From assembly GCA_965224085.1 (NCBI GenBank), contig CBDCYI010000004.1:1-64000 (forward strand): a stretch of 64,000 nucleotides of DNA, in the 5' to 3' direction. Source of the DNA: Candidatus Marinacidobacterales bacterium. GTDB taxonomy: Bacteria > Acidobacteriota > Vicinamibacteria > Marinacidobacterales > SMYC01. The position numbers were made by a program, and so were the translations under genes. How positions within the stretch are numbered: position 1 is the stretch's first letter; the number at the start of each line of letters is the position of its first letter. The notes under the pieces are model-generated. The model had not been told where the DNA came from. It made no database searches and saw nothing but the letters and a program-made list of their open reading frames with translations. This document shows positions 1 through 64,000 of the stretch, piece after piece.

Positions 1-1629
1 GGGTATTATACGTTTTCAGTCGGCACCTCGTAGGCTCGGAAGCGAATGAAAATCTTGGACGAAACGAGAGGCGAATCGTCAGCAATCCATGGCTATAAAC
101 GCAGTAAGAGTAATCATTATTATCGTAATAGGTGCCTTGCCATTACCAACAGGTTGCAGGTGATGATGGAACTCCATACGTAGGATTTGAAAGAAGGCAA
201 TGAGCGCCATGTGCATCGGTCGAGACCAAAGACTCGTTTCAAGAACGAAATGACGCCTTCGATTCCGCAGCGAAATCGCCGTAGGCGTTGATAGACCCAG
301 GAACTCTTGACCATATCGGTCACCGCGAAGTGAGCCTTGGTAAAGGCAACATCTTCAACTCCCTTGCCTTTGATGGCTTCCAAGTTTGCCTTTGAAGAAA
401 ACGCGCCATCGTAGGCAACCTGGCGCGGGGCCCGTTCGTAGAGTTCGACTTGACGGTCGATCATGGTTTCCGCGAGAGTTGAATCGGACGGATTCCCATC
501 CAAGATCACGCAATCCAAAATCATCGAGGACGAGCCACCAGTCAAACACACCTTGTGACCGTAGAGAGTCTCGCGCCGGTCTTTGCGAATAATGTCGGTG
601 TGTTCTTCGAAGATCGAAACGACCTTTTCCTCCGCAGGCACACGCTCTTCATCAATCACTCTACGCCGAGTTTGGTTGATGACTTTTTCGGTGAGGACGA
701 GAAAGTGCTTAAAATCCGCGGCGATCTTCTCCGCACTCGCTCGCTTCACCGGCTCGGTCAAGCCGGACTCGTCCAACTGGTCTGCAACGCGTTGAGCGGA
801 GCGATAGGTTTCTTCCGACACCTTCAGTAGATCTCGATAGACGCGACGCCTTTGTTCCTTATCCTTCGCGTTTAGAACTCCCAGTCGACGTCTCTTCGCT
901 CGACGCGTTCGATTGCCGAAGACCACTACTGTACCCAGCAGTTCGCGAGTTCGGCACATGAGGCGAGTGAGAACTCGGACGCAGTCATAAAGAAGCTCGG
1001 AGTCCGTAGGAGAATGAATATTCGACTCCACTACCGTGCAGTCCACTCGTACTTTTCTTCCTTTTTCGATCGCGGTCTTCTCGGCAACACTCACCAACTC
1101 TCGGTTGATTTTCTCCAGCGTTTCGAACTTCACGGCTTTGATGTTTGCTGCTAGGGTCGACTTCGACGGGCTCGGCTCTATGATGCCGAGCTGGCAAAAC
1201 GTCCGATAGCTTCGAGAGTCTGCCAAGTGAAACGCCAGCTCCCGATAGGTGAACTGATTCAGCTGCTTGACCAACAACGCCCGGAGAACCTGCTCCGCGC
1301 TCATTCCCCCACGACCAACATCGCTCCCTGCCGATGGGGTGACCGACCTCAGGTCTTGCAGTACCAGCTCATTCAGCTTAGGATGGGCATCGAGCAGCGA
1401 TGATATCGTTTCGAGCTCGCGTGCGTGCTCCAGCTCCAGCCAGGGCTCGCGAAGGCTTGGTTGTGGGTTGATCGTTTTTCGCATTTAGGGCTGGTCTCCT
1501 TTGGAGTTAAGTCGTTTAGAATCTGCGTTTTTGTCGACTCGATACTAAACGACACTCCCTCAGAAGGCTAGCCCTAAATTTGCGATTACCCCTTTTTTCT
1601 CAACCTCTTACACCTGTCAGGACGGGTAC
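1..1629 (-). mobile_element. IS copy 1 of the 1684-bp DDE element (IS5/IS1182/ISNCY-like); right end lies outside the window
   Basis: Reverse complement of copy 2; left end GTACCCGTCC at 1629 followed by TAGCTA (1630-1635). Confidence 0.9.
120..1484 (-). CDS. DDE transposase, 454 aa
   Basis: RVDCTVVESNIHSPTDS, YDGAF and R..IEGVISFLKR motifs typical of IS5/ISNCY-like DDE transposases; multicopy. Confidence 0.9.
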   Translation of the reverse strand: MRKTINPQPSLREPWLELEHARELETISSLLDAHPKLNELVLQDLRSVTPSAGSDVGRGGMSAEQVLRALLVKQLNQFTYRELAFHLADSRSYRTFCQLGIIEPSPSKSTLAANIKAVKFETLEKINRELVSVAEKTAIEKGRKVRVDCTVVESNIHSPTDSELLYDCVRVLTRLMCRTRELLGTVVVFGNRTRRAKRRRLGVLNAKDKEQRRRVYRDLLKVSEETYRSAQRVADQLDESGLTEPVKRASAEKIAADFKHFLVLTEKVINQTRRRVIDEERVPAEEKVVSIFEEHTDIIRKDRRETLYGHKVCLTGGSSSMILDCVILDGNPSDSTLAETMIDRQVELYERAPRQVAYDGAFSSKANLEAIKGKGVEDVAFTKAHFAVTDMVKSSWVYQRLRRFRCGIEGVISFLKRVFGLDRCTWRSLPSFKSYVWSSIITCNLLVMARHLLR

Positions 1630-1716
1630 TAGCTAGAGGCTGTTGCAAAAGCCCGTTTAGCGTCAAGGCGTTCATTTGTTTGAGCACAGGAGTGAGGCCG
1701 TTGGTTGTACTGCTTG

Positions 1717-2061
1717 TTAGGAACGCGCCTGTCGGGCACGGTCGAGCGTATTTTGCTTGTTGATGTCCGCGAGTTCTCGCAGACAATCCTGCAAGCTCTG
1801 CCATGCGGCGACGCCTTCGCGGATACGCTTGTGTGCGGCTTGGGGCACATAGTAGCCGGTAGTCTTGCCGTGCTTGCCACGAAAATTGATATAGAGGTGA
1901 GGGCCATGCTTTGGCCCGGGCCCGTGGCACCGACAAGTGGGCGTACCGCAGGTACGATAGGTTTCGGAGGGTGTGCCGAAGATCGCCCTTCGCGCATATT
2001 GTTGAATCTGTTGTAGGAGCTGGTCCCGACGTTTACGTGGATCGGAATGAGGGTTCGGCAT
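1717..2061 (-). CDS. Small basic Cys/His protein (DUF6788-like), IS accessory gene
   Basis: CGTPTCRCHGPGPKHGPHLY motif; start overlaps the transposase 3' end; lies inside the IRs. Confidence 0.65.
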   Translation of the reverse strand: MPNPHSDPRKRRDQLLQQIQQYARRAIFGTPSETYRTCGTPTCRCHGPGPKHGPHLYINFRGKHGKTTGYYVPQAAHKRIREGVAAWQSLQDCLRELADINKQNTLDRARQARS

Positions 2062-3292
2062 TTTCGCTGTCCTTTCTTCGCCGCTTGACTCGAGCGATCG
2101 ATATGAGGTTTTGGCTGATAACGCACCACCCGACGTAACGCTTGAATCCTCGGTCGCCCTTGTAGGTGGCGCGAAGCATAGCGAAGCGGTGCTTGAGGGT
2201 GCTGATGCGGGACTCGACGCCCCCGCGCCACTTGAGGGCTCGACGGAACCAGCGCTTTTTTTGAACCTTGGCTCGTTTTTTCGAGGGTCGTCCTCGAGCC
2301 GGCAACACCACTTTCTTTACACCGAGATCTATGGCCTTGCGTTCATTGTCTGCCGAAAAGAATCCGCGGTCAGCGGTCGCCATCTCCGGCGCACGAGCGA
2401 ACTGTTTTTTGTGTTGCTCCAGCGCGGGCATCCACTGAGTTTGGTCCGCCGGATTGCCTGCGGCAACTTCGTAGTGGCTAACAATGCCGTTCTCCACCTC
2501 ATCAATTCGCACGAGTCGTCCAAACTCGGTCGGCTTCCATGTTTTGCCTTTTCGGATCACGGCCGTATGCTCCTCGAACAGGCTGACGATCTTGTCCGGA
2601 TGGTGACGATGGCCCCCTAAAACACGGGCCTTTGTCTGAGCTAACACCTTTTTGCACAGTGGCAGATAATGTTCGAGTTGGCTCTGATTGCTTATGATGC
2701 TCACCAGCGAACCCACGACCGGAAGCTTTCCGCTCTTGAGCGACTGAATAACCTCGTCGGCTTGCCGGACCACGCTGCGCGCCGTGCCCATGAGCTTGCG
2801 ATAACTTTGCTTGAACTTGACTTGGCTCGATTCGGTGAACGACTTGCTGGCGCGGTCGATCTCAAGCTGCCTGTTTTTCGTTGATCGGCTGTGGTCCACC
2901 ACCTTGAGCGCACCTTGAGCACAAGCCTTTGCAATACACTTCAGACTACGGGTGAGCACCCGGATGCCATCGGCAAGCAGTGAGCTATCTGTGGGGTAAT
3001 GGATGTTGCTCTCCACTACCGTCGTATCCGTGCGTAACTTGCGTCCCGTAGCCACCTTTTCGTCTCGAGCCTGAGCGACCACACGGGCATGGATTTTCTC
3101 TACGAACGCATCACCGAGTAGGGAAAAGTTGCGACTGAATGTGGAGTAGTTGGGAATCGAATCGTCGTCGAAGCGAGTGAAGCGCCGATACACGAGGCTA
3201 GAACGGATCTCCCGCTCGAGGACTCGGAAGGACCATCCTTTGATGTGCTTGAGTACACAGCTGCGGAGCAAGCGGTCAGGCGCGATACTCAC
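2033..3292 (-). CDS. DDE transposase; the frame stays open upstream to about 3470 without a canonical start
   Basis: RTDTTVVESNIHYPTDS, ADRGF and RGGVESRISTLK motifs; related to the 454-aa transposase. Confidence 0.85.
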   Translation of the reverse strand: MSIAPDRLLRSCVLKHIKGWSFRVLEREIRSSLVYRRFTRFDDDSIPNYSTFSRNFSLLGDAFVEKIHARVVAQARDEKVATGRKLRTDTTVVESNIHYPTDSSLLADGIRVLTRSLKCIAKACAQGALKVVDHSRSTKNRQLEIDRASKSFTESSQVKFKQSYRKLMGTARSVVRQADEVIQSLKSGKLPVVGSLVSIISNQSQLEHYLPLCKKVLAQTKARVLGGHRHHPDKIVSLFEEHTAVIRKGKTWKPTEFGRLVRIDEVENGIVSHYEVAAGNPADQTQWMPALEQHKKQFARAPEMATADRGFFSADNERKAIDLGVKKVVLPARGRPSKKRAKVQKKRWFRRALKWRGGVESRISTLKHRFAMLRATYKGDRGFKRYVGWCVISQNLISIARVKRRRKDSENAEPSFRST

Positions 3293-3663
3293 CCGGCCGG
3301 TACGCGGTGAGAGCGGGAAACGACCAGCGAGCGATTCTCTCGTCAGTTCTATCAGCTCGGGGTCCTCGAGGAGCGTGTCGACGGGTTCGAGTAGATCATC
3401 CTTGATGAGCGACGCCTGTTTGGAGAAGTTGACGTAGAAGAGGGCGGACTGCCTGGTAACGGTCCCTATAACGCCTAATAAATATCATCCCTTAGGCTAC
3501 AAGTCAAGAAAAAAACGACCAAATACAAAATAGTTGGGAAAATTCTTGCGGATCGATCCAGGCGCGTTTGGCGCCGGCAAATCACAGATCTGTCAGCTGC
3601 CCGATTGGACGCGGATTGAAACCAACGGTGAAAGCGGTTACGTTTTGCAACAGGCTCTAGCTA

Positions 3664-5347
3664 GTACCCGTCCTGACAGGTGTAAGAGGTTGAGAAAAAA
3701 GGGGTAATCGCAAATTTAGGGCTAGCCTTCTGAGGGAGTGTCGTTTAGTATCGAGTCGACAAAAACGCAGATTCTAAACGACTTAACTCCAAAGGAGACC
3801 AGCCCTAAATGCGAAAAACGATCAACCCACAACCAAGCCTTCGCGAGCCCTGGCTGGAGCTGGAGCACGCACGCGAGCTCGAAACGATATCATCGCTGCT
3901 CGATGCCCATCCTAAGCTCAATGAGCTGGTACTGCAAGACCTGAGGTCGGTCACCCCATCGGCAGGGAGCGATGTTGGTCGTGGGGGAATGAGCGCGGAG
4001 CAGGTTCTCCGGGCGTTGTTGGTCAAGCAGCTGAATCAGTTCACCTATCGGGAGCTGGCGTTTCACTTGGCAGACTCTCGAAGCTATCGGACGTTTTGCC
4101 AGCTCGGCATCATAGAGCCGAGCCCGTCGAAGTCGACCCTAGCAGCAAACATCAAAGCCGTGAAGTTCGAAACGCTGGAGAAAATCAACCGAGAGTTGGT
4201 GAGTGTTGCCGAGAAGACCGCGATCGAAAAAGGAAGAAAAGTACGAGTGGACTGCACGGTAGTGGAGTCGAATATTCATTCTCCTACGGACTCCGAGCTT
4301 CTTTATGACTGCGTCCGAGTTCTCACTCGCCTCATGTGCCGAACTCGCGAACTGCTGGGTACAGTAGTGGTCTTCGGCAATCGAACGCGTCGAGCGAAGA
4401 GACGTCGACTGGGAGTTCTAAACGCGAAGGATAAGGAACAAAGGCGTCGCGTCTATCGAGATCTACTGAAGGTGTCGGAAGAAACCTATCGCTCCGCTCA
4501 ACGCGTTGCAGACCAGTTGGACGAGTCCGGCTTGACCGAGCCGGTGAAGCGAGCGAGTGCGGAGAAGATCGCCGCGGATTTTAAGCACTTTCTCGTCCTC
4601 ACCGAAAAAGTCATCAACCAAACTCGGCGTAGAGTGATTGATGAAGAGCGTGTGCCTGCGGAGGAAAAGGTCGTTTCGATCTTCGAAGAACACACCGACA
4701 TTATTCGCAAAGACCGGCGCGAGACTCTCTACGGTCACAAGGTGTGTTTGACTGGTGGCTCGTCCTCGATGATTTTGGATTGCGTGATCTTGGATGGGAA
4801 TCCGTCCGATTCAACTCTCGCGGAAACCATGATCGACCGTCAAGTCGAACTCTACGAACGGGCCCCGCGCCAGGTTGCCTACGATGGCGCGTTTTCTTCA
4901 AAGGCAAACTTGGAAGCCATCAAAGGCAAGGGAGTTGAAGATGTTGCCTTTACCAAGGCTCACTTCGCGGTGACCGATATGGTCAAGAGTTCCTGGGTCT
5001 ATCAACGCCTACGGCGATTTCGCTGCGGAATCGAAGGCGTCATTTCGTTCTTGAAACGAGTCTTTGGTCTCGACCGATGCACATGGCGCTCATTGCCTTC
5101 TTTCAAATCCTACGTATGGAGTTCCATCATCACCTGCAACCTGTTGGTAATGGCAAGGCACCTATTACGATAATAATGATTGCTCTTACTGCGTTTATAG
5201 CCATGGATTGCTGACGATTCGCCTCTCGTTTCGTCCAAGATTTTCATTCGCTTCCGAGCCTACGAGGTGCCGACTGAAAACGTATAATACCCACATCTTC
5301 GATAGGCCTCTCGTACACCACAAGTTATGGTGTTTCTGGACAGGAAC
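3664..5347 (+). mobile_element. IS copy 2 (1684 bp)
   Basis: Ends GTACCCGTCC...GGACAGGAAC; TAGCTA on both sides. Confidence 0.95.
3809..5173 (+). CDS. DDE transposase, 454 aa
   Basis: Same protein as 120..1484. Confidence 0.9.
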   Translation: MRKTINPQPSLREPWLELEHARELETISSLLDAHPKLNELVLQDLRSVTPSAGSDVGRGGMSAEQVLRALLVKQLNQFTYRELAFHLADSRSYRTFCQLGIIEPSPSKSTLAANIKAVKFETLEKINRELVSVAEKTAIEKGRKVRVDCTVVESNIHSPTDSELLYDCVRVLTRLMCRTRELLGTVVVFGNRTRRAKRRRLGVLNAKDKEQRRRVYRDLLKVSEETYRSAQRVADQLDESGLTEPVKRASAEKIAADFKHFLVLTEKVINQTRRRVIDEERVPAEEKVVSIFEEHTDIIRKDRRETLYGHKVCLTGGSSSMILDCVILDGNPSDSTLAETMIDRQVELYERAPRQVAYDGAFSSKANLEAIKGKGVEDVAFTKAHFAVTDMVKSSWVYQRLRRFRCGIEGVISFLKRVFGLDRCTWRSLPSFKSYVWSSIITCNLLVMARHLLR

Positions 5348-5353
5348 TAGCTA

Positions 5354-7037
5354 GTACCCGTCCTGGCGGACGTAAGAGGTTGAGAAAAAGGGAGTAATCG
5401 CAAATTTAGGGCTAGTCTTCTGAGGGGTTGTCGCTTAGAATCGAAGTCGTCAAAAACAAGAGTCTAAACGACTTAACTCCAAAGGAGACCAGCCCTAAAT
5501 GCGAAAAACAATCATTCCACAACCAAGCCTATGCGAGCCCTGGCTGGAGGTGGAGCACGCGCGCGAGCTCGAAGCGATCTCGTCGGTGCTCGATGCCCAT
5601 CCTAAGCTCAATGAGTTGGTACTGCAAGACCTGAGGTCGGTCACCCCATCGGCAGGGAGCGATGTTGGTCGTGGGGGAATGAGCGCGGAGCAGGTTCTCC
5701 GGGCGTTGTTGGTCAAGCAGCTGAATCAGTTCACCTATCGGGAGCTGGCGTTTCACTTGGCAGACTCTCGAAGCTATCGGACGTTTTGCCAGCTCGGCAT
5801 CATAGAGCCGAGCCCGTCGAAGTCGACCCTAGCAGCAAACATCAAAGCCGTGAAGTTCGAAACGCTGGAGAAAATCAACCGAGAGTTGGTGAGTGTTGCC
5901 GAGAAGACCGCGATCGAAAAAGGAAGAAAAGTACGAGTGGACTGCACGGTAGTGGAGTCGAATATTCATTCTCCTACGGACTCCGAGCTTCTTTATGACT
6001 GCGTCCGAGTTCTCACTCGCCTCATGTGCCGAACTCGCGAACTGCTGGGTACAGTAGTGGTCTTCGGCAATCGAACGCGTCGAGCGAAGAGACGTCGACT
6101 GGGAGTTCTAAACGCGAAGGATAAGGAACAAAGGCGTCGCGTCTATCGAGATCTACTGAAGGTGTCGGAAGAAACCTATCGCTCCGCTCAACGCGTTGCA
6201 GACCAGTTGGACGAGTCCGGCTTGACCGAGCCGGTGAAGCGAGCGAGTGCGGAGAAGATCGCCGCGGATTTTAAGCACTTTCTCGTCCTCACCGAAAAAG
6301 TCATCAACCAAACTCGGCGTAGAGTGATTGATGAAGAGCGTGTGCCTGCGGAGGAAAAGGTCGTTTCGATCTTCGAAGAACACACCGACATTATTCGCAA
6401 AGACCGGCGCGAGACTCTCTACGGTCACAAGGTGTGTTTGACTGGTGGCTCGTCCTCGATGATTTTGGATTGCGTGATCTTGGATGGGAATCCGTCCGAT
6501 TCAACTCTCGCGGAAACCATGATCGACCGTCAAGTCGAACTCTACGAACGGGCCCCGCGCCAGGTTGCCTACGATGGCGCGTTTTCTTCAAAGGCAAACT
6601 TGGAAGCCATCAAAGGCAAGGGAGTTGAAGATGTTGCCTTTACCAAGGCTCACTTCGCGGTGACCGATATGGTCAAGAGTTCCTGGGTCTATCAACGCCT
6701 ACGGCGATTTCGCTGCGGAATCGAAGGCGTCATTTCGTTCTTGAAACGAGTCTTTGGTCTCGACCGATGCACATGGCGCTCATTGCCTTCTTTCAAATCC
6801 TACGTATGGAGTTCCATCATCACCTGCAACCTGTTGGTAATGGCAAGGCACCTATTACGATAATAATGATTGCTCTTACTGCGTTTATAGCCATGGATTG
6901 CTGACGATTCGCCTCTCGTTTCGTCCAAGATTTTCATTCGCTTCCGAGCCTACGAGGTGCCGACTGAAAACGTATAATACCCACACCTTCGATAGGCCTC
7001 TCGTACACCACAAGTTATGGTGTTTCTGGACAGGAAC
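5354..7037 (+). mobile_element. IS copy 3 (1684 bp), in tandem with copy 2
   Basis: Same ends; TAGCTA at 5348-5353 and 7038-7043; variant 5' end. Confidence 0.95.
5499..6863 (+). CDS. DDE transposase, 454 aa (variant N-terminus MRKTIIPQPSLCEP)
   Basis: Near-identical to copy 2. Confidence 0.9.
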   Translation: MRKTIIPQPSLCEPWLEVEHARELEAISSVLDAHPKLNELVLQDLRSVTPSAGSDVGRGGMSAEQVLRALLVKQLNQFTYRELAFHLADSRSYRTFCQLGIIEPSPSKSTLAANIKAVKFETLEKINRELVSVAEKTAIEKGRKVRVDCTVVESNIHSPTDSELLYDCVRVLTRLMCRTRELLGTVVVFGNRTRRAKRRRLGVLNAKDKEQRRRVYRDLLKVSEETYRSAQRVADQLDESGLTEPVKRASAEKIAADFKHFLVLTEKVINQTRRRVIDEERVPAEEKVVSIFEEHTDIIRKDRRETLYGHKVCLTGGSSSMILDCVILDGNPSDSTLAETMIDRQVELYERAPRQVAYDGAFSSKANLEAIKGKGVEDVAFTKAHFAVTDMVKSSWVYQRLRRFRCGIEGVISFLKRVFGLDRCTWRSLPSFKSYVWSSIITCNLLVMARHLLR

Positions 7038-7519
7038 TAGCTACACGCCTTGTCGGAAAAGAGCTCCGACGCTCGCTCGACAGTCGGGCGCTGAACGAGC
7101 ACTTTCAGAGCCCATTATTCACGGCCGGTGAATCTGAACACGGGTCGCTTCCGTGGACAGCAACGGGTGATCAGGAGTTACAGCCGCCGACGCTACTTGC
7201 CCGCTGGGACGAACCGCCGTCGAATATCTAAGTGACAGATAGAACAGCTCGCGCCCGTCAGGAGCCCACAGCGGCCGTTCGCCGCCGCCTTTGGAGAACA
7301 GGTAGACATTTCTATCCCGAGGACCGACGCTCCCGCCTGCCGGCGGGCTGCCGCTTCGAAGCGCGCCTCGGCGCGAGCGAAGATGTCGCTCTGGTTTCCC
7401 GAGGTCGCCTGGATAGTGAACTCCAACAGAAGAAGAAAAATCATCGATTGCTCTGGTAGCATAGCCCGGCATCCATCCCAAGGCGACAACGTTGAAGCCA
7501 TTCTTTTTTTTGCTGGCAA

Positions 7520-8000
7520 TACCGTTTCTACTCGGCAACGAATCGCTCGGAGACGACGTGCACCCGAGCGAGCTCTAACGCAACAACGGCGACGGGACCT
7601 TCACCAACGAAGGTCCCGGTGGATCCATGGGCTATGTGAAAGCGGTCGTGTGGGGGGGCTACGACAATGACGGATTCCTGGACCTCTGCGGTCATGGGCG
7701 GCTCGTTCTCGGGAGACGTTTATGAGAACGCGCTCTTCGAGAACCCCGGCCGCGGCAATCGATGGCTAACGCTTCGGCTCGTAGGCTCCCGGGCCAACCG
7801 GGACGCGATCGCCGCTCGCGTCACCGTCACCGTTGAGGAGAACGCTAGGGAGAGACGGATCTTCGCCACGGTGGGGTCGGGCGGAAGCTTCGGGGGCTCT
7901 AGCCTCCAGCAAGAGATCGGTCTGGGCCAGGCTACGAGAATCAAAGCGCTCGAGGTCCTTTCGCCGGGTACCGGACCTGCCCATCGATATCGTCTTGCTG
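7520..8000 (+). pseudogene. Degraded FG-GAP/ASPIC-UnbV (CRTAC1-like) gene
   Basis: RNNGDGTFT fragment near 7580; NRWLTLRLVGSRANRDAIAARVTV...GGSFGGSSLQQEIGLG in ORF 7667..8119; frames broken. Confidence 0.65.
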
Positions 8001-8111
8001 ATCAAAGACGGTATCTCCTCACCGATAGTCATCGACGCTTGAGCATTTCAGTTGTTCCAGGAGCTTCAGTGTGTACAAGACATCTAGGTCTCCTCGAGGC
8101 ATCCTTTCTCT

Positions 8112-8567
8112 ATGAGTGAGAACGGTTTCCATCTCGCGCAGGTCAACACGGCACGGGCAGTAGCCTCTTTGGACGACCCCGTGATGGAGGGCTTCGTCTC
8201 CCAGCTCGAGGAGGTCAACGCGCTCGCTGATGAAAGTCCGGGATTCGTGTGGCGTCTCGCCGATGAGTCCGGCAAGGCGGCCACGGACATCCACGCTTTC
8301 GACGACGACCGGATCCTGGTCAACATGTCGGTTTGGGAGAGCCTCGAAGCGCTTCGCGAGTTCAGCTATCGCGGCCGCCACGCGTCCTTGCTCCGCGACC
8401 GGGGTAAGTGGTTCGAGCCGGGGAGCACGCAGCTCACGTTGTGGTGGATTGCGGCAGGCTCGCTCCCGAGTGTCGAAGACGCGAAACGCAAGCTCGAGCT
8501 TCTCGAGGCTAACGGCCCGACCCCGGCAGCGTTCACGTTCAAGGACCGCTTCCCGCCGCCCGGCTAG
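8112..8567 (+). CDS. DUF3291 family protein
   Basis: HLAQVN...VNALADESPGFVWRL...VNMSVWESLEAL signature. Confidence 0.85.
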   Translation: MSENGFHLAQVNTARAVASLDDPVMEGFVSQLEEVNALADESPGFVWRLADESGKAATDIHAFDDDRILVNMSVWESLEALREFSYRGRHASLLRDRGKWFEPGSTQLTLWWIAAGSLPSVEDAKRKLELLEANGPTPAAFTFKDRFPPPG

Positions 8568-8591
8568 CGGTCCCTACGATATCATCGGCGT

Positions 8592-8858
8592 ATGCCACCG
8601 CGTCGCATCATCAGTGCGGATTCGCACACGCTCGAGCCGCCAGACCTCTGGATCCAAACGATCGGCGACAAGTATGGGGACGACACGCCCCGGGTCGTCG
8701 AAGAGTACCGGGGACACAAAGACCGTGTTTACAATGCGACGGATTTCATCTTCGGGTCCATCCTCGATCGCTTTTCGCGGCTCGACGTCGTGACCGCGGA
8801 TCTCGTCGCCGACAACGCGGCCGAGCTTTTCCACCTCGAGCTAGAAAGCTTCATTTGA
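8592..8858 (+). pseudogene. Internally deleted amidohydrolase (Amidohydro_2-like)
   Basis: N-terminal IISADSHTLEPPDLW and C-terminal DNAAELF retained in only 88 aa. Confidence 0.6.
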
Positions 8859-9390
8859 GCTTCACGAGACCTTCGGGATCGATCCGCACCACCAGGTAGG
8901 TGATGGTCTCGGTGATCTCGCTGAAGCCATGCGCGACGCCCGCCGGTATGATAACGATGTCTCCGGCAGAGATCTTACGGCTGTGGCCGCCCTCGATGGT
9001 GCCGCGCGAGCTCGGGCCGGTCAGCGTGAGGACGACCTGTCCATCGGGATCGAGCGGCGTCGAGTCCACCATGGCGCTCGACGTCACGAGTGTGCCAGAG
9101 CCCGAGACCACTCGATAGACCTCGGACTGCTTGTGGTGTTGGATGCCGACGATGCCCGTGCCTTCGGCTTTCGGCGGGCGCTGCACGACGCCGGCGCCCA
9201 AATAACCGTCGCCGGCATCGATATGGCGAATTTGCTGATCGCTGACCCGTCCCTCGGGCGCCGCTTCGATCGTCGCGAGCACATCGGCGGCGCTGATATG
9301 AGTCGCGACTTGGGTCGAATCTTGACGGGCGGCGCCCGCGGGAAGCACCGAAAGCATGAGGACGAACAGGAACATTTCACGCATCATCAC
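8851..9390 (-). CDS. Secreted cupin-domain protein
   Basis: Signal-peptide-like N-terminus after a GGAGGA RBS; H....EVY and GDIVIIPAGVAHGF cupin motifs. Confidence 0.8.
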   Translation of the reverse strand: MMMREMFLFVLMLSVLPAGAARQDSTQVATHISAADVLATIEAAPEGRVSDQQIRHIDAGDGYLGAGVVQRPPKAEGTGIVGIQHHKQSEVYRVVSGSGTLVTSSAMVDSTPLDPDGQVVLTLTGPSSRGTIEGGHSRKISAGDIVIIPAGVAHGFSEITETITYLVVRIDPEGLVKLK

Positions 9391-9520
9391 TTCTCCTCCG
9401 CGAGGGATTCTATGCTCCCTGTTCGATGCGCGATGAATCGCCACGACGCCGCCGACGGTCCTGTCGAGCCTTCATCGACGTTTAGGCCGTTATAGTGGCC
9501 TCGTTCACCGTGAAGACGCT

Positions 9521-12232
9521 TCAAGGTTGTCCGGAATCCGTTGCTTTCTCCGACACCGCTCCATGATCCAAAACAGAGGCGTGGATGGCGTTGAACAACA
9601 GCTTGTACGTGTTGAGGGATTGAGCCCTGAACTGGGGCCGGAAACCGATCAACACGATGCGGCCGCTATCGAATCGGACTTCGGCCGCCGCGATGCGCTG
9701 ATGTAGATGCTCGTGGCCGTGGATCCAACCGCTTTGAAGCGGATTCCGACTGGGATAGCGCGCGATGATCGATACATCGGTGTAGCTGAAACCGGGCGCC
9801 ACATCGAAGGCCGCGCTCCCGCTGAAATTCGCGGTCGCCGTCGTCGCCATGCCGTAAGCGACCGGGTGGCGGGAATCGACTTGGATCTCGAGCAGTGATC
9901 CGGGAGCCGAGAACTCTTCGCGGCTCAGCCCCTTCAAAGCGTCCTGCAGCGGCACGGGCCAGTTGTCGACGGCCAAAGAGGTGGCACGGTCCATGAGGAC
10001 GAGGCTGCCTCCTTCACGGACGAAGGTCTCGAGTGCGTCGAGACCCGACGGCTCGATGCCCCCCTTGTACTTTTCGGGTGTCACTTTGGACGTGTTCCCT
10101 TCGAGGAGCTGCTTTCCCGTTCGATCTCCCGCGAATACGATCGCGTCGAAGCGCTCGCCGAGCTTTCCCGATTTGAGATCGTCGTTATGGATCGTCTCGA
10201 AAGCGAACTCATGCTGCTCGAGGATGAAGCGCGTCCAACCTTCGTCCATTGACGCTGTCCACGGTTGATACAGGGCGACTCGTGGTGTCCGCAATCGTCG
10301 ACGCGGTGCGTCGAGCGCCTCGGATAGCTCGACGCCTCGCAAGCCCAGGCGGCGCACCGTCTCGGTCAGAGTCTCGGCGCTCGCGTCTTCGACAAGTAGG
10401 CTCCCGGCCGGGTAGCGTTGCCCGGAAACATCGATCGCTTTGTCGATCCAAGACACCGTGGCGCCGGCTTTCAGAAGCCGATTGGTTGCGGTCGTCTTGG
10501 CATTGGGCTCAGGAGAGATCACGAAGCCGAATTCACCAGAGCCGATTGCCTCGAGAGTGCCCACGGGAGGCGCTACAGTCGAAAGCTTGGTCAGCTTCGA
10601 CTCGAACGCGTCGTCGATGGGCTCCTCGATTAACGCGCACTTCACCCCCATTTGCAGCGGCGCCGTCCATCCGGTCACGTCATAGGGCTGATCTCGCATC
10701 GTTCCCGCCGGGTAGTCGGACGGCGTCGGGTGGTTCTGGATTTCCAGCAGGTCTTTCGCATAAGCGCGAAAAGGCTGCGCCATGAGCACCACATGAGAGC
10801 CCGCGGAAAAAGTCTCTCCTCCGGCCTCGAAGGGCTCCGAAGCCTGGTGGATGTCGAGCCCTGCATAATGCAGCACTTCCAGAAGCTGGGCCAGAGCACC
10901 TGGATCGTGCTGCTCGGCGGCAAAGACGAAAGCGTAAGGCTTTTCGTCCTTGCCTTTCTCGATCGCGCGCTTGCCCATCTTGATTTGATTCGCGATGAGG
11001 GTCGTTCGGTTATTGGCGATGGATTCGAGCAATGCATAAGTAATGATGAGCTCGTAGTCCACGATGTCTCTGAGGGTCCACTTGCCGCCGAGCCACGGTT
11101 TGGGGTAGTTGTTCCGCGGCATAACATCCCGTGGGGCGGATAGCGTCCTGTTGGGATCTTCGTTTTGCAAGCGACGCATCTCCGCGCGGCTCGGCGGGGG
11201 TCCTTTGGCCGGCACACCGAGCTCCGCCATTTCCTGCTCTGTGGGGGTCGCCACGCGGACGCTCGCCACCTCGGTCAGGAGTCCGACCGAATTGTGCCAC
11301 CAGGCATCCATCGCGAAACCACCTCGCCACCAGCTCGTATAGGTCACGTCATTGATGATCCCGGTTTTACCCGCCTCGTGAAGTGCTACGAACATCGCGT
11401 ACCCAAGCAGGCCGTTTTCGCCCCAGATGATCGGATCCACGTTCGGGTTGATCGGATTGGTCCAGGGCGGCACGAAGATACGCGCGTTGCTCTGCCCCAT
11501 CTGATGCTCGTCGAGGAAGACCTGCGGGAACCAGTCTCGATACAGCACATGCGTCAGATAACGGCTTTCTTTTTGCGTGATCATGAAGCCGTCACGATTA
11601 TTGTCGTGCCCCGTATAGTGATGGTAGATCCAAGGCATACTGGCGCCAGCGTTGTCCGTGTCCTTTGTCTCGTTGTACCAGTCGGTCACCATGATTTGAC
11701 CGTCGGGGTTCATGGACGGGATGAGCAGGAACACAACGTTTTCGAGCACGTGGTCCACCCACTCGGAGTCTTCCATGGCCAGGCGGTATACGAGCTCGAG
11801 CGCCATCTGTGACGAGCCGATCTCGGTCGAGTGGATGTTGAGCGTGATCAGAACGACGGCAGGAGGTTCTTGTACGAGGCGTCGCGTTTGGGCCGGCGTC
11901 AAGTCACCGGGATAGGCGATGCGCCGCTGTCGAGCCTTGATCTGATTCAGTCGGCGTAGATTCTTTGGTGAGCTGATGGTCAAAAGCAAGAACGGATTCC
12001 CGAGAGTCGTTTTTCCAACGTCTTCGGTCAGCACACGCTCGCTCGCTACGCCCGCTTGCTTCATGTAATCGACGATGCGCTCCCAGCGGACGAGATTGCC
12101 GTCCGAGCCAATCTCAAAACCTGCAAAATCCTTTGGTTCGGGAAGCGTCTGAGCGCTGAGGCTCGTCGTCCAGAACATCGTCGCCGCGACGACCGCGGCC
12201 ACCGTCAAACGCACTGTTCGCATGGCATGCAC
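9521..12232 (-). CDS. Secreted M14 family zinc carboxypeptidase-like protein, 903 aa
   Basis: Signal peptide; NIHSTE (HxxE), NPDG, DNNRD and DEHQM motifs; C-terminal glutamine amidotransferase-like region. Confidence 0.85.
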   Translation of the reverse strand: MHAMRTVRLTVAAVVAATMFWTTSLSAQTLPEPKDFAGFEIGSDGNLVRWERIVDYMKQAGVASERVLTEDVGKTTLGNPFLLLTISSPKNLRRLNQIKARQRRIAYPGDLTPAQTRRLVQEPPAVVLITLNIHSTEIGSSQMALELVYRLAMEDSEWVDHVLENVVFLLIPSMNPDGQIMVTDWYNETKDTDNAGASMPWIYHHYTGHDNNRDGFMITQKESRYLTHVLYRDWFPQVFLDEHQMGQSNARIFVPPWTNPINPNVDPIIWGENGLLGYAMFVALHEAGKTGIINDVTYTSWWRGGFAMDAWWHNSVGLLTEVASVRVATPTEQEMAELGVPAKGPPPSRAEMRRLQNEDPNRTLSAPRDVMPRNNYPKPWLGGKWTLRDIVDYELIITYALLESIANNRTTLIANQIKMGKRAIEKGKDEKPYAFVFAAEQHDPGALAQLLEVLHYAGLDIHQASEPFEAGGETFSAGSHVVLMAQPFRAYAKDLLEIQNHPTPSDYPAGTMRDQPYDVTGWTAPLQMGVKCALIEEPIDDAFESKLTKLSTVAPPVGTLEAIGSGEFGFVISPEPNAKTTATNRLLKAGATVSWIDKAIDVSGQRYPAGSLLVEDASAETLTETVRRLGLRGVELSEALDAPRRRLRTPRVALYQPWTASMDEGWTRFILEQHEFAFETIHNDDLKSGKLGERFDAIVFAGDRTGKQLLEGNTSKVTPEKYKGGIEPSGLDALETFVREGGSLVLMDRATSLAVDNWPVPLQDALKGLSREEFSAPGSLLEIQVDSRHPVAYGMATTATANFSGSAAFDVAPGFSYTDVSIIARYPSRNPLQSGWIHGHEHLHQRIAAAEVRFDSGRIVLIGFRPQFRAQSLNTYKLLFNAIHASVLDHGAVSEKATDSGQP

Positions 12233-12489
12233 CTCAATCCGTCAAGTGGAGGGCCATTGTACCGCGAGCGAGATGCTAAACACTGTTGCCGAAGACGAGC
12301 CGTTTCGAACACCAGACCGGCAGCGAGACGAAGAAAACGAAGCTCAGCATGATGCCCATGTCGCGTTTGATGGAACGGAGCCCGGGCTCAGAGAGAGCGT
12401 TATACCAGGAACGGGCGCACGCGCGGCGGCTCGTTGCTCAAATCGGCGAGCTCCGCGGTGCGTCGATAGTAATACTCCGATAGAAGGAA

Positions 12490-12666
12490 AGAATTCGTCG
12501 TCCGTTAGCCGCTCCGCGGACCCGGTGCCGTCCGCGGCTTTCCAGAACAAGCCGACCCCGCCGCGGTCCGATTGAAACAGCACACGCTCACCGTCCGGGG
12601 TCCACACGGCGTACATATCGCTGCCCGGATCGAAAGTGAGACGCGTATATGTTCCCCGCGTCACGC
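12490..12666 (-). pseudogene. TolB/PD40 beta-propeller fragment cut by an IS
   Basis: TRLTFDPGSDMYAVWTPDGERVLFQSDR...LFWKAADGTGSAERLT; abuts the IS end at 12667. Confidence 0.6.
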
Positions 12667-13753
12667 GGCGTTGTTGCACGGCCCGGAGCAAATCGCTGAC
12701 CTCCCTGTGCCGGTCGGAGAGTCACCCGGCGCAGTAAGTATCGGGCATGCCGAGCGCGGTCATCTTGTTGAGTATCTCGCACCCAATTCGGTGTTCAACT
12801 CGTTGCCTCGCCAACGTTCGAGCCCGCATCTCGGGCCCCATGATCGCCTTGTAACGATAGACCGCGTTCTCCACCATGCTTCGCTCGGTGCAGCCTGAGA
12901 GCTTGTACCATTCACGTCGGCCGTGTCTTTCGATTGCACGAATATGGCGGTCGCGTTCCCGCATGGCGGTGTTCGAATTCTGACTGAGCGTGGCGTTTCG
13001 TTGCGGCGGAATCACCACGCGCGTCCTTCGTCCAGGGCTGTGCGCTTCGATGGCTTCGTAGACCGCTTCCTTGTCGTATGCACTGTCCGCCGCCACCGAC
13101 GCTATAGGTGCTTGAATCTGTGTTAGCAAAGGGGGGACTCGCGTTGCGTCGCGAGCTCGTGACGCCGTCAGTTCGGACGCAACAATGTTGCCGGTCTTGC
13201 GATCAACGGCGATGTGCAACTTGCGCCAGGCGCGCTGCTTTGGCGGTTTGCGGGTGGTTCCAACATGAATCCTCAAGCCCGTGCTATCGATCATCAGGTG
13301 GATTGGTTGATTGCTGGCGGCTTTTCGAATCCGCAGCTTCTTGCGGAGCAGCCTCGACCGCCGACACAACGTCGAGTAGTCCGGGATCTCGATACACAGT
13401 CGGAGAAGCGAGGCGATCGAGTGCAAGAAGCCTTCGGTTTGGCGGTAGGCAAGCTTGTACACCATCCGGACAACCAGGCCCGTTTCAATCGCCATCTCTG
13501 AATAGACCCGTTGACCGCCAGGCTTACCGCTCTTGTCGGCCTTCCAGTTCGCGATTGCCTCCTCGTCAAACCAGACCGTCAAATCGACCCGGCGGCGTAG
13601 CCCTTCGTTGTATTCCGCCCAGTTGGAAACGTGGTACTTCTTCTGCTTCGCGTGCTTGTACTGGCTGCGCTTGGGATACTTCATGGTCGAACATTACCTC
13701 GGCCACCACCATAGGTAGATTTCGCGCTCAGCCAAGAGCGGTGCAACAACGCC
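12667..13753 (-). mobile_element. IS5 family, IS903 group element
   Basis: 13-bp IRs GGCGTTGTTGCAC / GTGCAACAACGCC; no target duplication visible. Confidence 0.9.
12722..13684 (-). CDS. IS903-group transposase, 320 aa
   Basis: NWAEYNEGLRRR, IDSTGL, WRKLH, ADSAYD and RSMVENAVYRYK motifs. Confidence 0.9.
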   Translation of the reverse strand: MKYPKRSQYKHAKQKKYHVSNWAEYNEGLRRRVDLTVWFDEEAIANWKADKSGKPGGQRVYSEMAIETGLVVRMVYKLAYRQTEGFLHSIASLLRLCIEIPDYSTLCRRSRLLRKKLRIRKAASNQPIHLMIDSTGLRIHVGTTRKPPKQRAWRKLHIAVDRKTGNIVASELTASRARDATRVPPLLTQIQAPIASVAADSAYDKEAVYEAIEAHSPGRRTRVVIPPQRNATLSQNSNTAMRERDRHIRAIERHGRREWYKLSGCTERSMVENAVYRYKAIMGPEMRARTLARQRVEHRIGCEILNKMTALGMPDTYCAG

Positions 13754-13837
13754 AATGGGCGGCGCTGCTGGACACAGCCCGCTCAGAACGGGCACGCGAC
13801 AGCATACGACAAGAAACGTAACGCATGACACGCCAGC

Positions 13838-14872
13838 TTGACTGAGATGGGCCAACTTTCGCTCGCCAAGATCGCACGCGCGCTTGACGCGATGCTGGAC
13901 GATCAGATGACGGCACAGGCGCGTATCGCTGCACATCTTGTGGCCGCGGCCGAAGCGGCCGGGCATGACTCGGCGCGCGTGATCGAAACCCTCGCCGCCA
14001 TCGGCGCGAGCACGGTGCTGGACGAGATCTGGATCACGGACGAGCAGGGCGTAGCCTATCTCACCACCGTCCGGGATGAAACCGGAGCGCTGGTGCCTTT
14101 CCGGTTCGGTCCCGATCCCGCGGTCCAACCGCAGGCTTCGACGTTCTATGCCCTGCTTGCATCTTCCCTCGATAGCGACGATGCCGTGACACAGCCGGCG
14201 CAGGTGCGGGAGATTGATCATGAGATCTACAAGTACGTCGGAGTCAGCGGTGTCGACCGGCATCGGATTGTGCAAGTGGTCAATGCGCCGGCCTTTGACG
14301 AGCAGGACGTCTTGAGCAATGCCTATACCTCGCCGGTCATGACGGCCTTCGGCGAGCCAGAGATCCTGAACAACATCTATACCAACCGGCTGGCCGAGAT
14401 CAGAATCGTCCTCGATGGGATCCTCGGCCAGCAAATGATCGTGCAGGCCACGCTCGTGGATTATTTCGTAGCGGCTGCCGAGGAGGCCGGGTGGCCGACC
14501 GAGGAGATCTACGGCAGGCTGCGCCGCATCGTGGACTCCACCACGATAGGCGAGATTCACGTCGTGACCCTGGGCGGCGATGCGGTATACACCAGCCTTC
14601 CGTCGTCCCCCGCGAGCCACTTCCCGGCCGGCCTGCCGCGTGCCGATGATCGGGTTCGGCTCACGGAAGGGACGACGCAAGTCGTGCATGACACCGCGCC
14701 GCGGGTCTCGGACGGCGCCGTCTACAAGTACGTCACGGTCGCCAGCGCAAACTCTCCACGTTGGATGCAGGTGGGCCTGCCGATCGAAAGCAGCTCACCC
14801 TTGTCCCTGGGTTCCCCACCATCCGCAGTTGGAAGCGCGGACCCGGAGGTGGAACCGGACGGTCGGACATAG
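13838..14872 (+). CDS. Tandem Cache-like sensor-domain protein, paralogous to the SpoIIE sensor region; probably 5'-truncated by the IS
   Basis: DEIWITD...QPQASTFYALL...QPAQVREID..YKYVGVSGVDRHRIVQV closely matches 19259..20194; the domain is internally repeated. Confidence 0.7.
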   Translation: MTEMGQLSLAKIARALDAMLDDQMTAQARIAAHLVAAAEAAGHDSARVIETLAAIGASTVLDEIWITDEQGVAYLTTVRDETGALVPFRFGPDPAVQPQASTFYALLASSLDSDDAVTQPAQVREIDHEIYKYVGVSGVDRHRIVQVVNAPAFDEQDVLSNAYTSPVMTAFGEPEILNNIYTNRLAEIRIVLDGILGQQMIVQATLVDYFVAAAEEAGWPTEEIYGRLRRIVDSTTIGEIHVVTLGGDAVYTSLPSSPASHFPAGLPRADDRVRLTEGTTQVVHDTAPRVSDGAVYKYVTVASANSPRWMQVGLPIESSSPLSLGSPPSAVGSADPEVEPDGRT

Positions 14873-14890
14873 CTTCGGATGTGGACATAG

Positions 14891-15550
14891 ATGTCGACCA
14901 AAGGATCACGGAACAGAGACGGCCCCGAATGCGGCAGCAATCCAACCCAGTCGCCCAGCGCAAAACACATCTGCGTCTATCTGGCCGGGAACATCGGAAC
15001 CCGCGAGGAGCATGTCCGAGAGGCCGAGACCCTGGGCTGCCTGATGGCGAGGGAAGGGATCGGTCTGGTGTACGGTGGGGCGAGGGTCGGGCTGATGGGT
15101 GCCCTGGCCGACGCCGTCCTTGCGCACGGCGGCAGCGTCACCGGCGTCATCCCACGACATCTGGAATACCAGGACGTGGCCCACGACGGCCTGAGCCAAC
15201 TGCATGTGGTCGACACCATGCATGAACGGAAATACAAGATGCAGTCCTTGGCGGACGCGTCGCTGGCCTTGCCCGGGGGTTTTGGAACGATCGAGGAGAT
15301 ATTCGAGGCGCTCACCTGGGCGCAGATCGAGCTGCATGAGAAGCCGTGCGTCTTGTTGAACAGTGACGGCTACTACGATTACCTGTTCAAGTTTCTGGAC
15401 CACGCGGTCGCCGAGGGGCTGCTGAAGGGTAAAAACCGTGCGTTGGCCCTGCAGGCGCCGACCGCCGAATCGGCGTTGCAGATGATCCGGTCGTCCTGGG
15501 CAAAAAAAGAAGGTGCCCTAGTCCAAACCTTGCGGGCCTACCGGCGTTGA
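14891..15550 (+). CDS. log: LOG family nucleotide 5'-monophosphate phosphoribohydrolase (TIGR00730-like)
   Basis: LVYGGARVGLMGALAD, MHERK and PGGFGTIEE motifs. Confidence 0.9.
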   Translation: MSTKGSRNRDGPECGSNPTQSPSAKHICVYLAGNIGTREEHVREAETLGCLMAREGIGLVYGGARVGLMGALADAVLAHGGSVTGVIPRHLEYQDVAHDGLSQLHVVDTMHERKYKMQSLADASLALPGGFGTIEEIFEALTWAQIELHEKPCVLLNSDGYYDYLFKFLDHAVAEGLLKGKNRALALQAPTAESALQMIRSSWAKKEGALVQTLRAYRR

Positions 15551-15607
15551 AGCCCTGATGGAGCGGGGCGCCCGTATCGTAACGCCGGGGGGGGGGGGTG
15601 CCACGGG

Positions 15608-15949
15608 TCAGGCGAAGACGTCCAGAGCCGTTTGGCGCGACTCCTTGATCACGATGATCCGGTCGAAGCCGCTGATTCGGAAGACTTCCTCGATGTGTTT
15701 CCTCATGGCGCAGAGGACGATCCGCCCCTTGATCGTCTGCAGCGCCCGGGTGGCGAGCAGGGCGACCCGCAGACCAGCGCTGCTGATGAAGTCGAGACGG
15801 TTGAAATCGATGACCAGGTGCCGCTCGCCGCTGTTGATGTGCTCCATGACGATCGATTCGAACGCGCTGGCGTTCCCGCTATCCAGGCGTCCGATGGGGA
15901 GCAGCACGAGCACATCGTGATGCCGTTCTTCCAAAACTTCGATATCCAT
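15608..15949 (-). CDS. STAS-domain anti-sigma factor antagonist
   Basis: GRLDS, LDFISSAGLRV (phospho-Ser motif), EVFRISGFD. Confidence 0.9.
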   Translation of the reverse strand: MDIEVLEERHHDVLVLLPIGRLDSGNASAFESIVMEHINSGERHLVIDFNRLDFISSAGLRVALLATRALQTIKGRIVLCAMRKHIEEVFRISGFDRIIVIKESRQTALDVFA

Positions 15950-16028
15950 CGGTGACACCAGCCGGGTGCAGTGTGGATTCCACCGCATTCCACGCCTGTC
16001 GGCGCGGAGCTTCATTGAAGCGAGTCCG

Positions 16029-16862
16029 TCAGTACTGCCAGATCACCAGCAGTTGCGGCACGTTGTCATCTTCGTCTGCGCCCAGCTTGTTCCGCCAGTA
16101 CTGGTACTCTATTCCCACCAGCAATTGATTCGTCGCTCCAAACACCGCGCCCAAGTCCCAGGTGAGCTGGGGCTGCGCGAGAATCCAGCCCTTGCTCCGA
16201 TTGCCGAACTCGTCCCTCGTCCCGCCGATGTACTCGGCATGACCGCCAAACAAGAATGATTGGCTGCCGAGCTGAAAAGGGAGCGCCCAACTGACATCGA
16301 ACATGAAGCTGCTGCTGGTCCGGGGAGCGCCACCCCCCTTGACACCGCTGTTGGCGTCGATGAAGGCCGTCCAGTCGGTGTTGAGGAATGCGAAGCCCGG
16401 CACTTGCCAGGACGCCCGCACGCCGGGCAGGTACTTGAAGACATCGGCGTCCGCGCCGAAGTTGATGCCGCCGATGAGCGCGATGTCGCGGAGCGGCCCC
16501 AGCTGGAACTTCGTGCCCGACAGCTTGCTGACGCTTAGGGTTGGATACCACTCGCCATAGAGGTCCTTGTCGTTGAAACCGTCATGACCGCCATCGTCGA
16601 GGATGTCGACAAAAAAGTAGCTGTCTCCCAACCGCCAACTCGTCGCATGCTGGACGGTGAGAATGGAAGTGTATTCCCGTACGCCCGAGAAGGGGTTCGT
16701 GAGCTTGCCGTACTGGTAGTGGAATTGGGCCTGTGCGGCTGCCGCCGAGGCGGACGCCAGAACCAGGCACGCGCCCAAGACGCATAGTAGCAGGCCCGGC
16801 ACATAGGGGTGTACGGTCATGGGGTGTGCCTTCTTCACATTCTCATTGTCCGAGCCTGACAA
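16029..16862 (-). CDS. Tsx/OmpK-like outer-membrane channel (likely start at 16820)
   Basis: Signal peptide; TVQHA..W..GDSYFFVD, YGEWYP, LAQPQL.WD, VGIEYQYWRNKLG; C-terminal aromatic residue. Confidence 0.75.
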   Translation of the reverse strand: MSGSDNENVKKAHPMTVHPYVPGLLLCVLGACLVLASASAAAAQAQFHYQYGKLTNPFSGVREYTSILTVQHATSWRLGDSYFFVDILDDGGHDGFNDKDLYGEWYPTLSVSKLSGTKFQLGPLRDIALIGGINFGADADVFKYLPGVRASWQVPGFAFLNTDWTAFIDANSGVKGGGAPRTSSSFMFDVSWALPFQLGSQSFLFGGHAEYIGGTRDEFGNRSKGWILAQPQLTWDLGAVFGATNQLLVGIEYQYWRNKLGADEDDNVPQLLVIWQY

Positions 16863-17012
16863 TCGATGCTATGGCGCCGGGGTGAACCCGCAACGGATCC
16901 AAGTTGCAGGCAGTGCTTGGAAAATTCATCGGTCCGGTTTCGTTCACGCCGTATGACTGTGTCCCCGCCTTCATCTGATAAGCCGCCGCACTTGTGAAGG
17001 ATCGAGGTGCGG

Positions 17013-17351
17013 TCAGAACAAATTCATGGAAGCCTTACGGGAGTCCTGGATCGGGATAAGCTGATCGAAGCCGCTGATCGTGAAAACTTCATGGATGTGC
17101 TCCCGCATGTCGCACAGGACGAGCTTCCCTTGGGTCGCGCTGAACTTCTTGGCCGCGATGAGAAGCACCCTCAGGCCGGAACTGCTGATGAAGTTCAGAC
17201 GGCTGAAATCGACGATCATGCGCTGTTCGCCTTTGCTGATGTGATCCATGACGATGGATTCGAATGCGCGTGCGTTCGTGCTGTCGAGCCGGTCGACCGG
17301 CAACAGCACAAGGACATCGTTGTCTCGTTCTTCAACAACTTCAATGTTCAT
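17013..17351 (-). CDS. STAS-domain anti-sigma factor antagonist (paralog of 15608..15949)
   Basis: RLDS, LNFISSSGLRVLL, EVFTISGFD. Confidence 0.9.
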   Translation of the reverse strand: MNIEVVEERDNDVLVLLPVDRLDSTNARAFESIVMDHISKGEQRMIVDFSRLNFISSSGLRVLLIAAKKFSATQGKLVLCDMREHIHEVFTISGFDQLIPIQDSRKASMNLF

Positions 17352-17397
17352 CGATACGCCTCTTCCTCGGTCAGGCGCGATTCCCAACAATGTTACG

Positions 17398-17823
17398 CTA
17401 TGCGGGCTTGAGATCGTGCTCCAAAGTCAAACGGTTCTTCCCCCCCACGAACTCGTAGGAGATGCGGCTGGCGAAGTTCTTGACCAGATGGAGACCCAGG
17501 CCGCCCACATTACGGGCTTCCAGCGGCGCCTTAATGTTCTGGTTCGTGTCGAGGGTCGGGTCGAACGGGTTCCCGTTGTCCTCCACGGTCAGGGTCAAGA
17601 TATCACACTCGACCTTCAAGTGGATATCGATCCTGGGATCGATCCCGTCCTCGAAGGTGCCGTGGGTCACGGTATTCGTGATCAACTCGTCCAGCTCCAG
17701 GTTGAGGGCGAACACTTTCGGTGCGGGCACGTTATTGGCCTCTCCGAAATCTTCAACCATGGTCGCCAGATCGCTGAGCTCAGACAGCCGGGCGAGTAGT
17801 GTGACGCGTAATTCATCACACAT
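17398..17823 (-). CDS. RsbW/SpoIIAB-like anti-sigma factor Ser kinase
   Basis: LDELITNTVTHG (N box), EDNGNPFDP (G1), GGLGLHLV (G2). Confidence 0.9.
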   Translation of the reverse strand: MCDELRVTLLARLSELSDLATMVEDFGEANNVPAPKVFALNLELDELITNTVTHGTFEDGIDPRIDIHLKVECDILTLTVEDNGNPFDPTLDTNQNIKAPLEARNVGGLGLHLVKNFASRISYEFVGGKNRLTLEHDLKPA

Positions 17824-17904
17824 AGTGTTGGTTGCTCCTTGACGATTTAAGCCGTTCTAACCTTATAACAACACTCCGCTTGCGATCACGCAAGGAAACG
17901 GCCT

Positions 17905-20194
17905 TCACAACGCTTCCGGGAAGTTTATTCGGCGTCGCAGAACGAGGCAGGTCATGTCGTCGGTGGCCGCGGTGCCTGCCGAGAAATTCCCGATCCGGTC
18001 CCATACATTGTTCACGATGTGCTCCGGCGATTGCCGCGAAGAACCGTTCAGCGTTCCCTCCAGCCGCTCCTTGCCGAACAGTTCGCCGTTGCGGTTCATG
18101 GCGTCGGTGAGGCCGTCGGTATACATGAACAGTGTTTCTCCTGGCTGAAGGACCTCATGTCCGCTTGAGTAGTCAAATTCCTCCAACAAACCCATCGCGA
18201 GTCCGCCGGTCAGAGGGAGTGCCCGTCTGGAGTCGTTGGTGCCTATCAGAAACGGGGGCTCGTGCCCGGCGCAGACGTAGTCGACCGCGCCGTTTTCGAG
18301 GTTGACCATGGCAAGCATGCAGGTGACGAACATACCCATCGGGTTCTGGCTGCACAGACGGCGGTTCGTGTCCTCGGCAATTGCGGCGACCTCGGCGGCA
18401 CTCGTGGCGCTATCGGCGCGCCCGAGGAAAGCGGACTTGACCGCCGACTGGGACGCCGCCATGAACAGGGCTGCGGCCACCCCCTTGCCCGAGACGTCGC
18501 CGATGACGAAGAACAGCATCCCGTCCGACGGCCCCACGACATCGACGAAATCGCCGCCCACTTGCTTCGCCGGGGTCATCCGCGCGTAGACGGAGAAAGG
18601 GCCTAGCTCGGCGTCCCCTTCCCGCACCAAAGCGCGCTGCACGAGCTTCGCCATCGCCAGATCTTCTTCCATGGCTTCATGCGCCATGCGCAGTTGATGG
18701 TTGCTCTGTTGCAGCTCCCGGGTCCTTTCCGAAACCAGCGTCTCGAGCTGTTCCTCGCGGTTGAAGACCTGGACCGTCATGTCGCTGAAGACGCGCGCCA
18801 GGCTGCCGATCTCGTCGGATCTGCGGATCACCGGTTCCATGACGCCGGGATCGGGTTGTTCTCCGGTTTCCACCTGCCGGGCAGCGTCAGCGATGATCTC
18901 GATCGGATGCGTCAGCAATCGCGTGCCGAAGAGCGCGGCCAAGGCGGTGAAACCGAGCAGCGCGAACGCAATCAGGGCTGTGTTTCGCGCTTCGCCGCGC
19001 ACCGCGAGCGCGATGTCGTCAAGGCTGACGGCCATGGCCAGGCCACCGATCAGGATCCCGCCGGCGTTGACAATCGGGAATGCGACCACGATGCCGCGGT
19101 CATCGGGTGAGAACAGACTCAGACTTGCCCTACTGACCGCGCTTTCTTGGGCCATCGCATTTTCCATGATCCGTTCGCCGCGGCGCTCGAAGATCCCCGC
19201 CGTGTCGACGATCTCGTCACCGGTTTGCATCTCCGCGCGCGGCGCAACCGCGGCCAGCTCACCCTCGAGATTGACGATCCAGAGCGCCTGGAGATTTCGG
19301 GAACGGACCAGGATGTCGGCCTGCTGCTGGTAGACCGAGTAGAGCAGATTGCCCGCGCTGCTTTCGATGGGCACGCCGACCTGGATCAGGCGCGACGAGT
19401 CCCGGCTGGCCCTTGTGACGTACTTGTAGATGGTGCCGTCGGAGGCGCGCGGCGATGTCGGGTGCTCGACCACCGTCTCCGACCCGCCCAGCAGGGCGCC
19501 GAGACCATCGAAGTGCGGTGTGTGGGCCAGAGTCTGGTCCGCAACATTCCTCAGGAGCTCCTGATCGCCAAACACCAGGGCATCCCCGACTTGCACGATC
19601 CTCTGCTGGTCGACGCCGCCGACGCCAACGTACTTTGAAAACCTGTTGGTCGATCTCCCGCACCTGCGCAGGCTGAGTGATGAAGTCATCGCCGTCGAGG
19701 GGCGCCGTCAGCAAAGTGTAGAACTTGGACGCCTGCGGCTGCACCGCGGGATTGGGATCAAACTGGAAGGGTACCAGAGCGCCGGTTTCATCCCGGACGT
19801 TGGTGAGATAAGCGTAGGCCTGATCGTCTGTGACCCAGAACTCGTCGAGCACCGTGTCCCGGACGGTCGCTTCTAGGAGCTCGATGATCCGGGGCGGGTC
19901 GTATCCGGCGGCTTCGGAGGCGTCGACCATGTGAGCGACAATGCGCGCCTGGGCTGTCATCGGCTCGTCGAGCGTGGAATCCAATGTCCGCGCGACATTG
20001 GCCAGCGAGATCTCGCCCATCTCGGCGAAGGTGTCCGAGATCAACTCAGCCAGATGCACGGCCGCGATTTCAGCTTCGTCTCGCAAGGCCGTCGCGGAAT
20101 TGTAAAGCAGGGTAGCCGAGGTCGTCAGGATCGCGACCGAAAGCAGTCCCGCCAGGGCGACGAACACACGGGCCGCCAAGCGCAGGCCCTTCAT
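17905..20194 (-). pseudogene. Membrane sensor PP2C/SpoIIE phosphatase (TM-Cache-like-TM-HAMP-PP2C) split by a 1-nt frameshift near 19635
   Basis: C-terminal part has DEIGSLARVF (HAMP), VGGDF, IGDVSGKG, YTDGLTD, DDMT; N-terminal part in another frame; one extra A relative to the paralog. Confidence 0.85.
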
Positions 20195-21229
20195 GGGTGC
20201 CGCCGGCGGCGGGGTTCTCGATCACCCGTGTCCATGTCCTGTATCATCTTCACCCCCAGAACTCATATGCCGCAACGGGCACGTGCATCCCGCAGCAGCC
20301 CCTAGCGGACAAGCAGCCGGATTATACTTTATCTTGTAGCTTCTTTTTCCGGTTTGGATCGGTCTGAAATTGTGAAGTTGTGAATCCGTTTGAAACTCGG
20401 CAGGCACGGCGGCCGTGGAGTCGAGTCTGCGGGCCGGAGATTTCACTCTCTCGTTCCTACAGCCGTCCATTGACGCGCGTCCAAGACGCGTGGGGCTGAG
20501 GACGGACCTCCGTCTGGACGGCCGAGCGGGATTTTCTCCGTATCGAACGAACGCGCAGGCTCGAACGGATGTCTCCGACCGCGTAGCAACCGGCATTCAA
20601 ACTGAGACACGACCCTAATTCTTTATTGGACGTCAGGACCGTGGACGCATAGCGTGTGTTGATGGCCAAACACCTCGGAGTCAGCGCATCGTTGGTGCAA
20701 TCGGTCTTGGCCGCCCGAATCGATTCAGTCCCATTGATCGCGATATTGGAAGCATTCCGACAATCTTTCTGAACTTCCTGATCTCGAAGCTGCCGTCCTC
20801 CCAGAAAGAGGACCTGTCCAAGGGGCATCCTCGACGCCATCAACATGGACAGCTACCGGGTGGAGAACGGGCGGTGCAGAAGATCATCCTATTCGAATAC
20901 CTCTAGCGGCGTGGCAACGCTTGATGGCAGAAGCACCGCGAAGATAGAGGCATGACGACCGAACGAAGGGAACCCGAGGGCCACGTGTTGATGAAGTGGA
21001 GGAGCGCCGTTCTTTTTCCACAGACCTCGGTGCTTGCGTCATTGACTGTTGCGGGCATAAGGGGAAGACTTTGTAGTGCAATAGGTTACATCAGATTTTA
21101 ACGTCACCGGACTTCAGCTTGCGCCAAACTGTGCATAAGTGCCGTCCTCGCACGACGACGTGGACGAGCCGGCAACAGTAAACGGAGCAAGCACCCAGAG
21201 TAGCCGGCGAAGCGTCATGCAATGCAAGG

Positions 21230-21540
21230 ATCCAGCGCTCGCCACCTTGGATTTAGTCTCTAATCGCGATTTCCGAGGGACAAGTTCGCGCCAAATGGGG
21301 AGCGGGTCGCTGACAGGGGGGCCGTGCGGCAGCGGAAAAGAGGCCACCCGAGAGGCCCAGAATCGAGGCCGGGGCTACCGCGGCGTAGCTGGCCCTAGCA
21401 GGTTCTGGTCCAGGTGCGGCCCGGGCCTCCTTGATGTCCATCTTTCCCCAGGCCTGGATCCAGGTTTTCGCCCGCGAGCGTGGCATCCTGTTTCTGGACG
21501 GTGCTTCCCTGCGCGTAAGGGGGAATCCGAATCGCCGGCC
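21230..21540 (+). repeat. Dispersed ~250-300 bp repeat; further copies at about 26430-26665 and 62905-63005 (reverse)
   Basis: Shared ACCGCGGCGTAGCTGGCC..AGCA.GTTCTGGTCCAGGTGCG block. Confidence 0.7.
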
Positions 21541-21789
21541 GCAACGTCACCCTCCCAGGGCATTGGTGTCACGTCGTTCGAATTGGCGAGAGTCTCCACG
21601 ACCGCCTTGAGAAGTCTAAACCGTGCAATCAAACGCCGGATCGATTTTTTACGGAGCAAAACCCCTCATACTCGGCGAGCGAACGCCCCGGTCGTCGTGG
21701 TGGTTTCGGAACCCGCCGCGCGCCTTGCCAGCACGGGCCGCCAGCCGCCGCAGCTGATGTTCCTGTGGAGGGGAACAACCGCCGGTCAG

Positions 21790-22150
21790 TCTCCATGCAA
21801 ACATCTATTGGAGTTCGGCCAAAGCCGGCTCGAAGCTCAACTTGCCTTCACCGCCGTACTGCACACCTGGACCCGGAAGCTCCTGTTCCATCCACACCTG
21901 CATTGCATCGTCTCCGGGGGCGGGCTCAACCACCCTCAGCAGCTGTGGAACGCCGCAAACCCTCGCTTTCTGTTTCCCGTCAAGGCCATGTCGCGGCTTT
22001 TTCGCAGCAAGTTTCTCGATGCCCTTAGGCTCGCTTACGACCAAGATGAGCTTGAGTTGAGCGCAAACGCTTCCCACCTCAGAAACCCACCTCGCTTCCG
22101 GGAGCTGAAAGACAAGCTCTACCGCATCGATTGGGTCGTTTACAGCAAAC
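21790..22150 (+). pseudogene. IS91-like (HUH Y2) transposase fragment
   Basis: AVLHTW...FHPHLHCIVSGGG...FLFPVKAMSRLFRSKFL...WVVYSK. Confidence 0.75.
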
Positions 22151-22154
22151 GACC

Positions 22155-22273
22155 ACTACGACGCATCGACGGCTACCAACGTCTGAGCGAGGTTCTCGAA
22201 CACGCGCAGGTTGCCGCCTGATATGATACTCTGATGACGGAGTGGAGGGTGCCGTTCTTTTTCCACGGACCTC
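22155..22273 (+). mobile_element. IS256-like right-end remnant; also at about 35015-35200 and 20990-21030
   Basis: LRRIDGYQRLSEVLEHAxVAA* followed by GTTCTTTTTCCACGGACCTC; repeated. Confidence 0.6.
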
Positions 22274-22409
22274 TCATCCTGAACGGGACACATCCTAACT
22301 TGGCGTCGCGCAAGGCGTGAACGCTCTCCACGGCCGCGACTCGGTGGCGGCGTGTGAGCGGCGCGGCGCGTCGTGTTCGCAGCCCGAGTGACGTGGGGAG
22401 GGGGTAGCA

Positions 22410-25400
22410 ATGAGGATTGCTCTGGATGTAATCGTGACGTGCCTGCTGGTGGCCCCGTGCGCCGTCAGCGCGCAGGACGGTCGGATTGCGGGCACGGTCA
22501 CCGACGAAACCGGCGGTGTGCTGCCTGGCGTGACCGTCGCAGCTGCGGGACCCGCGCTGGCTGGCGGCCCGCGCGTGGTTGTAACCGATGGGGACGGGAG
22601 TTACGCGTTCGAGGCGCTGCCGCCGGGCGCGTACACCATCACGTTCACATTGCCAGGCTTCGAGGAGCTGGCGCGTACCGTCGAGCTGGCCACCGCGTCC
22701 GCGCCGACGGTGGACGTCAGCCTGCGGGTCGGCGGCCTGTTCGAGGAAGTGACCGTGACGGTGACAGGCACCGCCATTGACGCGCCCGCGATCAACATGC
22801 CCCACGCGGTCGCGGTGGTCAGCCGCGACACGATTGAGCAGCAAGGGTCCACGCAGCTCGTCGATCTCTTCAAGAACCTGAGCGTGAGCCACGGCGTGAT
22901 TGGCGAGCGGAGCAGTTGGTACAACTCCAACCAGCCCTCGACGCTCACCGAGAACGTGGCCAACGTCAACCTGCGCGGCCTTGGCGCCTCGCGGACGCTC
23001 GTGCTGATCAATGGCCGCCGTCACGTGCCGGTTCCCGCGCGTCTCATCGGCGGGCGTTTCGTCGATGTGAACACTATTCCGGCGATCGCGGTCGGCAGGC
23101 TGGAGGTGCTGAAGGAGGGCGCGGCGGCGACCTACGGCTCCGACGCGGTCGGCGGCGTCGCCAACTTCGTGACGCGCAGTGATTTCCGGGGGTTCGAGCT
23201 CAGCGCCTCGCATGACTACTTCGACAGCGCGGGTGATACGACCGTCGCCGGCATCTGGGGCGGACGGATCGGCAATTCCAGCGTGGTACTCGCCGCAGAA
23301 CGGGTCGGCCGCCAGGAGCTGCAGATGGCGGAGCGTCCCTGGACTCTCGATCGGCTGAGTACGCACGTCGGGGGGAACCGCGCCGGATGGTCCAGCATCG
23401 GGAATCCCGGCACGTTCGCCGTCGAGGCCCCCGTTCCATGGACGGCCGATGTCTTCGATCCCCGGTGCACGGAATTCGGCGGCCAGGACGAGGGCTGGAC
23501 CTGCCGGTTCCGCTACGCGCCGTACGACAATCTGATCGACGAGCAGCAACAGACCCGCGCCTTCGTCGAGCTCAATGGCCGCCTGAACGCGCGGACTAAT
23601 TACCACGTCGAGGGTCTCTGGGCCAATGCGACGATTCCGAACTGGTACACGACGCCGTCGTACCCGCCCTTCCCGCTGACGAGCACCACCATCATGGAGG
23701 TGGCGCCCGACCACCCGGGACGGCAGGCGTTCTGCTCCGGCTACGCAGGTGACGGGAAGGCCGACCCCAGCGGCGCCTGCGCCGGCAGCGACCCCTGGTA
23801 TTTCAACGGCCGCCCGTTCGGGAACTCAGGTCCCGGGCGCAGGCTGAGACGGGAGTCCCGAACCCAGCGGATCGCGGGGTCGGTCGACGGCGACTTCCTG
23901 CTCGGGGAACGGGATGCTCATTGGGATGTCGGCGTCTCCTACTCCCGGGCCAAGGGCAATCTGAACCTGCCGGCGGTATACACCGACCGGGTCTTCCGGG
24001 CCTTCCGCGGCTTCGGCGGGCCGGACTGCGGCGTCAGCGTCGTGGCGGATCAGACCTCCCCTGCCGGCATGGTGCTCGGAGCGCTCAACGGCGCCGTGGC
24101 GGGCCAGGGCCCGTGTATGTATTACAACCCGTTCAGCAACGCCATCCAGTACTCCGACCAACCGGACTCGCCGTTCGAGAACACGCCGAATCCCGACTAC
24201 GTCGCCGGCCTGGCGAACCCGGAGCAGTTGCGGCTGTGGCTCAACGAGGAAGTGGATCTGCTCAGCACGACCGACCTGTTCGTGGCGGACGCCACGCTGA
24301 GCGGCAACCTGGTCGAGAACGTGGCCGACTTCGCCGTGGGGTACCAGTACCGCGCGATGCGCGCCGACGGCAATCCAAACGATGCCGGCGACGCCACACT
24401 GAACCCCTGCTCGGTGGCGGGCGACGCGGGCTGCGCGGCGGGCGACCGGTTCGGCCCCTACCTCTTCACCAACATCCACCGCTCCTATGACGCGGACCAG
24501 CAGGTGCAGCGGTTCTTCGGCGAGCTCGCGCTGAGCGTCGGCCCCAGAGTCGACACGCAGGTCGCTGCGAACTACGAGTTCTACAATGTCGCCGGCCGCC
24601 ACGTCAGCAGCTTCGACCCGAAGATCGGCGGGCGCCTGCAGGTCGCCGAAAACCAGCACTACTCCCTGGCGCTGCGCGGCTCGGTGCAGACCACCTTCCG
24701 GACGCCGTCGCTGGACGACCTCAACACCAGCCCGCTGACGACCCTCGAGTGGATCTCGGAGACGGGCGCCTACCAGGCGGTGGACCGTTTCGGGCGCCCT
24801 GACCTCCTCCCCGAGCAGGCGTTCACCTACAACGTCGGCGCCGTGCTCTTCCTGGAGGGGAGCATCGAAGCGACGGTCGACTACTGGAGCTACGACTTCG
24901 AGAACGTGATTGGATCGATGCCCTACGATGCCGTCACCAGCCTCTACAATAGCAACAATCCGGCGACCCAAGAGGCCCTGTCACCATTCATCGTCTGTCC
25001 GGGAGGTAGGGCCTCGGACCTGATGCCTGAGAGCAGGTGCGCCGCCGCGAACCTTGAGCGCGTCCAGATCGACCTCGTGAACTGGCCGGGGCTCACGACC
25101 TCCGGGATCGACACGCACTTCGCCACCCGGTTCGACGCGGGACCGGGCCAGCTCTCGGCCAGTTGGGACTCCACCTACACGGTGGAGTACGAGACAAAGA
25201 CCCTGATGCTGGAGGGTACGGACCTGACGCTCTACGCCAAGCGGAGCACGGCCGGCTACCTGAACTTCGCCCACCCGATCGCGGTGCCGCTGCCCCGCTG
25301 GAAGAGCCGGTGGTCGGCTTCATACGCCTGGAACACATACACTTTCGCGAACTATGTGAGCTACATCTCGTCCTACGGGGACCGTGGCAGCAACACCACC

Positions 25401-25613
25401 GTCCCCCGCATCGACCCATTCCTCACGTGGGACGCGAGCTTCCTGTGGCGCTTCCCAGGCCGCGGGATCAACATCACCCTCTATGCGCTGAACCTGACCG
25501 GCACTTTGCCGCCATGGGCCAACATCGAGCAGTCGTACGACGGCTTCACGCACGACCCGAAGGGGCGCCGGTTCAAGGTGGCGCTGACCTATCGCTTCGG
25601 CGCCAGGACCTGA
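22410..25613 (+). CDS. TonB-dependent receptor with an N-terminal carboxypeptidase-regulatory-like domain, 1067 aa
   Basis: Signal peptide; GTVTDETGGVLPGVTV; plug NLRGLGASRTLVLINGRR and EVLKEGAAATYGSDAVGGVANF; C-terminal YRF. Confidence 0.92.
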   Translation: MRIALDVIVTCLLVAPCAVSAQDGRIAGTVTDETGGVLPGVTVAAAGPALAGGPRVVVTDGDGSYAFEALPPGAYTITFTLPGFEELARTVELATASAPTVDVSLRVGGLFEEVTVTVTGTAIDAPAINMPHAVAVVSRDTIEQQGSTQLVDLFKNLSVSHGVIGERSSWYNSNQPSTLTENVANVNLRGLGASRTLVLINGRRHVPVPARLIGGRFVDVNTIPAIAVGRLEVLKEGAAATYGSDAVGGVANFVTRSDFRGFELSASHDYFDSAGDTTVAGIWGGRIGNSSVVLAAERVGRQELQMAERPWTLDRLSTHVGGNRAGWSSIGNPGTFAVEAPVPWTADVFDPRCTEFGGQDEGWTCRFRYAPYDNLIDEQQQTRAFVELNGRLNARTNYHVEGLWANATIPNWYTTPSYPPFPLTSTTIMEVAPDHPGRQAFCSGYAGDGKADPSGACAGSDPWYFNGRPFGNSGPGRRLRRESRTQRIAGSVDGDFLLGERDAHWDVGVSYSRAKGNLNLPAVYTDRVFRAFRGFGGPDCGVSVVADQTSPAGMVLGALNGAVAGQGPCMYYNPFSNAIQYSDQPDSPFENTPNPDYVAGLANPEQLRLWLNEEVDLLSTTDLFVADATLSGNLVENVADFAVGYQYRAMRADGNPNDAGDATLNPCSVAGDAGCAAGDRFGPYLFTNIHRSYDADQQVQRFFGELALSVGPRVDTQVAANYEFYNVAGRHVSSFDPKIGGRLQVAENQHYSLALRGSVQTTFRTPSLDDLNTSPLTTLEWISETGAYQAVDRFGRPDLLPEQAFTYNVGAVLFLEGSIEATVDYWSYDFENVIGSMPYDAVTSLYNSNNPATQEALSPFIVCPGGRASDLMPESRCAAANLERVQIDLVNWPGLTTSGIDTHFATRFDAGPGQLSASWDSTYTVEYETKTLMLEGTDLTLYAKRSTAGYLNFAHPIAVPLPRWKSRWSASYAWNTYTFANYVSYISSYGDRGSNTTVPRIDPFLTWDASFLWRFPGRGINITLYALNLTGTLPPWANIEQSYDGFTHDPKGRRFKVALTYRFGART

Positions 25614-25688
25614 ACGAATCCGCGCCCCGCCGCTTACTGCCGTGGTGGCGGCGGACCGGCTGTGCTGCGGCACCGCTGACAAAACCAT

Positions 25689-25905
25689 ATGGCTGAGGTC
25701 TCGAAGATCGACTACAAGCTGGGTCAAGACAACGTCCAACTCCTCGGCCTCGATATCCACAATCCGGTCTTCGTCGTCTCCAGCCTCACCATCATCGCGT
25801 TCGTCGCCGGGGTCCTGGTGTTCCAGGCCGGGGCGGCGGCCGCCTTCGGGGCGCTGCGCCCGTGGCTTCATGTCGACCTTCGACTGGGTGTTCATGGGCG
25901 CGGGC
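25689..25905 (+). pseudogene. BCCT family transporter, 5' fragment
   Basis: DYKLGQDNVQLLGLDIHNPVF N-terminus, then a frameshift (STFDWVFMGAG) and truncation. Confidence 0.65.
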
Positions 25906-26684
25906 TCCCGACTGCGATAGCCGGAAAGATGTTCCCGTCGACGAACGTTCGCCGATGAGACGTAACGCCTTTTATAACAATGAGTAACGGACGGAGCCGC
26001 ATTCGCCCTTCTTTTCCAGATGGGACCAGCGCGGCCTCTGGAGGGTTTACGACACGGCCCTTCTTTCAGGCGTTCGAATTCGTTTTATGTTCGTATTTTT
26101 TGGAGCGCACGCCGCCAAACTCCTGGGGGATACTGTAAAGACTGTAAAAATTGCCCCTCTCGTGTCCATCATCTGCGAAGGGTACAGTTCGACCTGGACC
26201 GGCATTCAATCGTCGAGCACCAGCCATTTTAGATAACGCCGAACGTCCCCGCCGAGGTCGAGTCACTTCTTTGTTTTAGGGTTTCCAGCCGAGACCGGAT
26301 AGCTCCAACCTGCACCATCCGCCACCCAGTCTGGCCAATTGTGGCACTGCAGAGACGGGTGGGATTTTCCGCGCGGTTGGCGGGGTTTTGCAGGATCAGG
26401 TGTCACCAGAGACGCGCTAGAAGGGCTGAACTGGCCTCATTTTCGGTTTTGGTCTCTAATCTCGATTTTCGAGTGCCACGTTTGCGCCAAATAGGGGAGC
26501 GGGCTCTGAGGGGCTCAGAATCGAGGCTGAGGTTACCGCGGCGTAGCTGGCCTAGCACGTTCTGGTCCAGGTGCGGCCCGGGCCTGGATCCAGGTCTCGC
26601 CCGGGAGCGTGGCATCCCGTTGCTGGACGGTGTTTTCCCTGCGCGTGCGGAGAGCCCGAATCGCCGACATCGCCTCCGACACGC

Positions 26685-27133
26685 GAATCAGTCCATAAGG
26701 GCCTCGGTGAAATGCAGACCCTGGCAAGCGGCGTGGGCGACCTGAAAAGAGTCATGAGCAACGTCAAGGCGCGCGGCACATGGGGTGAAGTCCAACTCGG
26801 CGCAATTCTTGCGCAGTTCCTCGCTCCGGGTCAGTATGAAAAGAATGTTCGTCCCGCACCCGACTCAACCGAGACCGTCGAATACGCCGTGCGCCTGCCA
26901 GGCCCGCAGGACGATCCAACCTCCTGTGTCTGGCTTCCCATCGACTCCAAGTTCCCGCAGGAAGACTATCTGCGCTTACAGGATGCTGCAGAAGCGGCCG
27001 ACGCCGATGCAACGCTTAGAGCCATAGACGCACTCTCGCGTACGGTCAGAGCGGCGGCGAAGGCCATCAACGAGAAGTACTTGAAACCACCAGCCACGAC
27101 CGACTTTGGGATCATGTTCCTTGCCACTGAAGG
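26685..27133 (+). pseudogene. rmuC: RmuC internal fragment
   Basis: VHKGLGEMQTLASGVGDLKRV.SNVKARGTWGEVQL...WLPIDSKFPQEDY...TTDFGIMFLATEG. Confidence 0.85.
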
Positions 27134-27610
27134 CGCAGGCTCGATGCCATGTTCTCGCAGAATATTGGCGATGGTGCTCCTGGCTACCGTATGGCCGTCC
27201 GAGCTGTTTCCGCCGCACGCTGTAGTCCCACTTCCGCGCGATGAGCCTTCGGTGCCAAGCCAGAAGAGTTTCCGGTGTGACGATACTGGCGACTTCTGCC
27301 AAGAGTTTCCGGCCAAGCGCCTTACCCTTTACCGCGAGCCGACGTCGCTCGTCGTCTGTGAGGCGAAGCTTCCTCCCGCAGAGCCGAGCTTTGAGGACTC
27401 TGTTCTCCTTGAGTAAGTAGACGATAGCGGCCTGTTGGTCACGCTGGACCCAACCAGCGACGGCAACCATCAACAGTGTCAAGGGCTGGATCGGCGTCCT
27501 CATGATCGAGTATTCTAGCTCCCATCGGCCAACCAAGCGTATACACGTCTATTCCGAAACGTCCCGGCGTGCCGATCTTGAGTTCGTTTGTATTTTTGGA
27601 CACGACGAGG
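27133..27610 (-). pseudogene. Integrase-core (rve) type transposase, N-terminal fragment
   Basis: YLLKENRVLK...RLTDDERRRLA...IVTPETLLAWHRRLIARKWDYS...TIANILREHGIEPAP; internal deletion. Confidence 0.75.
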
Positions 27611-27642
27611 TACTATCGCGCCGCTTGATCCCTAACTCTTAA

Positions 27643-27831
27643 CCCTAATCGCAAAATCTTCGAAGCACGAAAACGCGAAACAGCCGCACTGGGCGCAGGC
27701 GAGAAGCTCGTGCTGGGGCACCCGCTCGCCGCCACTATAGGTGATTCTGCACGGTGTATGCAGAACCTGGAAAAGGTGCTATTCACGGGGCCAAAGACCT
27801 CAGACACGGTGACGTTTATTTGCGATTAGGG
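27643..27831. mobile_element. 189-bp MITE with TTAA flanks
   Basis: IRs CCCTAATCGCAAA / TTTGCGATTAGGG; TTAA on both sides; inverted copy at 36756-36944. Confidence 0.85.
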
Positions 27832-27893
27832 TTAACCTGTCCACGAAAGCGGGGTCACTTCAATCTTCTTTTTTGCGGATCACAACTGTCAAG

Positions 27894-28110
27894 TTTTCCA
27901 CGGCCTGACGGCCACCCCGAATGAATGAAACGCGGTAGTCTGTGAAGGTGGCACCGGCTCAGAGGTCGGCTTAACGTTGGTGCGACTGAGCCCGTTGTCA
28001 AGTTTGGCTGGGAGTCCTGCGCGTACCCCAAATTGCGTTTTCTATTCCAGCTGGGATAGTTGAGCGCGTCTATTAGATTACAAGTTCGTGGGCTCCACGC
28101 CGGTGCGACG
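27894..28110 (+). ncRNA. Putative bridge-RNA region of IS110 element A
   Basis: ~215-bp non-coding leader containing TGTCAAGTTT (27996-28005), identical to the flank/left-junction sequence, and TATTAG resembling the right end. Confidence 0.5.
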
Positions 28111-29363
28111 TGAAGGAGGCTGCGATGAGAGTGGTTCATAAGCGATGCGCCGGATTGGACGTCCACCAGAAATCGATTACGGCTTGCGTGCGGGTAGCGA
28201 CGAAGCGGAAGGTGGTGCGCGAGACGCGTGTGTTCGGCACGGCCACGAGCGAATTGCTGGAAATGTTGGATTGGCTGGGGCAGTGCGGTTGCACGATTGT
28301 AGCGATGGAAGCGACCGGAGTGTATTGGAAGCCGGTGTGGCATGTGCTCGAAGGTCATTTTGAGTTGGTGTTGGCACAACCGGCCCACGTCAAGAACATG
28401 CCGGGTCGTAAGAGCGATATCAGTGATGCCTTGTGGATAGCGGATTTGCTTGCCCATGGTCTCATTCGAGCTAGCTTCGTTCCGCCAACGCCGATCCAGG
28501 AACTGCGAGAGCTGACCCGAACGCGAAAGCAGTTCGTTCGAGAAATCGCTCGGGAGACCCAGCGAATTCAAAAGACGTTGGAAGACGCGAACATCAAATT
28601 GACGAGCGTGATTAGCACGATTTTGGGAGTAAGCGGGCGGGCGATTCTCCGAGCGATCATTGCGGGAGAAAGCGACCCTCACAAGCTGAGTGAGCTGGGC
28701 TCAAGCCGACTCAAAGCCACTGAACAGGAATTGAGCGCAGCGCTCGAGGGCTACGTTACCGACCATCATCGTTTCCTGTTGGGTTTTCATCTCAATCATA
28801 TCGAGCAGCTTGAAGCCTCAGTGAGCGCGCTCGAATCCCGTATCACAGAGAGCCTGCGCCCTTTTCGATCGGCCGTCGAGCTTCTGGTGACGATCCCGGG
28901 CATCAGTGAAGCCACGGCGGCCATTCTCGTCGCCGAGATCGGACCCGATGTCTCGGCATTCCCAACGGCCGGACACCTTCGCTCTTGGGCCGGTCTATGC
29001 CCACGGCTTCATGAGAGTGCCGGTAAACGCTTTTCTCAGAAAACCCGCAAAGGGGCTCCATGGCTCAAGACCGCTCTTGTCCAAGCCGCTTGGGCGGCAA
29101 GCCGCAAGCGCGACAGCTATCTGCGTGCCCAGTTCTTCCGGCTCAAATCTCGTCGGGGCCCCAAGAAAGCTGTCGTCGCCGTCGCCGCCTCCATCATCAC
29201 CGCCGTCTACTACATGCTCCACAATGAGATTCCATACCGGGAACTGGGTGCCGATTACTTCCATCAACGCGACAAGGAACAGCTCACAATACGAATGACA
29301 CGACGCCTAAGGGAGCTCGGTTTTGACGTCACTCTCACACCTCTTGCCAACGCTACACCCTGA
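28110..29363 (+). CDS. IS110 family DEDD recombinase
   Basis: AGLDVH, AMEATGVYW, RKSDISDA, TIPGI, WAGLCP...ESAGK motifs. Confidence 0.95.
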   Translation: MKEAAMRVVHKRCAGLDVHQKSITACVRVATKRKVVRETRVFGTATSELLEMLDWLGQCGCTIVAMEATGVYWKPVWHVLEGHFELVLAQPAHVKNMPGRKSDISDALWIADLLAHGLIRASFVPPTPIQELRELTRTRKQFVREIARETQRIQKTLEDANIKLTSVISTILGVSGRAILRAIIAGESDPHKLSELGSSRLKATEQELSAALEGYVTDHHRFLLGFHLNHIEQLEASVSALESRITESLRPFRSAVELLVTIPGISEATAAILVAEIGPDVSAFPTAGHLRSWAGLCPRLHESAGKRFSQKTRKGAPWLKTALVQAAWAASRKRDSYLRAQFFRLKSRRGPKKAVVAVAASIITAVYYMLHNEIPYRELGADYFHQRDKEQLTIRMTRRLRELGFDVTLTPLANATP

Positions 29364-29375
29364 GTTTCTTATTAG

Positions 29376-29514
29376 TTTTCCAACGGCCTGACGGCCACCC
29401 CGAATGAATGAAACGCGGTAGTCTCTGGAGGTGGCACCGGCTCAACACGACGCCTGAGGGAGCTCGGTTTTGACGTCACTGCCCCCAAACGCTACACCCT
29501 GAGTTTCTTATTAG
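29376..29514 (+). mobile_element. 139-bp non-autonomous mini-IS110 A, in tandem with its parent
   Basis: First ~72 bp of the left end fused to the last codons and right end (ACCCTGAGTTTCTTATTAG). Confidence 0.85.
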
Positions 29515-29632
29515 TTGATGAAAAAACTAGCAGACCGACCCCCAAGATACTGGGCTCAAGCCCGTGGTGAACCCACCATGCTGCGCATCAGAAACGGCCG
29601 TCAGCCTCAACTTGACGATGCCGGTAAAAAGG

Positions 29633-30268
29633 CTAGGGCGCGGTGGGCAGCAACGCCCAGCCAATGCACCGCTCAGCATCATCAAGCAAACTTGCCGCGA
29701 CGGGGTCCTCAAGCAGTGGTACTCCAAGCCTGACCAGACAACAGGGCAAGTCCAGCTCCGCCGGTAGCTCCGCCGCCAACCAGCGCACGCCCTTCGCTGC
29801 GCCCCCGACCGTCCAGGCCGTCACGCAACGAACCATGACTCGGCGCTCGGTTCCCTCAATGAGCCAGCCCACGGCGCCGATCCAGGTGTTCCTGATGCTT
29901 AGAAAGTATTCGGTGAATCCGGGCAACGGCACCACATGGCCGCTGGTGGCCACCTTGATAATGGGCCGCAACGCGGCCAGCGTCTCGGGGCGAACATCCG
30001 AGCGTGGCATCTGGGCCATGTGGCCCGTCGATAGGTGGTAGTGGTGTATCACCCCGTCGGCGAAACAACGCCCAAGGGTAGCAACCCGTTCGCCAACATC
30101 TCCCTCGCCCGTTAGCACCTCCGGTCGGATTGGTGGGGGCTCCGCAACCTGCAATGCTTTGGTTTTCGTCGGCTTCCCAGTGTTCGCCTTTGCCCGATCC
30201 TTTGCTCGCTTTTTACGTATAGCTTCCCGGGCAAATCGCCGATATGCATCCGGAGATCGGTAGAACAT
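29633..30268 (-). CDS. Hypothetical protein, paralog of 36120..36701
   Basis: Shared GEGDVGERVATL...YFLSIRNTW...CVTAWT...LDLPCCLV...DDAERCI block. Confidence 0.65.
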   Translation of the reverse strand: MFYRSPDAYRRFAREAIRKKRAKDRAKANTGKPTKTKALQVAEPPPIRPEVLTGEGDVGERVATLGRCFADGVIHHYHLSTGHMAQMPRSDVRPETLAALRPIIKVATSGHVVPLPGFTEYFLSIRNTWIGAVGWLIEGTERRVMVRCVTAWTVGGAAKGVRWLAAELPAELDLPCCLVRLGVPLLEDPVAASLLDDAERCIGWALLPTAP

Positions 30269-30406
30269 TCTGAGGCGAAGTATACCCTCCGAGAAGGTGC
30301 TTCTGCCATCAAGTAGTGTTACACCGCTAGAGGCATTTGAATGCTAGTGTCAGTTGGCCTGCGTATGTTGGCGAACGAAATTGTCGGTCAGCCGATTCTG
30401 CTTAAC

Positions 30407-30992
30407 TGAGCGGGTGCGCTCCATCGCCTAAAGGCGATGGGTTCGCGGGCGACTAAAGTCGCCTAAAGGCGCACGGCGGAGGATTACTCGCTTACCCTGA
30501 ACGACTCGTCGTCTTCCGGCAGCTCTCCTTGCAGCTCGATGTACTTGGCCACAACCTCATCGGTCACGTTTCCGCTCGTCGCTACAAAATAGCCGCGCGC
30601 CCACAGGTGCCGACCCCAAAACTTCTTGCGGATCGCTCGAAAATCACGCATCAGCTTGTGCGATGTCTTCCCCTTGATCGCCTGCATTACTCGGCTCGGC
30701 GACAGCCGTGGCGGCACGCTCAGCAACAGATGAACGTGCTCTGGCCGTACATGGCCCTTCAGTATTTCTATGTGGTGCGTCGCACAGATCTCTCTTATCA
30801 ACTCCCGCAGGCGAAGTGCTACATCTCCTCTCAATACCGGCTTGCGGTACTTCGGGATGAATACGAAATGGTAGTTTAATTGATACGTCGTGTGCGATGA
30901 TTTCCGATATCCTTTCATCCGGGGATCGTACCGCAAGCCTCCTAAAGGCTTCGCCTGAAGGCGAGGGGTTTCAACCATCCCCGAGTGAGACA
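30407..30992 (-). mobile_element. IS200-like element (tnpA only)
   Basis: Subterminal hairpins CCATCGCCTAAAGGCGATGG (30421-30440) and TCGCCTGAAGGCGA (30951-30964); boundaries approximate. Confidence 0.8.
30484..30918 (-). CDS. tnpA: IS200/IS605 Y1 transposase
   Basis: YHFVFIPKYRKPVL, EHVHLL (HUH), LWARGYF, KYIELQ. Confidence 0.95.
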   Translation of the reverse strand: MKGYRKSSHTTYQLNYHFVFIPKYRKPVLRGDVALRLRELIREICATHHIEILKGHVRPEHVHLLLSVPPRLSPSRVMQAIKGKTSHKLMRDFRAIRKKFWGRHLWARGYFVATSGNVTDEVVAKYIELQGELPEDDESFRVSE

Positions 30993-32479
30993 CTCAGGGT
31001 GTAGCGTTGGCAAGAGGTGTGAGAGTGACGTCAAAACCGAGCTCCCTTAGGCGTCGTGTCATTCGTATTGTGAGCTGTTCCTTGTCGCGTTGATGGAAGT
31101 AATCGGCACCCAGTTCCCGGTATGGAATCTCATTGTGGAGCATGTAGTAGACGGCGGTGATGATGGAGGCGGCGACGGCGACGACAGCTTTCTTGGAGCC
31201 CCGACGAGATTTGAGCCGGAAGAACTGGGCACGCAGATAGCTGTCGCGCTTGCGGCTTGCCGCCCAAGCGGCTTGCCGCCCAAGCGGCTTGGACAAGAGC
31301 GGTCTTGAGCCATGGAGCCCCTTTGCGGGTTTTCTGAGAAAAGCGTTTACCGGCACTCTCATGAAGCCGTGGGCATAGACCGGCCCAAGAGCGAAGGTGT
31401 CCGGCCGTTGGGAATGCCGAGACATCGGGTCCGATCTCGGCGACGAGAATGGCCGCCGTGGCTTCACTGATGCCCGGGATCGTCACCAGAAGCTCGATGG
31501 CCGATCGAAAAGGGCGCAGGCTCTCTGTGATACGGGATTCGAGCGCGCTCACTGAGGCTTCAAGCTGCTCGATATGATTGAGATGAAAACCCAACAGGAA
31601 ACGATGATGGTCGGTAACGTAGCCCTCGAGCGCTGCGCTCAATTCCTGTTCAGTGGCTTTGAGTCGGCTCGAGCCCAGCTCACTCAGCTTGTGAGGGTCG
31701 CTTTCTCCTGCAATGATCGCTCGGAGAATCGCCCGCCCGCTTACTCCCAAAATCGTGCTAATCACGCTCGTCAATTTGATGTTCGCGTCTTCCAACGTCT
31801 TTTGAATTCGCTGGGTCTCCCGAGCGATTTCTCGAACGAACTGCTTTCGCGTTCGGGTCAGCTCTCGCAGTTCCCGGATCGGCGTTGGCGGAACGAAGCT
31901 AGCTCGAATGAGACCATGGGCAAGCAAATCCGCTATCCACAAGGCATCACTGATATCGCTCTTACGACCCGGCATGTTCTTGACGTGGGCCGGTTGTGCC
32001 AACACCAACTCAAAATGACCTTCGAGCACATGCCACACCGGCTTCCAATACACTCCGGTCGCTTCCATCGCTACAATCGTGCAACCGCACTGCCCCAGCC
32101 AATCCAACATTTCCAGCAATTCGCTCGTGGCCGTGCCGAACACACGCGTCTCGCGCACCACCTTCCGCTTCGACGCTACCCGCACGCAAGCCGTAATCGA
32201 TTTCTGGTGGACGTCCAATCCGGCGCATCGCTTATGAACCACTCTCATCGCAGCCTCCTTCACGTCGCACCGGCGTGGAGCCCACGAACTTGTAATCTAA
32301 TAGACGCGCTCAACTATCCCAGCTGGAATAGAAAACGCAATTTGGGGTACGCGCAGGACTCCCAGCCAAACTTGACAACGGGCTCAGTCGCACCAACGTT
32401 AAGCCGACCTCTGAGCCGGTGCCACCTTCACAGACTACCGCGTTTCATTTATTCGGGGTGACCGCCAGGCCGTGGAAAA
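30993..32479 (-). mobile_element. IS110 element A, copy 2; transposase frameshifted, right end replaced by IS200
   Basis: Inverted near-identical copy; 16-bp tandem duplication GCGGCTTGCCGCCCAA at about 31252-31283. Confidence 0.88.
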
Positions 32480-32777
32480 CTTGACAATAACCGCGTCGAC
32501 CATGGCGGAAGCTGCATGTAGGCGACGGCGACTCCTCTGCCGCAGGCTCGCCGAAGGTCACGACGGTTTGATCTCGAAGGCCGCATCGATGCCAGCGAAT
32601 GCGAAGACTCTGGTCGCGTTCGCGGAGAGGGTCTGTCTCATTTTCTGAAGGGACACACCTCGCGCGACAGCCAGTCGCTCGGCTGTTGTGGTGGCATGCC
32701 CTGCTCCGCCTATCGCGGAGCGCCATTGGCCGAGTCACGACCAAGAGGACAACGATGGAGCCTGATCAGAAGCCTGC

Positions 32778-33548
32778 ATGCAGTGCACCCTCAAGCGCGT
32801 CTGGTCAAAATACTCGAACGCCCATCACCGCGAGAGGAATCATCAAGCCAAAGAGCTTCAAGCCGACGAGATTCGCACGTTCGCGGGCAACAAGAAGACG
32901 CCGAGTTGGGTCTTCGTTACGATCGAGGTCTGGTCTCGGCTCTGGCCATCGACGGTGACGGGAAGGCGAAGCTACCGGAACACTCACGCTCTGTTTCGCG
33001 ACCTTTCGAAGCGGATGAATTTCGGACGTCTTCCCCTGATCGTCACGGATGGATTCGAATTCTACCAGAAGGTCATCCGTCGCTTCTTCGGTCCAGCGTA
33101 TCTTTACGGCCAGGTCCTCAAGACGCGCAGGAACGGTCGTATCATCAAGGTCGAACGGAGAGCGCTGCACGGAGCCGCGTGGCGATTCGAAGACGCGCTC
33201 AATAACTCCGAGGACTCCTCAACATTGAACACGTCGTTCATCGAGCGGTTAAATCTGACCATCCGGCAAAGCTTGGCATACCTTTCGAGACGAACGCTTT
33301 CCCACGCTCGCTCGACGGAGAGGCTCGATGAGCACATGGAATTGCTCCGTTGCTATTACAACTTCGTCCGACCGCACGGAGCTCTGAAGTTCGGACGTGA
33401 GATCCGAACTCCGGCTATGCAGGCCGGTCTGACCACGCGACGGCTCACCTTTCGAGACATCTTCTTGGCGACGACGATTCCTTTGTGGCTGCGGATCGAG
33501 GTTTTCCTGCTCACTGGGGCGCGCCAACCCGGTCTCTTCCGCACCTGA
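32778..33548 (+). CDS. IS1 family transposase (5' part degenerate)
   Basis: QADEIRTF, IVTDGFEFY, TSFIERLNLTIRQ, YYNFVRPH, RTPAMQAGL. Confidence 0.8.
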   Translation: MQCTLKRVWSKYSNAHHRERNHQAKELQADEIRTFAGNKKTPSWVFVTIEVWSRLWPSTVTGRRSYRNTHALFRDLSKRMNFGRLPLIVTDGFEFYQKVIRRFFGPAYLYGQVLKTRRNGRIIKVERRALHGAAWRFEDALNNSEDSSTLNTSFIERLNLTIRQSLAYLSRRTLSHARSTERLDEHMELLRCYYNFVRPHGALKFGREIRTPAMQAGLTTRRLTFRDIFLATTIPLWLRIEVFLLTGARQPGLFRT

Positions 33549-33589
33549 ACCACTGCCCGCAGCCGCGTAGCAACATATCTGGACTCCTC

Positions 33590-33875
33590 AATCAACACCT
33601 TTCTCAAAAAAGTCTTCCTCAGAGCTGCTCGTCCAAATCGGTGACGAGTGGGTCAGACTGCAAACATATCTACGGCCTCAGTGAGGAGCGTCTTGGGTGC
33701 TCCGGGCCATGACGGAAAATCCGCGCGCGAGGAGCCAATCACTTTGAGCGACCTCTGAGGGCCAGTGTTGCTATCGGCTTGACCCCGCGCCGGTCCGACC
33801 GGTACGCCATCAGTTGGAAGGGTATCGTCGCAGCCTCTGTTGGAAGGGAAGAAGGAAAACACGAGAGTGGAGCCT
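33590..33875 (-). ncRNA. Putative seek/bridge RNA region of element B
   Basis: Contains TCAAG and TAGCAACACT (target matches) plus CCGTCAT and AGATATG (donor-junction matches). Confidence 0.6.
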
Positions 33876-34910
33876 CTATGCGGCCGCGGGCACCGACTGG
33901 AATTCACTCTCGCGGGTGGAGACGGCCCAGACTATCCGGGCGAGTTTGTTGGCGACAGCAATCGCGGCTTTGTTGTGTCCCCGCGAGCGGTGGACCTTCC
34001 GCGCCCAGGCGCGGAGCTTGTCGGGCGGGCTCTTGCTGACGTTGGCCGCTCGGAGCACGGCGCGTCCGCCCTGCGTGAGGAGCGTACGGAGGTAGGAGTC
34101 GCCACGCTTGGTGATGCGCCCGAGGCGGCGAATGTCACCACTGGAGTTCTCTTTGGGAACGAGGCCGAGGTAACTCGAGAAGCGGCGTCCCGATGGGAAG
34201 CGGCGCAGATCCCCAACGAAGCCGACGATGGCGGTCGCGGTCAAAAGTCCGATGCCGGGAATGGTGAGAAGTCGTTGCACCTCAGGAAGCTGCTTGGCGA
34301 GCGCCTTGAGCTCGTGCTCGATGCCAGCGCACTTGTCCTTGAGCTCTCGAATCTCGGAGCACGCATCACGCAGGTGCGGACGGAGCACGTCGGGCAAATC
34401 AGAATCAGCGTCTTCGACGAGCTCGGAGATGGCGGGCACGACGAAGTGAGCGCCCTTGGGGATGAAGAGTCCGAGCTCGCGCAGGACCCCGCGTACGGCA
34501 TTGATGCGTGCGGTTCGTGTGGAGAGCCATCCTGAGCGTAGGCGATGGAGCGCGGCGAGGGTGTGCTGGCGCACGGACTTGATGGGCACCGAAAGAATCT
34601 CCTCGTTCCGGTAAGCCTCGAGCAAAGCTTTGGTGTCCGCGCGGTCGTTCTTGCTCCCGCGTCGATACGGCCTTACGAGGTGAGGTGGGAGCAGGACGAC
34701 GTCGTGTCCCAACCGTCGCAACGTCCTTGCCCAAAAGTGAGCCGAGCCGCAGGCTTCGAGAAGCACGGTGGCAGCGCTCTGTTTCGCAAAAAACGACACC
34801 AACTTGGGTCGACTCACACGGAGTTGCTTGGACACCTTCCCCGCTTCGCGCGAGATGGCAATCTCGAAGACGTTCTTTGCAAGACCCACAGCGATCGTCG
34901 TATCTTTCAT
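33876..34910 (-). CDS. IS110 (IS1111-type) recombinase; first catalytic Asp appears changed to Gly
   Basis: TIAVGLAK (TIAVDLAK in the 54.9-kb copy), LLEACG, KNDRADT, YLGLVPKENSSG, ITKRGD. Confidence 0.88.
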   Translation of the reverse strand: MKDTTIAVGLAKNVFEIAISREAGKVSKQLRVSRPKLVSFFAKQSAATVLLEACGSAHFWARTLRRLGHDVVLLPPHLVRPYRRGSKNDRADTKALLEAYRNEEILSVPIKSVRQHTLAALHRLRSGWLSTRTARINAVRGVLRELGLFIPKGAHFVVPAISELVEDADSDLPDVLRPHLRDACSEIRELKDKCAGIEHELKALAKQLPEVQRLLTIPGIGLLTATAIVGFVGDLRRFPSGRRFSSYLGLVPKENSSGDIRRLGRITKRGDSYLRTLLTQGGRAVLRAANVSKSPPDKLRAWARKVHRSRGHNKAAIAVANKLARIVWAVSTRESEFQSVPAAA

Positions 34911-35487
34911 TCGGACTCCTCCTTTTTCGATGCGTTCTTTCGACTGACTTTGGCACATCGATGCCGTCTATGTCAGCGGAGGAGTCCATCCCATCACTTG
35001 ATGGCGGAAGCACCCAGCGAGGAGTCCGCGGTCGCTTTGCTGTTTGGGCTTATCGCCTCTGGCCAGATTCAACTACGACGCATCGACGGCTACCAACGTC
35101 TGAGCGAGGTTCTCGAACACGCGGAGGTTGCCGCCTGATATGATACTCTGATGACGGAGTAGAGGGTGCTGTTCTTTTTCCACGGACCTCGGGACACATC
35201 CCAAAAACTAGGCCCTTTTGAAATAGACCATGAATCAGCAGCTTAGTGTCTGTGTTTGCGCCCGGGCCAAGGGCCTAGCTCTGCTCCATGGTTGTCGCGG
35301 GCCCCACCGTCCACGCTGCATCGACTGTTCGCTTGTAATGTTGCCAGTGAATCAAGTTTTGGCACAGGACGCCGGGGTCCCGGTACGCCGTGGTACCCGC
35401 ACCGATCCGCGTGATATATTCTTGGGTCCGGAAACCGATGCAACGTGTCCACGGAGTTGAGAAAGGCCAAGAACTTGGGAGGTTTCA

Positions 35488-36078
35488 ATGAAAGACAATA
35501 GAATGATTGCCGAGTTGATATCGGAGTTTGTAGCACAGTTGGAGAAGCAGCTGCATGAGCTAAATTCACGAATTACTACTGTTCTTGCTGAGCCGGAGGC
35601 TTCTGAACCGGAGGCTGCCGAGCCAGAGGCTGCCGAGCCAGAGGCTTCTGAGCCAGAGGCTGCTGAGCCGGAGGCTGCTGAACCGGAGGCTGCCGAGCCA
35701 GAGGCTTCTGAGCCAGAGGCTGCTGAGCCGGAGGCTGCTGAACCGGAGGCTTCTGAGCCAGAGGTTGCTGAGCCAGAGGCTGCTGAGCCGGAGGCTGCTG
35801 AGCCGGAGGCTGCTGAGCCGGAGGCTGCTGAGCCGGAGACTTCTGAGCCGGAGGCTGCTGAGCCGGAGGCTGCTGAGCCGGAGGCTGCTGAGCCGGAGGC
35901 TGCTGAGCCGGAGGCTGCTGAGCCGGAGACTTCTGAGCCGGAGGCTGCTGAGCCGGAGACTTCTGAGCCGGAGGCTGCTGAGCCGGAGGCTGCTGAGCCG
36001 GAGACTTCTGAGCCAGAGACTTCTGAGCCAGAGGTAGACGATGGCGATTCGCAATCCCAGGAAGACCGCGCAAAGTAA
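35488..36078 (+). CDS. Short helical leader plus about 30 EPE(A/T/V)(A/S) pentapeptide repeats
   Basis: GGAGG RBS; 15-bp tandem repeats; C-terminus [15 protein letters not shown] identical to the bactofilin tail. Confidence 0.7.
35590..36035 (+). repeat. 15-bp coding tandem repeat (GAGCCRGAGGCTGCT)n
   Basis: Directly visible; about 30 units. Confidence 0.95.
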
Positions 36079-36119
36079 TGGACGGCAATAGAACTGAGAC
36101 AGGGGATAGGCGTTAGTGC

Positions 36120-36701
36120 ATGAAACCTGTGATCCGCAAAAAAGAAGATCGCGTGCCGCCTGGATCGACTTTTTGCGGAGCACAGGAGGTGCCAACGGGC
36201 GAGGGAGATGTTGGCGAACGGGTTGCTACCCTTGAACAGTCCTTCGCCAGCGAGTCGATGATGCACCACTACAACCTATCGACGCGCCACGTGTTCCAGA
36301 CGCGACGCTCGGATATTCGCTCCGAGACGTTGGCTGCGTTGCAGTCCAACATCGAGGTGGCCACCAGCGGGCAAGCGGTGCCGTTACCCGGATTCCCCGA
36401 ATACTTTCTAAGCATCAGGAACACCTGGGTCGGCGCAGTGGGGTGGCTCATCCAGGGACCCGAGCACCGGGTCATGGTTCAGTGCGTGACAGCCTGGACG
36501 ATTGAGGGCGCAGCAAAGGGCGTGCGCTGGTTGGGGGCGGAGCTACCGGAGGAGTTGGACTTGCCTTGTTGTCTGGTCAAGCTTGGACTACCCCTGCTTA
36601 AGGATCCCGGTGCGGCAAGTTGGCTTGATGATGCCGAGCGGTGCATTAGCTGGGCGATGCTACCCACGCCTCCTCTTGGCAATGGCACAGGGTCGCCCTG
36701 A
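36120..36701 (+). pseudogene. Hypothetical protein, paralog of 29633..30268; 5' end replaced by a MITE
   Basis: Homology starts at about 36185, directly after the short MITE at 36128-36184. Confidence 0.6.
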
Positions 36702-36755
36702 TAGGTGTATCGAGGCGCTAACCCTTGGAAGACGAGTCATAGGGGTAGACGTTAA

Positions 36756-36944
36756 CCCTAATTGCAAATAAACGTCACCGTGTCTGAGGTCTTTGGCCCC
36801 GTGAATAGCACCTTTTCCAGGTTCTGCATACACCGTGCAGAATCACCTATAGTGGCGGCGAGCGGGTGCCCCAGCACGAGCTTCTCGCCTGCGCCCAGTG
36901 CGGCTGTTTCGCGTTTTCGTGCTTCGAAGATTTTGCGATTAGGG
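36756..36944. mobile_element. 189-bp MITE, copy 2
   Basis: Inverted copy of 27643-27831; TTAA on both sides. Confidence 0.85.
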
Positions 36945-37189
36945 TTAATTCTCTCGCGCACTTCGTAGCAAGGACCCGGACCACGCCATGTCCGCGACAG
37001 ATCAGGACGCGATTCTCTCGTGGGCATCCAAAACAAAGGATCGACTTTCCGTCTCCGACGTAAGCTGGGTGTCGGTCCCACGTATTAAGAATCTGCCACC
37101 TCCTGTCGAGACTTTTCTCGCCGGCGCACTAGCCTTGTCTAAGCGTCTCAAGTTTCAACGCCAGCAAGACTTTGCCCGCTGCGCTCCCC

Positions 37190-37900
37190 TGAGGGAATGT
37201 GTGCCACTCTTAGTTGAAATTTGAAACGGCTCCCTCTCGGGTGGTTTGATGACGTTGTCAAAAGCGAAATCAAGCCGCTCAAGAAAGGAGCCGATATGGG
37301 AAGTCTGCTACGAAGGGTCAAGGAACGCAAGAAGACGCGTCGTCTAGGTGAAGTAGAGGTCATGGAGCAAGAGGGATACGGGGAGCTCGAGGTGGACTCG
37401 AAGGTCGAGATGATCCGCGCACTGGTGCCTCTCGGCCTGATGCATGTTCACGAGTTGCTGGACGCCGAGGTCAGTGAGCTTGCGGGAGAGCGATACGTTC
37501 GGAAATCGGAGACGGTGCAGGGACGACGTCACGGGACGAATCCGGGCACGGTGAACTCGCGGGTCAGCGAGTTCCGGTCCGCGGTCCCCGTGTTCGCGGC
37601 CGCGACGGAGAGATCCCGTTGAACTCGTACGAGAGTCTGAGTCACCGCGGAGAGGTGGACGAGTTGCTTCTACGAAGAGTGCTGTACGGGATCTCGTGCC
37701 GGAACTATGAGTCGGCGGCGGAATTGGTTCCGGGCGCGATCGGTCTGTCGAGTTCGTCGGTGTCGCGCGGCTTCGTCGAAGCAAGCGCAGCGAAGCTGCG
37801 TGAGATGCAGGAGCGTGATCTCTCGGGTGAGGACGTGGTGGCGATGGTCCTGTACGGCAAGACGTTCGCCGACGCGACGATGGTGGTGGCTCTCGGCGGT
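37190..37900 (+). pseudogene. IS256-like transposase 5' fragment, frameshifted
   Basis: LLDAEVSELAGERY, GISCRNYE, SSSSVSRGF, ERDLS...DGK-like region; truncated by a mini-IS110. Confidence 0.65.
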
Positions 37901-37909
37901 ACTGTCAAG

Positions 37910-38018
37910 TTTTCCACGGCTTGACGGCCACCCCGAATGAATGAAACGCGTTAGTCTCTGGAGGTGGCACCGGCTCAACACGACGCCTGAGGGAGCTCGG
38001 GTTTGGCGTCACTGCCCC
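37910..38018 (+). mobile_element. Mini-IS110 A, copy 2 (right end truncated)
   Basis: Same internal deletion junction (GGCTCAACACGACGCC) as 29376-29514; preceded by TGTCAAG. Confidence 0.8.
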
Positions 38019-38073
38019 AGAGGTGTGATGAGCTCGTTGCCGAGACCTTGGTGGTTCCGTTCTGCGTGATAGT

Positions 38074-38550
38074 GCTCGGCAACACAGTGCCCACAATCGC
38101 GAGTTTCTTGAACTCCACTATCCTTGGCATCCGCTCCACGGACGTAGGATTCTCGTCCGCGGCCGGCGAAAGTGGGGCAAGCACACAGCCGTTCGCTTCA
38201 CGGTAGAAGACGAACCGCAACGAGTCTGGACCGAACTTCCGGTCTGGATGTTTGACCGTGCCGTCTGTTCACGGATGCGTTTGACTGGCCGACCCCGCGT
38301 TCATTGGAAAGCCTTGGTAGAACTTAGGCAACTGCTGGACGAGACGGTGTGTGCGCCTCCGTTGGCAAGGGTACAAGATCAGCATCGTTGTTCGAACGTA
38401 GAAGGAGGTGCTGATGAAGGCGATACATCGATTTCGTCGAGCGGAGCAACTTCGGTTTTTCGATCGAAACAGAGTTCTCCCCCTGTGGAGCAGTCTTGCG
38501 GAAGACGTCAGGCAAGCGGTAACTCGATTGACGGCGGAGATGCTCCGTGA
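38074..38550 (+). CDS. orfA, lacking a start codon in the integrated state (YPWHPLHG...ELPVWMFD protein)
   Basis: Frame open from the left junction to the stop at 38550; no ATG/GTG/TTG before 38248; in frame with ATG 40784 after circularisation. Confidence 0.65.
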   Translation, partial: ARQHSAHNREFLELHYPWHPLHGRRILVRGRRKWGKHTAVRFTVEDEPQRVWTELPVWMFDRAVCSRMRLTGRPRVHWKALVELRQLLDETVCAPPLARVQDQHRCSNVEGGADEGDTSISSSGATSVFRSKQSSPPVEQSCGRRQASGNSIDGGDAP

Positions 38551-38605
38551 GCACTGGGCAACAAAATCCACGAACGAAGTAGAGAGGAGGACAAAGGATG
38601 AGTGA
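38408..38605 (+). CDS. orfB, small protein overlapping the LSR start
   Basis: AAGGAGG RBS; W..L.E.VRQ.V..L.A.ML pattern; stop overlaps the LSR 5' end. Confidence 0.6.
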   Translation: MLMKAIHRFRRAEQLRFFDRNRVLPLWSSLAEDVRQAVTRLTAEMLREHWATKSTNEVERRTKDE

Positions 38606-40769
38606 GAAGATCAGAAAGCAACACCTCGCACGTAAAGCTGTTCTTTATGTTCGGCAATCCTCCCCCCATCAGGTTGCCCGTAACGAAGAGAGCCGACGGC
38701 TCCAATACGCCATGGAGGACCGACTCAAGGAACTCGGCTGGGAGGAAGTCGAGGTCGTTGACGAGGACCTCGGCCGCTCAGCGGCTGGTGGGACGCACCG
38801 TAGCGGGTTTGAAGGTATGGTGGCCGAAGTGTGCCTAGGCAAAGTCGGTGCGGTAGCCGCCCGGGAAGTATCACGCTTCGCTCGAAACAGTCGGGATTGG
38901 CAGAAGCTGGTGGAAGTGTGTCGAGTGGTCGACACTCTTCTTATCGATCAGGAGACGATCTACGATTCTCGCCGCGGTAACGACAGGTTGCTTCTAGGAT
39001 TGAAAGGCAGTCTCAACGAATACGAGCTCGATATCCTAAGGCTTCGCGCCGTAGAGGCTCGTCACGAGAAGGCGCGACGTGGAGAGTTGGTCGTCATAAG
39101 GTCTGCTGGCTATATCACGACCGACGAAGGCATCGTGAAGGAGCCAGACCGCCGTGTCCAGCGGACCATAGGATTAGTGTTCCAAAAGTTTCTCGAGCTT
39201 GGCTCAGCCCGCCAAACCTTGCTGTGGTTCATCGAGCACGGTTTAGAAATCCCTGTGCGCGAGTATGGCACAACGGGCTGGGAGACCGTATGGAAACGCC
39301 CCACCTACCAGCTGGTAATACGAATTTTGCAGGACCCGATCCACGCGGGCGCCTACACCTACGGCAAGACCGAAGTAACGACTGAGTTTGAGAGTGGAGT
39401 CGCTCGCAAGAAAATCAGGCGAAAACCGAAAGAAGAGTGGCTTGCTTTGCTCTACGATCACCATGAGAGCTATATTGCTCGCGAAGAGTTTGAGCGGATC
39501 CAAGAGATGATCTCAAACAACGCTCAATGGCCGAACGGCCCTGGACCTGGAGCAGCAAAAAAGGGGCGAGCGCTCCTGTCGGGCTTGCTGCGGTGCGGGC
39601 GTTGCGGCCGCAAGCTGATGGTGGTCTACACGGATCCATCTCAAACAACGCTCAATGGCCGAACGGCCCTGGACCTGGAGCAGCAAAAAAGGGGCGAGCG
39701 CTCCTGTCGGGCTTGCTGCGGTGCGGGCGTTGCGGCCGCAAGCTGATGTGTGGTCGGGGAGCGCTGAACAATGCGGAAGCTCGTTGTATCAGTTTCGGAA
39801 GTCAGCCAGTAGACGATGCTGTAGCCGGTGAAGTGCTCCGGGTGATCGAGCCTGGTGCCATAGAGGCAGCGATGCTCGCACAGCGAGAAGTTGCTTGCGA
39901 GCAGGATGACGTCGTCGAAGCGCTGCGTCTGGACCTCGAGGCAGCACGCTACACAGCGGAGCGCTCTTGGAAACAATACGATACCGCTGACCCAGCAAAC
40001 CGCCTGGTGGTTGATGAGCTGGAAAGACGGTGGAATATCGCACTCGAAACATTTCAAGAGCTCGAAGATAGGATCACGCAACAGGAAGCTCAGCGAAAGC
40101 AAGTGGTGGCGCCGGACCTGAAGGTTTTCGAACAGCTAGCCGAAGATCTCGGTCGCGTATGGAGTGATCCAGAGACGGACGTCCGGCTGAAGAAACGCAT
40201 CGTTCGTGCGCTGATTGAAGAGGTGATTGTCGACATCGACCGAACAATCGGTGAAACCTCACTCGTGATTCATTGGAAAGGCGGCACGCACAATGAATTG
40301 CGCGTACCGATTCGTCGCCGCGGGCAAAACAGTCTCCATACGTCAAAGGACATCGTCGATGCGGTACGAACTCTGACGCTGGTTTGTACTGATGATGTCG
40401 TAGCAGCTTACCTGAACCGTAACGGCCTACTCACCGGTCGTGGAAACCGCTGGACCCGAGAGAGAGTTGTTTCCCTTCGAAATAAGCGCGGGATCGCTAA
40501 GTATTCACCCCGACGGCAAGAGGCAGAAGGCTGGATGACCCTAACTCAAGCGGCCGCCTATCTTGGCGTCTCTGGCAGCGCCCTCCGGCACAGGGTCGAA
40601 CGAGGTGAGCTGAAAGCCATGCATCCCGCTGCCTGATGGACCTTGGGTTCTTAATAGGCAACAACTTGATCAACCGGGTGTTCGCAAGGTTATCGAGAGG
40701 ATCCGTCAGAATCGGAACCCCGCATCGCAATCACTCGAACAACGAACCCTTTTTGAAACAACAACATGA
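38598..40769 (+). pseudogene. Large serine recombinase, disrupted by a 111-bp duplication and a 1-nt insertion
   Basis: AVLYVRQSS (catalytic Ser), EVSRFARN, GLLRCGRCG zinc ribbon, coiled coil, C-terminal HTH; duplication 39510-39620/39638-39748; extra C near 40625. Confidence 0.88.
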
Positions 40770-40797
40770 CATGATGAGGCAGTATGAAACGTCATTC

Positions 40798-41125
40798 TAG
40801 TGCACGACGTATTCGGTTACCGCTGTCCGCAGGTGTCCCTCACTGAGAGGTACGAAGCGGTCGAGACACTCTCGACGTATGGAGAGAACGAATCTTTCCG
40901 CGTATGCGTTCAGATTCGGACTATTGGCGGGAAGGCGGAGGGGCTTCACGCCTGAATCTCTCAAGAGCCCACGTACCGCCTCGGTGAATAGTGGGTCCCG
41001 GTCGTGGATGAGGTACTGCTTGCGAAGGAGCAAACCATCCCACATGTCCGTGAGGTTTCTTGCCACCTGCTTCATCCACTTCCCGTTTGGGTCCGAGGTT
41101 ATCCCACCGATGCATACGCAGCGAG
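40798..41125 (-). pseudogene. Integrase-core (rve) transposase fragment; its C-terminus continues at 38010-38074
   Basis: [32 protein letters not shown]. Confidence 0.8.
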
Positions 41126-41219
41126 TGGCGATTTCGATAAGCTGTTGATTTATCGGCTATTTCAAGAGGGCCGAGTTTTGGCACAGGACTGGGTTCAAAC
41201 TGCAACACGACCTGGCACC

Positions 41220-41894
41220 TTATTTCTTGCGTCCTACTAGGAGAGTGTTCGGGGGTTCCCGCCAGGCACATTCAGCGTGAAATCCGGCTTCGCGCATGGC
41301 GGTGAGCTCGTCGTCGAGCGGGAAGTAGGTGTCTTCGGACGCCCACTCGTCGAAGTGCTCATAAGCGCGCCGTTCGTCGATGCCGCACGAAACCAAGTGG
41401 GCAGCCCATATGCGGTAGCACTGCTCCTGCGTTGCCGGGTGTGCGCTCATGGTCACGTCGGCGTTCACGAACACCCCGCCGGGGCGAAGCGCCCGAAAAA
41501 TACCCTCGTACAAGGCACGCTTGCGTTCCATCGTGGGAACGTGGTGCAAGGCCAGGCAAGCAGACACGGCGTCACATTCCGGGAGCGGAGTTTCGAAGGA
41601 ACACCTCTGGAAACGCGCGCGGGCTCCGAATCGCTTGAGTCGGATACGCACCCGGTCTAGCATCTCTGGATCGACGTCGATGGCCTCGACGGCGCCCACG
41701 CCTTCATGTTCCAGCATCGCCTCGGCCAGAGCCCCCGTTCCCGCACCGAGGTCTAGCACTAGGGTGGGCCGGATGCCGGCGATTTCACGGGCAGCCCGAG
41801 TCAATCCTTCCTCGTAGCCCGGGATGAACCGGCGAATGGTCTCGTCGTAGGAATCGATCTCGAGGCGAAGGTGGCTGCGAACGGAGTGACTCAT
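41220..41894 (-). CDS. Class I SAM-dependent methyltransferase (CmoA-like)
   Basis: VLDLGAGTG motif I; LALHH; LRPGGVFVNAD. Confidence 0.88.
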   Translation of the reverse strand: MSHSVRSHLRLEIDSYDETIRRFIPGYEEGLTRAAREIAGIRPTLVLDLGAGTGALAEAMLEHEGVGAVEAIDVDPEMLDRVRIRLKRFGARARFQRCSFETPLPECDAVSACLALHHVPTMERKRALYEGIFRALRPGGVFVNADVTMSAHPATQEQCYRIWAAHLVSCGIDERRAYEHFDEWASEDTYFPLDDELTAMREAGFHAECAWREPPNTLLVGRKK

Positions 41895-41929
41895 AACTTG
41901 AAGGCCACAGGCTTAAGTCCTACGCTCGC

Positions 41930-42176
41930 GACCCCGCTTTTCAAAAATGACGTTGAAGTTCGAGAGCTCGAATTGTCCCGTGGCCGCCTGGAGAGACTTC
42001 AAAAATTCAAAAAATGGACCACTCGTGTCCTTCTCTCCACACTCGATCCAGTTGTAGAGTGTCTTCTCGGAGATGCCAGCCACCTGAGCAGCGGCCCTAT
42101 TGCTCATGCCAATTCGAACGCAATCGAGAATCTTCTCCTGCCGGTCAGGCGTGAGTTTCGTTTTCCTACCTGCCAT
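41930..42176 (-). pseudogene. HTH protein resembling a phage terminase-small-subunit N-terminus, truncated
   Basis: MAGRKTKLTP...AAAQVAGISEKTLYNW. Confidence 0.45.
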
Positions 42177-42398
42177 GATGATGCTCCAGTAAATCTTTCA
42201 TTTTCAAAACGAACACACGCCTTCGCCTGTTTTCGATCTCCGACCCCGTCCTGTGCCAAAACTCGGCCCAGCCGGCATCGACGAAAGAACTGCGCCTCTC
42301 GAAATCAGGCTAAAACTCTAGCACGCGAACAGGTTACGCGGCGGCCGCCAATACTTGACTGCGGAAGCACCATTTGGACCAGACGCGAGAGAAAGAGG

Positions 42399-43022
42399 TC
42401 AAGATTCTATCTGAATATTGGCGTTGCTCGGGTTACAGCATTCCGAGTCCCGCACACAGCGACAACCGCCGACCGCGAGGAGAGCGCCGAGCACCGGAGC
42501 CGTGAGATAGATCCAGAGAGCTTGGACGTGTCCACTCACCAGCGCGGGTCCGAGGGAGCGCGCAGGATTCATTGACGCACCCGAGACGGGTCCTCCTAAG
42601 AGAGACCCTAGGGCGACGGCTCCACCTACGGCGACTCCTGCCAATAGGCCCTTCTCTTTTGCGCCGGTGGAAACGCCGAGAATCACGAACATCAGAATGG
42701 ATGTGAGGAGCACCTCGAGAACGAAAGACTGCGAAGCCCGACCAGCGGGAATTGTCGCGCCGAGGGTCTGGCTCTCCAGAAACAACGCACGAACGATGAG
42801 GCTGGCAGCGAGGGCACCTGCGGACTGACTAACGACGTAGGGCGCAACCTCACGGCGTGACATTCGCCCCGAGGCCCAGAACCCTAGTGTCACGGCGGGG
42901 TTCAAATGCGCACCGGAAACGTCCCCCACCGAATAGATCATTGCCATGACCACCAGACCGAACGTGAGGGCCACGCCTACGTGGGAAATAACTCCCCCGT
43001 TGAGCGCGTTAATGACGATGGC
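42399..43022 (-). pseudogene. MIP/aquaporin with a Cys-rich tail; first ~20 codons deleted
   Basis: SGAHLNPAVT and GASMNPARSLGP NPA motifs; fused to a truncated IS at 43023. Confidence 0.85.
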
Positions 43023-43737
43023 AGTGATTGATGAAGAGCGTGTGCCTGCGGAGGAAAAGGTCGTTTCGATCTTCGAAGAACACACCGACATTATTCGCAA
43101 AGACCGGCGCGAGACTCTCTACGGTCACAAGGTGTGTTTGACTGGTGGCTCGTCCTCGATGATTTTGGATTGCGTGATCTTGGATGGGAATCCGTCCGAT
43201 TCAACTCTCGCGGAAACCATGATCGACCGTCAAGTCGAACTCTACGAACGGGCCCCGCGCCAGGTTGCCTACGATGGCGCGTTTTCTTCAAAGGCAAACT
43301 TGGAAGCCATCAAAGGCAAGGGAGTTGAAGATGTTGCCTTTACCAAGGCTCACTTCGCGGTGACCGATATGGTCAAGAGTTCCTGGGTCTATCAACGCCT
43401 ACGGCGATTTCGCTGCGGAATCGAAGGCGTCATTTCGTTCTTGAAACGAGTCTTTGGTCTCGACCGATGCACATGGCGCTCATTGCCTTCTTTCAAATCC
43501 TACGTATGGAGTTCCATCATCACCTGCAACCTGTTGGTAATGGCAAGGCACCTATTACGATAATAATGATTACTCTTACTGCGTTTATAGCCATGGATTG
43601 CTGACGATTCGCCTCTCGTTTCGTCCAAGATTTTCATTCGCTTCCGAGCCTACGAGGTGCCGACTGAAAACGTATAATACCCACATCTTCGATAGGCCTC
43701 TCGTACACCACAAGTTATGGTGTTTCTGGACAGGAAC
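43023..43737 (+). mobile_element. IS copy 4, 5'-truncated
   Basis: Identical to the 3' part of the 1684-bp element; followed by TAGTTA. Confidence 0.9.
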
Positions 43738-43743
43738 TAGTTA

Positions 43744-45427
43744 GTACCCGTCCTGGCGGACGTAAGAGGTTGAGAAAAAGGGAGTAATCGCAAATTTAGG
43801 GCTAGTCTTCTGAGGGGTTGTCGCTTAGAATCGAAGTCGTCAAAAACAAGAGTCTAAACGACTTAACTCCAAAGGAGACCAGCCCTAAATGCGAAAAACA
43901 ATCATTCCACAACCAAGCCTATGCGAGCCCTGGCTGGAGCTGGAGCACGCACGCGAACTCGAAGCGATCTCGTCGGTGCTCGATGCCCATCCTAAGCTCA
44001 ATGAGCTGGTACTGCAAGACCTGAGGTCGGTCACCCCATCGGCAGGGAGCGATGTTGGTCGTGGGGGAATGAGCGCGGAGCAGGTTCTCCGGGCGTTGTT
44101 GGTCAAGCAGCTGAATCAGTTCACCTATCGGGAGCTGGCGTTTCACTTGGCAGACTCTCGAAGCTATCGGACGTTTTGCCAGTTCGGCATCATAGAGCCG
44201 AGCCCGTCGAAGTCGACCCTAGCAGCAAACATCAAAGCCGTGAAGTTCGAAACGCTGGAGAAAATCAACCGAGAGTTGGTGAGTGTTGCCGAGAAGACCG
44301 CGATCGAAAAAGGAAGAAAAGTACGAGTGGACTGCACGGTAGTGGAGTCGAATATTCATTCTCCTACGGACTCCGAGCTTCTTTATGACTGCGTCCGAGT
44401 TCTCACTCGCCTCATGTGCCGAACTCGCGAACTGCTGGGTACAGTAGTGGTCTTCGGCAATCGAACGCGTCGAGCGAAGAGACGTCGACTGGGAGTTCTA
44501 AACGCGAAGGATAAGGAACAAAGGCGTCGCGTCTATCGAGATCTACTGAAGGTGTCGGAAGAAACCTATCGCTCCGCTCAACGCGTTGCAGACCAGTTGG
44601 ACGAGTCCGGCTTGACCGAGCCGGTGAAGCGAGCGAGTGCGGAGAAGATCGCCGCGGATTTTAAGCACTTTCTCGTCCTCACCGAAAAAGTCATCAACCA
44701 AACTCGGCGTAGAGTGATTGATGAAGAGCGTGTGCCTGCGGAGGAAAAGGTCGTTTCGATCTTCGAAGAACACACCGACATTATTCGCAAAGACCGGCGC
44801 GAGACTCTCTACGGTCACAAGGTGTGTTTGACTGGTGGCTCGTCCTCGATGATTTTGGATTGCGTGATCTTGGATGGGAATCCGTCCGATTCAACTCTCG
44901 CGGAAACCATGATCGACCGTCAAGTCGAACTCTACGAACGGGCCCCGCGCCAGGTTGCCTACGATGGCGCGTTTTCTTCAAAGGCAAACTTGGAAGCCAT
45001 CAAAGGCAAGGGAGTTGAAGATGTTGCCTTTACCAAGGCTCACTTCGCGGTGACCGATATGGTCAAGAGTTCCTGGGTCTATCAACGCCTACGGCGATTT
45101 CGCTGCGGAATCGAAGGCGTCATTTCGTTCTTGAAACGAGTCTTTGGTCTCGACCGATGCACATGGCGCTCATTGCCTTCTTTCAAATCCTACGTATGGA
45201 GTTCCATCATCACCTGCAACCTGTTGGTAATGGCAAGGCACCTATTACGATAATAATGATTACTCTTACTGCGTTTATAGCCATGGATTGCTGACGATTC
45301 GCCTCTCGTTTCGTCCAAGATTTTCATTCGCTTCCGAGCCTACGAGGTGCCGACTGAAAACGTATAATACCCACATCTTCGATAGGCCTCTCGTACACCA
45401 CAAGTTATGGTGTTTCTGGACAGGAAC
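43744..45427 (+). mobile_element. IS copy 5 (1684 bp)
   Basis: TAGTTA on both sides. Confidence 0.95.
43889..45253 (+). CDS. DDE transposase, 454 aa
   Basis: Near-identical to the other copies. Confidence 0.9.
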   Translation: MRKTIIPQPSLCEPWLELEHARELEAISSVLDAHPKLNELVLQDLRSVTPSAGSDVGRGGMSAEQVLRALLVKQLNQFTYRELAFHLADSRSYRTFCQFGIIEPSPSKSTLAANIKAVKFETLEKINRELVSVAEKTAIEKGRKVRVDCTVVESNIHSPTDSELLYDCVRVLTRLMCRTRELLGTVVVFGNRTRRAKRRRLGVLNAKDKEQRRRVYRDLLKVSEETYRSAQRVADQLDESGLTEPVKRASAEKIAADFKHFLVLTEKVINQTRRRVIDEERVPAEEKVVSIFEEHTDIIRKDRRETLYGHKVCLTGGSSSMILDCVILDGNPSDSTLAETMIDRQVELYERAPRQVAYDGAFSSKANLEAIKGKGVEDVAFTKAHFAVTDMVKSSWVYQRLRRFRCGIEGVISFLKRVFGLDRCTWRSLPSFKSYVWSSIITCNLLVMARHLLR

Positions 45428-45430
45428 TAG

Positions 45431-46650
45431 TTAAGCTGGCGAAGTCATCATCCGTCGTTCGAACTCGGCCGGACTGACCTGGCCGAGGGTCGAGTGTCGT
45501 CGTCTCTGGTTGTAGAATACCTCGATGAAGTCGAAGAGGGCCATCTTGGCCTCGCCGCAACTGAGGAAATGCTCCCCAAGCTCGTGCTTGACCGTGGAGA
45601 ACCAGCTTTCGATGACGGCGTTGTCGTTGCAGTTGCCCCGTCGGCTCATGCTCCCGGTCATGCCATGCGTCTCAAGGAGACGTTGGTAGTCTTTGCTGGC
45701 ATACGGACTACCCTGATCGGAGTGATGCAAGAGCCCCGCGGCCAGTTGGCGACGTTTCAGTGCCATCCGCAACGCCTTGATAACCAGGTGACGGTCGTTA
45801 ATAGCACTTACGGCCCACCCAACGAGGAATCGCGAGTAGAGGTCGAGGAGCGCCGCGAGATAAAGCTTCCCGCCGCTGCCGATCACGAACTCGGTCGTGT
45901 CCCCGACCCACCGTTGGTTCGGCGCATCGGCGACGAAGTCTTGCCCGAGCACATTGGCCGCGTCGGGCTGGTCATGACCGCTTACCGTCGTGCGCTTGAA
46001 GCGTTTGCGTACTCGAGCAATGAGGCCTTCTGCCTGTTTCAACCGAATCACCCGCTTCCGACTCACTCGATACCCCTGCTCGTGCAGGTCGTGATGAATC
46101 CGCGGACTCCCATAGGTGCGGCGACTCGCCTCATGGGAGGCACGAATCAACACGCGCAACTGGCGGTCCCGGCGCGCGTGGGCCGACGGCGGCCGACGTA
46201 CCCAGGCATAAAAGCCACTCCGAGAGACGTTGAGAATCTGACACAGGTGAGCGACCGGTACGGTGGCCTTCTCCGCCTGGATGAACGCGAATCTTACTCG
46301 CTCTCCTTCGCGAAGAAGGCCGCGGCTTTTTTTAACACGTCGCGCTCCACCCGCAACCGCCGATTCTCTTTGCGGAGCCGCCGAAGCTCCTCGCGTTCCA
46401 CACCCGTCAAGCCCGTCCGGCCCTTCGTCCGATCGGCCCGGGCCTGACGGACCCAGTTGCGAAACGCCGATTCGGTGAGGTCAAGCTCCCGGGCCACCCG
46501 ACCCACGCTCTGGCCCTCATCAAGCACCAGCCGGACCGCGCCTGCCTTAAACTCGTCATCAAACTCCCGGCGGGGTCGCGGGGGCTGCGTTGTCTTTGCC
46601 ATTGTGGACATCGTATCCGCCTTTCAGAAAGTGTCCACGAAACTGGATCA
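45431..46650 (-). mobile_element. IS3 family element (orfA 46294-46602, orfB ending at 45431); right IR lost
   Basis: Left end TGATCCAGTTTCGTGGACAC; orfA RREFDDEFKAGAVRL...LKKAAAFF with an A7 run; orfB WVGDTT, HHSDQGSPY, DNAVIESWF. Confidence 0.9.
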
Positions 46651-46740
46651 AGCCCAATGTATGAGAAGCTGAGTAGAAACCCTTGCCCGAGGCAAAACGG
46701 TTTCGTGCATCATCCCCTGCCTCAGATCTATTGTACTCCA

Positions 46741-47460
46741 TTACTTTGCGCGGTCTTCCTGAGATTGCGAATCGCCATCGTCGACCTCTGGCTCAGCAGC
46801 CTCTGGCTCAGCAGCCTCTAGCTCAGCAACCTCCGGCTCAGCAGCCTCTGGCTCAGCAGCCTCTAGCTCAGCAACCTCCGGCTCAGCAGCCTCTGGCTCA
46901 GCAGCCTCCGGCTCAGCAGCCTCTGGCTCAGCAACCTCTGGCTCAGCAGCCTCTAGCTCAGTAACCTCCGGCTCAGCAGCCTCTGGCTCAGCAGCCTCCG
47001 GCTCAGCAGCCTCTGGCTCAGCAACCTCCGGCTCAGCAGGAGCGGAGCGTTCCTCGTTGGCCGTCATTTGGATCGCCCCCTTGAAGATGGCTCCTTCGGC
47101 AACCGCGATGCGTGGGGCGCAGAGATTCCCGAACACCTTTCCTGTGAGGGTGATCTCAACTTTGTCGCTTGCCGTGCAGTCGCCCTCTAGCTTGCCACGT
47201 ATCGAGACGTTGGCCGCCTCGATCTTCGCTTTCACTCGACCGGCTTCGCCGATTACAACCATTCCGCTGCTCTTGATCTTGCCTTCCACCCGCCCTTCGA
47301 TCTGGAGCACCTCGCTGCTGTTCAACTCGCCGCTGATGATCGTTTTCGCCCCGATCAACGTTTGCGGCGCGACCGATGGTGATTCGTCCCGTGCCGGAAC
47401 ACCGTGGGGACCGGTCGCGAGGTTGAGTTTTTGCGGTTTCGATTTTCCAAACAATCCCAC
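46741..47460 (-). CDS. Bactofilin (polymer-forming cytoskeletal protein) with an acidic EPEAA-repeat tail
   Basis: [13 protein letters not shown]....[11 protein letters not shown]...[21 protein letters not shown] beta-helix; AGGAGG RBS; about 17 repeats. Confidence 0.88.
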
Positions 47461-47568
47461 GTTACCTCCTGGAGTTGGCGCTCACACTGCAGCGTTCAAG
47501 AAGAAAGAAGGGCTAGATCGCCGCAGCGATGAAGGTCGTCCTCTTCTCTCATACCTCATCATTAATTA

Positions 47569-49252
47569 GTTCCTGTCCAGAAACACCATAACTTGTGGTG
47601 TACGAGAGGCCTATCGAAGATGTGGGTATTATACGTTTTCAGTCGGCACCTCGTAGGCTCGGAAGCGAATGAAAATCTTGGACGAAACGAGAGGCGAATC
47701 GTCAGCAATCCATGGCTATAAACGCAGTAAGAGCAATCATTATTATCGTAATAGGTGCCTTGCCATTACCAACAGGTTGCAGGTGATGATGGAACTCCAT
47801 ACGTAGGATTTGAAAGAAGGCAATGAGCGCCATGTGCATCGGTCGAGACCAAAGACTCGTTTCAAGAACGAAATGACGCCTTCGATTCCGCAGCGAAATC
47901 GCCGTAGGCGTTGATAGACCCAGGAACTCTTGACCATATCGGTCACCGCGAAGTGAGCCTTGGTAAAGGCAACATCTTCAACTCCCTTGCCTTTGATGGC
48001 TTCCAAGTTTGCCTTTGAAGAAAACGCGCCATCGTAGGCAACCTGGCGCGGGGCCCGTTCGTAGAGTTCGACTTGACGGTCGATCATGGTTTCCGCGAGA
48101 GTTGAATCGGACGGATTCCCATCCAAGATCACGCAATCCAAAATCATCGAGGACGAGCCACCAGTCAAACACACCTTGTGACCGTAGAGAGTCTCGCGCC
48201 GGTCTTTGCGAATAATGTCGGTGTGTTCTTCGAAGATCGAAACGACCTTTTCCTCCGCAGGCACACGCTCTTCATCAATCACTCTACGCCGAGTTTGGTT
48301 GATGACTTTTTCGGTGAGGACGAGAAAGTGCTTAAAATCCGCGGCGATCTTCTCCGCACTCGCTCGCTTCACCGGCTCGGTCAAGCCGGACTCGTCCAAC
48401 TGGTCTGCAACGCGTTGAGCGGAGCGATAGGTTTCTTCCGACACCTTCAGTAGATCTCGATAGACGCGACGCCTTTGTTCCTTATCCTTCGCGTTTAGAA
48501 CTCCCAGTCGACGTCTCTTCGCTCGACGCGTTCGATTGCCGAAGACCACTACTGTACCCAGCAGTTCGCGAGTTCGGCACATGAGGCGAGTGAGAACTCG
48601 GACGCAGTCATAAAGAAGCTCGGAGTCCGTAGGAGAATGAATATTCGACTCCACTACCGTGCAGTCCACTCGTACTTTTCTTCCTTTTTCGATCGCGGTC
48701 TTCTCGGCAACACTCACCAACTCTCGGTTGATTTTCTCCAGCGTTTCGAACTTCACGGCTTTGATGTTTGCTGCTAGGGTCGACTTCGACGGGCTCGGCT
48801 CTATGATGCCGAGCTGGCAAAACGTCCGATAGCTTCGAGAGTCTGCCAAGTGAAACGCCAGCTCCCGATAGGTGAACTGATTCAGCTGCTTGACCAACAA
48901 CGCCCGGAGAACCTGCTCCGCGCTCATTCCCCCACGACCAACATCGCTCCCTGCCGATGGGGTGACCGACCTCAGGTCTTGCAGTACCAGCTCATTGAGC
49001 TTAGGATGGGCATCGAGCACCGACGAGATCGTTTCGAGCTCGCGCGCGTGCTCCACCTCCAGCCAGGGCTCGCATAGGCTTGGTTGTGGAATGATTGTTT
49101 TTCGCATTTAGGGCTGGTCTCCTTTGGAGTTAAGTCGTTTAGACTCTTGTTTTTGACGACTTCGATTCTAAGCGACAACCCCTCAGAAGACTAGCCCTAA
49201 ATTTGCGATTACTCCCTTTTTCTCAACCTCTTACGTCCGCCAGGACGGGTAC
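47569..49252 (-). mobile_element. IS copy 6 (1684 bp)
   Basis: TAATTA on both sides (47563-47568, 49253-49258). Confidence 0.95.
47743..49107 (-). CDS. DDE transposase, 454 aa
   Basis: Near-identical to the other copies. Confidence 0.9.
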   Translation of the reverse strand: MRKTIIPQPSLCEPWLEVEHARELETISSVLDAHPKLNELVLQDLRSVTPSAGSDVGRGGMSAEQVLRALLVKQLNQFTYRELAFHLADSRSYRTFCQLGIIEPSPSKSTLAANIKAVKFETLEKINRELVSVAEKTAIEKGRKVRVDCTVVESNIHSPTDSELLYDCVRVLTRLMCRTRELLGTVVVFGNRTRRAKRRRLGVLNAKDKEQRRRVYRDLLKVSEETYRSAQRVADQLDESGLTEPVKRASAEKIAADFKHFLVLTEKVINQTRRRVIDEERVPAEEKVVSIFEEHTDIIRKDRRETLYGHKVCLTGGSSSMILDCVILDGNPSDSTLAETMIDRQVELYERAPRQVAYDGAFSSKANLEAIKGKGVEDVAFTKAHFAVTDMVKSSWVYQRLRRFRCGIEGVISFLKRVFGLDRCTWRSLPSFKSYVWSSIITCNLLVMARHLLR

Positions 49253-49318
49253 TAATTAGATACGGCGTTAGGCATCTAGGCCTAGGCCCCACCGTTCACC
49301 GCTCGCAGACAAGCCCGT

Positions 49319-49412
49319 TGTGATCCGCAAGAAAGAAGATTGGCCAGAAGCAGCCGAACATAGCAGGTCTAGAACGCGCAATCAACGCTGGATCGATTTC
49401 TTGCGGAGCACA
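49319..49412. mobile_element. 94-bp MITE (TGTGATCCGCAA...TTGCGGAGCACA)
   Basis: Terminal IRs; copies at 50286-50379 and 63842-63935 plus many half copies. Confidence 0.8.
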
Positions 49413-49513
49413 ACAGGTCGGTTAGCCCTATTCTGCTCAATACCTTTCGGTGCGGCCGCCAACACTTGATTGCGGAAGCGCCCGAGACTCGTTCCATTTC
49501 ATAATGCATATAT

Positions 49514-50152
49514 TTATACGACGGATGCGAAGTGTTGACTCCATGGCGAAGCGAGAAAGTCTTTGCGGCGCCCGGTCAACCGTTCAGCATGCTCCGGCGC
49601 GGGAATTACGAAGTACGCGCGTGAGGTGCCGCGCCGGTACCGAAGTGCGAACGCGGCAGTGGCGTCCTCGAAGCGCTCGCGCAGCGTGGCGAGCCGAGCG
49701 GTTATCTGTTTCTCCGCAGTTCCCTTACGTCCGATGTGCTGGTAGACAACAAGGCTTTGTCCTCGACTCCAGCATGGGCGCAGATCATCGTAGTAGGCGT
49801 ATTTCGGTCCCTTCAATGACAATCGACCAACGTTGGGGATCTCGAAGCCATTGTCGGGATCGACGAACACGACCTCCGCATCGGCAACCCGCGCAAGCCC
49901 TTCCTCAAGCCAGTCACGACGCTTGTCACACCTTTCACGTGGGCGCTCTGCCCGGCAGAAGATTAGCTCTTTCCTGAAGAAGACGGTGCCAGTGGGTAGT
50001 GCCCCGCTTACCTCCACTGCCTCGACCGACCGCTCGTTGCGAACGATCGACTGCATCTGTTCAAAGAGATCCGGATCGCACTTGCGAAACTGCACAGCGC
50101 GCGGCGACTTAAGAGCGACAAAAGCCTCTTCGGTCGTAGAGGTGTTCGGCAA
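49514..50152 (-). CDS. Hypothetical protein (VFVDPDNG motif, methyltransferase-like), probably 5'-truncated
   Basis: ORF with VVFVDPDNG and SLVVYQH; no clear RBS. Confidence 0.5.
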   Translation of the reverse strand: MPNTSTTEEAFVALKSPRAVQFRKCDPDLFEQMQSIVRNERSVEAVEVSGALPTGTVFFRKELIFCRAERPRERCDKRRDWLEEGLARVADAEVVFVDPDNGFEIPNVGRLSLKGPKYAYYDDLRPCWSRGQSLVVYQHIGRKGTAEKQITARLATLRERFEDATAAFALRYRRGTSRAYFVIPAPEHAERLTGRRKDFLASPWSQHFASVV

Positions 50153-50285
50153 ACCGCTTGCGGGCAGTTGAGTTTGATTTTGCTGAGGAACGGACGGTAG
50201 CAGCCTTCTTCAAAGTCGCGTCGGGGCGGCTGTGCCTTCCATTTATTCATCCGCGCGCCCCGAACTTGATTAGTCTACGGGCACC

Positions 50286-50379
50286 TGTGATCCGCAAAAA
50301 AGAAAACCGGCCAGAAGCAGTCGACCATGTCAGGTCTAAAACGCGCAATCAACACCGGATCGATTTTTTGCGGAGCACA
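50286..50379. mobile_element. 94-bp MITE copy
   Basis: Same IRs and core AGGTCTAAAACGCGCAATCAAC. Confidence 0.8.
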
Positions 50380-50530
50380 ACTAAGCTGCTGATTTATGGT
50401 CTATTTCAAAAGGGTCGAGTTTTGGCACAGGGCGGGTTCAAACCTGAGTTAGAATCGGAACCGAGATAATGGCCGTGAAGAGGAGCGATCATAAAACGAA
50501 CCCGTTTCACGGAGGAGCAGATCTCGCACC

Positions 50531-51025
50531 GTGAGCTTGTTAGCGGTCGTACTCGTTGCTTTTGGTTTGGGTTTTGACGCCCCGGCGGAGTGGGTGTCGA
50601 AGCAGTCGTCTTCTTCGATGCGCGTCGCCGTTTGGGAGCTCACCGGCGACGACGCTCCTGCCGAAGTCGTGATCTTTTATTTTGGTGAGGGGTCTGGAGG
50701 CGGTGTCGAAGCCAACCTCGCGCGTTGGTTCGGCCAGTTCGAGCAACCGGACAGGTCGAGCACGCGCGACAGAGCGACCATCACCGAGCGCACCGTGAAC
50801 GGACTCAAGCTCACTGTCGCAGACATGCACGGGACGTTCGTTGCTCCGGTAAGGCCGGGAGCGCCGCGACGCAACAACAACAACCGTCCTGGATACCGGA
50901 TGATCGCTACCATTGCTGAAGGAGGCACGGGGCCGTGGTACATCCGCGTGCTCGGCCCCGAAGCGACGATGGCGAAATGGGAAGCGAGCATCGAGGATTT
51001 TCTCTCGTCGCTCCGCCTCGAATAG
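50531..51025 (+). CDS. Exported hypothetical protein
   Basis: GAGGAG RBS; hydrophobic N-terminus; YFG...GGGVEANLARWFGQF. Confidence 0.65.
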   Translation: MSLLAVVLVAFGLGFDAPAEWVSKQSSSSMRVAVWELTGDDAPAEVVIFYFGEGSGGGVEANLARWFGQFEQPDRSSTRDRATITERTVNGLKLTVADMHGTFVAPVRPGAPRRNNNNRPGYRMIATIAEGGTGPWYIRVLGPEATMAKWEASIEDFLSSLRLE

Positions 51026-51116
51026 ACGTTAAGGCGAGCGGTCCAAAGAACCCTCCGGAAAAAGTGGTTGTGCTCCGCAAAAAGTCTATCCAGTGTTGAT
51101 TGCGCGTTTTAGACCT

Positions 51117-51848
51117 CGTCGCCTGGGATGGATGCAGGATTTGATCGTGGAGTCCAAGTTGTACTTCGCGAAGCCGAGCAGTTTCAATGACCCGTTAGAC
51201 TGCCGGATTCCGCCTAGCTACGATGCCTCCGCTCTTGTGATAGAGCAGTACTGGCGTGGCTTCGTAAAGCAGAACCACCCGCAAGATAAGCTTCGCAACC
51301 ACCGGAAGGCCATCCGGCGGATGATTCGAGCTTCCAAGACCCCGGTCGGGCAAGCTCGCTTGAAGAAGGGGTTTTTCGAGTCGGTGGATCAGAACGGGAT
51401 CGCCTGTTTTGCGAAAGATGCCACGAACATGTTGTTGTGGTCGTACTACGCCGAGGGCCATAGTGGCATCGCCGTGAGGTTCAGGTTCGCGCCGGAGAAC
51501 CTATTACAGATGCAGAGGCTCCTCATCCCCCTTGAGGTCCAATACCAAACGCACTTCCCTGACATCAACTTCTATAGCGATACCAATCACTATTTGCTTA
51601 GAACTGTCCTGGGTACGAAAGCAGTAGCCTGGGCACATGAGCAGGAATGGCGATTGGTCTTGGTGGGATACCAAGGGTTGTTGCGTCTGCCGCTCAAGAT
51701 GATCGACGGTGTCATCATGGGCATGCGAATCGATCCAGACGATGAGCGTAGTCTGCGAGAGTGGATCGAAAAACGAGAGTCGAAGATCGAGCTGCTCCGT
51801 GTCTCGAATCGGCCCAGAAACTTCGAACTCAAAATTGTACCCGCCTAA
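51117..51848 (+). CDS. DUF2971 domain protein; 5' end abuts a MITE half
   Basis: LYFAKPSSFNDPLDC, LLWSYYAEGHSG, K...WAHEQEWR. Confidence 0.8.
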   Translation, partial: RRLGWMQDLIVESKLYFAKPSSFNDPLDCRIPPSYDASALVIEQYWRGFVKQNHPQDKLRNHRKAIRRMIRASKTPVGQARLKKGFFESVDQNGIACFAKDATNMLLWSYYAEGHSGIAVRFRFAPENLLQMQRLLIPLEVQYQTHFPDINFYSDTNHYLLRTVLGTKAVAWAHEQEWRLVLVGYQGLLRLPLKMIDGVIMGMRIDPDDERSLREWIEKRESKIELLRVSNRPRNFELKIVPA

Positions 51849-51927
51849 CCTGCCAGGTCTAAATGGTTGAAAGGGCGGCACGTAAACCGCTCGTCCCTTA
51901 TTTCCGCGGTCCGCACACCCCTAGCGT

Positions 51928-51983
51928 CTGTTAACGGTGGCTGTAAATTGCACACTTGTGGCGGACGAAAATTGCACACTCGG
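51928..51983 (+). mobile_element. IS21-like terminal remnant
   Basis: TGTT start with tandem AAATTGCACACT repeats; related to the end at 59037. Confidence 0.55.
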
Positions 51984-52374
51984 CACCTGTGCCTTCTATT
52001 TATTCATCCGCGCGCCCCGAACTTGAAGGGCTTGCTTACCCAGACGCTATCCGATCTCGGCCAGAGACCTGTGATCCGCAAAAAAGAAAACCGGCCAGAA
52101 GCAGCCGACCATGTCAGGTCTAAAACGCGCAATCAACACTGGATGGTACTTTCGAGTGACCGAAATCGTTCGTTCACTCAAAAGCACCTTCGCCACCTAT
52201 CTGCAGACCTTAGATCCAAGCGCAGAGGTGCCCGCTCCTGACGTTCTGCCGGTCCGGCCGCAGCGCGCAACTCCCTACCTGTATAGCATGGCAGGTCTAA
52301 ACCGCGCAATCAACGCCGGATCGACTTTTTGCGGAGTACAACGGCTTCTGGTTTACCAGGCCCTCATCACCATG

Positions 52375-53179
52375 GGTCTCCCAGGTCGACGCCGACCTCG
52401 AATGTGGTAGAGGAACTGAGAAGATGGATGCCACCGTTCTTGAACTTGTCCTGCCTTTGGCGCGCCTCGTCGCTGTCAATTTGCGCGGTATGCTCTTCCA
52501 CGCTTAGCGCGGGGGGCAAATCGGTGCTTTCGTAGAGGATTCGGTAGTGGTTCTCCTTGAGGCGCCTCTGGTTGGCGCGCACCAAGGTTCCAGGGCAACG
52601 ATTCCGAGGACAGACGCTGCGAATGTTGTGGGTGCTCAAGGTCGCGCAGGCGTCGCACTCCCAGACCTCGTCAGATCCGGCAAGCTTGATCCGCAGCCAG
52701 CGCGGGTCGAATCGAAATGTCCCGTTCGCCGTTCCAGGCGAAAGAATGGGGTCGTCTGCATGATTCCGTAACGCGCCCCATACATCCTTCATGAGCTTCG
52801 TCGATGCCGATTGCTTCTGGTCGTCCGACAAACCGCTGTCCACGAGCAACCGGCGAAGAAAATGTCTCACGACCGCAGATTGGGGGCCACCCCATTGGGA
52901 GACGTTCCGTCGTCTACCCGGCGACCCGATGCCATATGCCGACTGCGGCCAAGGCGATATATCACTCCATGCCGGCGTTCCGGCACCCTCCGGCAAACTC
53001 ATGGCGCGGCGCGGGCGCAACTCGTCCAGAACGTACGCGATCAGGCGACGCGCCCCGTCATCCGTGAAGTTCCATGGCGACTGTCGCATGACCTCCGGCA
53101 AGCTCAACTCGTCTGGAATTCCGACGAACCACTTGACTAAGCCAACCCCGCTCAGGGACAGCCTCTTCTCGTCCGTCAC
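52375..53179 (-). pseudogene. DEAD/DEAH (DUF1998-type, DrmA/DruE-like) helicase internal fragment
   Basis: CDAC...CP..RC zinc motif; EEHTAQ; LSSSTTFEVGVDLG motif V; truncated. Confidence 0.75.
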
Positions 53180-53721
53180 CGCCTCCCGCAGGATAGACGT
53201 CCAGGCTCTCGCTGATGCGCAGACTGGACTCGCTCAGCTGGGAGAGGCGGTCTCGCAGCGCCTCGTTCTCCGCTCTCAACTCGTCGGCTGGCTTCAACTC
53301 CCCACCTTGGCTGGACGGCGGGCGACACCGTCCCGCCTCGTCACGCAACCGGCTCGATGCAGCAACCGGATTCGAAAAGGACACCGGTCTCGCCGGCACC
53401 GATCGTATCGTGTGGAGTGAGAAATCACAAGACTGTCGCCATAAACAGCATAAACGTCACGCTTCCGCCACACACCTAGCCTGTCGAATGTTTTAAACTA
53501 CTGAATTGTAGAGGTCACGCGTGGGGTGGTTCGACAACCCACGGGCGGGCACGGAACACATGATCCAAGAGGCCAATAACGAGGCAGGACTGGCAGCGCA
53601 TCCGTCGGGCCGGATCGACATCAACCGCAATCATTTTCCCTTCGCAATCAACGCTGGATTGACTTTTTGCGGAGTACAAGCCTAGGTTGCAACGAAGGAT
53701 AATAGGCTTATCACGAAACCG

Positions 53722-54552
53722 ATGACACGCGCTCTTGACGCTCCTCCCCCGCGAACAAAGAAGCTTTGGAACCACTGGGGCCAAGCGGCGGTGGTAGCTT
53801 CGAGCGCGGCTGCGGTGTGGCTGCTTCCCGAAACGGTCGCGGCTGAAGACATCTACCTGCGAGCAGGGATTGGCCTAGACCGGCCGGCCGAAACCCAATT
53901 CACCGACGAGGACTGCTCAAGCGTTTTCCCAGCCGCTCTTTACGGTTGCGGCACGGGCGGCGACGGCGCGCCGCTCCGTTCGGTTGGGAACTTCAGTACG
54001 GCTGCGGGCCTTGAGCTTGGGCTCGGTTACGCCGTTGCCCCCTCCGTCAGACTAGAGACTCTAGTTGAATATTGGCCGCGATTGACTTTCGATGGTCGTG
54101 CCAACTTCCTAGACCCCGAACGCCTGCAATCGGTTTCCACGGACCTATCCTCTCTCTCCGGGATGCTGGCCGCTTATGTTGATCTCCCGGAATTGGGTTT
54201 ACACAAGCTCGGCCCGTTCAGCCCATTCGTCGGCGGAGGCATCGGGGTCGCCCGAGTTGCAATCGGTGAGACGCGCATGACGTTCCCAAAGACGACGACC
54301 ATCATTCCGGGCACCAGCCGGAGTGGTTTGACCTGGATGTTGACAGCCGGACTGGGGATGTCGTTGGGCGAGCGGACGACGCTCGAACTCACCTGGCGTT
54401 ATACGGATTACGGCGTCATCGAAACCGGCGAAGGTGAAGGCTTGGTAGAATGGCGCGACGGAAGCCGGGAACCGTTGGCGCTCGATCTAGCCCCGACACA
54501 GGCGAAATTGAGGAACCACGGGCTTCGACTGTCCCTGCGTTACGCGTTCTGA
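53722..54552 (+). CDS. Outer-membrane beta-barrel (Opa/porin-like) protein
   Basis: Signal-like segment; SPFVGGGIG; LELTWRYTDYG; C-terminal LRYAF. Confidence 0.8.
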   Translation: MTRALDAPPPRTKKLWNHWGQAAVVASSAAAVWLLPETVAAEDIYLRAGIGLDRPAETQFTDEDCSSVFPAALYGCGTGGDGAPLRSVGNFSTAAGLELGLGYAVAPSVRLETLVEYWPRLTFDGRANFLDPERLQSVSTDLSSLSGMLAAYVDLPELGLHKLGPFSPFVGGGIGVARVAIGETRMTFPKTTTIIPGTSRSGLTWMLTAGLGMSLGERTTLELTWRYTDYGVIETGEGEGLVEWRDGSREPLALDLAPTQAKLRNHGLRLSLRYAF

Positions 54553-54759
54553 TTGGCGCTATTGCACGATTCAACCCGTGAGACGGAGCTGAACCGCCCC
54601 GGGTTTTTCGGAGACTGTTTTAGTTGAGTCTCGCCATCTCTAGCGAGCCTTCCTGCGACCGATAGTAGTTCATCTGGTGCTTCCGCCATTAAGTGTTGGT
54701 GAGATGATGCTAAGACATTACGGTGCATTTAATTACAGCCAATAGCGCTCGTGACCTTC

Positions 54760-55046
54760 CCAACCGTCGCAACGTCCTTGCCCAGAAGTGAGCCGAGCCG
54801 CAGGCTTCGAGAAGCACGGTGGCAGCGCTCTGTTTCGCAAAAAACGACACCAACTTGGGTCGACTCACACGGAGTTGCTTGGACACCTTCCCCGCTTCGC
54901 GCGAGATGGCAATCTCGAAGACGTTCTTTGCAAGATCCACAGCGATCGTCGTATCTTTCATTCGGACTCCTCCTTTTTCGATGCGTTCTTTCGACTGACT
55001 TTGGCACATCGATGCCGTCTATGTCAGCGGAGGAGTCCATCCCATC
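54760..55046 (-). mobile_element. IS110 element B, 5' fragment
   Basis: Near-identical to 34710-34995; the same IS1-like repeat flanks it (CTTGATAGCGGAAGCACC). Confidence 0.85.
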
Positions 55047-55173
55047 ACTTGATAGCGGAAGCACCGGCACAGGACGGGATGGCGATGCGAGACGATCGGT
55101 CAGGAGCATACTGCGGATCATCTCGTGCGACTCACCGTAGCAACTTTCGCCTAGCCGTTATAATCGGGGCCCC

Positions 55174-55858
55174 ATGAAACACTATCTGGCTGAATCCATT
55201 GGTACCTTTGCGCTCGTGTTCGCGGGCACCGCCGCCATCGTCATTAACGCGCTCAACGGGGGAGTTATTTCCCACGTAGGCGTGGCCCTCACGTTCGGTC
55301 TGGTGGTCATGGCAATGATCTATTCGGTGGGGGACGTTTCCGGTGCGCATTTGAACCCCGCCGTGACACTAGGGTTCTGGGCCTCGGGGCGAATGTCGCG
55401 CCGTGAGGTTGCGCCCTACGTCGTTAGTCAGTCCGCAGGTGCCCTCGCTGCCAGCCTCATCGTTCGTGCGTTGTTTCTGGAGAGCCAGACCCTCGGCGCG
55501 ACAATTCCCGCTGGTCGGGCTTCGCAGTCTTTCGTTCTCGAGGTGCTCCTCACATCCATTCTGATGTTCGTGATTCTCGGCGTTTCCACCGGCGCAAAAG
55601 AGAAGGGCCTATTGGCAGGAGTCGCCGTAGGTGGAGCCGTCGCCCTAGGGTCTCTCTTAGGGGGACCTCGTCTCGGGTGCGTCGATGAATCCTGCGCGCT
55701 CCCTCGGACCCGCGCTGGTGAGTGGACACGTCCAAGCTCTCTGGATCTATCTCACGGCTCCGGTGCTCGGCGCTCTCCTCGCGGTCGGCGGTTGTCGCTG
55801 TGTACGGGACTCGGAATGCTGTAACCCGAGCAACGCCAATATTCAGATAGAATCTTGA
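55174..55858 (+). pseudogene. MIP/aquaporin, full length but with a +1 frameshift near 55668
   Basis: YLAESIGTF and NPA1 in frame; NPA2 out of frame; inverted duplicate of 42245-43022. Confidence 0.85.
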
Positions 55859-56437
55859 CCTCTTTCTCTCGCGTCTGGTCCAAATGGTGCTTCCGCAGTC
55901 AAGTATTGGCGGCCGCCGCGTAACCTGTTCGCGTGCTAGAGTTTTAGCCTGATTTCGAGAGGCGCAGTTCTTTCGTCGATGCCGGCTGGGCCGAGTTTTG
56001 GCACAGGACGGGATTGAGACATCTGCTATTCTTCACTTCTGCTCGGCCCTTACGATGAGAGAATTGTGTCTTCAGAATTCTGGTTCAAACTCTAGCACGC
56101 AGACGGGTTAAGGGCTGACCGCCAACACTTAATTGCGGAAGCACCGTTCGTTTCATAAAAGGTGCCGAGACGTGCGTGGCCGTGATCCCCGTGGAAAGGT
56201 TAGACTACGGCGTGGCAATCCCAGAGGATGCTTTTCAAGACGGTGGGAAGGCGGCAGACCGGCTAGCGGATGCGAGGCGCGTCAACGAGGACGCCGGGTC
56301 CGGTCCAGAGCCCGTGTGACAGGAGGCTCTAAGGTTGAATCCAAACAGAAAGACTCTAGTCATGGATATAAGCCCCAAAAAAAAGCCTCCGAGCTCCTGG
56401 GGATCCCCCTGAACCCGATCGACGACGACGATAACGA

Positions 56438-57577
56438 TTGATCGTGGCGGCCGAGGAGCTGGCGGGTCGGATTGGACAAACGGCGGAAGCTTGCGAGGCG
56501 CTGGGCGTGTCTCGTTCCACGTTGTATCGTCGACGCCGACCGGTGACGTCCAAGCCGAAGCGCCGTCCTCGGCCGCAGCGAGCCCTCGACACGACCGAGC
56601 GCGAGAGGGTCCTCAGTGCAGTGCATTGCGAACGGTTCGTCGACAAGGCGCCGGCCCAGGTGTGGGCCACGCTTCTGGACGAGGGAATTTACCATTGTTC
56701 GATCCGCACGATGTACCGGATTCTGTCGGAGCACGGAGAGGTGCGTGAGCGCCGGAACCAGCTGCGGCATCCGAACTATCAGAAGCCGGAGCTCGTGGCG
56801 GAAGCGCCGAACCAGGTTTGGTCGTGGGACATAACGAAGCTGCGCGGCCCGGTCAAGTGGACCTACTTTTACCTCTACGTGATTCTCGACATCTTCTCCC
56901 GGTACGTGACCGGGTGGATGTTGGCTCGGCGAGAAAGCGCCGAGCTCGCCCGTCGTCTCATCAGCGAGAGCTGCCTCAAGCAGAACATCGAAGCCGACCA
57001 GCTCACCATCCACGCAGACCGCGGCAGCTCGATGCGAAGCAAGTCCGTCGCCTTGCTCCTGGCCGACCTCGGCATAACCAAGACGCACTCGCGGCCGTAC
57101 GTCTCGAACGATAATCCCTACTCCGAGTCCCAGTTCAAGACGATGAAGTATTGCCCTGAATTCCCAAGCCGCTTTGGCTGTCTGGAAGACGGCCGCCTGT
57201 TCTGCGGCGGTTTCTTCGACTACTACAACAACGCGCACCGGCACTCGGGACTGGGGCTCATGACGCCGGCCGCCGTTCACTACGGTCGCGCCGACGAGCT
57301 CAACGCCGCCCGGCGCCAGGTCCTTCTCGAAGCTCATCGGGCTCACCCCGAGCGCTTCGTGCACGGAACACCTCAACCTCCGGTTTTGCCTCGTCAGGTC
57401 TGGATCAACCCGCCGCTCGAGAAAACGACGCCACAGGAGGCCCTAGGAGCCACTTTCTCGGGGCGCCCCATACCTGAGCTACCCCCGGATTCAAGCTATC
57501 CGGACGCGACCGCGTCGGAACCCAATCGCGACCGCACCGCGCTCACGCCCCGTCCTTCACTGATCGAGGCTCACTAA
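56438..57577 (+). CDS. IS3 family transposase OrfB (orfA truncated to QKKASELLGIPL)
   Basis: WSWDITKL, ILDIFSRY, IHADRG, NDNPYSESQFKT, YNNAHRHSG; right end at about 57619. Confidence 0.9.
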   Translation: MIVAAEELAGRIGQTAEACEALGVSRSTLYRRRRPVTSKPKRRPRPQRALDTTERERVLSAVHCERFVDKAPAQVWATLLDEGIYHCSIRTMYRILSEHGEVRERRNQLRHPNYQKPELVAEAPNQVWSWDITKLRGPVKWTYFYLYVILDIFSRYVTGWMLARRESAELARRLISESCLKQNIEADQLTIHADRGSSMRSKSVALLLADLGITKTHSRPYVSNDNPYSESQFKTMKYCPEFPSRFGCLEDGRLFCGGFFDYYNNAHRHSGLGLMTPAAVHYGRADELNAARRQVLLEAHRAHPERFVHGTPQPPVLPRQVWINPPLEKTTPQEALGATFSGRPIPELPPDSSYPDATASEPNRDRTALTPRPSLIEAH

Positions 57578-57619
57578 ATGCAGCCTGCGGGTGTCTCAAA
57601 GTCGTTGACACGTTCCGCA

Positions 57620-57750
57620 GGACGGCCCCTGGCCATGATGGGCGAGCGCGTAGCCGGCCTCCCGAAACGGAAGTGAGGGAACGGCGTCGTCCGCGAGCTT
57701 CGTCTCCTGCATCAAGAGCACGTCTGGTTTCGCGCGCTCGAGCCACCACA
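57620..57750 (-). pseudogene. xth: Exodeoxyribonuclease III fragment
   Basis: WLERAKPDVLLMQETKL...GY....GQ. Confidence 0.6.
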
Positions 57751-57864
57751 CGGCGACCCATACAGGAATGGAAAAACGTCGCATCCTTATGCCTCCCCTT
57801 TTCAGACTGGCCGCCGCGTCGGGATGATGCGGTCGCAGCCAGTCGGCCTACGCCCACCCGAGAA

Positions 57865-58737
57865 TCAGTGGCCGACTGAGAAATCGTTCCGTCCCGAGCG
57901 GTCGCGCCCGCGCAGGAGGAACAAGGCCCGCTTGCCGTAGTCGTGGGCCTTGTGCGGTTCTGCCAATCGGAGGCCCAGCTCGTGGTCGTAGTGGCAATGG
58001 CCGGGCATGAACCGCCCCACCAGTGCCGCGCGCCGGCGGCCCGAGGGGTTGGCGCGCGAGCCGTGGATGATGTAGACGTCGTGAAACGAGATCTGGCCGG
58101 CCGCGAGAACTAGATCGCGCGCCGACGCCTCGTCGAAGTGCTCCGAGTCGCAGACCCGGTTGATCGTGAGATCCTGATCCTCTTCCCAATGATGAGAAAA
58201 GATTTTGCGGTCCTTGTGGGAGCCGGGGATGAAGCGCATGCAACCGTTGTCCGGTACGGCGTCGTCGAGCGCAATCCAGATTGACAGCGTCTCGAGTGGT
58301 CGAATGGGATAGTACGCGCCGTCCTGATGCCAGGGAGTCGCCTTGCCGCCGTGCGCCGGCTTGCCGAAGATGGTCGTTCCCCAGAGGATAATGTCCTCCC
58401 CTATCAATTGCTCGACCATGTCGAGTAGCTCGGGTCGAGTGACGAAACTGAGCCACCGTCGTGAGCCCCGAACACCCTGTGCGCCGGTGGTCTCCAGGTG
58501 CGGCCCCAGCATGAAGTCCGAGGAGAAACCCGGATTGGCTGACAGCAGCTCATCATAGGCTTCGCGCATCTCCGCCACCACGTCCTGCGGCAGGCGGCAG
58601 TCCGGCACCACGAATCCGTCGTTATGGAAACGCCAGAGCTCCTCGGCGCTCAGGCGATCGCAATTCCTCACCACGGGACATCTCGCAAATAAAGATGGAG
58701 GAAATCTAGCACGAGAGCCGTCGGAGGTGAACTCCAT
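57865..58737 (-). CDS. Phytanoyl-CoA dioxygenase (PhyH) family Fe/2OG enzyme; start uncertain
   Basis: TPWHQDG (HxD), WIALDD...NGCMRFIPGSH, IHGS..N. Confidence 0.9.
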   Translation of the reverse strand: MEFTSDGSRARFPPSLFARCPVVRNCDRLSAEELWRFHNDGFVVPDCRLPQDVVAEMREAYDELLSANPGFSSDFMLGPHLETTGAQGVRGSRRWLSFVTRPELLDMVEQLIGEDIILWGTTIFGKPAHGGKATPWHQDGAYYPIRPLETLSIWIALDDAVPDNGCMRFIPGSHKDRKIFSHHWEEDQDLTINRVCDSEHFDEASARDLVLAAGQISFHDVYIIHGSRANPSGRRRAALVGRFMPGHCHYDHELGLRLAEPHKAHDYGKRALFLLRGRDRSGRNDFSVGH

Positions 58738-59036
58738 CTTGCGGTGCTTCCATCGCGGTATTCAGCGATTTCGTTGATTCGAGCCGGCCAACAAAATCGA
58801 AACGAAGTGCGTAGACAAAGGAAACTGGGTGCCCGACCGTAACGAGCGTCTCCTCGAACTGGCGAAGAGGATCGCGGACGCCACGCCTGTCGATTGGAAG
58901 GATACGGAAAGACCGCGCCCGGGACGAAGAGGAGATCCAGCTTCTTCAGTTGTTGGCAGAGATTCAAGGTCTGGCCCCGCTCGCAGGAAGTCTGCCGAAG
59001 GGAGGGTTTCGTGGTCGCGTTCGTCGTTAAGGCAGG

Positions 59037-59265
59037 TGTTAGCGGCGGACGAAAATTGCACACTCGGGGCCGACCGTAGAGGGAGCCGAGGGCGTGTCTG
59101 GCGCGAGCCAGGCAGGACCGCGGCCCTTCAGACAAAGTGTCCTCCAGAACGGAGGCGACCGATGTACGGAAGGGAGAAACGAGTGTTGCTACGAGAGTAT
59201 TTTGTAGCAGGGATTGACGAAGGCAGCCCTGGTAGACAAGCTGGGAATTAGCCGCCGCACCAAGG
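59037..59265 (+). mobile_element. IS21-like left end with an istA 5' remnant
   Basis: TGTTAGCGGCGGACGAAAATTGCACACT; MYGREKRVLLREY...KLGISRRT; short related piece at about 60648-60684. Confidence 0.6.
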
Positions 59266-59321
59266 TGAAAGCAGATGTCCCCAGTCGGTTTCCAGTGCGT
59301 CAGCATTCAGGATACGGCGGG

Positions 59322-60563
59322 TTACTCCGTCGCGCGCGTCGGCACCCGAAGGCGCTGTCCGATCCGGATTGTGGTCTTGCGCCCCAGGTTGTTGGCGGAC
59401 TGGATCGCCCGGACGCTCGCGCCGTACTTTCTCGCGAGGCCCAGGAGGGTGTCGCCGCGCGACACCTTGTGGGTGACGTAGGTTGGTTTGGGCGGCGACG
59501 GTCTCACCTTGAGCACCGTACCGGGCCGAAGCGTCTCGTCCCAGAACAAGTTGTTGTCCCGGATGATCCGCCACGGCTGAGACTTCATCACCTTGGCCAC
59601 CGACCCCAGGGTGTCACCCGGCTTCGTCTCGTACTCGTTGTACTTTCCCTTCCAGGTCAGCGGAATCTGTAGCACCTGGTCGGCCGGAAGTGTCTGCAGG
59701 CGCCAGAGCCCGTTCTGATCGCGCAGCGCGTCTCGGTCCACGTCGAGGACGAACGACAGGAGCAGGTAGTTGTCGCCGTGGCGGGCCCGATATTCGAGTC
59801 CCTCGCCATTGGGCACGAACAGATCCGTGCGCGGCGTCGGCGGGAACGCGACGAGTTGTCCGACTCTCAGCGCGCGGGTCGCCAGAAACGGGTTGTGCAT
59901 GCGGAGCTGGAACACCGGCACATCAAGCCGTTCGGAGATCGTCCACCAGTCGTCGCCCTCACGGACCTCGTCAAGCTGCATTTGGGACGCGTGGTGTCGG
60001 ACCGACGGCTCGTGCAGCTTCAGGACGTTGCGGTACTGGCCTACGAACAGGATGTACTGCAGGGTCTCGAGCAAGGGACGGCCACGGGCGATCCGTCCCG
60101 GCCCACCGTTGTAGGCGCCAAGCGCGTAGTCCTCACGGTCGAACCGCCGGATCATCTGCGACAGGTACTTGATGCCCGCCTCGATGTTCGTCTTGACCTT
60201 CAGCGTCCGGAACGTGGACGGCATGACCTGGAAGTAGCCCTTCGCGCCGGCCCACGAGTTCAGGTTCGCGTTGCCCCCAGATTCTTGGATGCAGAGGGAG
60301 CGTGCCAACGTCAGGTCAACGTCGTACTTGTCAGCATACTTGGAGATGTCGTCCTCGATCTCCATGACCTTGCGATACATGCCCAGAAATCCCGGCGAAA
60401 GGGCCTCGACCGGTAGCAGGCCGTCGGGTGCCTGGGGCGTCTCGGCGTGTAGCGGGGCAGGCAGGAGCATCGCGACGACGATGGCCGCGACAGCGCTCCG
60501 GGTGGTGTGGGCTAGCACGTGCAGCATCAGAATCTCCCTGTTTGCACTATCGAACGTTCCCAC
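59322..60563 (-). CDS. Lytic transglycosylase (SLT) with LysM repeats
   Basis: QESGG, GAKGYFQVMPST, AYNGGPG; LysM HKVSRGDTL..LARKYG...I..ANNL. Confidence 0.9.
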   Translation of the reverse strand: MGTFDSANREILMLHVLAHTTRSAVAAIVVAMLLPAPLHAETPQAPDGLLPVEALSPGFLGMYRKVMEIEDDISKYADKYDVDLTLARSLCIQESGGNANLNSWAGAKGYFQVMPSTFRTLKVKTNIEAGIKYLSQMIRRFDREDYALGAYNGGPGRIARGRPLLETLQYILFVGQYRNVLKLHEPSVRHHASQMQLDEVREGDDWWTISERLDVPVFQLRMHNPFLATRALRVGQLVAFPPTPRTDLFVPNGEGLEYRARHGDNYLLLSFVLDVDRDALRDQNGLWRLQTLPADQVLQIPLTWKGKYNEYETKPGDTLGSVAKVMKSQPWRIIRDNNLFWDETLRPGTVLKVRPSPPKPTYVTHKVSRGDTLLGLARKYGASVRAIQSANNLGRKTTIRIGQRLRVPTRATE

Positions 60564-60590
60564 CTTTCATATTAAAGCATAATGACCGCC

Positions 60591-60648
60591 ATGTCGAAGC
60601 TCGCGACAGCTCAGCGCACCCACGGCTTTACCGAGTCGGTCATTCGAG
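60591..60648 (+). pseudogene. PLP aminotransferase N-terminal remnant
   Basis: MSKLATAQRTHGFTESVIR, then an IS21-like piece. Confidence 0.4.
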
Positions 60649-61520
60649 TGTCTTCCAGAACGGAGGCGACCGATGTACGAAGGGTGATGTCGGCGATGGC
60701 GGAGGCGACGTCGACGCGGTGTTTCCGTTCCGGGTTCGGTTGTCATGACCAGCGTATTCTACTCCGCCGGTCTGCTTGGCGAGCGCGGGACATGGTCGGC
60801 CGCGCGGCTCACCACGTACGGCCGTCGGTACCCGCGCAGAAACGGCGTCCGCAAGGTGTGGCGACAATTGGACCGGGAACGTGGGCGCTCGGTGTATCGG
60901 TCGCCCGGTTGATGCAGGAGATGGGGGTTGCAGGGGGCGGTGCGGCGTCGGCAGTACAAGAAGGCGGTCCCGACCGCCGCGGCGTCCTAGTCCCCTGGGT
61001 CTTTGATTACTATACAAAATTAGACTTTTCTCCAGCCCATACGATTCATAAGAATCATGCACTTAGAATGGTTTCGGCAAGATCTGCTTTGTCTAGTTTT
61101 TTCTGCTACAGGGGACTAGTGGAGGACGTTCGGCACTGTCAACGGGGTGGCGCAGTCAGTCAGCTAGTATCCGCTCACACAACGGGCAGCCGCGGGGTCC
61201 GGCTTCGTCGATCGCCTCTTTGATCGTGTCGGTTAGCTCTCGCAGTGATGCGAAATCCGTCTGTAGTTCACCTGCCTTAAACCGTGTTAGCGATCATGTA
61301 AAAGCGCGGGTTTCTGACACATGGGGTCGGGGGGGCTAGCAAGGAAGTTGGAGTTGCCGATGTCGGGGTCGTTTGGCCTGATGGGTGTGGCGTTTCAGTA
61401 CCAGGAGCTGAAGTCGTTTCAGGCTGATCGGCAGTAGAGGTAGAAGGTGGTGAAGACGCGGAACGCGAGGCAGGAAAAGAAGGGGGAGCGTCAATCCACC
61501 CGTGAAGTGTTTGACGGCTC

Positions 61521-62015
61521 CTATCGTCGCCAGTCCTCGGAACGAGCGATCCATCGCCTGAGCGAAGCGCGGTGTGTTCTTTTTTTTGAGGAGAGGTCGT
61601 CGTCGAAGTACCAACGGAAAGTTTTGATTTCCTCGAGGATGTCGAGGTGCGGAAAGTCGCGTTGAAGTTCCTCGACGAAGAGAGTGTCGGTAGCTGTGAG
61701 GAAAGGATATCCAGGGAGGTGATGTTCAAGGTAGTCGAGGATTCCCTGAATGGTGGGGTCGAAGCCGACGAAGGATTGCGGATGGTTGTGATCCATGAGA
61801 GATCTCCTTTGGATTAGAGAAGGAGTTTTTGCCTGACGGCGACGACGAAGGAAGGGTCGACGGACGACGAATCGGTCATCGGGCCGAGGGCGAGCTGGCG
61901 TGTGAGGCAGCGCGGAGTAGAGCGCGAGAACGGAACGGACGTAGAGTGAGGAAGGAGGGTTGCGTCCTTTAGGCTGGGGCTTTTTTCTGTCGCCGTCTTT
62001 GTTTGCGCTCGTCAT
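61521..62015 (-). CDS. Hypothetical; probably a deletion fusion of two small genes (second start at 61796 with an AGGAG RBS)
   Basis: Internal RBS+ATG; no recognisable domain. Confidence 0.4.
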   Translation of the reverse strand: MTSANKDGDRKKPQPKGRNPPSSLYVRSVLALYSALPHTPARPRPDDRFVVRRPFLRRRRQAKTPSLIQRRSLMDHNHPQSFVGFDPTIQGILDYLEHHLPGYPFLTATDTLFVEELQRDFPHLDILEEIKTFRWYFDDDLSSKKRTHRASLRRWIARSEDWRR

Positions 62016-62338
62016 TTTCCTGCTCGCTTTCTCGGACGCGGTAACTCTTACCTGGCATCGAAGACTCGTGGCACGGAAGTGAGACTACAGCGAGCGGCGG
62101 AAACAGCTCGGACGGCTGTGCTCCGCAGAAAGCCGATCCAGTGTTGATTGCGCGTTGCGACTGACGAGCGCCGCCGGATTGGTGCCGTCCGAGTCGTTGG
62201 TCCCGTAATCGGGCTCATCCCAGACATAGGCGATCGCGACCGAGCGATGCGTCCGGTTGGAGAACCTGACTGGAAGACCAGGAGTACAACGGCTACTTCC
62301 TGTGCGTCTCCGGTTCCGGACGGAGCCTTACCCTACCG

Positions 62339-62701
62339 CTAGCGGGCAGTTCGCAGCAGCGCCAACGCATAGACAATACCGATGGCCGGAACCACCGAAA
62401 ATGCCAGCGCAAGCTCCCAATCTCCTCGCACTCTTCCCGCGGCAATCATCTGCGCAACCCACAGGTCGGCAATCACGTTCGCCGTCAGGAGCGCCATTAT
62501 GGCGAGGATCTTCGTCGTGGCGAGGCGGGGCCGCAGCACGAGCAGAAGTAATCCCGCGGCGCCAAGAGGGTGCAGGAGGACCACCAGCAGCCGTTGCCAG
62601 ACGTCTCCACCGTTAGCGAATGCTCCAACCAGGGCCGTGAATCCTGCGAAGACCGCGTGAATCACAGCGAGAACCGTCACCGAAATCCGGAAGCTGGTCA
62701 T
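62339..62701 (-). CDS. Small four-helix membrane protein
   Basis: Four hydrophobic segments from MTSFRISV. Confidence 0.6.
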   Translation of the reverse strand: MTSFRISVTVLAVIHAVFAGFTALVGAFANGGDVWQRLLVVLLHPLGAAGLLLLVLRPRLATTKILAIMALLTANVIADLWVAQMIAAGRVRGDWELALAFSVVPAIGIVYALALLRTAR

Positions 62702-63165
62702 GGAGACATGATATATCCCTGCTGGGGAGCTACCTAATTGCCGGCCAAAACAGTCGGCGGCTTCGGACATGTAGGGGACGAGACGTGCGTGGTAGACGTT
62801 GCGGTTTTGACCGCGGCACACGGGCTGTGTGCCGGGGAAGAACTGCAGGAGGTCAGTGCGGAGTTGAGGCCAAATCCGAGACAAGTAAGGAAATCAAGAA
62901 GGCTCAGTCGCACCTGGACCAGAACATGCTAGGGCAGCTACGCCGCAGTAGCCTCGGCATCGATTCTGGGCTTCTCGGGTGGTATCTTTTCCGCTGCCGC
63001 ACGGCCCGGTCAACGCCTCACTCAATCGGGCGAGGTCGTTCAGGCGGTAGTTTCTTAGGAGAATGGGCTTGACTCTCCGTGCGTGCGGATGAATAAATGG
63101 AAGGCACAAGGTCTTTCGCCGCGAAGGGTGATGGAATCCCCTCAGCCGCTCCCGGTTCGGCTCTA

Positions 63166-63800
63166 TCACCCCTCGGCCTTCGCATCCGAAAGCGAGAGCG
63201 CTTCGAACATCCGGTTCTCGGGTTTCGGGCACGGTCGGTATTTCAAGTGGTCCACGGACCATTTTGGATAAGTCAGTTTTTTCGCCCGGCGATTGAGTAA
63301 TAGCATCCGTCCCACTGTGCTATTCCACCATGCGCAGATTGCCTTTTCATAAGCTCGGTCTGGCCCCTTAGCAGGGATCCAGCCGAACCCGAATGTCGAG
63401 ACTTCGCTCCACAGCGCCGTCAACCGGCCGCTAACCGTATCGTAGCCGTGGCAAGCATTAGGTGTCCCTTACTTTGAAGGACACGCTCGTGCAAATGCGC
63501 TCGCCGCCCGCCGGGGACAACAGGTTGCTCTGGAGCATCCAGCATCGTGCGCCTGATATTGGCGGAAACGCTGTCGAAGACCCAAACTCGCCGCGGGTTC
63601 TCACCTTCGGAGTCCCGCTTCCACGAATCCATCGCAGCCTGGCCGGTGGCCCCTGTTATCAGGACCGAGCCTGCCGGCACCAGCTCGCTATGTCCCTCTA
63701 ATTGGCGTACGGTTTCGGCAAGTTTCTCGTCGTACCACTGTACGGGTGTCCAGTCCCCTGCCTCAGTGTACGGAACTCGCACGCCGTCGTCGACTCAGAG
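63166..63800 (-). pseudogene. Frameshifted fragment resembling the C-terminal part of a type IIG restriction-modification/N6-methylase protein
   Basis: KAICAWWNSTVGRMLLL segment; two adjacent frames; bounded by repeats. Confidence 0.4.
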
Positions 63801-63841
63801 CCTGCCCGAGCCCGGACTTTTGCCACAGGCTGCCAATTACC

Positions 63842-63935
63842 TGTGACCCGCAAAAAAGAAAACCGGCCAGAAGCGGCCGACCATGGCAGGTCTAAAACGC
63901 GCAATCAACGCCGGATCGACTTCTTGCGGAGCACA
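63842..63935. mobile_element. 94-bp MITE copy
   Basis: Same IRs and core. Confidence 0.8.
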
Positions 63936-64000
63936 CCGACCCCACCGTCCACGCCGCGTCAACTGCTCGCTTGTAACGTTGCCAGTAGATCAAGTTTCGG

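Follow-up and report, generated by a model that had tools for sequence, protein, structure and literature searches.

A 138-bp mini-IS110 with neither recombinase nor guides, probably mobilised in trans by its parent element

The 139-bp unit and its parent element

We analysed a window of 64,000 nucleotides from the genome of a Candidatus Marinacidobacterales bacterium (assembly GCA_965224085.1, contig CBDCYI010000004.1, positions 1 to 64,000). A full-length, autonomous IS110-family element of 1482 bp lies at 27894-29375 on the forward strand, with 100%-identical copies elsewhere in the genome. It is flanked on its left by the target and core (TGTCA plus AG, 27887-27893, forward strand) and encodes a recombinase of 412 amino acids (28125-29363, forward strand) with an N-terminal DEDD_Tnp_IS110 domain (PF01548, E 4.2e-28) and a C-terminal Transposase_20 domain (PF02371, E 1.8e-23). 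A short way upstream of the element is an ORF with an RmuC-family domain (26571-27413, E 7e-34). A sigma-70 consensus scan of 27800-29650 found no promoter. A second full-type copy, 98% identical, occupies 30988-32479 on the reverse strand; its ORF is recovered as two overlapping matches, and another sequence stands in place of its right-end tip.

A mini element of 139 bp (29376-29514) abuts the 3' end of the full element with zero spacer. The sequence-only reading had recognised this left-end plus right-end unit in tandem with its parent, and that description stands; the proposed split into about 72 plus about 65 bp gives way to one of 69 plus 70 bp. The left-end-derived half (29376-29444, forward strand) consists of element positions 1-68 (27894-27961) plus one inserted A, which is private to this copy (CCAACGG), carries two substitutions relative to the element and holds the right-donor arm TTTTCC.... 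The right-end-derived half (29445-29514, forward strand) corresponds to the terminal 78 bp of the element (29298-29375) after a net loss of 8 bp and further substitutions, and terminates with the left-donor arm GTTTCTTATTAG. The deleted segment is 27962-29297, with which go TTGTCAAGTT(T) at 27995-28005 and the entire ORF at 28125-29363.

The mini retains its two donor arms, ...GTTTCTTATT-AG at the tip of the right end and TTTTCCACGG... at the start of the left end, together with about 60 bp of adjoining sequence per side. All 138 bp align to the left or the right end of the parent, leaving no small-RNA cargo gene. The ends of the unit, TTTTCCACGG and CTTATTAG, do not form inverted repeats, and microhomology at the deletion junction amounts to 0-1 nt at most. 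With neither terminal inverted repeats nor a target-site duplication the unit does not fit the strict definition of a MITE, and we therefore name it mini-IS110.

A second mini lies at 37910-38018 on the forward strand behind the sequence TGTCAAG (37903-37909, forward strand). As the sequence-only reading had noted, it has the same junction, substitutions and left flank; its right side is truncated, however, with the last ~29 bp including the right-end tip missing, and this copy is a dead fragment. A placement of this copy inside a transposase gene was considered and dropped, the neighbouring ORFs having no Pfam family; ORFs 37221-37619, 37978-38220, 29636-30268 and 37619-37921 all lacked a match in the Pfam search. 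Comparison of the copies indicates that the shared substitutions of the minis stem from a sister IS variant and not from change after the deletion. Two left-end fragments, L007 (G021:C2:1451224-1451383) and G000:C5:2175389-2175500, carry mini-type substitutions (CTCTGGAGG) yet run on into the bridge RNA; these are relics of the sister variant that gave rise to the mini.

The bridge RNA and guides of the parent

We assembled 80 homologous elements (53-65% protein identity, several phyla) whose left ends align well. Single-sequence folds were no better than those of shuffled sequences (left end z -0.26, mini z +1.05), and comparative data were therefore used. A consensus fold of 37 homologous left ends contains 27 pairs, 19 of them with compensatory changes, and predicts a bridge RNA at about 27951-28106 (forward strand) whose outer stem pairs 27951-27958 with 28099-28106. 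An Rfam search of 27700-29700 with E up to 10 returned no bridge-RNA family; two matches, to a human lncRNA model and a snoRNA model, were rejected as chance.

Two blocks of the predicted RNA vary among elements amid conserved surroundings. The left target guide TGTCAAGTT (27996-28004, forward strand) equals the left target, the core AG and the first 2 nt of the element. Among 62 homologues, the corresponding 9-mer matches the element's own left junction exactly in 34 cases and with one mismatch in 14 (48/62 within one), whereas 9-mers from other elements give 1 exact match in 3688. The matching junction is found 103-129 nt upstream, where it immediately precedes the conserved start of the left end, and the two bases that follow the core in the guide track the first two bases of the element. 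The left donor guide TCTATTAG (28069-28076, forward strand) pairs with the right-end tip CTTATTAG. For this block 27 of 63 homologues match their own right tip (GTTTC-NNNNN-TAG, just past the stop codon) exactly and 57 within one mismatch, compared with 1.3% and 13.6%, respectively, for blocks taken from other elements; in the window element itself the match covers 6/8 positions. The covariation of left target and left donor is partly circular, the junctions having been located by the guide; independent support comes from the conserved position of the blocks, the neighbouring motifs and the permutation controls. In their behaviour the two blocks correspond to the guides for the left target and the left donor of IS621 (PMC11208160). 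When 31 homologues were scanned for covariation, no column of the bridge RNA followed the right flank; the right donor is too conserved among homologues for such a scan.

Both guides fall within the deleted 27962-29297. The mini has no ORF and keeps only ~11 nt of the predicted bridge RNA, its first nucleotides. Three statements of the sequence-only reading hold on this evidence: that the deletion removes the match at 27996, that this match acts as a guide, and that the mini lacks both the recombinase and the guide.

Two side observations concern the homologues. L100, on a Luteitalea sp. MAG contig from another phylum, is a 57%-identical IS110 element with the same guide block TGTCAAGTT and the same TGTCAAG flank. 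In four IS110 homologues from other phyla (L031, L059, L065 and L078) the left flank is the right-end tip (GTTTC...TAG) of another copy; they are either head-to-tail tandems or assembled circle junctions, and tandems are therefore common in this lineage.

Copies, targets and empty sites

To enumerate the minis in the window's own genome (G000, 6.87 Mb) we used blastn with the full element and the mini as queries, together with a search for a 30-nt string across the deletion junction (up to 2 mismatches; control, the reversed pattern). The junction occurs in 15 copies and the control in 0. Eleven of the 15 are complete at 138/139 bp. Two longer copies, of 146 bp (complete) and 142 bp, have the junction without the 8-bp loss and are therefore intermediates. 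The remaining two are damaged, namely the copy at 37910 and a degenerate copy in a mini plus mini tandem (C4:496114-496375). The same genome holds seven full copies with an uninterrupted 412-aa recombinase frame and three broken ones, and nine copies carry the guide.

The sequence-only reading had named two outcomes that would speak against mobility, namely long flanking homology between minis, as left by segmental duplication, and random flanks. No pair of mini loci in G000 is homologous on both flanks, and the single flanks that are shared belong to other repeats. Likewise, the flanks are anything but random: TGTCAAG precedes 12 of the 13 minis with a left flank of their own (the thirteenth has CGTCAAG), the full copies bear the same heptamer, and in other genomes it precedes 15 of the 16 minis with their own left junction.

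An IS6-family element of ~805 bp, which has ~29 near-full copies in the genome (e.g. G000:C4:1576275-1577082) and none complete inside the window, has received many of the full and mini insertions, 12 bp in from its end GGTATTGTCAAGTTGACG.... Both the IS110 element and the mini use this end more often than any other natural target, and related ends of other insertion sequences also serve as targets. As seen at two single-copy chromosomal sites, the TGTCAAG heptamer alone can suffice.

Several other repeats border these elements or lie in the window. Four right ends (G000:C9:27010, C9:777609, C4:496113 and C5:718783) are followed by the same multi-copy sequence TGTCTCTTCCGGGGATGGTCGAAACC..., present in 35-38 genome copies. 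In many genomes the IS110 left end gives way after ~26 nt to the end of another repeat (GTCCTGTGCCAAAACTC...), as in G000:C5:2175389-2175540 and L019/L020 of G012, with 26-27-nt matches in G002, G003, G010, G012, G016 and G021. This pattern reflects either a recurrent insertion point in the left end or a composite end; the GTCCTGTGCCAAAACTC repeat also occurs in the window as family D15 (e.g. 41138-41202). Repeats of at least 300 nt recur at 1690-bp spacing at 3650-6622 and 43023-45012, a pattern that suggests another element arranged head to tail; they were not hit by tblastn with the IS110 protein. Long arrays with a 15-bp period at 35511-36124 and 46740-47099 may be coding repeats.

The two minis in single-copy DNA, at C5:47217-47354 and C9:751920-752065, can be compared with their empty sites. 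The C5 site is empty in the sister species G002, G003 and G004, which read uninterrupted through ...CTATCTTTGTCAAG|TCAAGGGTTTGC..., and the C9 site is empty in G001, G002 and G004 (...GCCTGTCAAG|T(T/A)CCTATTCG...), with contiguous flank matches in G003. At both loci the breakpoint falls exactly at TGTCAAG|next base. The empty ...TGTCAAG|TCAAGG becomes ...TGTCAAG[TTTTCC...TTATTAG]TCAAGG when filled; only AG is found on both sides of the insertion, and there is therefore no target duplication.

The C5 locus is also polymorphic in public data, for which contigs were the material. Contigs from 4/4 public runs examined (3 studies) skip exactly 138 bp (498 to 637). Three of the four have at least 127 nt on each side with zero differences from the flanks, and the fourth (X9) falls short of the 31-letter criterion on one side, where it has only 27 nt. 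Among the 32 public-run pieces listed for this locus, none spans from the unique flank into the mini. As the empty allele occurs in near-identical genomes, the insertion at C5 (or a precise loss) is very recent. Exact scans of metagenome contigs with the 30-nt and then a 20-nt junction string gave no match.

These data bear on two explanations that do without transposition of the mini. If the unit were not mobile, its copies would be products of general recombination or of segmental duplication. Both flanks are indeed shared by one pair in G012 (L019/L020), and a few copies share flanks between genomes; the lack of any such pair in G000 and the precise empty sites refute this explanation for G000, and overall we give it next to no credence. 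Alternatively, separate full insertions may each have suffered the same internal deletion in place or been converted by another mini, which would fit the target motif common to minis and full copies. That account is very hard to reconcile with a junction identical in all 15 copies and in five other genomes, an 8-bp loss also common to most copies, microhomology of no more than 0-1 nt, and an alternative allele at the polymorphic locus that is an empty site and not a full copy; we rate it as most improbable.

We extended the comparison to 30 related genomes in addition to G000, of which 19 including G000 form the family subset. The mini has matches at E <=0.001 in 8/31 genomes, and outside G000 there are complete copies in two genomes of the same genus (G002, G003) and in two of other genera (G010, G012). 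The junction is present in 6 of the 19 family genomes including G000 (5/18 of the others), with 15, 6, 5, 3, 2 and 1 copies and 0 for the reversed control. The 25 complete minis from five genomes are 93.5-100% identical (mean 97.7%), and the consensus is unchanged in seven copies from three genera. Orthologous chromosomal flanks among mini-bearing genomes are only 85-92% identical, and the minis have therefore moved between lineages or been recently active. Some minis have flanks shared across genomes, L019/L020 on both sides, so that not all copies are independent events. The common junction, the high identity and the long intermediates together argue for a single origin followed by spread.

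A search for the parent with the window recombinase as query (E <=1e-50) found no intact copy in four of these relatives, with nothing in G002 and fragments only in G003, G010 and G012; a copy in G016 lacks residues 1-63. By this query the minis of those four genomes (1 to 6 complete copies each) are orphans or were transferred. These minis are concentrated in short stretches rich in repeats; in G012, for instance, four lie within 45 kb.

Minis in genomes devoid of a parent would be accounted for by a different helper, such as a second IS110-family element (33-35% identical protein, about 10 copies). G010, which has no intact parent, holds 10 copies of a recombinase 35% identical to it. In G000 the second element (33% protein identity; C4:833141-834755 and ~9 other copies) carries TTGACAGCA at the target-guide position, a block that corresponds to the element's own left junction (...CTTGACA|GCAATGG). 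The target of the second element is therefore the complementary strand of the IS6-family terminal repeat also used by the first, 7 nt away. Against this helper, its left end (starting GCAATGGCATCG) and its guide TTGACAGCA are unlike the arms and flank of the mini, whereas the minis follow TGTCAAG, the match to the guide of the first element. We regard a helper of this kind as highly unlikely. The first element often abuts the second (...GCCATTGC|TGTCAAG).

Trans-mobilisation and comparison with known systems

We consider it probable that the unit is a 138-bp non-autonomous IS110 deletion derivative mobilised in trans by the recombinase and bridge RNA of its parent. Judged from sequence comparison, it appears to be a small mobile DNA parasite that borrows its enzyme and guide RNA from full-length copies. 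In a single ancestral deletion, element position 68 would have been fused to the sequence that starts 78 bp before the right end, with loss of the recombinase gene and, except for ~11 nt, of the bridge RNA, both guides included. Full-length copies in the same cell would then supply recombinase and RNA: the donor loop of the parent's bridge RNA would recognise the ends of the mini, and the target loop (TGTCAAGTT) would place it after TGTCA-AG with only the AG core shared and no target duplication. Since the mini has no part of known function beyond its donor arms, its insertions obey the parent's target guide and seven intact parents are present, we infer excision and insertion in trans by the parent's protein and RNA. 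Both steps have counterparts in reports on other systems: in IS621 a bridge RNA provided in trans acts on a 22-bp donor (PMC11208160), and for excision, recognition of the donor arms alone is reported to be sufficient (10.64898/2026.08.31.748434). The private 1-nt insertion in the right-donor arm of the window mini may make this copy less mobile.

The main rival is that the mini hitch-hikes in a head-to-tail composite of a full copy and a mini, about 1.6 kb long. Subsequent loss of the full copy, by recombination of the left junction with the right-end/left-end junction inside the composite, would leave a solo mini with correct flanks. No 138-bp circle would be required, and tandems do exist, as full plus mini in the window, as mini plus mini at C4:496114-496375, and in G010 as truncated full plus mini and as mini plus mini. 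Frequent tandem units beside IS110 genes have also been reported in a preprint, as far as its accessible text goes (10.64898/2026.08.14.744561). Yet 13 of the 15 minis in G000 are solo and only one is beside a full copy, a precise cut-out of the full copy would be needed at every site, and a half-match preprint argues, in its accessible part, that excision leaves the donor site mostly intact. We judge this route unlikely, and it would still need the enzyme and RNA of the parent.

With its neighbours, the target guide (TTGTCAAGTTT, 27995-28005) matches the occupied left junction at 11/11 positions and the empty site TTGTCAAGTTG at 10/11. Occupied sites therefore stay targets, and the tandems seen in G010, at C4:496114-496375 and in the window would have arisen in this way.

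A double-stranded circle of 138 bp would be strongly strained, and the usual intermediate may therefore not apply. Should the mini transpose alone, its rise to 15 copies in G000 at so short a length would tentatively provide natural evidence for an IS110 route through a single-stranded circle or by copy-and-paste, and for the absence of a strong preference of the complex for the copy that encodes it. On the same doubtful footing, orphan minis in genomes devoid of a parent would lie dormant as landing units, ready for reactivation by any parent that arrives. A single-stranded-circle or copy-and-paste route has been proposed for IS621 in a 2026 preprint.

If the minis move in trans, they represent a natural case of a bridge-recombinase enzyme and its guide RNA acting on DNA that encodes neither, and would support trans action in the native host. 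The natural smallness of the mini makes it a test substrate for distinguishing single- from double-stranded intermediates. For annotation, short IS110 end-to-end units are easily taken for debris or tandem noise. More generally, guided elements can accumulate in tandem, and the ends of other insertion sequences can serve as their targets.

Classical MITEs, the short, non-coding deletion derivatives of DDE insertion sequences, occur in multiple copies and retain the ends of an autonomous partner. The mini resembles them in each of these respects but has no terminal inverted repeats or target duplication, and its target is set by an RNA that it lacks. Within the same superfamily, Partridge and Hall reportedly found in 2003 that IS4321 and IS5075 (IS1111 group) target the terminal repeats of Tn21-family transposons. 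The present element likewise has the terminal repeat of a different mobile element as its natural target; here the repeat is that of an IS6-family element, and a mini derivative uses it as well.

As in IS621, according to the accessible text on that element (PMC11208160), the donor would need only the sequence around the core, and guide and enzyme can come from elsewhere. The IS621 work used an engineered plasmid insertion assay in E. coli, whereas here a natural element appears to complete its cycle in its own host; moreover, the present recombinase belongs to a different lineage, and the core is AG rather than the CT of IS621. The sequence-only reading had called the mini a natural minimal donor, which overstates the case, as a 22-bp donor suffices for IS621. 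The mini would set an upper bound only, 68 plus 70 bp in cis being enough for a whole transposition cycle.

A 2026 preprint describes tandem non-coding units beside IS110 genes and, in its accessible part, elements of ~800 bp without the upstream region (10.64898/2026.08.14.744561); its lineage filter of 95% of the transposase gene excludes units like the mini. Our literature search found no natural non-autonomous IS110-type element besides MITEPpu9; small derivatives of IS110 may be listed in supplementary files. In Pseudomonas putida KT2440, the small element MITEPpu9 has at its borders sequences like the ends of the IS110-family element ISPpu9; MITEPpu9 carries the Ssr9 small-RNA gene and has been proposed to move with the transposase in trans (PMC12288879). 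From what that report describes, the two share the lack of a transposase, the presence of several copies and the occurrence of some copies directly downstream of the IS and some alone, and ISPpu9, like the present element, has AG at both sides. MITEPpu9 is the closest published precedent; the mini, which belongs to the same recently recognised kind, is a plain, cargo-free deletion derivative. Whereas MITEPpu9 carries Ssr9 as cargo and 5/8 of its copies lie behind the IS, the mini consists of left end plus right end only and 13/15 of its copies are solo; relative to the accessible account of MITEPpu9, the present case adds a mapped absence of the guide RNA, documented empty sites and a distribution over six species.

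What the first reader, a model, noticed from the sequence alone, without database searches (positions are those of the whole stretch)
33549..35014. IS1111-type element targets the terminal repeat of an IS1-family element, with readable guides
Seen: the flanks rejoin (minus strand) to GGTGCTTCCGCCATCAAG-TG-TTGCTA. This is the end of the IS1-like element and matches uninterrupted repeats elsewhere (e.g. 54676). The partial copy at 55 kb has the same flank. The 3' non-coding region contains TCAAG (33778-33782) and TAGCAACACT (33764-33773, a 10-nt complement of the target). It also contains AGATATG (33665-33671) and CCGTCAT (33709-33715), matching the predicted circle junction CAGATATGATGG. Established: IS110/IS1111 elements use bridge/seek RNAs, and IS4321 targets Tn21 IRs. 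Inference: an RNA-guided parasite of IS1 ends.
Basis: partly seen in the sequence, partly recalled or inferred. Interest (0 to 1): 0.78.

Follow-up and report, generated by a model that had tools for sequence, protein, structure and literature searches.

The report
RNA-guided IS inside an IS1-like end
A 1.4-kb IS1111-type insertion sequence, carried here as a copy with a dead transposase, sits precisely inside the terminal repeat of an IS1-like element, and its guide RNA matches that site, which makes it a natural retargeting of a known RNA-guided system and not a new mechanism.

Summary
An IS110-family element of the IS1111 type lies on the minus strand at 33576-34996 (1421 bp), not 33549-35014. 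It splits the right terminal repeat of a truncated IS1-like element. A sponge metagenome DNA run holds the exact empty site.

About 150 nt of its 3' non-coding region (33651-33800) is a conserved two-loop RNA. This RNA was found in 143 hits across 162 sequences and also in the named element ISPa25. Both sides of loop 1 covary with the elements' own flanks (0 of 5000 shuffles in either test).

The two donor matches (33709-33715, 33665-33671) are the two sides of loop 2. The real left guide is CUCAAAGUG (33740-33748).

The target is a ~12-nt motif, TCAAG-TG-TTGCT. In this genome 5 of 11 left junctions lie in IS1-like ends and 6 lie elsewhere.

The window copy carries Gly for the first catalytic Asp. 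Five other copies look intact.

Most relatives sit at GTTAG-type sites that are partly attC-like, so this lineage was retargeted. Verdict: a new member of a known kind, of moderate interest.

The parts
33576..34996 (-). IS1111-type insertion sequence, 1421 bp. The dinucleotide TG is shared with the target, so 33574-34994 is equally valid.
   Evidence: Ends were defined by comparing 11 left and 17 right ends in the genome and by the empty-site joint that skips 1421 bases.
33876..34910 (-). Transposase gene, 344 aa plus stop. Codon 9 (34884-34886, GGT) encodes Gly where the family has the first Asp of the DEDD motif.
   Evidence: Pfam PF01548 and PF02371. NCBIfam NF033542 at 300 bits, above its cut-off of 140. 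Alignment A1. Codon position.
34911..34996 (-). Left end, 86 nt non-coding, with the left sub-terminal inverted repeat TGGACTCCTCC at 34978-34988.
33580..33589 (-). Right sub-terminal inverted repeat GAGGAGTCCA (10 of 11 complementary to the left one), followed by the terminal GATA.
33651..33800 (-). Conserved ~150-nt seekRNA / bridge-like RNA: a closing stem (33793-33800 with 33651-33658) that encloses two stem-loops, each with an internal loop.
   Evidence: nhmmer conservation. Alignment A2 and pair counts: 79.5% of cells paired against 71.0 +/- 0.6 shuffled, and covariation 0.273 against 0.141, with 0 of 500 shuffles as high.
33765..33773 (-). Loop 1, 5' side: UAGCAACAC. [quoted passage not shown]
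   Evidence: Matches the target. At the family level, own flank scores 4.73 of 6 against 2.84 +/- 0.11, with 0 of 5000 shuffles as high, n=71.
33740..33748 (-). Loop 1, 3' side: CUCAAAGUG. [quoted passage not shown]
   Evidence: At the family level, own flank scores 3.81 of 6 against 1.93 +/- 0.12, with 0 of 5000 shuffles as high, n=80. The window copy matches 3 of 6 plus the core in fixed register.
33709..33715 (-). Loop 2, 5' side: CCGUCAU. This guide pairs with the joined ends A-TG-ATGG (6 Watson-Crick pairs plus one G.T).
   Evidence: The 94% relative L002 has CCAUCAU, a perfect match.
33665..33671 (-). Loop 2, 3' side: AGAUAUG, identical to the right end AGATA plus TG.
   Evidence: This side covaries with right-end variants AGATA, ATATA, ATACC and ATACA across loci.
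33778..33782 (-). It is the bulge plus the first pairs of stem P2, so it is scaffold and not a guide.
   Evidence: No covariation with left flanks. The same CAAGCCGA occurs in L024 and L055, which have other targets.
34997..35014 (-). Outer 18 bp of the IS1-like right terminal repeat (the left half of the target).
32853..33575 (+). 3' fragment of an IS1-like element. It aligns to positions 462-1033 of the intact 1207-bp copy at 81.5%. Its last 14 nt, 33562-33575, are the inner part of the right repeat (the right half of the target).
   Evidence: The ORF at 32778-33548 hits PF03400. The intact relative L081 scores 35.7 bits on PF03400 and 84.5 bits on NCBIfam IS1.
54758..55065 (-). Partial second copy (left end plus the first 74 codons), with the same IS1-like repeat flank at 55048-55065.

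Best explanation
This is one of about nine near-identical copies of an IS1111-type, RNA-guided insertion sequence in an IS-rich genome. The relatives named in the searches are Candidatus Marinacidobacterales, and the runs that hold the sequence are sponge metagenomes.

The region just 3' of the transposase gene encodes a ~150-nt RNA with two internal loops. Loop 1 reads the target. Its 5' side (UAGCAACAC) pairs with the top strand over G-TG-TTGCTA. Its 3' side (CUCAAAGUG) pairs with the bottom strand over the left flank plus TG. Loop 2 reads the element's own joined ends: CCGUCAU for A-TG-ATGG and AGAUAUG for AGATA-TG.

The DEDD/Ser recombinase then exchanges strands at the shared TG. This inserts the element in one orientation with no duplication.

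The motif TCAAG-TG-TTGCT(A) occurs in the right terminal repeat of a local IS1-like family, so that repeat is the commonest landing site. It is not the only one.

The window copy cannot act on its own, because its first catalytic Asp is replaced by Gly. It keeps intact ends and guide RNA, so intact sister copies could move it in trans.

Shown here: the anatomy, the precise insertion and empty site, the conserved RNA structure, the guide-flank covariation, and the D9G change. Inferred: transcription of the RNA, its binding to the enzyme, the circular intermediate, mobilisation in trans, and inactivation of the IS1-like host.
For: - Family: Pfam PF01548 and PF02371. NCBIfam IS110 RNA-guided transposase at 300 bits. 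The closest named element is ISPa25 at 47% aa identity. ISPa25 has the same RNA scaffold (nhmmer E 9.5e-29).
- Ends: 11 left and 17 right ends were compared. The empty-site joint skips 1421 bases.
- RNA: the non-coding region is conserved down to about 40% protein identity. In the tested structure 26 of 40 pairs change on both sides, and covariation is 0.273 against 0.141, with 0 of 500 shuffles as high. Slid controls give 0.07-0.15.
- Guides: both sides of loop 1 covary with the elements' own flanks. The guide order, top-strand match 5' of bottom-strand match, is the order reported for IS1111 seekRNAs (PMC11187229, sections 4 and 9 read).
- A normally conserved guide position changed together with its target. 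UAAC became UAGC where GTTA became GCTA in the window lineage, L008 and L015. L020 has UAGG with CCTA.
- Non-IS1 sites in this genome carry the same motif: TTCAAG-TG-TTGCTT and ATCAAG-TG-TTGCTG.
- Relatives in two other genomes also sit in IS1-like repeats (L001-L003, L048).
- The host repeats differ in sequence: TTGCTACGCGGC, ATGCTACGGCGG, TGGCTACGCTGC, TTGGTACGCC. The insertions are therefore independent events.
Against: - No RNA evidence exists for the guide region. RNA-library contigs cover 33363-33702 and parts of the gene, but none covers 33703-33838, and such contigs may be DNA carry-over.
- Rfam has no matching family.
- The whole 303-nt non-coding region does not fold better than shuffles (z = -0.73). 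Only the comparative structure is significant.
- The window's left guide matches only AAG+TG in the family's fixed register (3 of 6). It needs a bulged A to explain the conserved C at -4 (10 of 11 sites) and T at -5 (8 of 11).
- The window's loop-2 5' guide has a G.T and further mismatches to the left end.
- One copy (C4:999254) has a right flank, AGTAAGC, that fits the guide poorly.
- Sequences in the covariation tests are related by descent, so the shuffle counts are not true probabilities.
Confidence: 0.85

Rival explanations
1. The element is a dedicated RNA-guided parasite of IS1 ends, and its left-target guide is the TCAAG at 33778-33782 next to TAGCAACACT.
For: TCAAG is present 4 nt upstream of the 10-nt complement. 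In this genome 5 of 11 left junctions lie in IS1-like repeats, as do all 4 close relatives examined in other genomes.
Against: That segment is scaffold. It forms a bulge plus stem P2 and shows no covariation with left flanks (1.42 against 1.48 +/- 0.08). The same CAAGCCGA occurs in L024 and L055, which have other targets. Six of 11 left junctions lie outside IS1-like elements.
Confidence: 0.08
2. Hitch-hiking. One ancient insertion into an IS1-like end was then spread by transposition or duplication of the composite, so the repeated IS1 context says nothing about targeting.
For: Several junctions share the identical outer 18 bp. The region is full of nested and rearranged repeats.
Against: The IS copies are 98-99% identical. 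Their IS1-like hosts are 78-95% identical to each other and carry different inner repeats. Sequence outside the outer repeat differs at all five loci. Non-IS1 sites carry the same 12-nt motif.
Confidence: 0.05
3. The transposase protein alone recognises the site, and the RNA-target matches are coincidental.
For: On its own, the 10-nt match in the window is only moderately unusual (58 of 3000 shuffles).
Against: Loop sequences change with flank sequences across 71 and 80 distinct guides. Experiments on relatives show the RNA is required and programmable (PMC11187229, sections 8-10 read).
Confidence: 0.02

Closest known systems
ISPa25, ISKpn4 and ISPst6 (IS1111-family elements that target attC sites; seekRNA shown for ISKpn4 and ISPst6, predicted for ISPa25)
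   Same: ISPa25 is 47% identical in protein. It has the same two-loop RNA scaffold (nhmmer E 9.5e-29), the same sub-terminal repeat GGAGTCC/GGACTCC and the same left-end start TGATGGAATGG. Its guide order is top-strand match first (PMC11187229, section 9).
   Different: The target differs. ISPa25 here lies between GACCTTGAG and CGACTTGTTAGCC, next to integron cassettes. The window lineage reads TCAAG-TG-TTGCTA in an IS1-like repeat, with UAGC in place of UAAC and UG in place of CG in both 3' guides.
[quoted passage not shown]
   Same: An IS1111-type element that lands, in one orientation, inside the terminal repeat of another mobile element. This rests on the title of Partridge and Hall 2003, seen only in a reference list, and otherwise on recall.
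   Different: The host is an IS1-like insertion sequence, not a Tn3/Tn21-family transposon. No sequence comparison with IS4321 or IS5075 was made here.
IS621 bridge RNA (IS110 group)
   Same: Two internal loops, one for the target and one for the donor. Each loop has one side for each DNA strand, overlapping at a core dinucleotide (PMC11208160, passages).
   Different: The RNA lies 3' of the gene and not in the left end. The strand order within each loop is reversed. The sub-terminal repeats are long. The core is TG/CG, not CT. There is no Rfam hit.
ISEc11 and ISXne4 (natural reprogramming of a seekRNA)
   Same: Close relatives keep the RNA stems but change the loop bases together with the target (PMC11187229, section 10).
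   Different: Here the change is from GTTAG-type sites to the end of an insertion sequence, and it is documented only by comparison of sequences.

Membership tests
IS110 family, IS1111 group | DEDD RuvC-like N-terminal domain plus the PF02371 C-terminal domain with an SG motif | tested here: met
   PF01548 at 39 bits and PF02371 at 90 bits. NF033542 at 300 bits against a cut-off of 140. E52, D89, D92, S257 and G258 are invariant in A1.
IS110 family, IS1111 group | All four catalytic DEDD residues present in this copy | tested here: not met
   Residue 9 is Gly, codon GGT at 34884-34886. Of 8 full-length gene copies in the genome, 2 carry Gly (the window and C4:1283738) and 6 carry Asp. One of those 6 has an internal stop.
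IS110 family, IS1111 group | Long non-coding region downstream of the transposase gene and a short left end | tested here: met
   300 nt lie 3' of the stop (33576-33875) and 86 nt lie 5' (34911-34996). The rule is from PMC11187229, section 6.
IS110 family, IS1111 group | Sub-terminal inverted repeats of 7-17 bp | tested here: met
   TGGACTCCTCC (34978-34988) pairs with GAGGAGTCCA (33580-33589), 10 of 11. The range is from PMC11208160.
IS110 family, IS1111 group | Terminal extensions beyond the repeats of 7 (or 6) bp on the left and 3 bp on the right | tested here: not met
   With the 1421-bp element and the 11-bp repeat, the extensions are 8/4, 7/5 or 6/6, depending on where the shared TG is assigned. 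The rule is quoted from PMC11187229, section 4. The result depends on how the repeat is delimited.
IS110 family, IS1111 group | Site- and orientation-specific insertion without target duplication | tested here: met
   All 5 IS1-like junctions have the outer repeat on the left-end side. The empty site has a single TG. In the relative L015 the empty site CTTTCACCA-CG-GGCTGCTA occurs 3 times.
seekRNA / bridge RNA | Structured RNA whose loop bases match both strands of the target, with the top-strand match 5' of the bottom-strand match in IS1111 elements | tested here: met
   Structure. Guide-flank covariation.
seekRNA / bridge RNA | The RNA is made and bound by the transposase and is required for movement | not testable with these tools
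   Only Logan contigs of RNA libraries were available. None covers 33703-33838.
seekRNA / bridge RNA | Match to a curated RNA family | tested here: not met
   Rfam 15 gave no match at E up to 1 over 33000-35500.
IS1 family (the host element) | IS1-type DDE transposase | tested here: inconclusive
   The intact relative L081 (368 aa) scores 35.7 bits on PF03400, above its cut-off of 24.1. It scores 84.5 bits on NCBIfam NF033558, below its cut-off of 100. The window fragment scores 26.1 bits on PF03400.
IS1 family (the host element) | Terminal inverted repeats that bound a ~0.8-1.2 kb element | tested here: met
   C4:505269-506475 is 1207 bp and is bounded by GGTGCTTCCGC... on both strands. Likeness to the E. 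coli IS1 repeat (GGTG...) is recalled and was not tested.
attC-targeting IS1111 subgroup | Insertion at the GTTRRRY end of an attC site | tested here: not met
   The window target is GTGTTGCTACGC inside an IS1-like repeat. Among relatives, 38 of 92 right flanks fit GTTRRRY, 53 of 92 hold GTTAG, and 24 of 92 have RYYYAAC within 90 nt on the left, against 5 of 92 in the backwards control. The attC consensus is recalled.

The most novel reading that the evidence does not exclude
The lineage acts as a hyperparasite that disables a resident IS1-like family, and the two are in a guide-against-repeat arms race. Both right repeats that carry the exact motif are occupied (the window and C5:1892272). 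Surviving intact IS1-like copies carry CGAT in place of CAAG, or TTGGTG in place of TTGCTA, at guide-paired positions. Relatives in other genomes have landed in repeat variants with one mismatch. If so, RNA-guided insertion sequences could police other transposons and would shape the evolution of their terminal repeats.
Probability: 0.15. Interest if true: 0.6.

Novelty: new member of a known kind. Interest (0 to 1): 0.4.

Why it matters
This adds a third class of mobile-element target, the end of an IS1-like insertion sequence, to the targets known for IS1111-type elements (REP sequences, attC sites and Tn21-family repeats).

It is also a clean natural example of retargeting. A conserved RNA scaffold is shared with ISPa25, a few loop bases are changed, and a base that is conserved in most relatives changes together with its target.

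The alignment of about 140 RNAs with their flanks is a ready data set for the pairing rules of this clade. It includes one oddity. Both bottom-strand guides end in CG, yet the left junction nearly always reads TG.

This does not reveal a new mechanism. The specific copy in the window is a dead one.

Tried and rejected
- Rfam scan of 33000-35500 at E up to 1: nothing.
- Single-sequence fold of the whole 303-nt non-coding region: not better than shuffles (z = -0.73). The local two-hairpin fold only became convincing with homologs.
- RNAalifold consensus on A2 gave only 20 pairs. I replaced it with a hand-drawn 40-pair structure and tested that.
- A loose regular expression for the whole RNA returned mostly false matches (238 rows) and was dropped for a profile-HMM alignment.
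- RNA evidence: runs X15, X16 and X18 are contigs of RNA libraries. They cover parts of the element, but nothing lies over 33703-33838. No starts, ends or strand can be read, and DNA carry-over is possible. I draw no conclusion on expression.
- No circle-junction joint was listed. Contigs drop rare forms, so this says nothing.
- The intermediate relatives L082 (80%) and L083 (74%) have no recognisable right end within the DNA held, so the step-by-step path of retargeting could not be traced.
- The attC reading of the relatives' targets holds for only part of them and rests on a recalled consensus. No integron context was checked, apart from the annotated ISPa25 locus.
- The identical run of 7 at 33829-33835 lies outside the conserved RNA and is taken as chance.
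- Supplementary files of the two key papers (the seekRNA folds for ISPa25 and ISKpn4, and the bridge-RNA models for IS1111 elements) could not be seen. They may already show this scaffold.
- No literature search for 'IS1111-type element in an IS1 end' was completed. One search listed nothing on it and one search failed, so I do not claim it is absent from print.
- The correct count is 16 Asp, 1 Glu and 1 Gly.
Full report
WHAT IS THERE

The stretch holds a 344-codon gene on the minus strand (33876-34910). It carries both IS110-family Pfam domains and scores 300 bits on the NCBIfam model 'IS110 family RNA-guided transposase'.

I compared 11 left ends and 17 right ends. In transposase orientation the element begins at TGATGGGATGGACTCC and ends at GAGGAGTCCAGATA, and it is followed by TG.

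It therefore spans 33576-34996, which is 1421 bp, with the TG assignable to either end. The element has 11-bp sub-terminal inverted repeats (10 of 11 complementary), an 86-nt left end and a 300-nt region 3' of the gene. That is the IS1111 layout described in PMC11187229 (section 6).

THE INSERTION SITE

The left flank is GGTGCTTCCGCCATCAAG. The right flank is TG-TTGCTACGCGGC.

These are the two parts of the right terminal repeat of an IS1-like element. An intact relative of that element lies at C4:505269-506475. It is 1207 bp long with a single 368-aa ORF. It scores 35.7 bits on Pfam PF03400, above threshold. It scores 84.5 bits on the NCBIfam IS1 model, below its cut-off of 100.

The copy in the window is only the 3' fragment, 32853-33575 plus 34997-35014.

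Laying contigs of four public runs gave a joint 33573->34995 that skips 1421 bases with 2 ambiguous bases. It stands in a sponge-metagenome DNA run at depth 86, against about 9-23 over the element. It also stands in one RNA-library contig. The uninterrupted site therefore exists in nature, and the insertion is precise and without duplication. The shorter side of that joint is only 20 nt, because the repeat ends there.

IS THE TARGET THE IS1-LIKE END?

Partly.
- Five of 11 left junctions in this genome abut the outer 18 bp of an IS1-like repeat, always in the same orientation.
- Four loci of close relatives (94-99% protein identity) in two other genomes do the same.
- The host repeats differ in sequence: TTGCTACGCGGC, ATGCTACGGCGG, TGGCTACGCTGC, TTGGTACGCC. 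The host elements are only 78-95% alike, while the inserts are 98-99% alike. These are therefore separate hits, not one composite that spread.
- Six of 11 left junctions lie elsewhere. Where both flanks can be read, they rejoin to TTCAAG-TG-TTGCTT and ATCAAG-TG-TTGCTG.
- Two further copies landed inside the transposase gene of other copies.

The recognised unit is therefore about 12 nt, TCAAG-TG-TTGCT. The exact 12-mer is left unoccupied only twice in the genome, and neither copy is in an IS1-like end. The left-end repeats of the IS1-like family (TTGGTG) and the intact right ends (CGAT in place of CAAG) are unoccupied.

THE RNA

Rfam has no match, and the whole non-coding region does not fold unusually well.

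However, nhmmer with the non-coding region finds its positions of about 62-240 conserved downstream of homologous transposases, down to about 40% protein identity. A profile built from 40 of them finds 150 hits in 162 sequences. Of these, 143 have all four anchor positions.

The alignment (A2) shows a fixed scaffold. A closing stem encloses two stem-loops, and each stem-loop has an internal loop. I tested a 40-pair structure on A2.
- 79.5% of cells are paired, against 71.0 +/- 0.6 in shuffles.
- 26 pairs change on both sides.
- The covariation score is 0.273 against 0.141, with 0 of 500 shuffles as high.
- Controls with the partner slid by 1-3 columns give 0.07-0.15.

The named element ISPa25 is the closest named relative found, at 47% identity. 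It has the same scaffold at E 9.5e-29. PMC11187229 (section 9) states that ISPa25 targets an attC site and has a predicted seekRNA like those sequenced for ISKpn4 and ISPst6.

THE GUIDES

The two sides of loop 1 are the hypervariable parts of the alignment.

I took 6 variable bases of the 5' side, reverse-complemented them and compared them with each element's own right flank. I allowed three registers and used one row per distinct guide (n=71). The mean match is 4.73 of 6, against 2.84 +/- 0.11 when flanks are shuffled among elements, with 0 of 5000 shuffles as high.

I then compared the 6 bases of the 3' side that precede its last two bases with the own left flank, in a fixed register (n=80). 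The mean match is 3.81, against 1.93 +/- 0.12, again with 0 of 5000 as high. The first, smaller set of 35 elements gave the same picture.

The elements are related by descent, so these counts overstate independence. Even so, perfect 9-nt matches of quite different sequences occur in L006, L009, L013, L020, L029/L045 and L046.

The order, top-strand match 5' of bottom-strand match, is the order reported for IS1111 seekRNAs. It is the reverse of IS621.

In the window:
- The 5' side is UAGCAACAC (33765-33773).
- The 3' side is CUCAAAGUG (33740-33748). In the family register it matches AAG plus TG. With one A bulged it matches UCA-AG-UG. That would account for the conserved C at -4 (10 of 11 sites) and T at -5 (8 of 11). 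This step is inferred.
It shows no covariation (1.42 against 1.48 +/- 0.08).

Loop 2 is far more conserved. Its 3' side tracks the right-end variants AGATA, ATATA, ATACC and ATACA. Its 5' side is complementary to A-TG-ATGG of the joined ends.

RETARGETING

Most relatives lie between ...TTGAA or ...GCAA on the left and CG-nnnnGTTAGGC on the right.
- 53 of 92 distinct sites hold GTTAG.
- 38 of 92 fit GTTRRRY.
- 24 of 92 have RYYYAAC within 90 nt to the left, against 5 of 92 in a backwards control.

Together with the ISPa25 locus beside integron cassettes, this points to attC-like sites for part of the clade. The consensus is recalled and the integron context was not checked.

The window lineage differs by UAGC in place of the usual UAAC, matched by GCTA in place of GTTA in the target. 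It also differs in the other loop bases, and both 3' guides carry UG in place of CG. The same UAGC/GCTA pairing recurs in L008 and L015, and L020 has UAGG with CCTA. This is natural reprogramming of the kind described for ISEc11 and ISXne4.

THE ENZYME

Residue 9 is Gly in the window copy and in one other copy. Of the 18 homologs aligned with it, 16 have Asp, 1 has Glu and 1 has Gly. E52, D89, D92 and the S257-G258 motif are invariant.

Of 8 full-length gene copies in the genome, 6 carry Asp. One of those 6 has a stop codon, which leaves five that look intact. The window copy is thus most likely dead as an enzyme source. It keeps its ends and its RNA.

AN UNEXPLAINED DETAIL

- In 76 of 80 distinct elements the left junction reads TG.
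- The 3' guide of loop 1 ends in CG in 71 of 80. The 3' guide of loop 2 ends in CG in 71 of 71.
- The right junction starts with CG in 43 of 71.
- In the genome of L015 the empty target is CTTTCACCA-CG-GGCTGCTA, present three times.

The target therefore holds one CG, and the T at the left junction travels with the element. Either the loop-2 guide faces the joined ends with a mismatch, or it reads the integrated right junction. In the window lineage every one of these positions is T or U, so nothing is mismatched. I could not resolve this.

VERDICT

One of the four proposed guides is misplaced, the boundaries are too wide, and the target definition is too narrow. The mechanism is known. The target class and the documented retargeting are new as far as I could see, although I completed no dedicated literature search.

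Papers:
- PMC11187229: outline and sections 4, 6, 8, 9, 10 and 13 read.
- PMC11208160: passages only.
- All others: search listings only.
- Supplements were closed.

Noticed in passing
G000 C5:1163646-1163752, C9:514548-515086, C4:1232880-1232945, C11:839649-839700; L001:3536-4928: Head-to-tail arrays of right-end pieces of the element, with a ~46-nt unit ending in GGAGTCCAGATATG. In L001 the whole ~300-nt non-coding region is repeated four times. Each unit starts just after an internal TG or CG, as if the right end had recombined with pseudo-targets inside the element.
   Followed up: partly
G000 C9:653255 and C9:515891: The right flanks of two copies are transposase coding sequence of the same element, at sites CCAG-TG-GTGAC and CTGCG-TG-ATGCG. 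These are self-insertions or rearrangements.
   Followed up: partly
family-wide (loci L001-L161): The left junction reads TG in 76 of 80 elements. Both bottom-strand guides end in CG (71 of 80 and 71 of 71). The empty target of L015 holds a single CG. This is a fixed asymmetry at the first core position, unlike the matched core described for IS621.
   Followed up: partly
window 31130-32263 (-): A second, unrelated IS110-family transposase ORF of 377 aa (PF01548 at 99 bits, PF02371 at 82 bits). The adjacent 32301-32486 is repeated at least 10 times in the genome.
   Followed up: no
window 35352-36269: Long open frames on both strands made of Ser/Gly/Ala/Glu repeats ([12 protein letters not shown]...), which indicates a tandem DNA repeat.
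   Followed up: no
window 35014-35200: Directly outside the IS1-like end another repeat family begins, with at least 12 copies at 94-98% in the genome. The IS1-like element itself therefore sits in a repeat.
   Followed up: no
window 299-310, 4983-4994, 6673-6684, 43373-43384, 45063-45074, 47922-47933 and dozens more in G000: The 38-mer around GGTCAAGAGTTCCTGG recurs many times, often 1690 nt apart. This is another high-copy element.
   Followed up: no

Follow-up and report, generated by a model that had tools for sequence, protein, structure and literature searches.

A small serine-recombinase element that inserts into insertion-sequence genes and whose accessory gene is probably completed only on the excised circle

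Junction promoters are known from IS911 and IS30, and intP/intX from Mx8. In the case of Tn4451 and Tn4453, Lyras and Rood reportedly found in 2000 that joining of the element ends forms a promoter for the recombinase, TnpX. A 2-bp target is given for TnpX in PMC3158075. In ICEclc (Pcirc) and ICEKp1 (P3'end), it takes circularisation for a signal borne at one end to drive the gene at the opposite end, as described in PMC13023037. Coding sequences can be involved as well. The SSV-type "suicidal" integrases have their att site inside an element gene, which is split by integration and whole on the circle only, and the account of this type in PMC8371274 states that it occurs in archaea only. The mycobacteriophage BPs has attP inside a regulatory gene, and its integrated and free forms give different products (PMC4557955). 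Here we describe an element located in the window (the whole stretch of DNA analysed, 64,000 nt), in which two small genes, orfA and orfB, precede a large serine recombinase gene and in which orfA seems to be interrupted by integration (Table 1). Sequence comparisons indicate that this layout recurs over a large, unstudied family inserting into insertion-sequence (IS) genes. The literature searched held no account of this layout or of IS-gene targeting, which subscription journals or supplementary files may contain.

Table 1. Features of the element and of its target (positions in the window).
Feature	Position	Strand	Remarks
Element (orfA-orfB-recombinase unit)	38070-40802	+	TAGTG at both ends; approximately 2.6-2.7 kb
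attL core TAGTG	38070-38074	+	crossover probably at TA
attR core TAGTG	40798-40802	+	from sequence and empty sites
Target 3' piece, rve-type transposase gene remnant (codons ...YHAERNHQGLGN...)	38018-38069	-	adjoins 40803-41138 in five empty copies
Target 5' piece of the rve remnant	40803-41138	-	ORF 40797-41075 ends ...EYVVH
orfA body	38071-38550	+	159 codons; own ribosome site and start absent; probable distant DUF5372 relative
P' arm motif CACAGTGCC	38083-38091	+	12-20 nt from TA; dyad partner of right-end GGCAGTATG
orfB	38414-38605	+	63 aa; +1 frame relative to orfA; overlaps the 3' part of orfA; ends 8 nt inside the recombinase gene
Large serine recombinase gene	38598-40769	+	broken in this copy
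Recombinase lesion 1	39634-39745	+	112 nt; most of it is copy two of a direct repeat of 111 nt (spacing 128); in place of 26 nt of zinc-ribbon coding sequence
Recombinase lesion 2	40626-40628	+	one extra C; frameshift leading to a false stop at 40634-36
GAGG-N4-ATG, proposed orfA ribosome site and start	40776-40786	+	GAGG 40776-79, ATG 40784; starts 7 nt past the true recombinase stop
orfA codons 1-5 (M-K-R-H-S)	40784-40798	+	parted from the gene body by integration

The original prediction, made from the sequence of the window, had described a 2.7-kb unit flanked by TAGTG, and both TAGTG copies are present at the element's ends. These ends could be fixed independently from five empty copies of the rve remnant (approximately 400 bp) in the same genome, all of which read ...GTGA TAGTG CAC..., and a Logan contig jumps from 38069 to 40798 as well. 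Deleting 38075-40802 in silico joined ...EYVVH to YHAERNHQGLGN on the minus strand, as anticipated, and the boundaries used for this reconstruction are those backed by the five empty sites. The reading frame at 40797-41075 gives a weak match to Pfam rve_3 (E 3e-4; 20.9 bits, against a cut-off of 26.5). The rve-type target named in the prediction is itself no more than a remnant, bordered by further repeats. The exact insertion, the very short shared core and the intact empty site are traits of large serine recombinases; in two other lineages, the minimal overlap common to both ends is TA.

Pfam domains agree with the proposed large serine recombinase. The resolvase catalytic domain PF00239 was found in the fragment of this copy (E 9.7e-18) and in the intact recombinase of a related locus (L039:6528-8612; E 9.4e-17), which also contains the recombinase domain PF07508 (E 1.5e-16) and the zinc ribbon PF13408 (E 2.9e-7). 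The residues R19-Q20-S21 are invariant in 37 recombinase sequences, and S21 is presumably the nucleophile serine, as judged from the family motif. Given these domains, we consider the protein a putative catalyst of attP x attB recombination. The prediction had overlooked the damage to the gene in this copy, namely a zinc ribbon split by a 112-nt stretch and an extra C. Three other copies read CC at the latter position, one letter is missing at 40625 in contigs of runs X1, X19, X20 and X23, and the first lesion is absent from contigs of the same four runs; without the extra C, the recombinase frame continues to TGA at 40767-69. The odds are about even that this locus has decayed to a relic that no longer works, its join being a mere fossil of the family layout; this would concern the present copy and not the mechanism of the family. 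The two lesions agree with decay, and so do the three other copies in the same assembly, whose defects are a deletion of 500 bp, a left end that has been replaced together with a lesion near 40208-40241, or a contig cut. Against it, contigs of X19, X20 and X23 (from two studies, with 0.87-0.88 of words shared) hold the element without either lesion, a 2675-nt contig from runs lacking both lesions covers 38058-40819, and L039 combines an intact 694-aa recombinase with a 99% identical OrfA. The lesions may be private to this copy or may be assembly errors, and unless they are assembly errors the copy at 38070-40802 is probably inert. Across the family, the recombinase gene is intact while integrated in 61 of 79 loci.

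In the chromosome, orfA was predicted to have no canonical start downstream of an in-frame stop, and this proved correct. A TGA lies in frame at 38029-31 and no ATG, GTG or TTG follows before the ATG at 38248, which cannot be the true start because its Met belongs to the W-M motif, which is invariant (YPWHP and P.WM are the OrfA motifs invariant across relatives). The proposed ribosome site and start lie at the opposite end of the element, wholly within the right end. This ATG had been placed just after the recombinase stop, which holds better than the prediction could show, with the true stop (the TGA at 40767-69) 14 nt upstream. The prediction that end joining brings GAGG-N4-ATG in frame with orfA holds: with the T of TAGTG occupying the third codon position on either side, the frame runs on across the join, and the joined gene has 5 + 159 codons, encoding 164 aa. 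By sequence logic, orfA is split by integration and would be restored on the circle.

Because orfA has no start in the chromosome, it is mostly missed by annotation. Among the matches listed, it is not given as a gene in 19 of 25 plasmid matches, and in pSymA of S. meliloti orfB and the recombinase are annotated and orfA is not. Gene callers add N-terminal extensions of 0-90 aa, unrelated to each other, that start just 5' of one conserved block; the near-identical proteins P0092, P0104, P0125 and P0143 diverge exactly at the border between extension and block. The family is large, with 1178 cluster representatives at E<=1e-3; confirmed stretches number 470 in genomes and 519 in metagenomes, and the family occurs in many soil metagenomes. 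There are 302 plasmid records, and the family is present on hundreds of rhizobial and Burkholderia-group plasmids. Comparison of these sequences demonstrates that the layout is conserved between lineages whose OrfA proteins are 30-45% identical, and in different targets, namely rve, IstB, IS66 TnpB and transposase, and IS91 Y2 genes.

Multi-copy lineages with unlike flanks place the element boundary inside orfA. In lineages G260 (4 copies) and G170, the ends set by flank divergence give an in-frame join. In a 7-locus lineage, the distance from the recombinase stop to the conserved Tyr codon of orfA on the joined ends is 79 nt in 10 of 21 pairs, while 4 pairs have alike flanks and 7 give other values; in a 3-locus lineage it is 79 nt in all 3 pairs. 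Pairwise boundary finding was unsuccessful where the flanks are alike or the right ends differ (the L059 and L062 groups, L088/L165, the L089 group, L096/L109, L031/L035, and L039 against this copy). These boundaries and the homolog joins support the proposal that the crossover lies inside orfA and its ribosome site and start at the opposite end.

The frame was analysed in 57 dereplicated loci by scanning the distance from the start codon to the conserved Tyr codon and scoring the length of the shared core. At a spacing of 63 nt, cores of at least 4, 5 and 6 nt were found in 35, 27 and 17 loci, respectively, compared with 5, 2 and 0 loci at 62 nt and 2, 0 and 0 loci at 64 nt. The further true lengths (57, 60 and 66 nt) are all multiples of 3, and smaller peaks at 68, 70, 72 and 73 nt correspond to other ATG or GTG triplets in the ribosome-site region. 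Across homologs, the spacing hardly varies and keeps the frame. Two other searches were set aside. A longest-common-substring search for the core (79 loci) was noisy, with a chance 6-mer match about once per locus and 41 ambiguous loci, and is kept as support only: of its 38 unambiguous loci, 14 fall at 79-81 nt, and an ATG in frame 0 is open as far as the Tyr codon in 23 (5 and 4 for the other frames). A scan admitting any ATG or GTG as start was dropped, as 55 of 79 loci were ambiguous by design. The frame constancy amounts to fewer independent trials than there are lineages, since the sequences share ancestry and att-site spacing is constrained by the recombinase.

The in-frame ATG could also be a by-product of att-site geometry: the arms would be kept for recombinase binding, the 63 nt would be inherited, and OrfA would start elsewhere or the stretch would not be translated. 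The single ancestor of all lineages, which makes frame conservation partly inherited, fits such an origin, and the ATG indeed sits within a dyad arm motif. GGCAGTATG at the right end lies 12-20 nt from TA and mirrors CACAGTGCC at the same distance on the other side, forming the attP dyad; related lineages show high dyad complementarity at positions 1-3, 15 and 19-20. The same arm makes up part of the conserved N-terminal block of OrfA. In the 16 TTGTA-core lineages, chosen without requiring a start, the triplet 14 nt before TA is ATG in 12 and GTG in 2 (one more has an ATG a codon later, in frame), whereas the dyad partner of this triplet is CAY in just 5; the start triplet is thus kept in 14 of 16, and its A-to-G variants remain start codons. 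Length variants occur only as 57, 60, 63 and 66 nt. Mean entropies at the first, second and third codon positions are 0.94/1.56/1.82 in codons 2-3 and 1.25/1.15/1.67 in codons 8-21, peaking at the third position as in the conserved domain (1.03/0.99/1.58), which demonstrates that the sequence on either side of the junction varies in the manner of coding DNA. In 28 of 32 lineages, the start has an SD-like motif before it at the usual distance. In 22 of the 32, no in-frame start-type codon lies between the core and the Tyr codon, and YPWHP has no usable element-borne start upstream of it; in the remainder such a codon is mostly at a conserved Val, position -2. The homologs have, as predicted, no conserved internal orfA start. 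We consider a purely geometric origin of the ATG quite unlikely.

A further alternative is that OrfA is also made in the integrated state, from a non-canonical or flank-supplied start, so that the split has no regulatory meaning. An in-frame ATG or GTG supplied by the flank lies 57-69 nt before the Tyr codon in 14 of 142 loci; 10 of these are GTG at 66 nt, with an N-terminal block and core that resemble those of rve-targeting lineages, and such starts could allow some OrfA synthesis from attL. Long open frames upstream of orfA are also called by gene callers in many GC-rich hosts. The extensions derived from the flanks are, however, unrelated in sequence and length, and stops intervene elsewhere: IS66 TnpB-type flanks have a TGA three codons before the core, and at the present locus the flank stop lies 13 codons 5' of the first element-borne codon (AGT 38071), with no start in between. 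The conserved ribosome site and start at the far end would moreover serve no purpose. Taken together, synthesis of OrfA from the integrated element as well, with a split of no regulatory meaning, appears very unlikely.

The explanation that best accounts for these data, and which we regard as likely, is that the att site lies inside orfA with the start at the far end, and that full-length OrfA is translatable only from the circle, as a circle-specific factor. The att site would fall in orfA codons 5-7, and integration would remove the ribosome site and start from the gene. On the excised circle the recombinase stop would be followed by GAGG and the ATG, then by five codons, the crossover and the remaining part of orfA, and OrfA would be translated from the circle alone, most simply off the recombinase transcript. 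A scan for sigma-70 promoters gave a single site where 1.1 would be expected, and no site close to either end, although host promoter types may not be covered, and a promoter and terminator scan gave nothing beyond chance. Among 160 genome and metagenome loci, none has a recombinase stop within 140 nt 5' of orfA, and in no case among 142 loci carrying the Tyr motif is orfA continuous with a junction-type N-terminus. In four runs, the contigs lacked the go-back joint expected of a circle or tandem; since rare forms are lost from contigs, this is not evidence of absence. As a separate observation, protein P0093 begins with a junction-type N-terminus, and no examined DNA locus matches it above 86%; as a possible circle or tandem product it is a lead only.

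OrfA of this copy matches DUF5372 (PF17342) with 12.7 bits and E 0.13 (the Pfam cut-off is 25), 6 of 42 aligned OrfA relatives match it at E<=0.01 (best 8.1e-6), and the closest Atlas clusters to OrfA are DUF5372, with a score of 0.94. From these similarities we assign OrfA as a probable distant DUF5372 relative. Y4bD and Y4pK are names used for DUF5372. The term DUF5372 is absent from the literature searched (subscription journals and supplementary files lay outside its coverage), and searches for y4bD, y4pK and y4bA gave unrelated matches only. The OrfA model predicts a small beta-sheet plus helices; in a Foldseek search against the PDB it had no match at E<=1e-3, the best being fragments resembling ribosomal S4e and Tudor/KOW, at E 0.17-1. 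A contact between OrfA and the recombinase was predicted with a score of 0.44, the best of 3 controls reaching 0.01; at least 47% of the contacts are common to the runs, and the partner pLDDT is at least 60. Of 80 solved complexes, 58 passed the mark used, as did 2 of 110 mismatched pairs; at scores of 0.60 or below it was passed by just 7 of the 80 solved complexes and by both of the passing mismatches. Since our own alignments were used, these counts apply approximately. The modelled contact thus weakly supports an interaction. OrfA may act on the recombinase as a circle-specific factor that favours re-insertion or blocks the reverse reaction.

The two other genes, which would always be intact, may serve the integrated state. 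orfB is kept in all 61 loci with an intact recombinase, and its ribosome site and start sit within orfA codons. A further-reaching reading is a three-gene class of IS parasites, widespread and unannotated, that senses its own physical state, in which OrfA would be an "integration factor" that flips the system to insertion; this we find rather doubtful, if conceivable. The orfA start, five codons across the crossover, would be coupled to the recombinase stop, OrfA would act on the recombinase or orfA translation would overrun the ribosome site and start of orfB, and orfB would be a candidate excision factor. If so, the logic of OrfA would be opposite to that of the known serine-integrase directionality factors.

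Serine integrases, which are key tools of genome engineering, normally have their direction set by a separate phage-made factor. The present family suggests another solution, in which placement of the att site lets DNA topology decide whether a partner protein is made. If OrfA biases the reaction, the element would be a natural and compact "insert-only-when-free" module. The targets are conserved codons of IS3/IS481, IS21, IS66 and IS91 genes, which points to a parasite of other mobile elements; entered antisense, such codons would offer many safe and mobile landing sites. This bears on how insertion sequences become inactivated and on how small elements ride on plasmids.

Compared with the described systems, the element resembles Tn4451/Tn4453 in being small, in having a large serine recombinase and, as proposed, a circular intermediate whose joined ends switch on an element gene. 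In Tn4451 the joint provides a promoter for the recombinase, whereas here it would complete the coding sequence of an accessory gene by adding a ribosome site, a start and five codons. The recombinase gene stays whole throughout the family's proposed cycle, and the targets are conserved codons of IS genes. ICEclc and ICEKp1 are large conjugative elements in which integrase transcription is affected, whereas the break described here falls within the translated part of a gene other than the recombinase, in an element of 2.6 kb. With BPs, it is the 3' end that is swapped and both forms are translated, of which one is stable and the other degraded. In the present family it is the 5' end, with the start, that is removed, and the integrated form should yield no product. 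The SSV-type integrases share with this family an att site within an element gene that the circle alone holds whole. They are, however, archaeal tyrosine recombinases that split their own gene, whereas the hosts here are bacterial, the enzyme is a serine recombinase whose gene lies wholly inside the element, and the gene that is split is a small accessory gene, cut five codons from its start.

The TAGTG-flanked unit of the window (orfA, orfB and a large serine recombinase gene) lies between two parts of a single rve-type transposase gene on the minus strand, the right part of which gives a weak rve_3 match in Pfam (E 3e-4). In the source genome (6.87 Mb in 12 contigs, the window being C4:1-64000), an uninterrupted remnant of approximately 400 bp of this gene is present at five other sites, and GTGA-TAGTG-CAC is continuous in all of them. 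These empty sites define both ends of the element independently of any reading frame. From the left junction (attL), orfA is open in the frame of 38071, with an in-frame TGA upstream (38029-31) and no ATG, GTG or TTG ahead of the ATG at 38248, which codes for the Met of the invariant W-M motif, midway through the conserved domain. The right end of the element carries GAGG (40776-79), 4 nt, an ATG (40784), four codons and TAGTG. At both ends the T of TAGTG occupies codon position 3, so the ends join in frame. The original prediction had described the TAGTG ends, the startless orfA, the right-end GAGG-N4-ATG and the in-frame join, and rechecking the sequence confirmed this description.

Positions of the element, its copies, its surroundings and its insertion targets (plain numbers, window; C5 and C9, other contigs of the genome; L, loci with orfA homologs)
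Feature	Position or locus	Strand	Detail
Element	38070-40802		TAGTG-flanked
Target gene, right piece	remnant 40803-41138; ORF 40797-41075	minus	C-terminal end ...EYVVH
Target gene, left piece		minus	continues right piece with YHAERNHQGLGN
Empty rve remnants	C9:576538-576692; C9:531141-531282; C5:1888034-1888188; C5:2175811-2175960; C9:851736-851878		own genome
Repeat, ~57 bp	41138-41194		adjoins rve remnant
Repeat, ~119 bp	37900-38018		adjoins rve remnant
Two neighbouring ORFs	37221-37924		133 and 101 aa, upstream of target
Repetitive stretch	35352-36269		units e.g. PEAAE, SGSAA
orfB	38408-38605; also L040-L183		ribosome site and start within orfA codons (conserved GGAD stretch)
Recombinase ORFs	38598-39746; 39527-40636		window copy
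Recombinase tail	~40530-40769; L035 residues 619-660		helix-turn-helix-like
Lesion 1	39634-39745		112-nt stretch including 111-nt direct repeat, spacing 128; replaces 26 nt
Lesion 2	run at 40626-28		one extra C relative to three other copies in genome
Other copy	C9:857188-859716		500 bp deleted (window 38388-38887)
Other copy	C5:2282911-2285613		foreign left end, lesion near window 40208-40241
Other copy	C9:1-1787		begins at contig edge
Target rve/rve_3	L117, L069, L053		all cut at rve_3 profile position 54/67
Target IstB_IS21	L035, L030		cut at position 100-101/238
Target TnpB_IS66	L094, L047		cut at position 45/101
Target DDE_Tnp_IS66	L065		
Target Y2_Tnp	L042		IS91 Y2 transposase

The two repeats beside the rve remnant recur at dozens of sites, on several contigs and in both orientations, and look like termini of other mobile elements or like miniature repeats. 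The two neighbouring ORFs upstream of the target had no Pfam match at E<=0.01; we take them to be similar to the N-terminal region of a transposase of the IS256/Mutator type. The long, highly repetitive stretch has several frames open on both strands.

In the window copy, the recombinase gene reads as two ORFs and carries two lesions. The 26 nt displaced by the first are retained in the genome's three other copies and read there as a normal zinc ribbon; with one C fewer at the second, these copies continue the recombinase through a helix-turn-helix-like tail to a TGA (40767-69), 14 nt before the ATG at 40784. Both lesions are missing from these three copies and from contigs of four runs. In three runs belonging to two studies, Logan contigs contain 0.87-0.88 of the element's words; they include the 26 nt and lack the extra C, and one of 2675 nt covers 38058-40819. 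A named genome record (L039) has the same target, an OrfA 99% identical to that of the window and an intact 694-aa recombinase. The lesions may be real or assembly errors; as it reads, the copy in the window is probably inert. Pfam identifies Resolvase, Recombinase and zinc-ribbon domains, and R19-Q20-S21 is invariant in 37 sequences. HTH_17 matches the tail with E 1.5e-4 (L035) and 1e-3 (window fragment), both under the Pfam cut-off.

The OrfA family comprises 1178 cluster representatives at E<=1e-3, and in an alignment of 42 sequences residues Y17, H20, P21, P57, W59, M60 and C66 do not vary. The AlphaFold model of OrfA (mean pLDDT 83) shows four strands followed by helices and had no match in the PDB at E<=1e-3. 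Against the DUF5372 profile, E is 0.13 for the window OrfA and at most 0.01 for 6 of 42 relatives, and the Atlas neighbours of OrfA agree with DUF5372; by profile similarity, OrfA is probably a distant relative of this family. All 61 loci whose recombinase is intact contain an orfB-type ORF (56-88 aa, +1 frame) that ends where the recombinase gene starts, and its products share the pattern QLxLF...P.W..LP.EVR...LLARLL. Judged by this conservation, orfB is a real small gene. In 33 of 36 lineages the orfA frame runs on without a stop for 139-177 codons past the conserved Tyr codon of the YPWHP motif and overlaps orfB, which makes dual coding or translational interference possible. Among the matches listed, 19 of 25 plasmid rows have no annotated feature under the orfA match, in a table that excludes pseudogenes, as which some orfA matches may be marked in the original records; in Sinorhizobium meliloti pSymA (L199), orfB and the recombinase are annotated and orfA is not.

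Among the matches listed, the predicted proteins of the family carry mutually unrelated N-terminal extensions of 0-90 aa, all stopping at one conserved block, and four near-identical members differ entirely upstream of it. Such a pattern is what would be expected of one element inserted at differing sites with its boundary inside the ORF. Two genomes (G260 and G170) contain five copies with unlike flanks and an OrfA 31% identical to that of the window. In all five, the recombinase stop is followed by AAGGTGG, six bases, an ATG and five codons up to the core, the short sequence shared by both ends, which is repeated at the left boundary in identical codon phase; the elements of G015 and G208 have the same layout. 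A further 160 loci were surveyed in genomes and metagenomes, of which 79 had the Tyr motif, a recombinase end and sufficient flank, leaving 57 after dereplication. For each distance from 51 to 75 nt separating the Tyr codon from a start-type triplet that follows the recombinase stop, we counted the loci with a shared core. At 63 nt, cores of at least 4, 5 and 6 nt occurred in 35, 27 and 17 of the 57 loci, compared with 5, 2 and 0 at 62 nt and 2, 0 and 0 at 64 nt; detection is noisy where cores are short, and locus and lineage counts are not independent trials because the lineages are related. Smaller peaks at 68, 70, 72 and 73 nt are other ATG/GTG triplets in the ribosome-site region, and other true lengths are 57 nt (L096 and L109; cores of 9 and 7 nt), 60 nt (L028, L089) and 66 nt (L041). 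With boundaries taken from flank divergence alone, the recombinase stop lies 79 nt from the Tyr codon, equivalent to a 63-nt N-terminus, in 10 of 21 pairs of one multi-copy lineage and 3/3 pairs of a second, and the minimal overlap of the two ends in two multi-copy lineages is TA. The original prediction had proposed joining homologous ends as its check, and in this comparison the ribosome site and start are in frame with orfA, 63 nt being dominant and its out-of-register neighbours near nil. Nor is there a conserved internal orfA start: no in-frame ATG, GTG or TTG lies between core and Tyr codon in 22 of 32 lineages, and in the remainder the start-type codon is mostly at a conserved Val two residues before the Tyr.

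The right-end ATG and its constant spacing could also be attachment-site geometry inherited from one ancestor. The motif containing the ATG (GGCAGTATG) mirrors CACAGTGCC on the opposite arm at equal distance from the TA, and therefore part of the conserved N-terminal block of OrfA putatively doubles as a recombinase-binding arm. As the whole account we consider this geometry improbable. Of 16 TTGTA-core lineages, selected without requiring a start codon, 12 have ATG and 2 have GTG as the start triplet, and one more has an ATG one codon later; the mirrored triplet is CAY in just 5. All length variants of the N-terminus are multiples of three; variation peaks at the third codon position before (0.94/1.56/1.82) and after (1.25/1.15/1.67) the core, as in the conserved domain (1.03/0.99/1.58); and in 28 of 32 lineages the start has an SD-like motif upstream. 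These four observations argue against attachment-site geometry as the sole explanation. Altogether, at the sequence level, these comparisons show the boundaries, the in-frame join and a family-wide ribosome site and start across the crossover, with coding-type variation.

Upon excision, the recombinase transcript would continue across the joint, and ribosomes would start OrfA on the circle 14 nt past the recombinase stop. Because this start is reached only across the joint, OrfA would be made by the free element alone. A circle-only factor cannot be the factor for leaving the chromosome, and the coherent role for OrfA would be to promote insertion, or to block the reverse reaction or orfB; the intact orfB-recombinase pair would serve excision. 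There is some basis for OrfA synthesis from the integrated copy through starts supplied by the flank, which occur in 14 of 142 loci; ten are a GTG 66 nt before the Tyr codon (including L095, L118, L123, L124, L138, L141, L172 and L173). In the hand-translated flank of L124, this GTG is seemingly the opposite strand of the Pro-His codons of the rve-type target motif. Such an in-frame GTG might allow some OrfA synthesis from attL. Synthesis through flank-supplied starts does not hold for the window or for the majority of targets. A three-chain prediction of recombinase and OrfB with OrfA as partner scored 0.44 (runs 0.44, 0.40 and 0.64; graded as weak support), the best of 3 controls, a recombinase-replaced one included, scoring 0.01. 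Contact agreement between runs was at least 47% and partner pLDDT at least 60. Of 80 solved complexes, 58 reach the mark, as do 2 of 110 mismatched pairs; at 0.60 or under, only 7 of the 80 and both passing mismatches reach it. These counts are approximate given the custom alignments used in the prediction. The model somewhat raises the odds of OrfA-recombinase contact and does not address direction.

A recombinase end directly upstream of orfA was found at none of the 160 loci, among the 142 with the Tyr motif no contiguous orfA begins with a junction-type N-terminus, and contigs aligned to the window contain the integrated form and the empty site only, with no joined ends. Among the matches listed (150 representatives), cluster representative P0093 has a junction-type N-terminus (M-K-R-R-C-T-S...) contiguous with orfA and may derive from a circular or tandem molecule.

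To identify insertion targets, right-flank ORFs entering the junction on the opposite strand were compared with Pfam for ten flanks. Insertion-sequence genes were found at nine, and the right flank of L106 had no Pfam match. From reading the flank translations, we take the IstB cut to fall in the Walker A codons. Around the S. meliloti pSymA copy, the translated flanks of the host gene read like an IS66-type transposase, a resemblance that is not a Pfam match. The element is antisense to its target in every examined case. From these flanks, the OrfA-recombinase family targets insertion-sequence genes, entering them at conserved codons and in antisense orientation.

A literature search confined to openly accessible main texts found no description of this element layout or targeting. 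The likeness to Tn4451, whose joined ends form a promoter for TnpX, and to ICEclc and ICEKp1 (PMC13023037) is that a gene is switched on by end joining. The likeness to SSV-type integrases, a type called exclusive to archaea in a review (PMC8371274), and to the BPs repressor (PMC4557955) is that the attachment site lies inside the element's own gene. The present family combines these features differently, in a bacterial serine-recombinase element with insertion-sequence targets and an accessory gene that is cut five codons from its start, so that the integrated form should make no OrfA.
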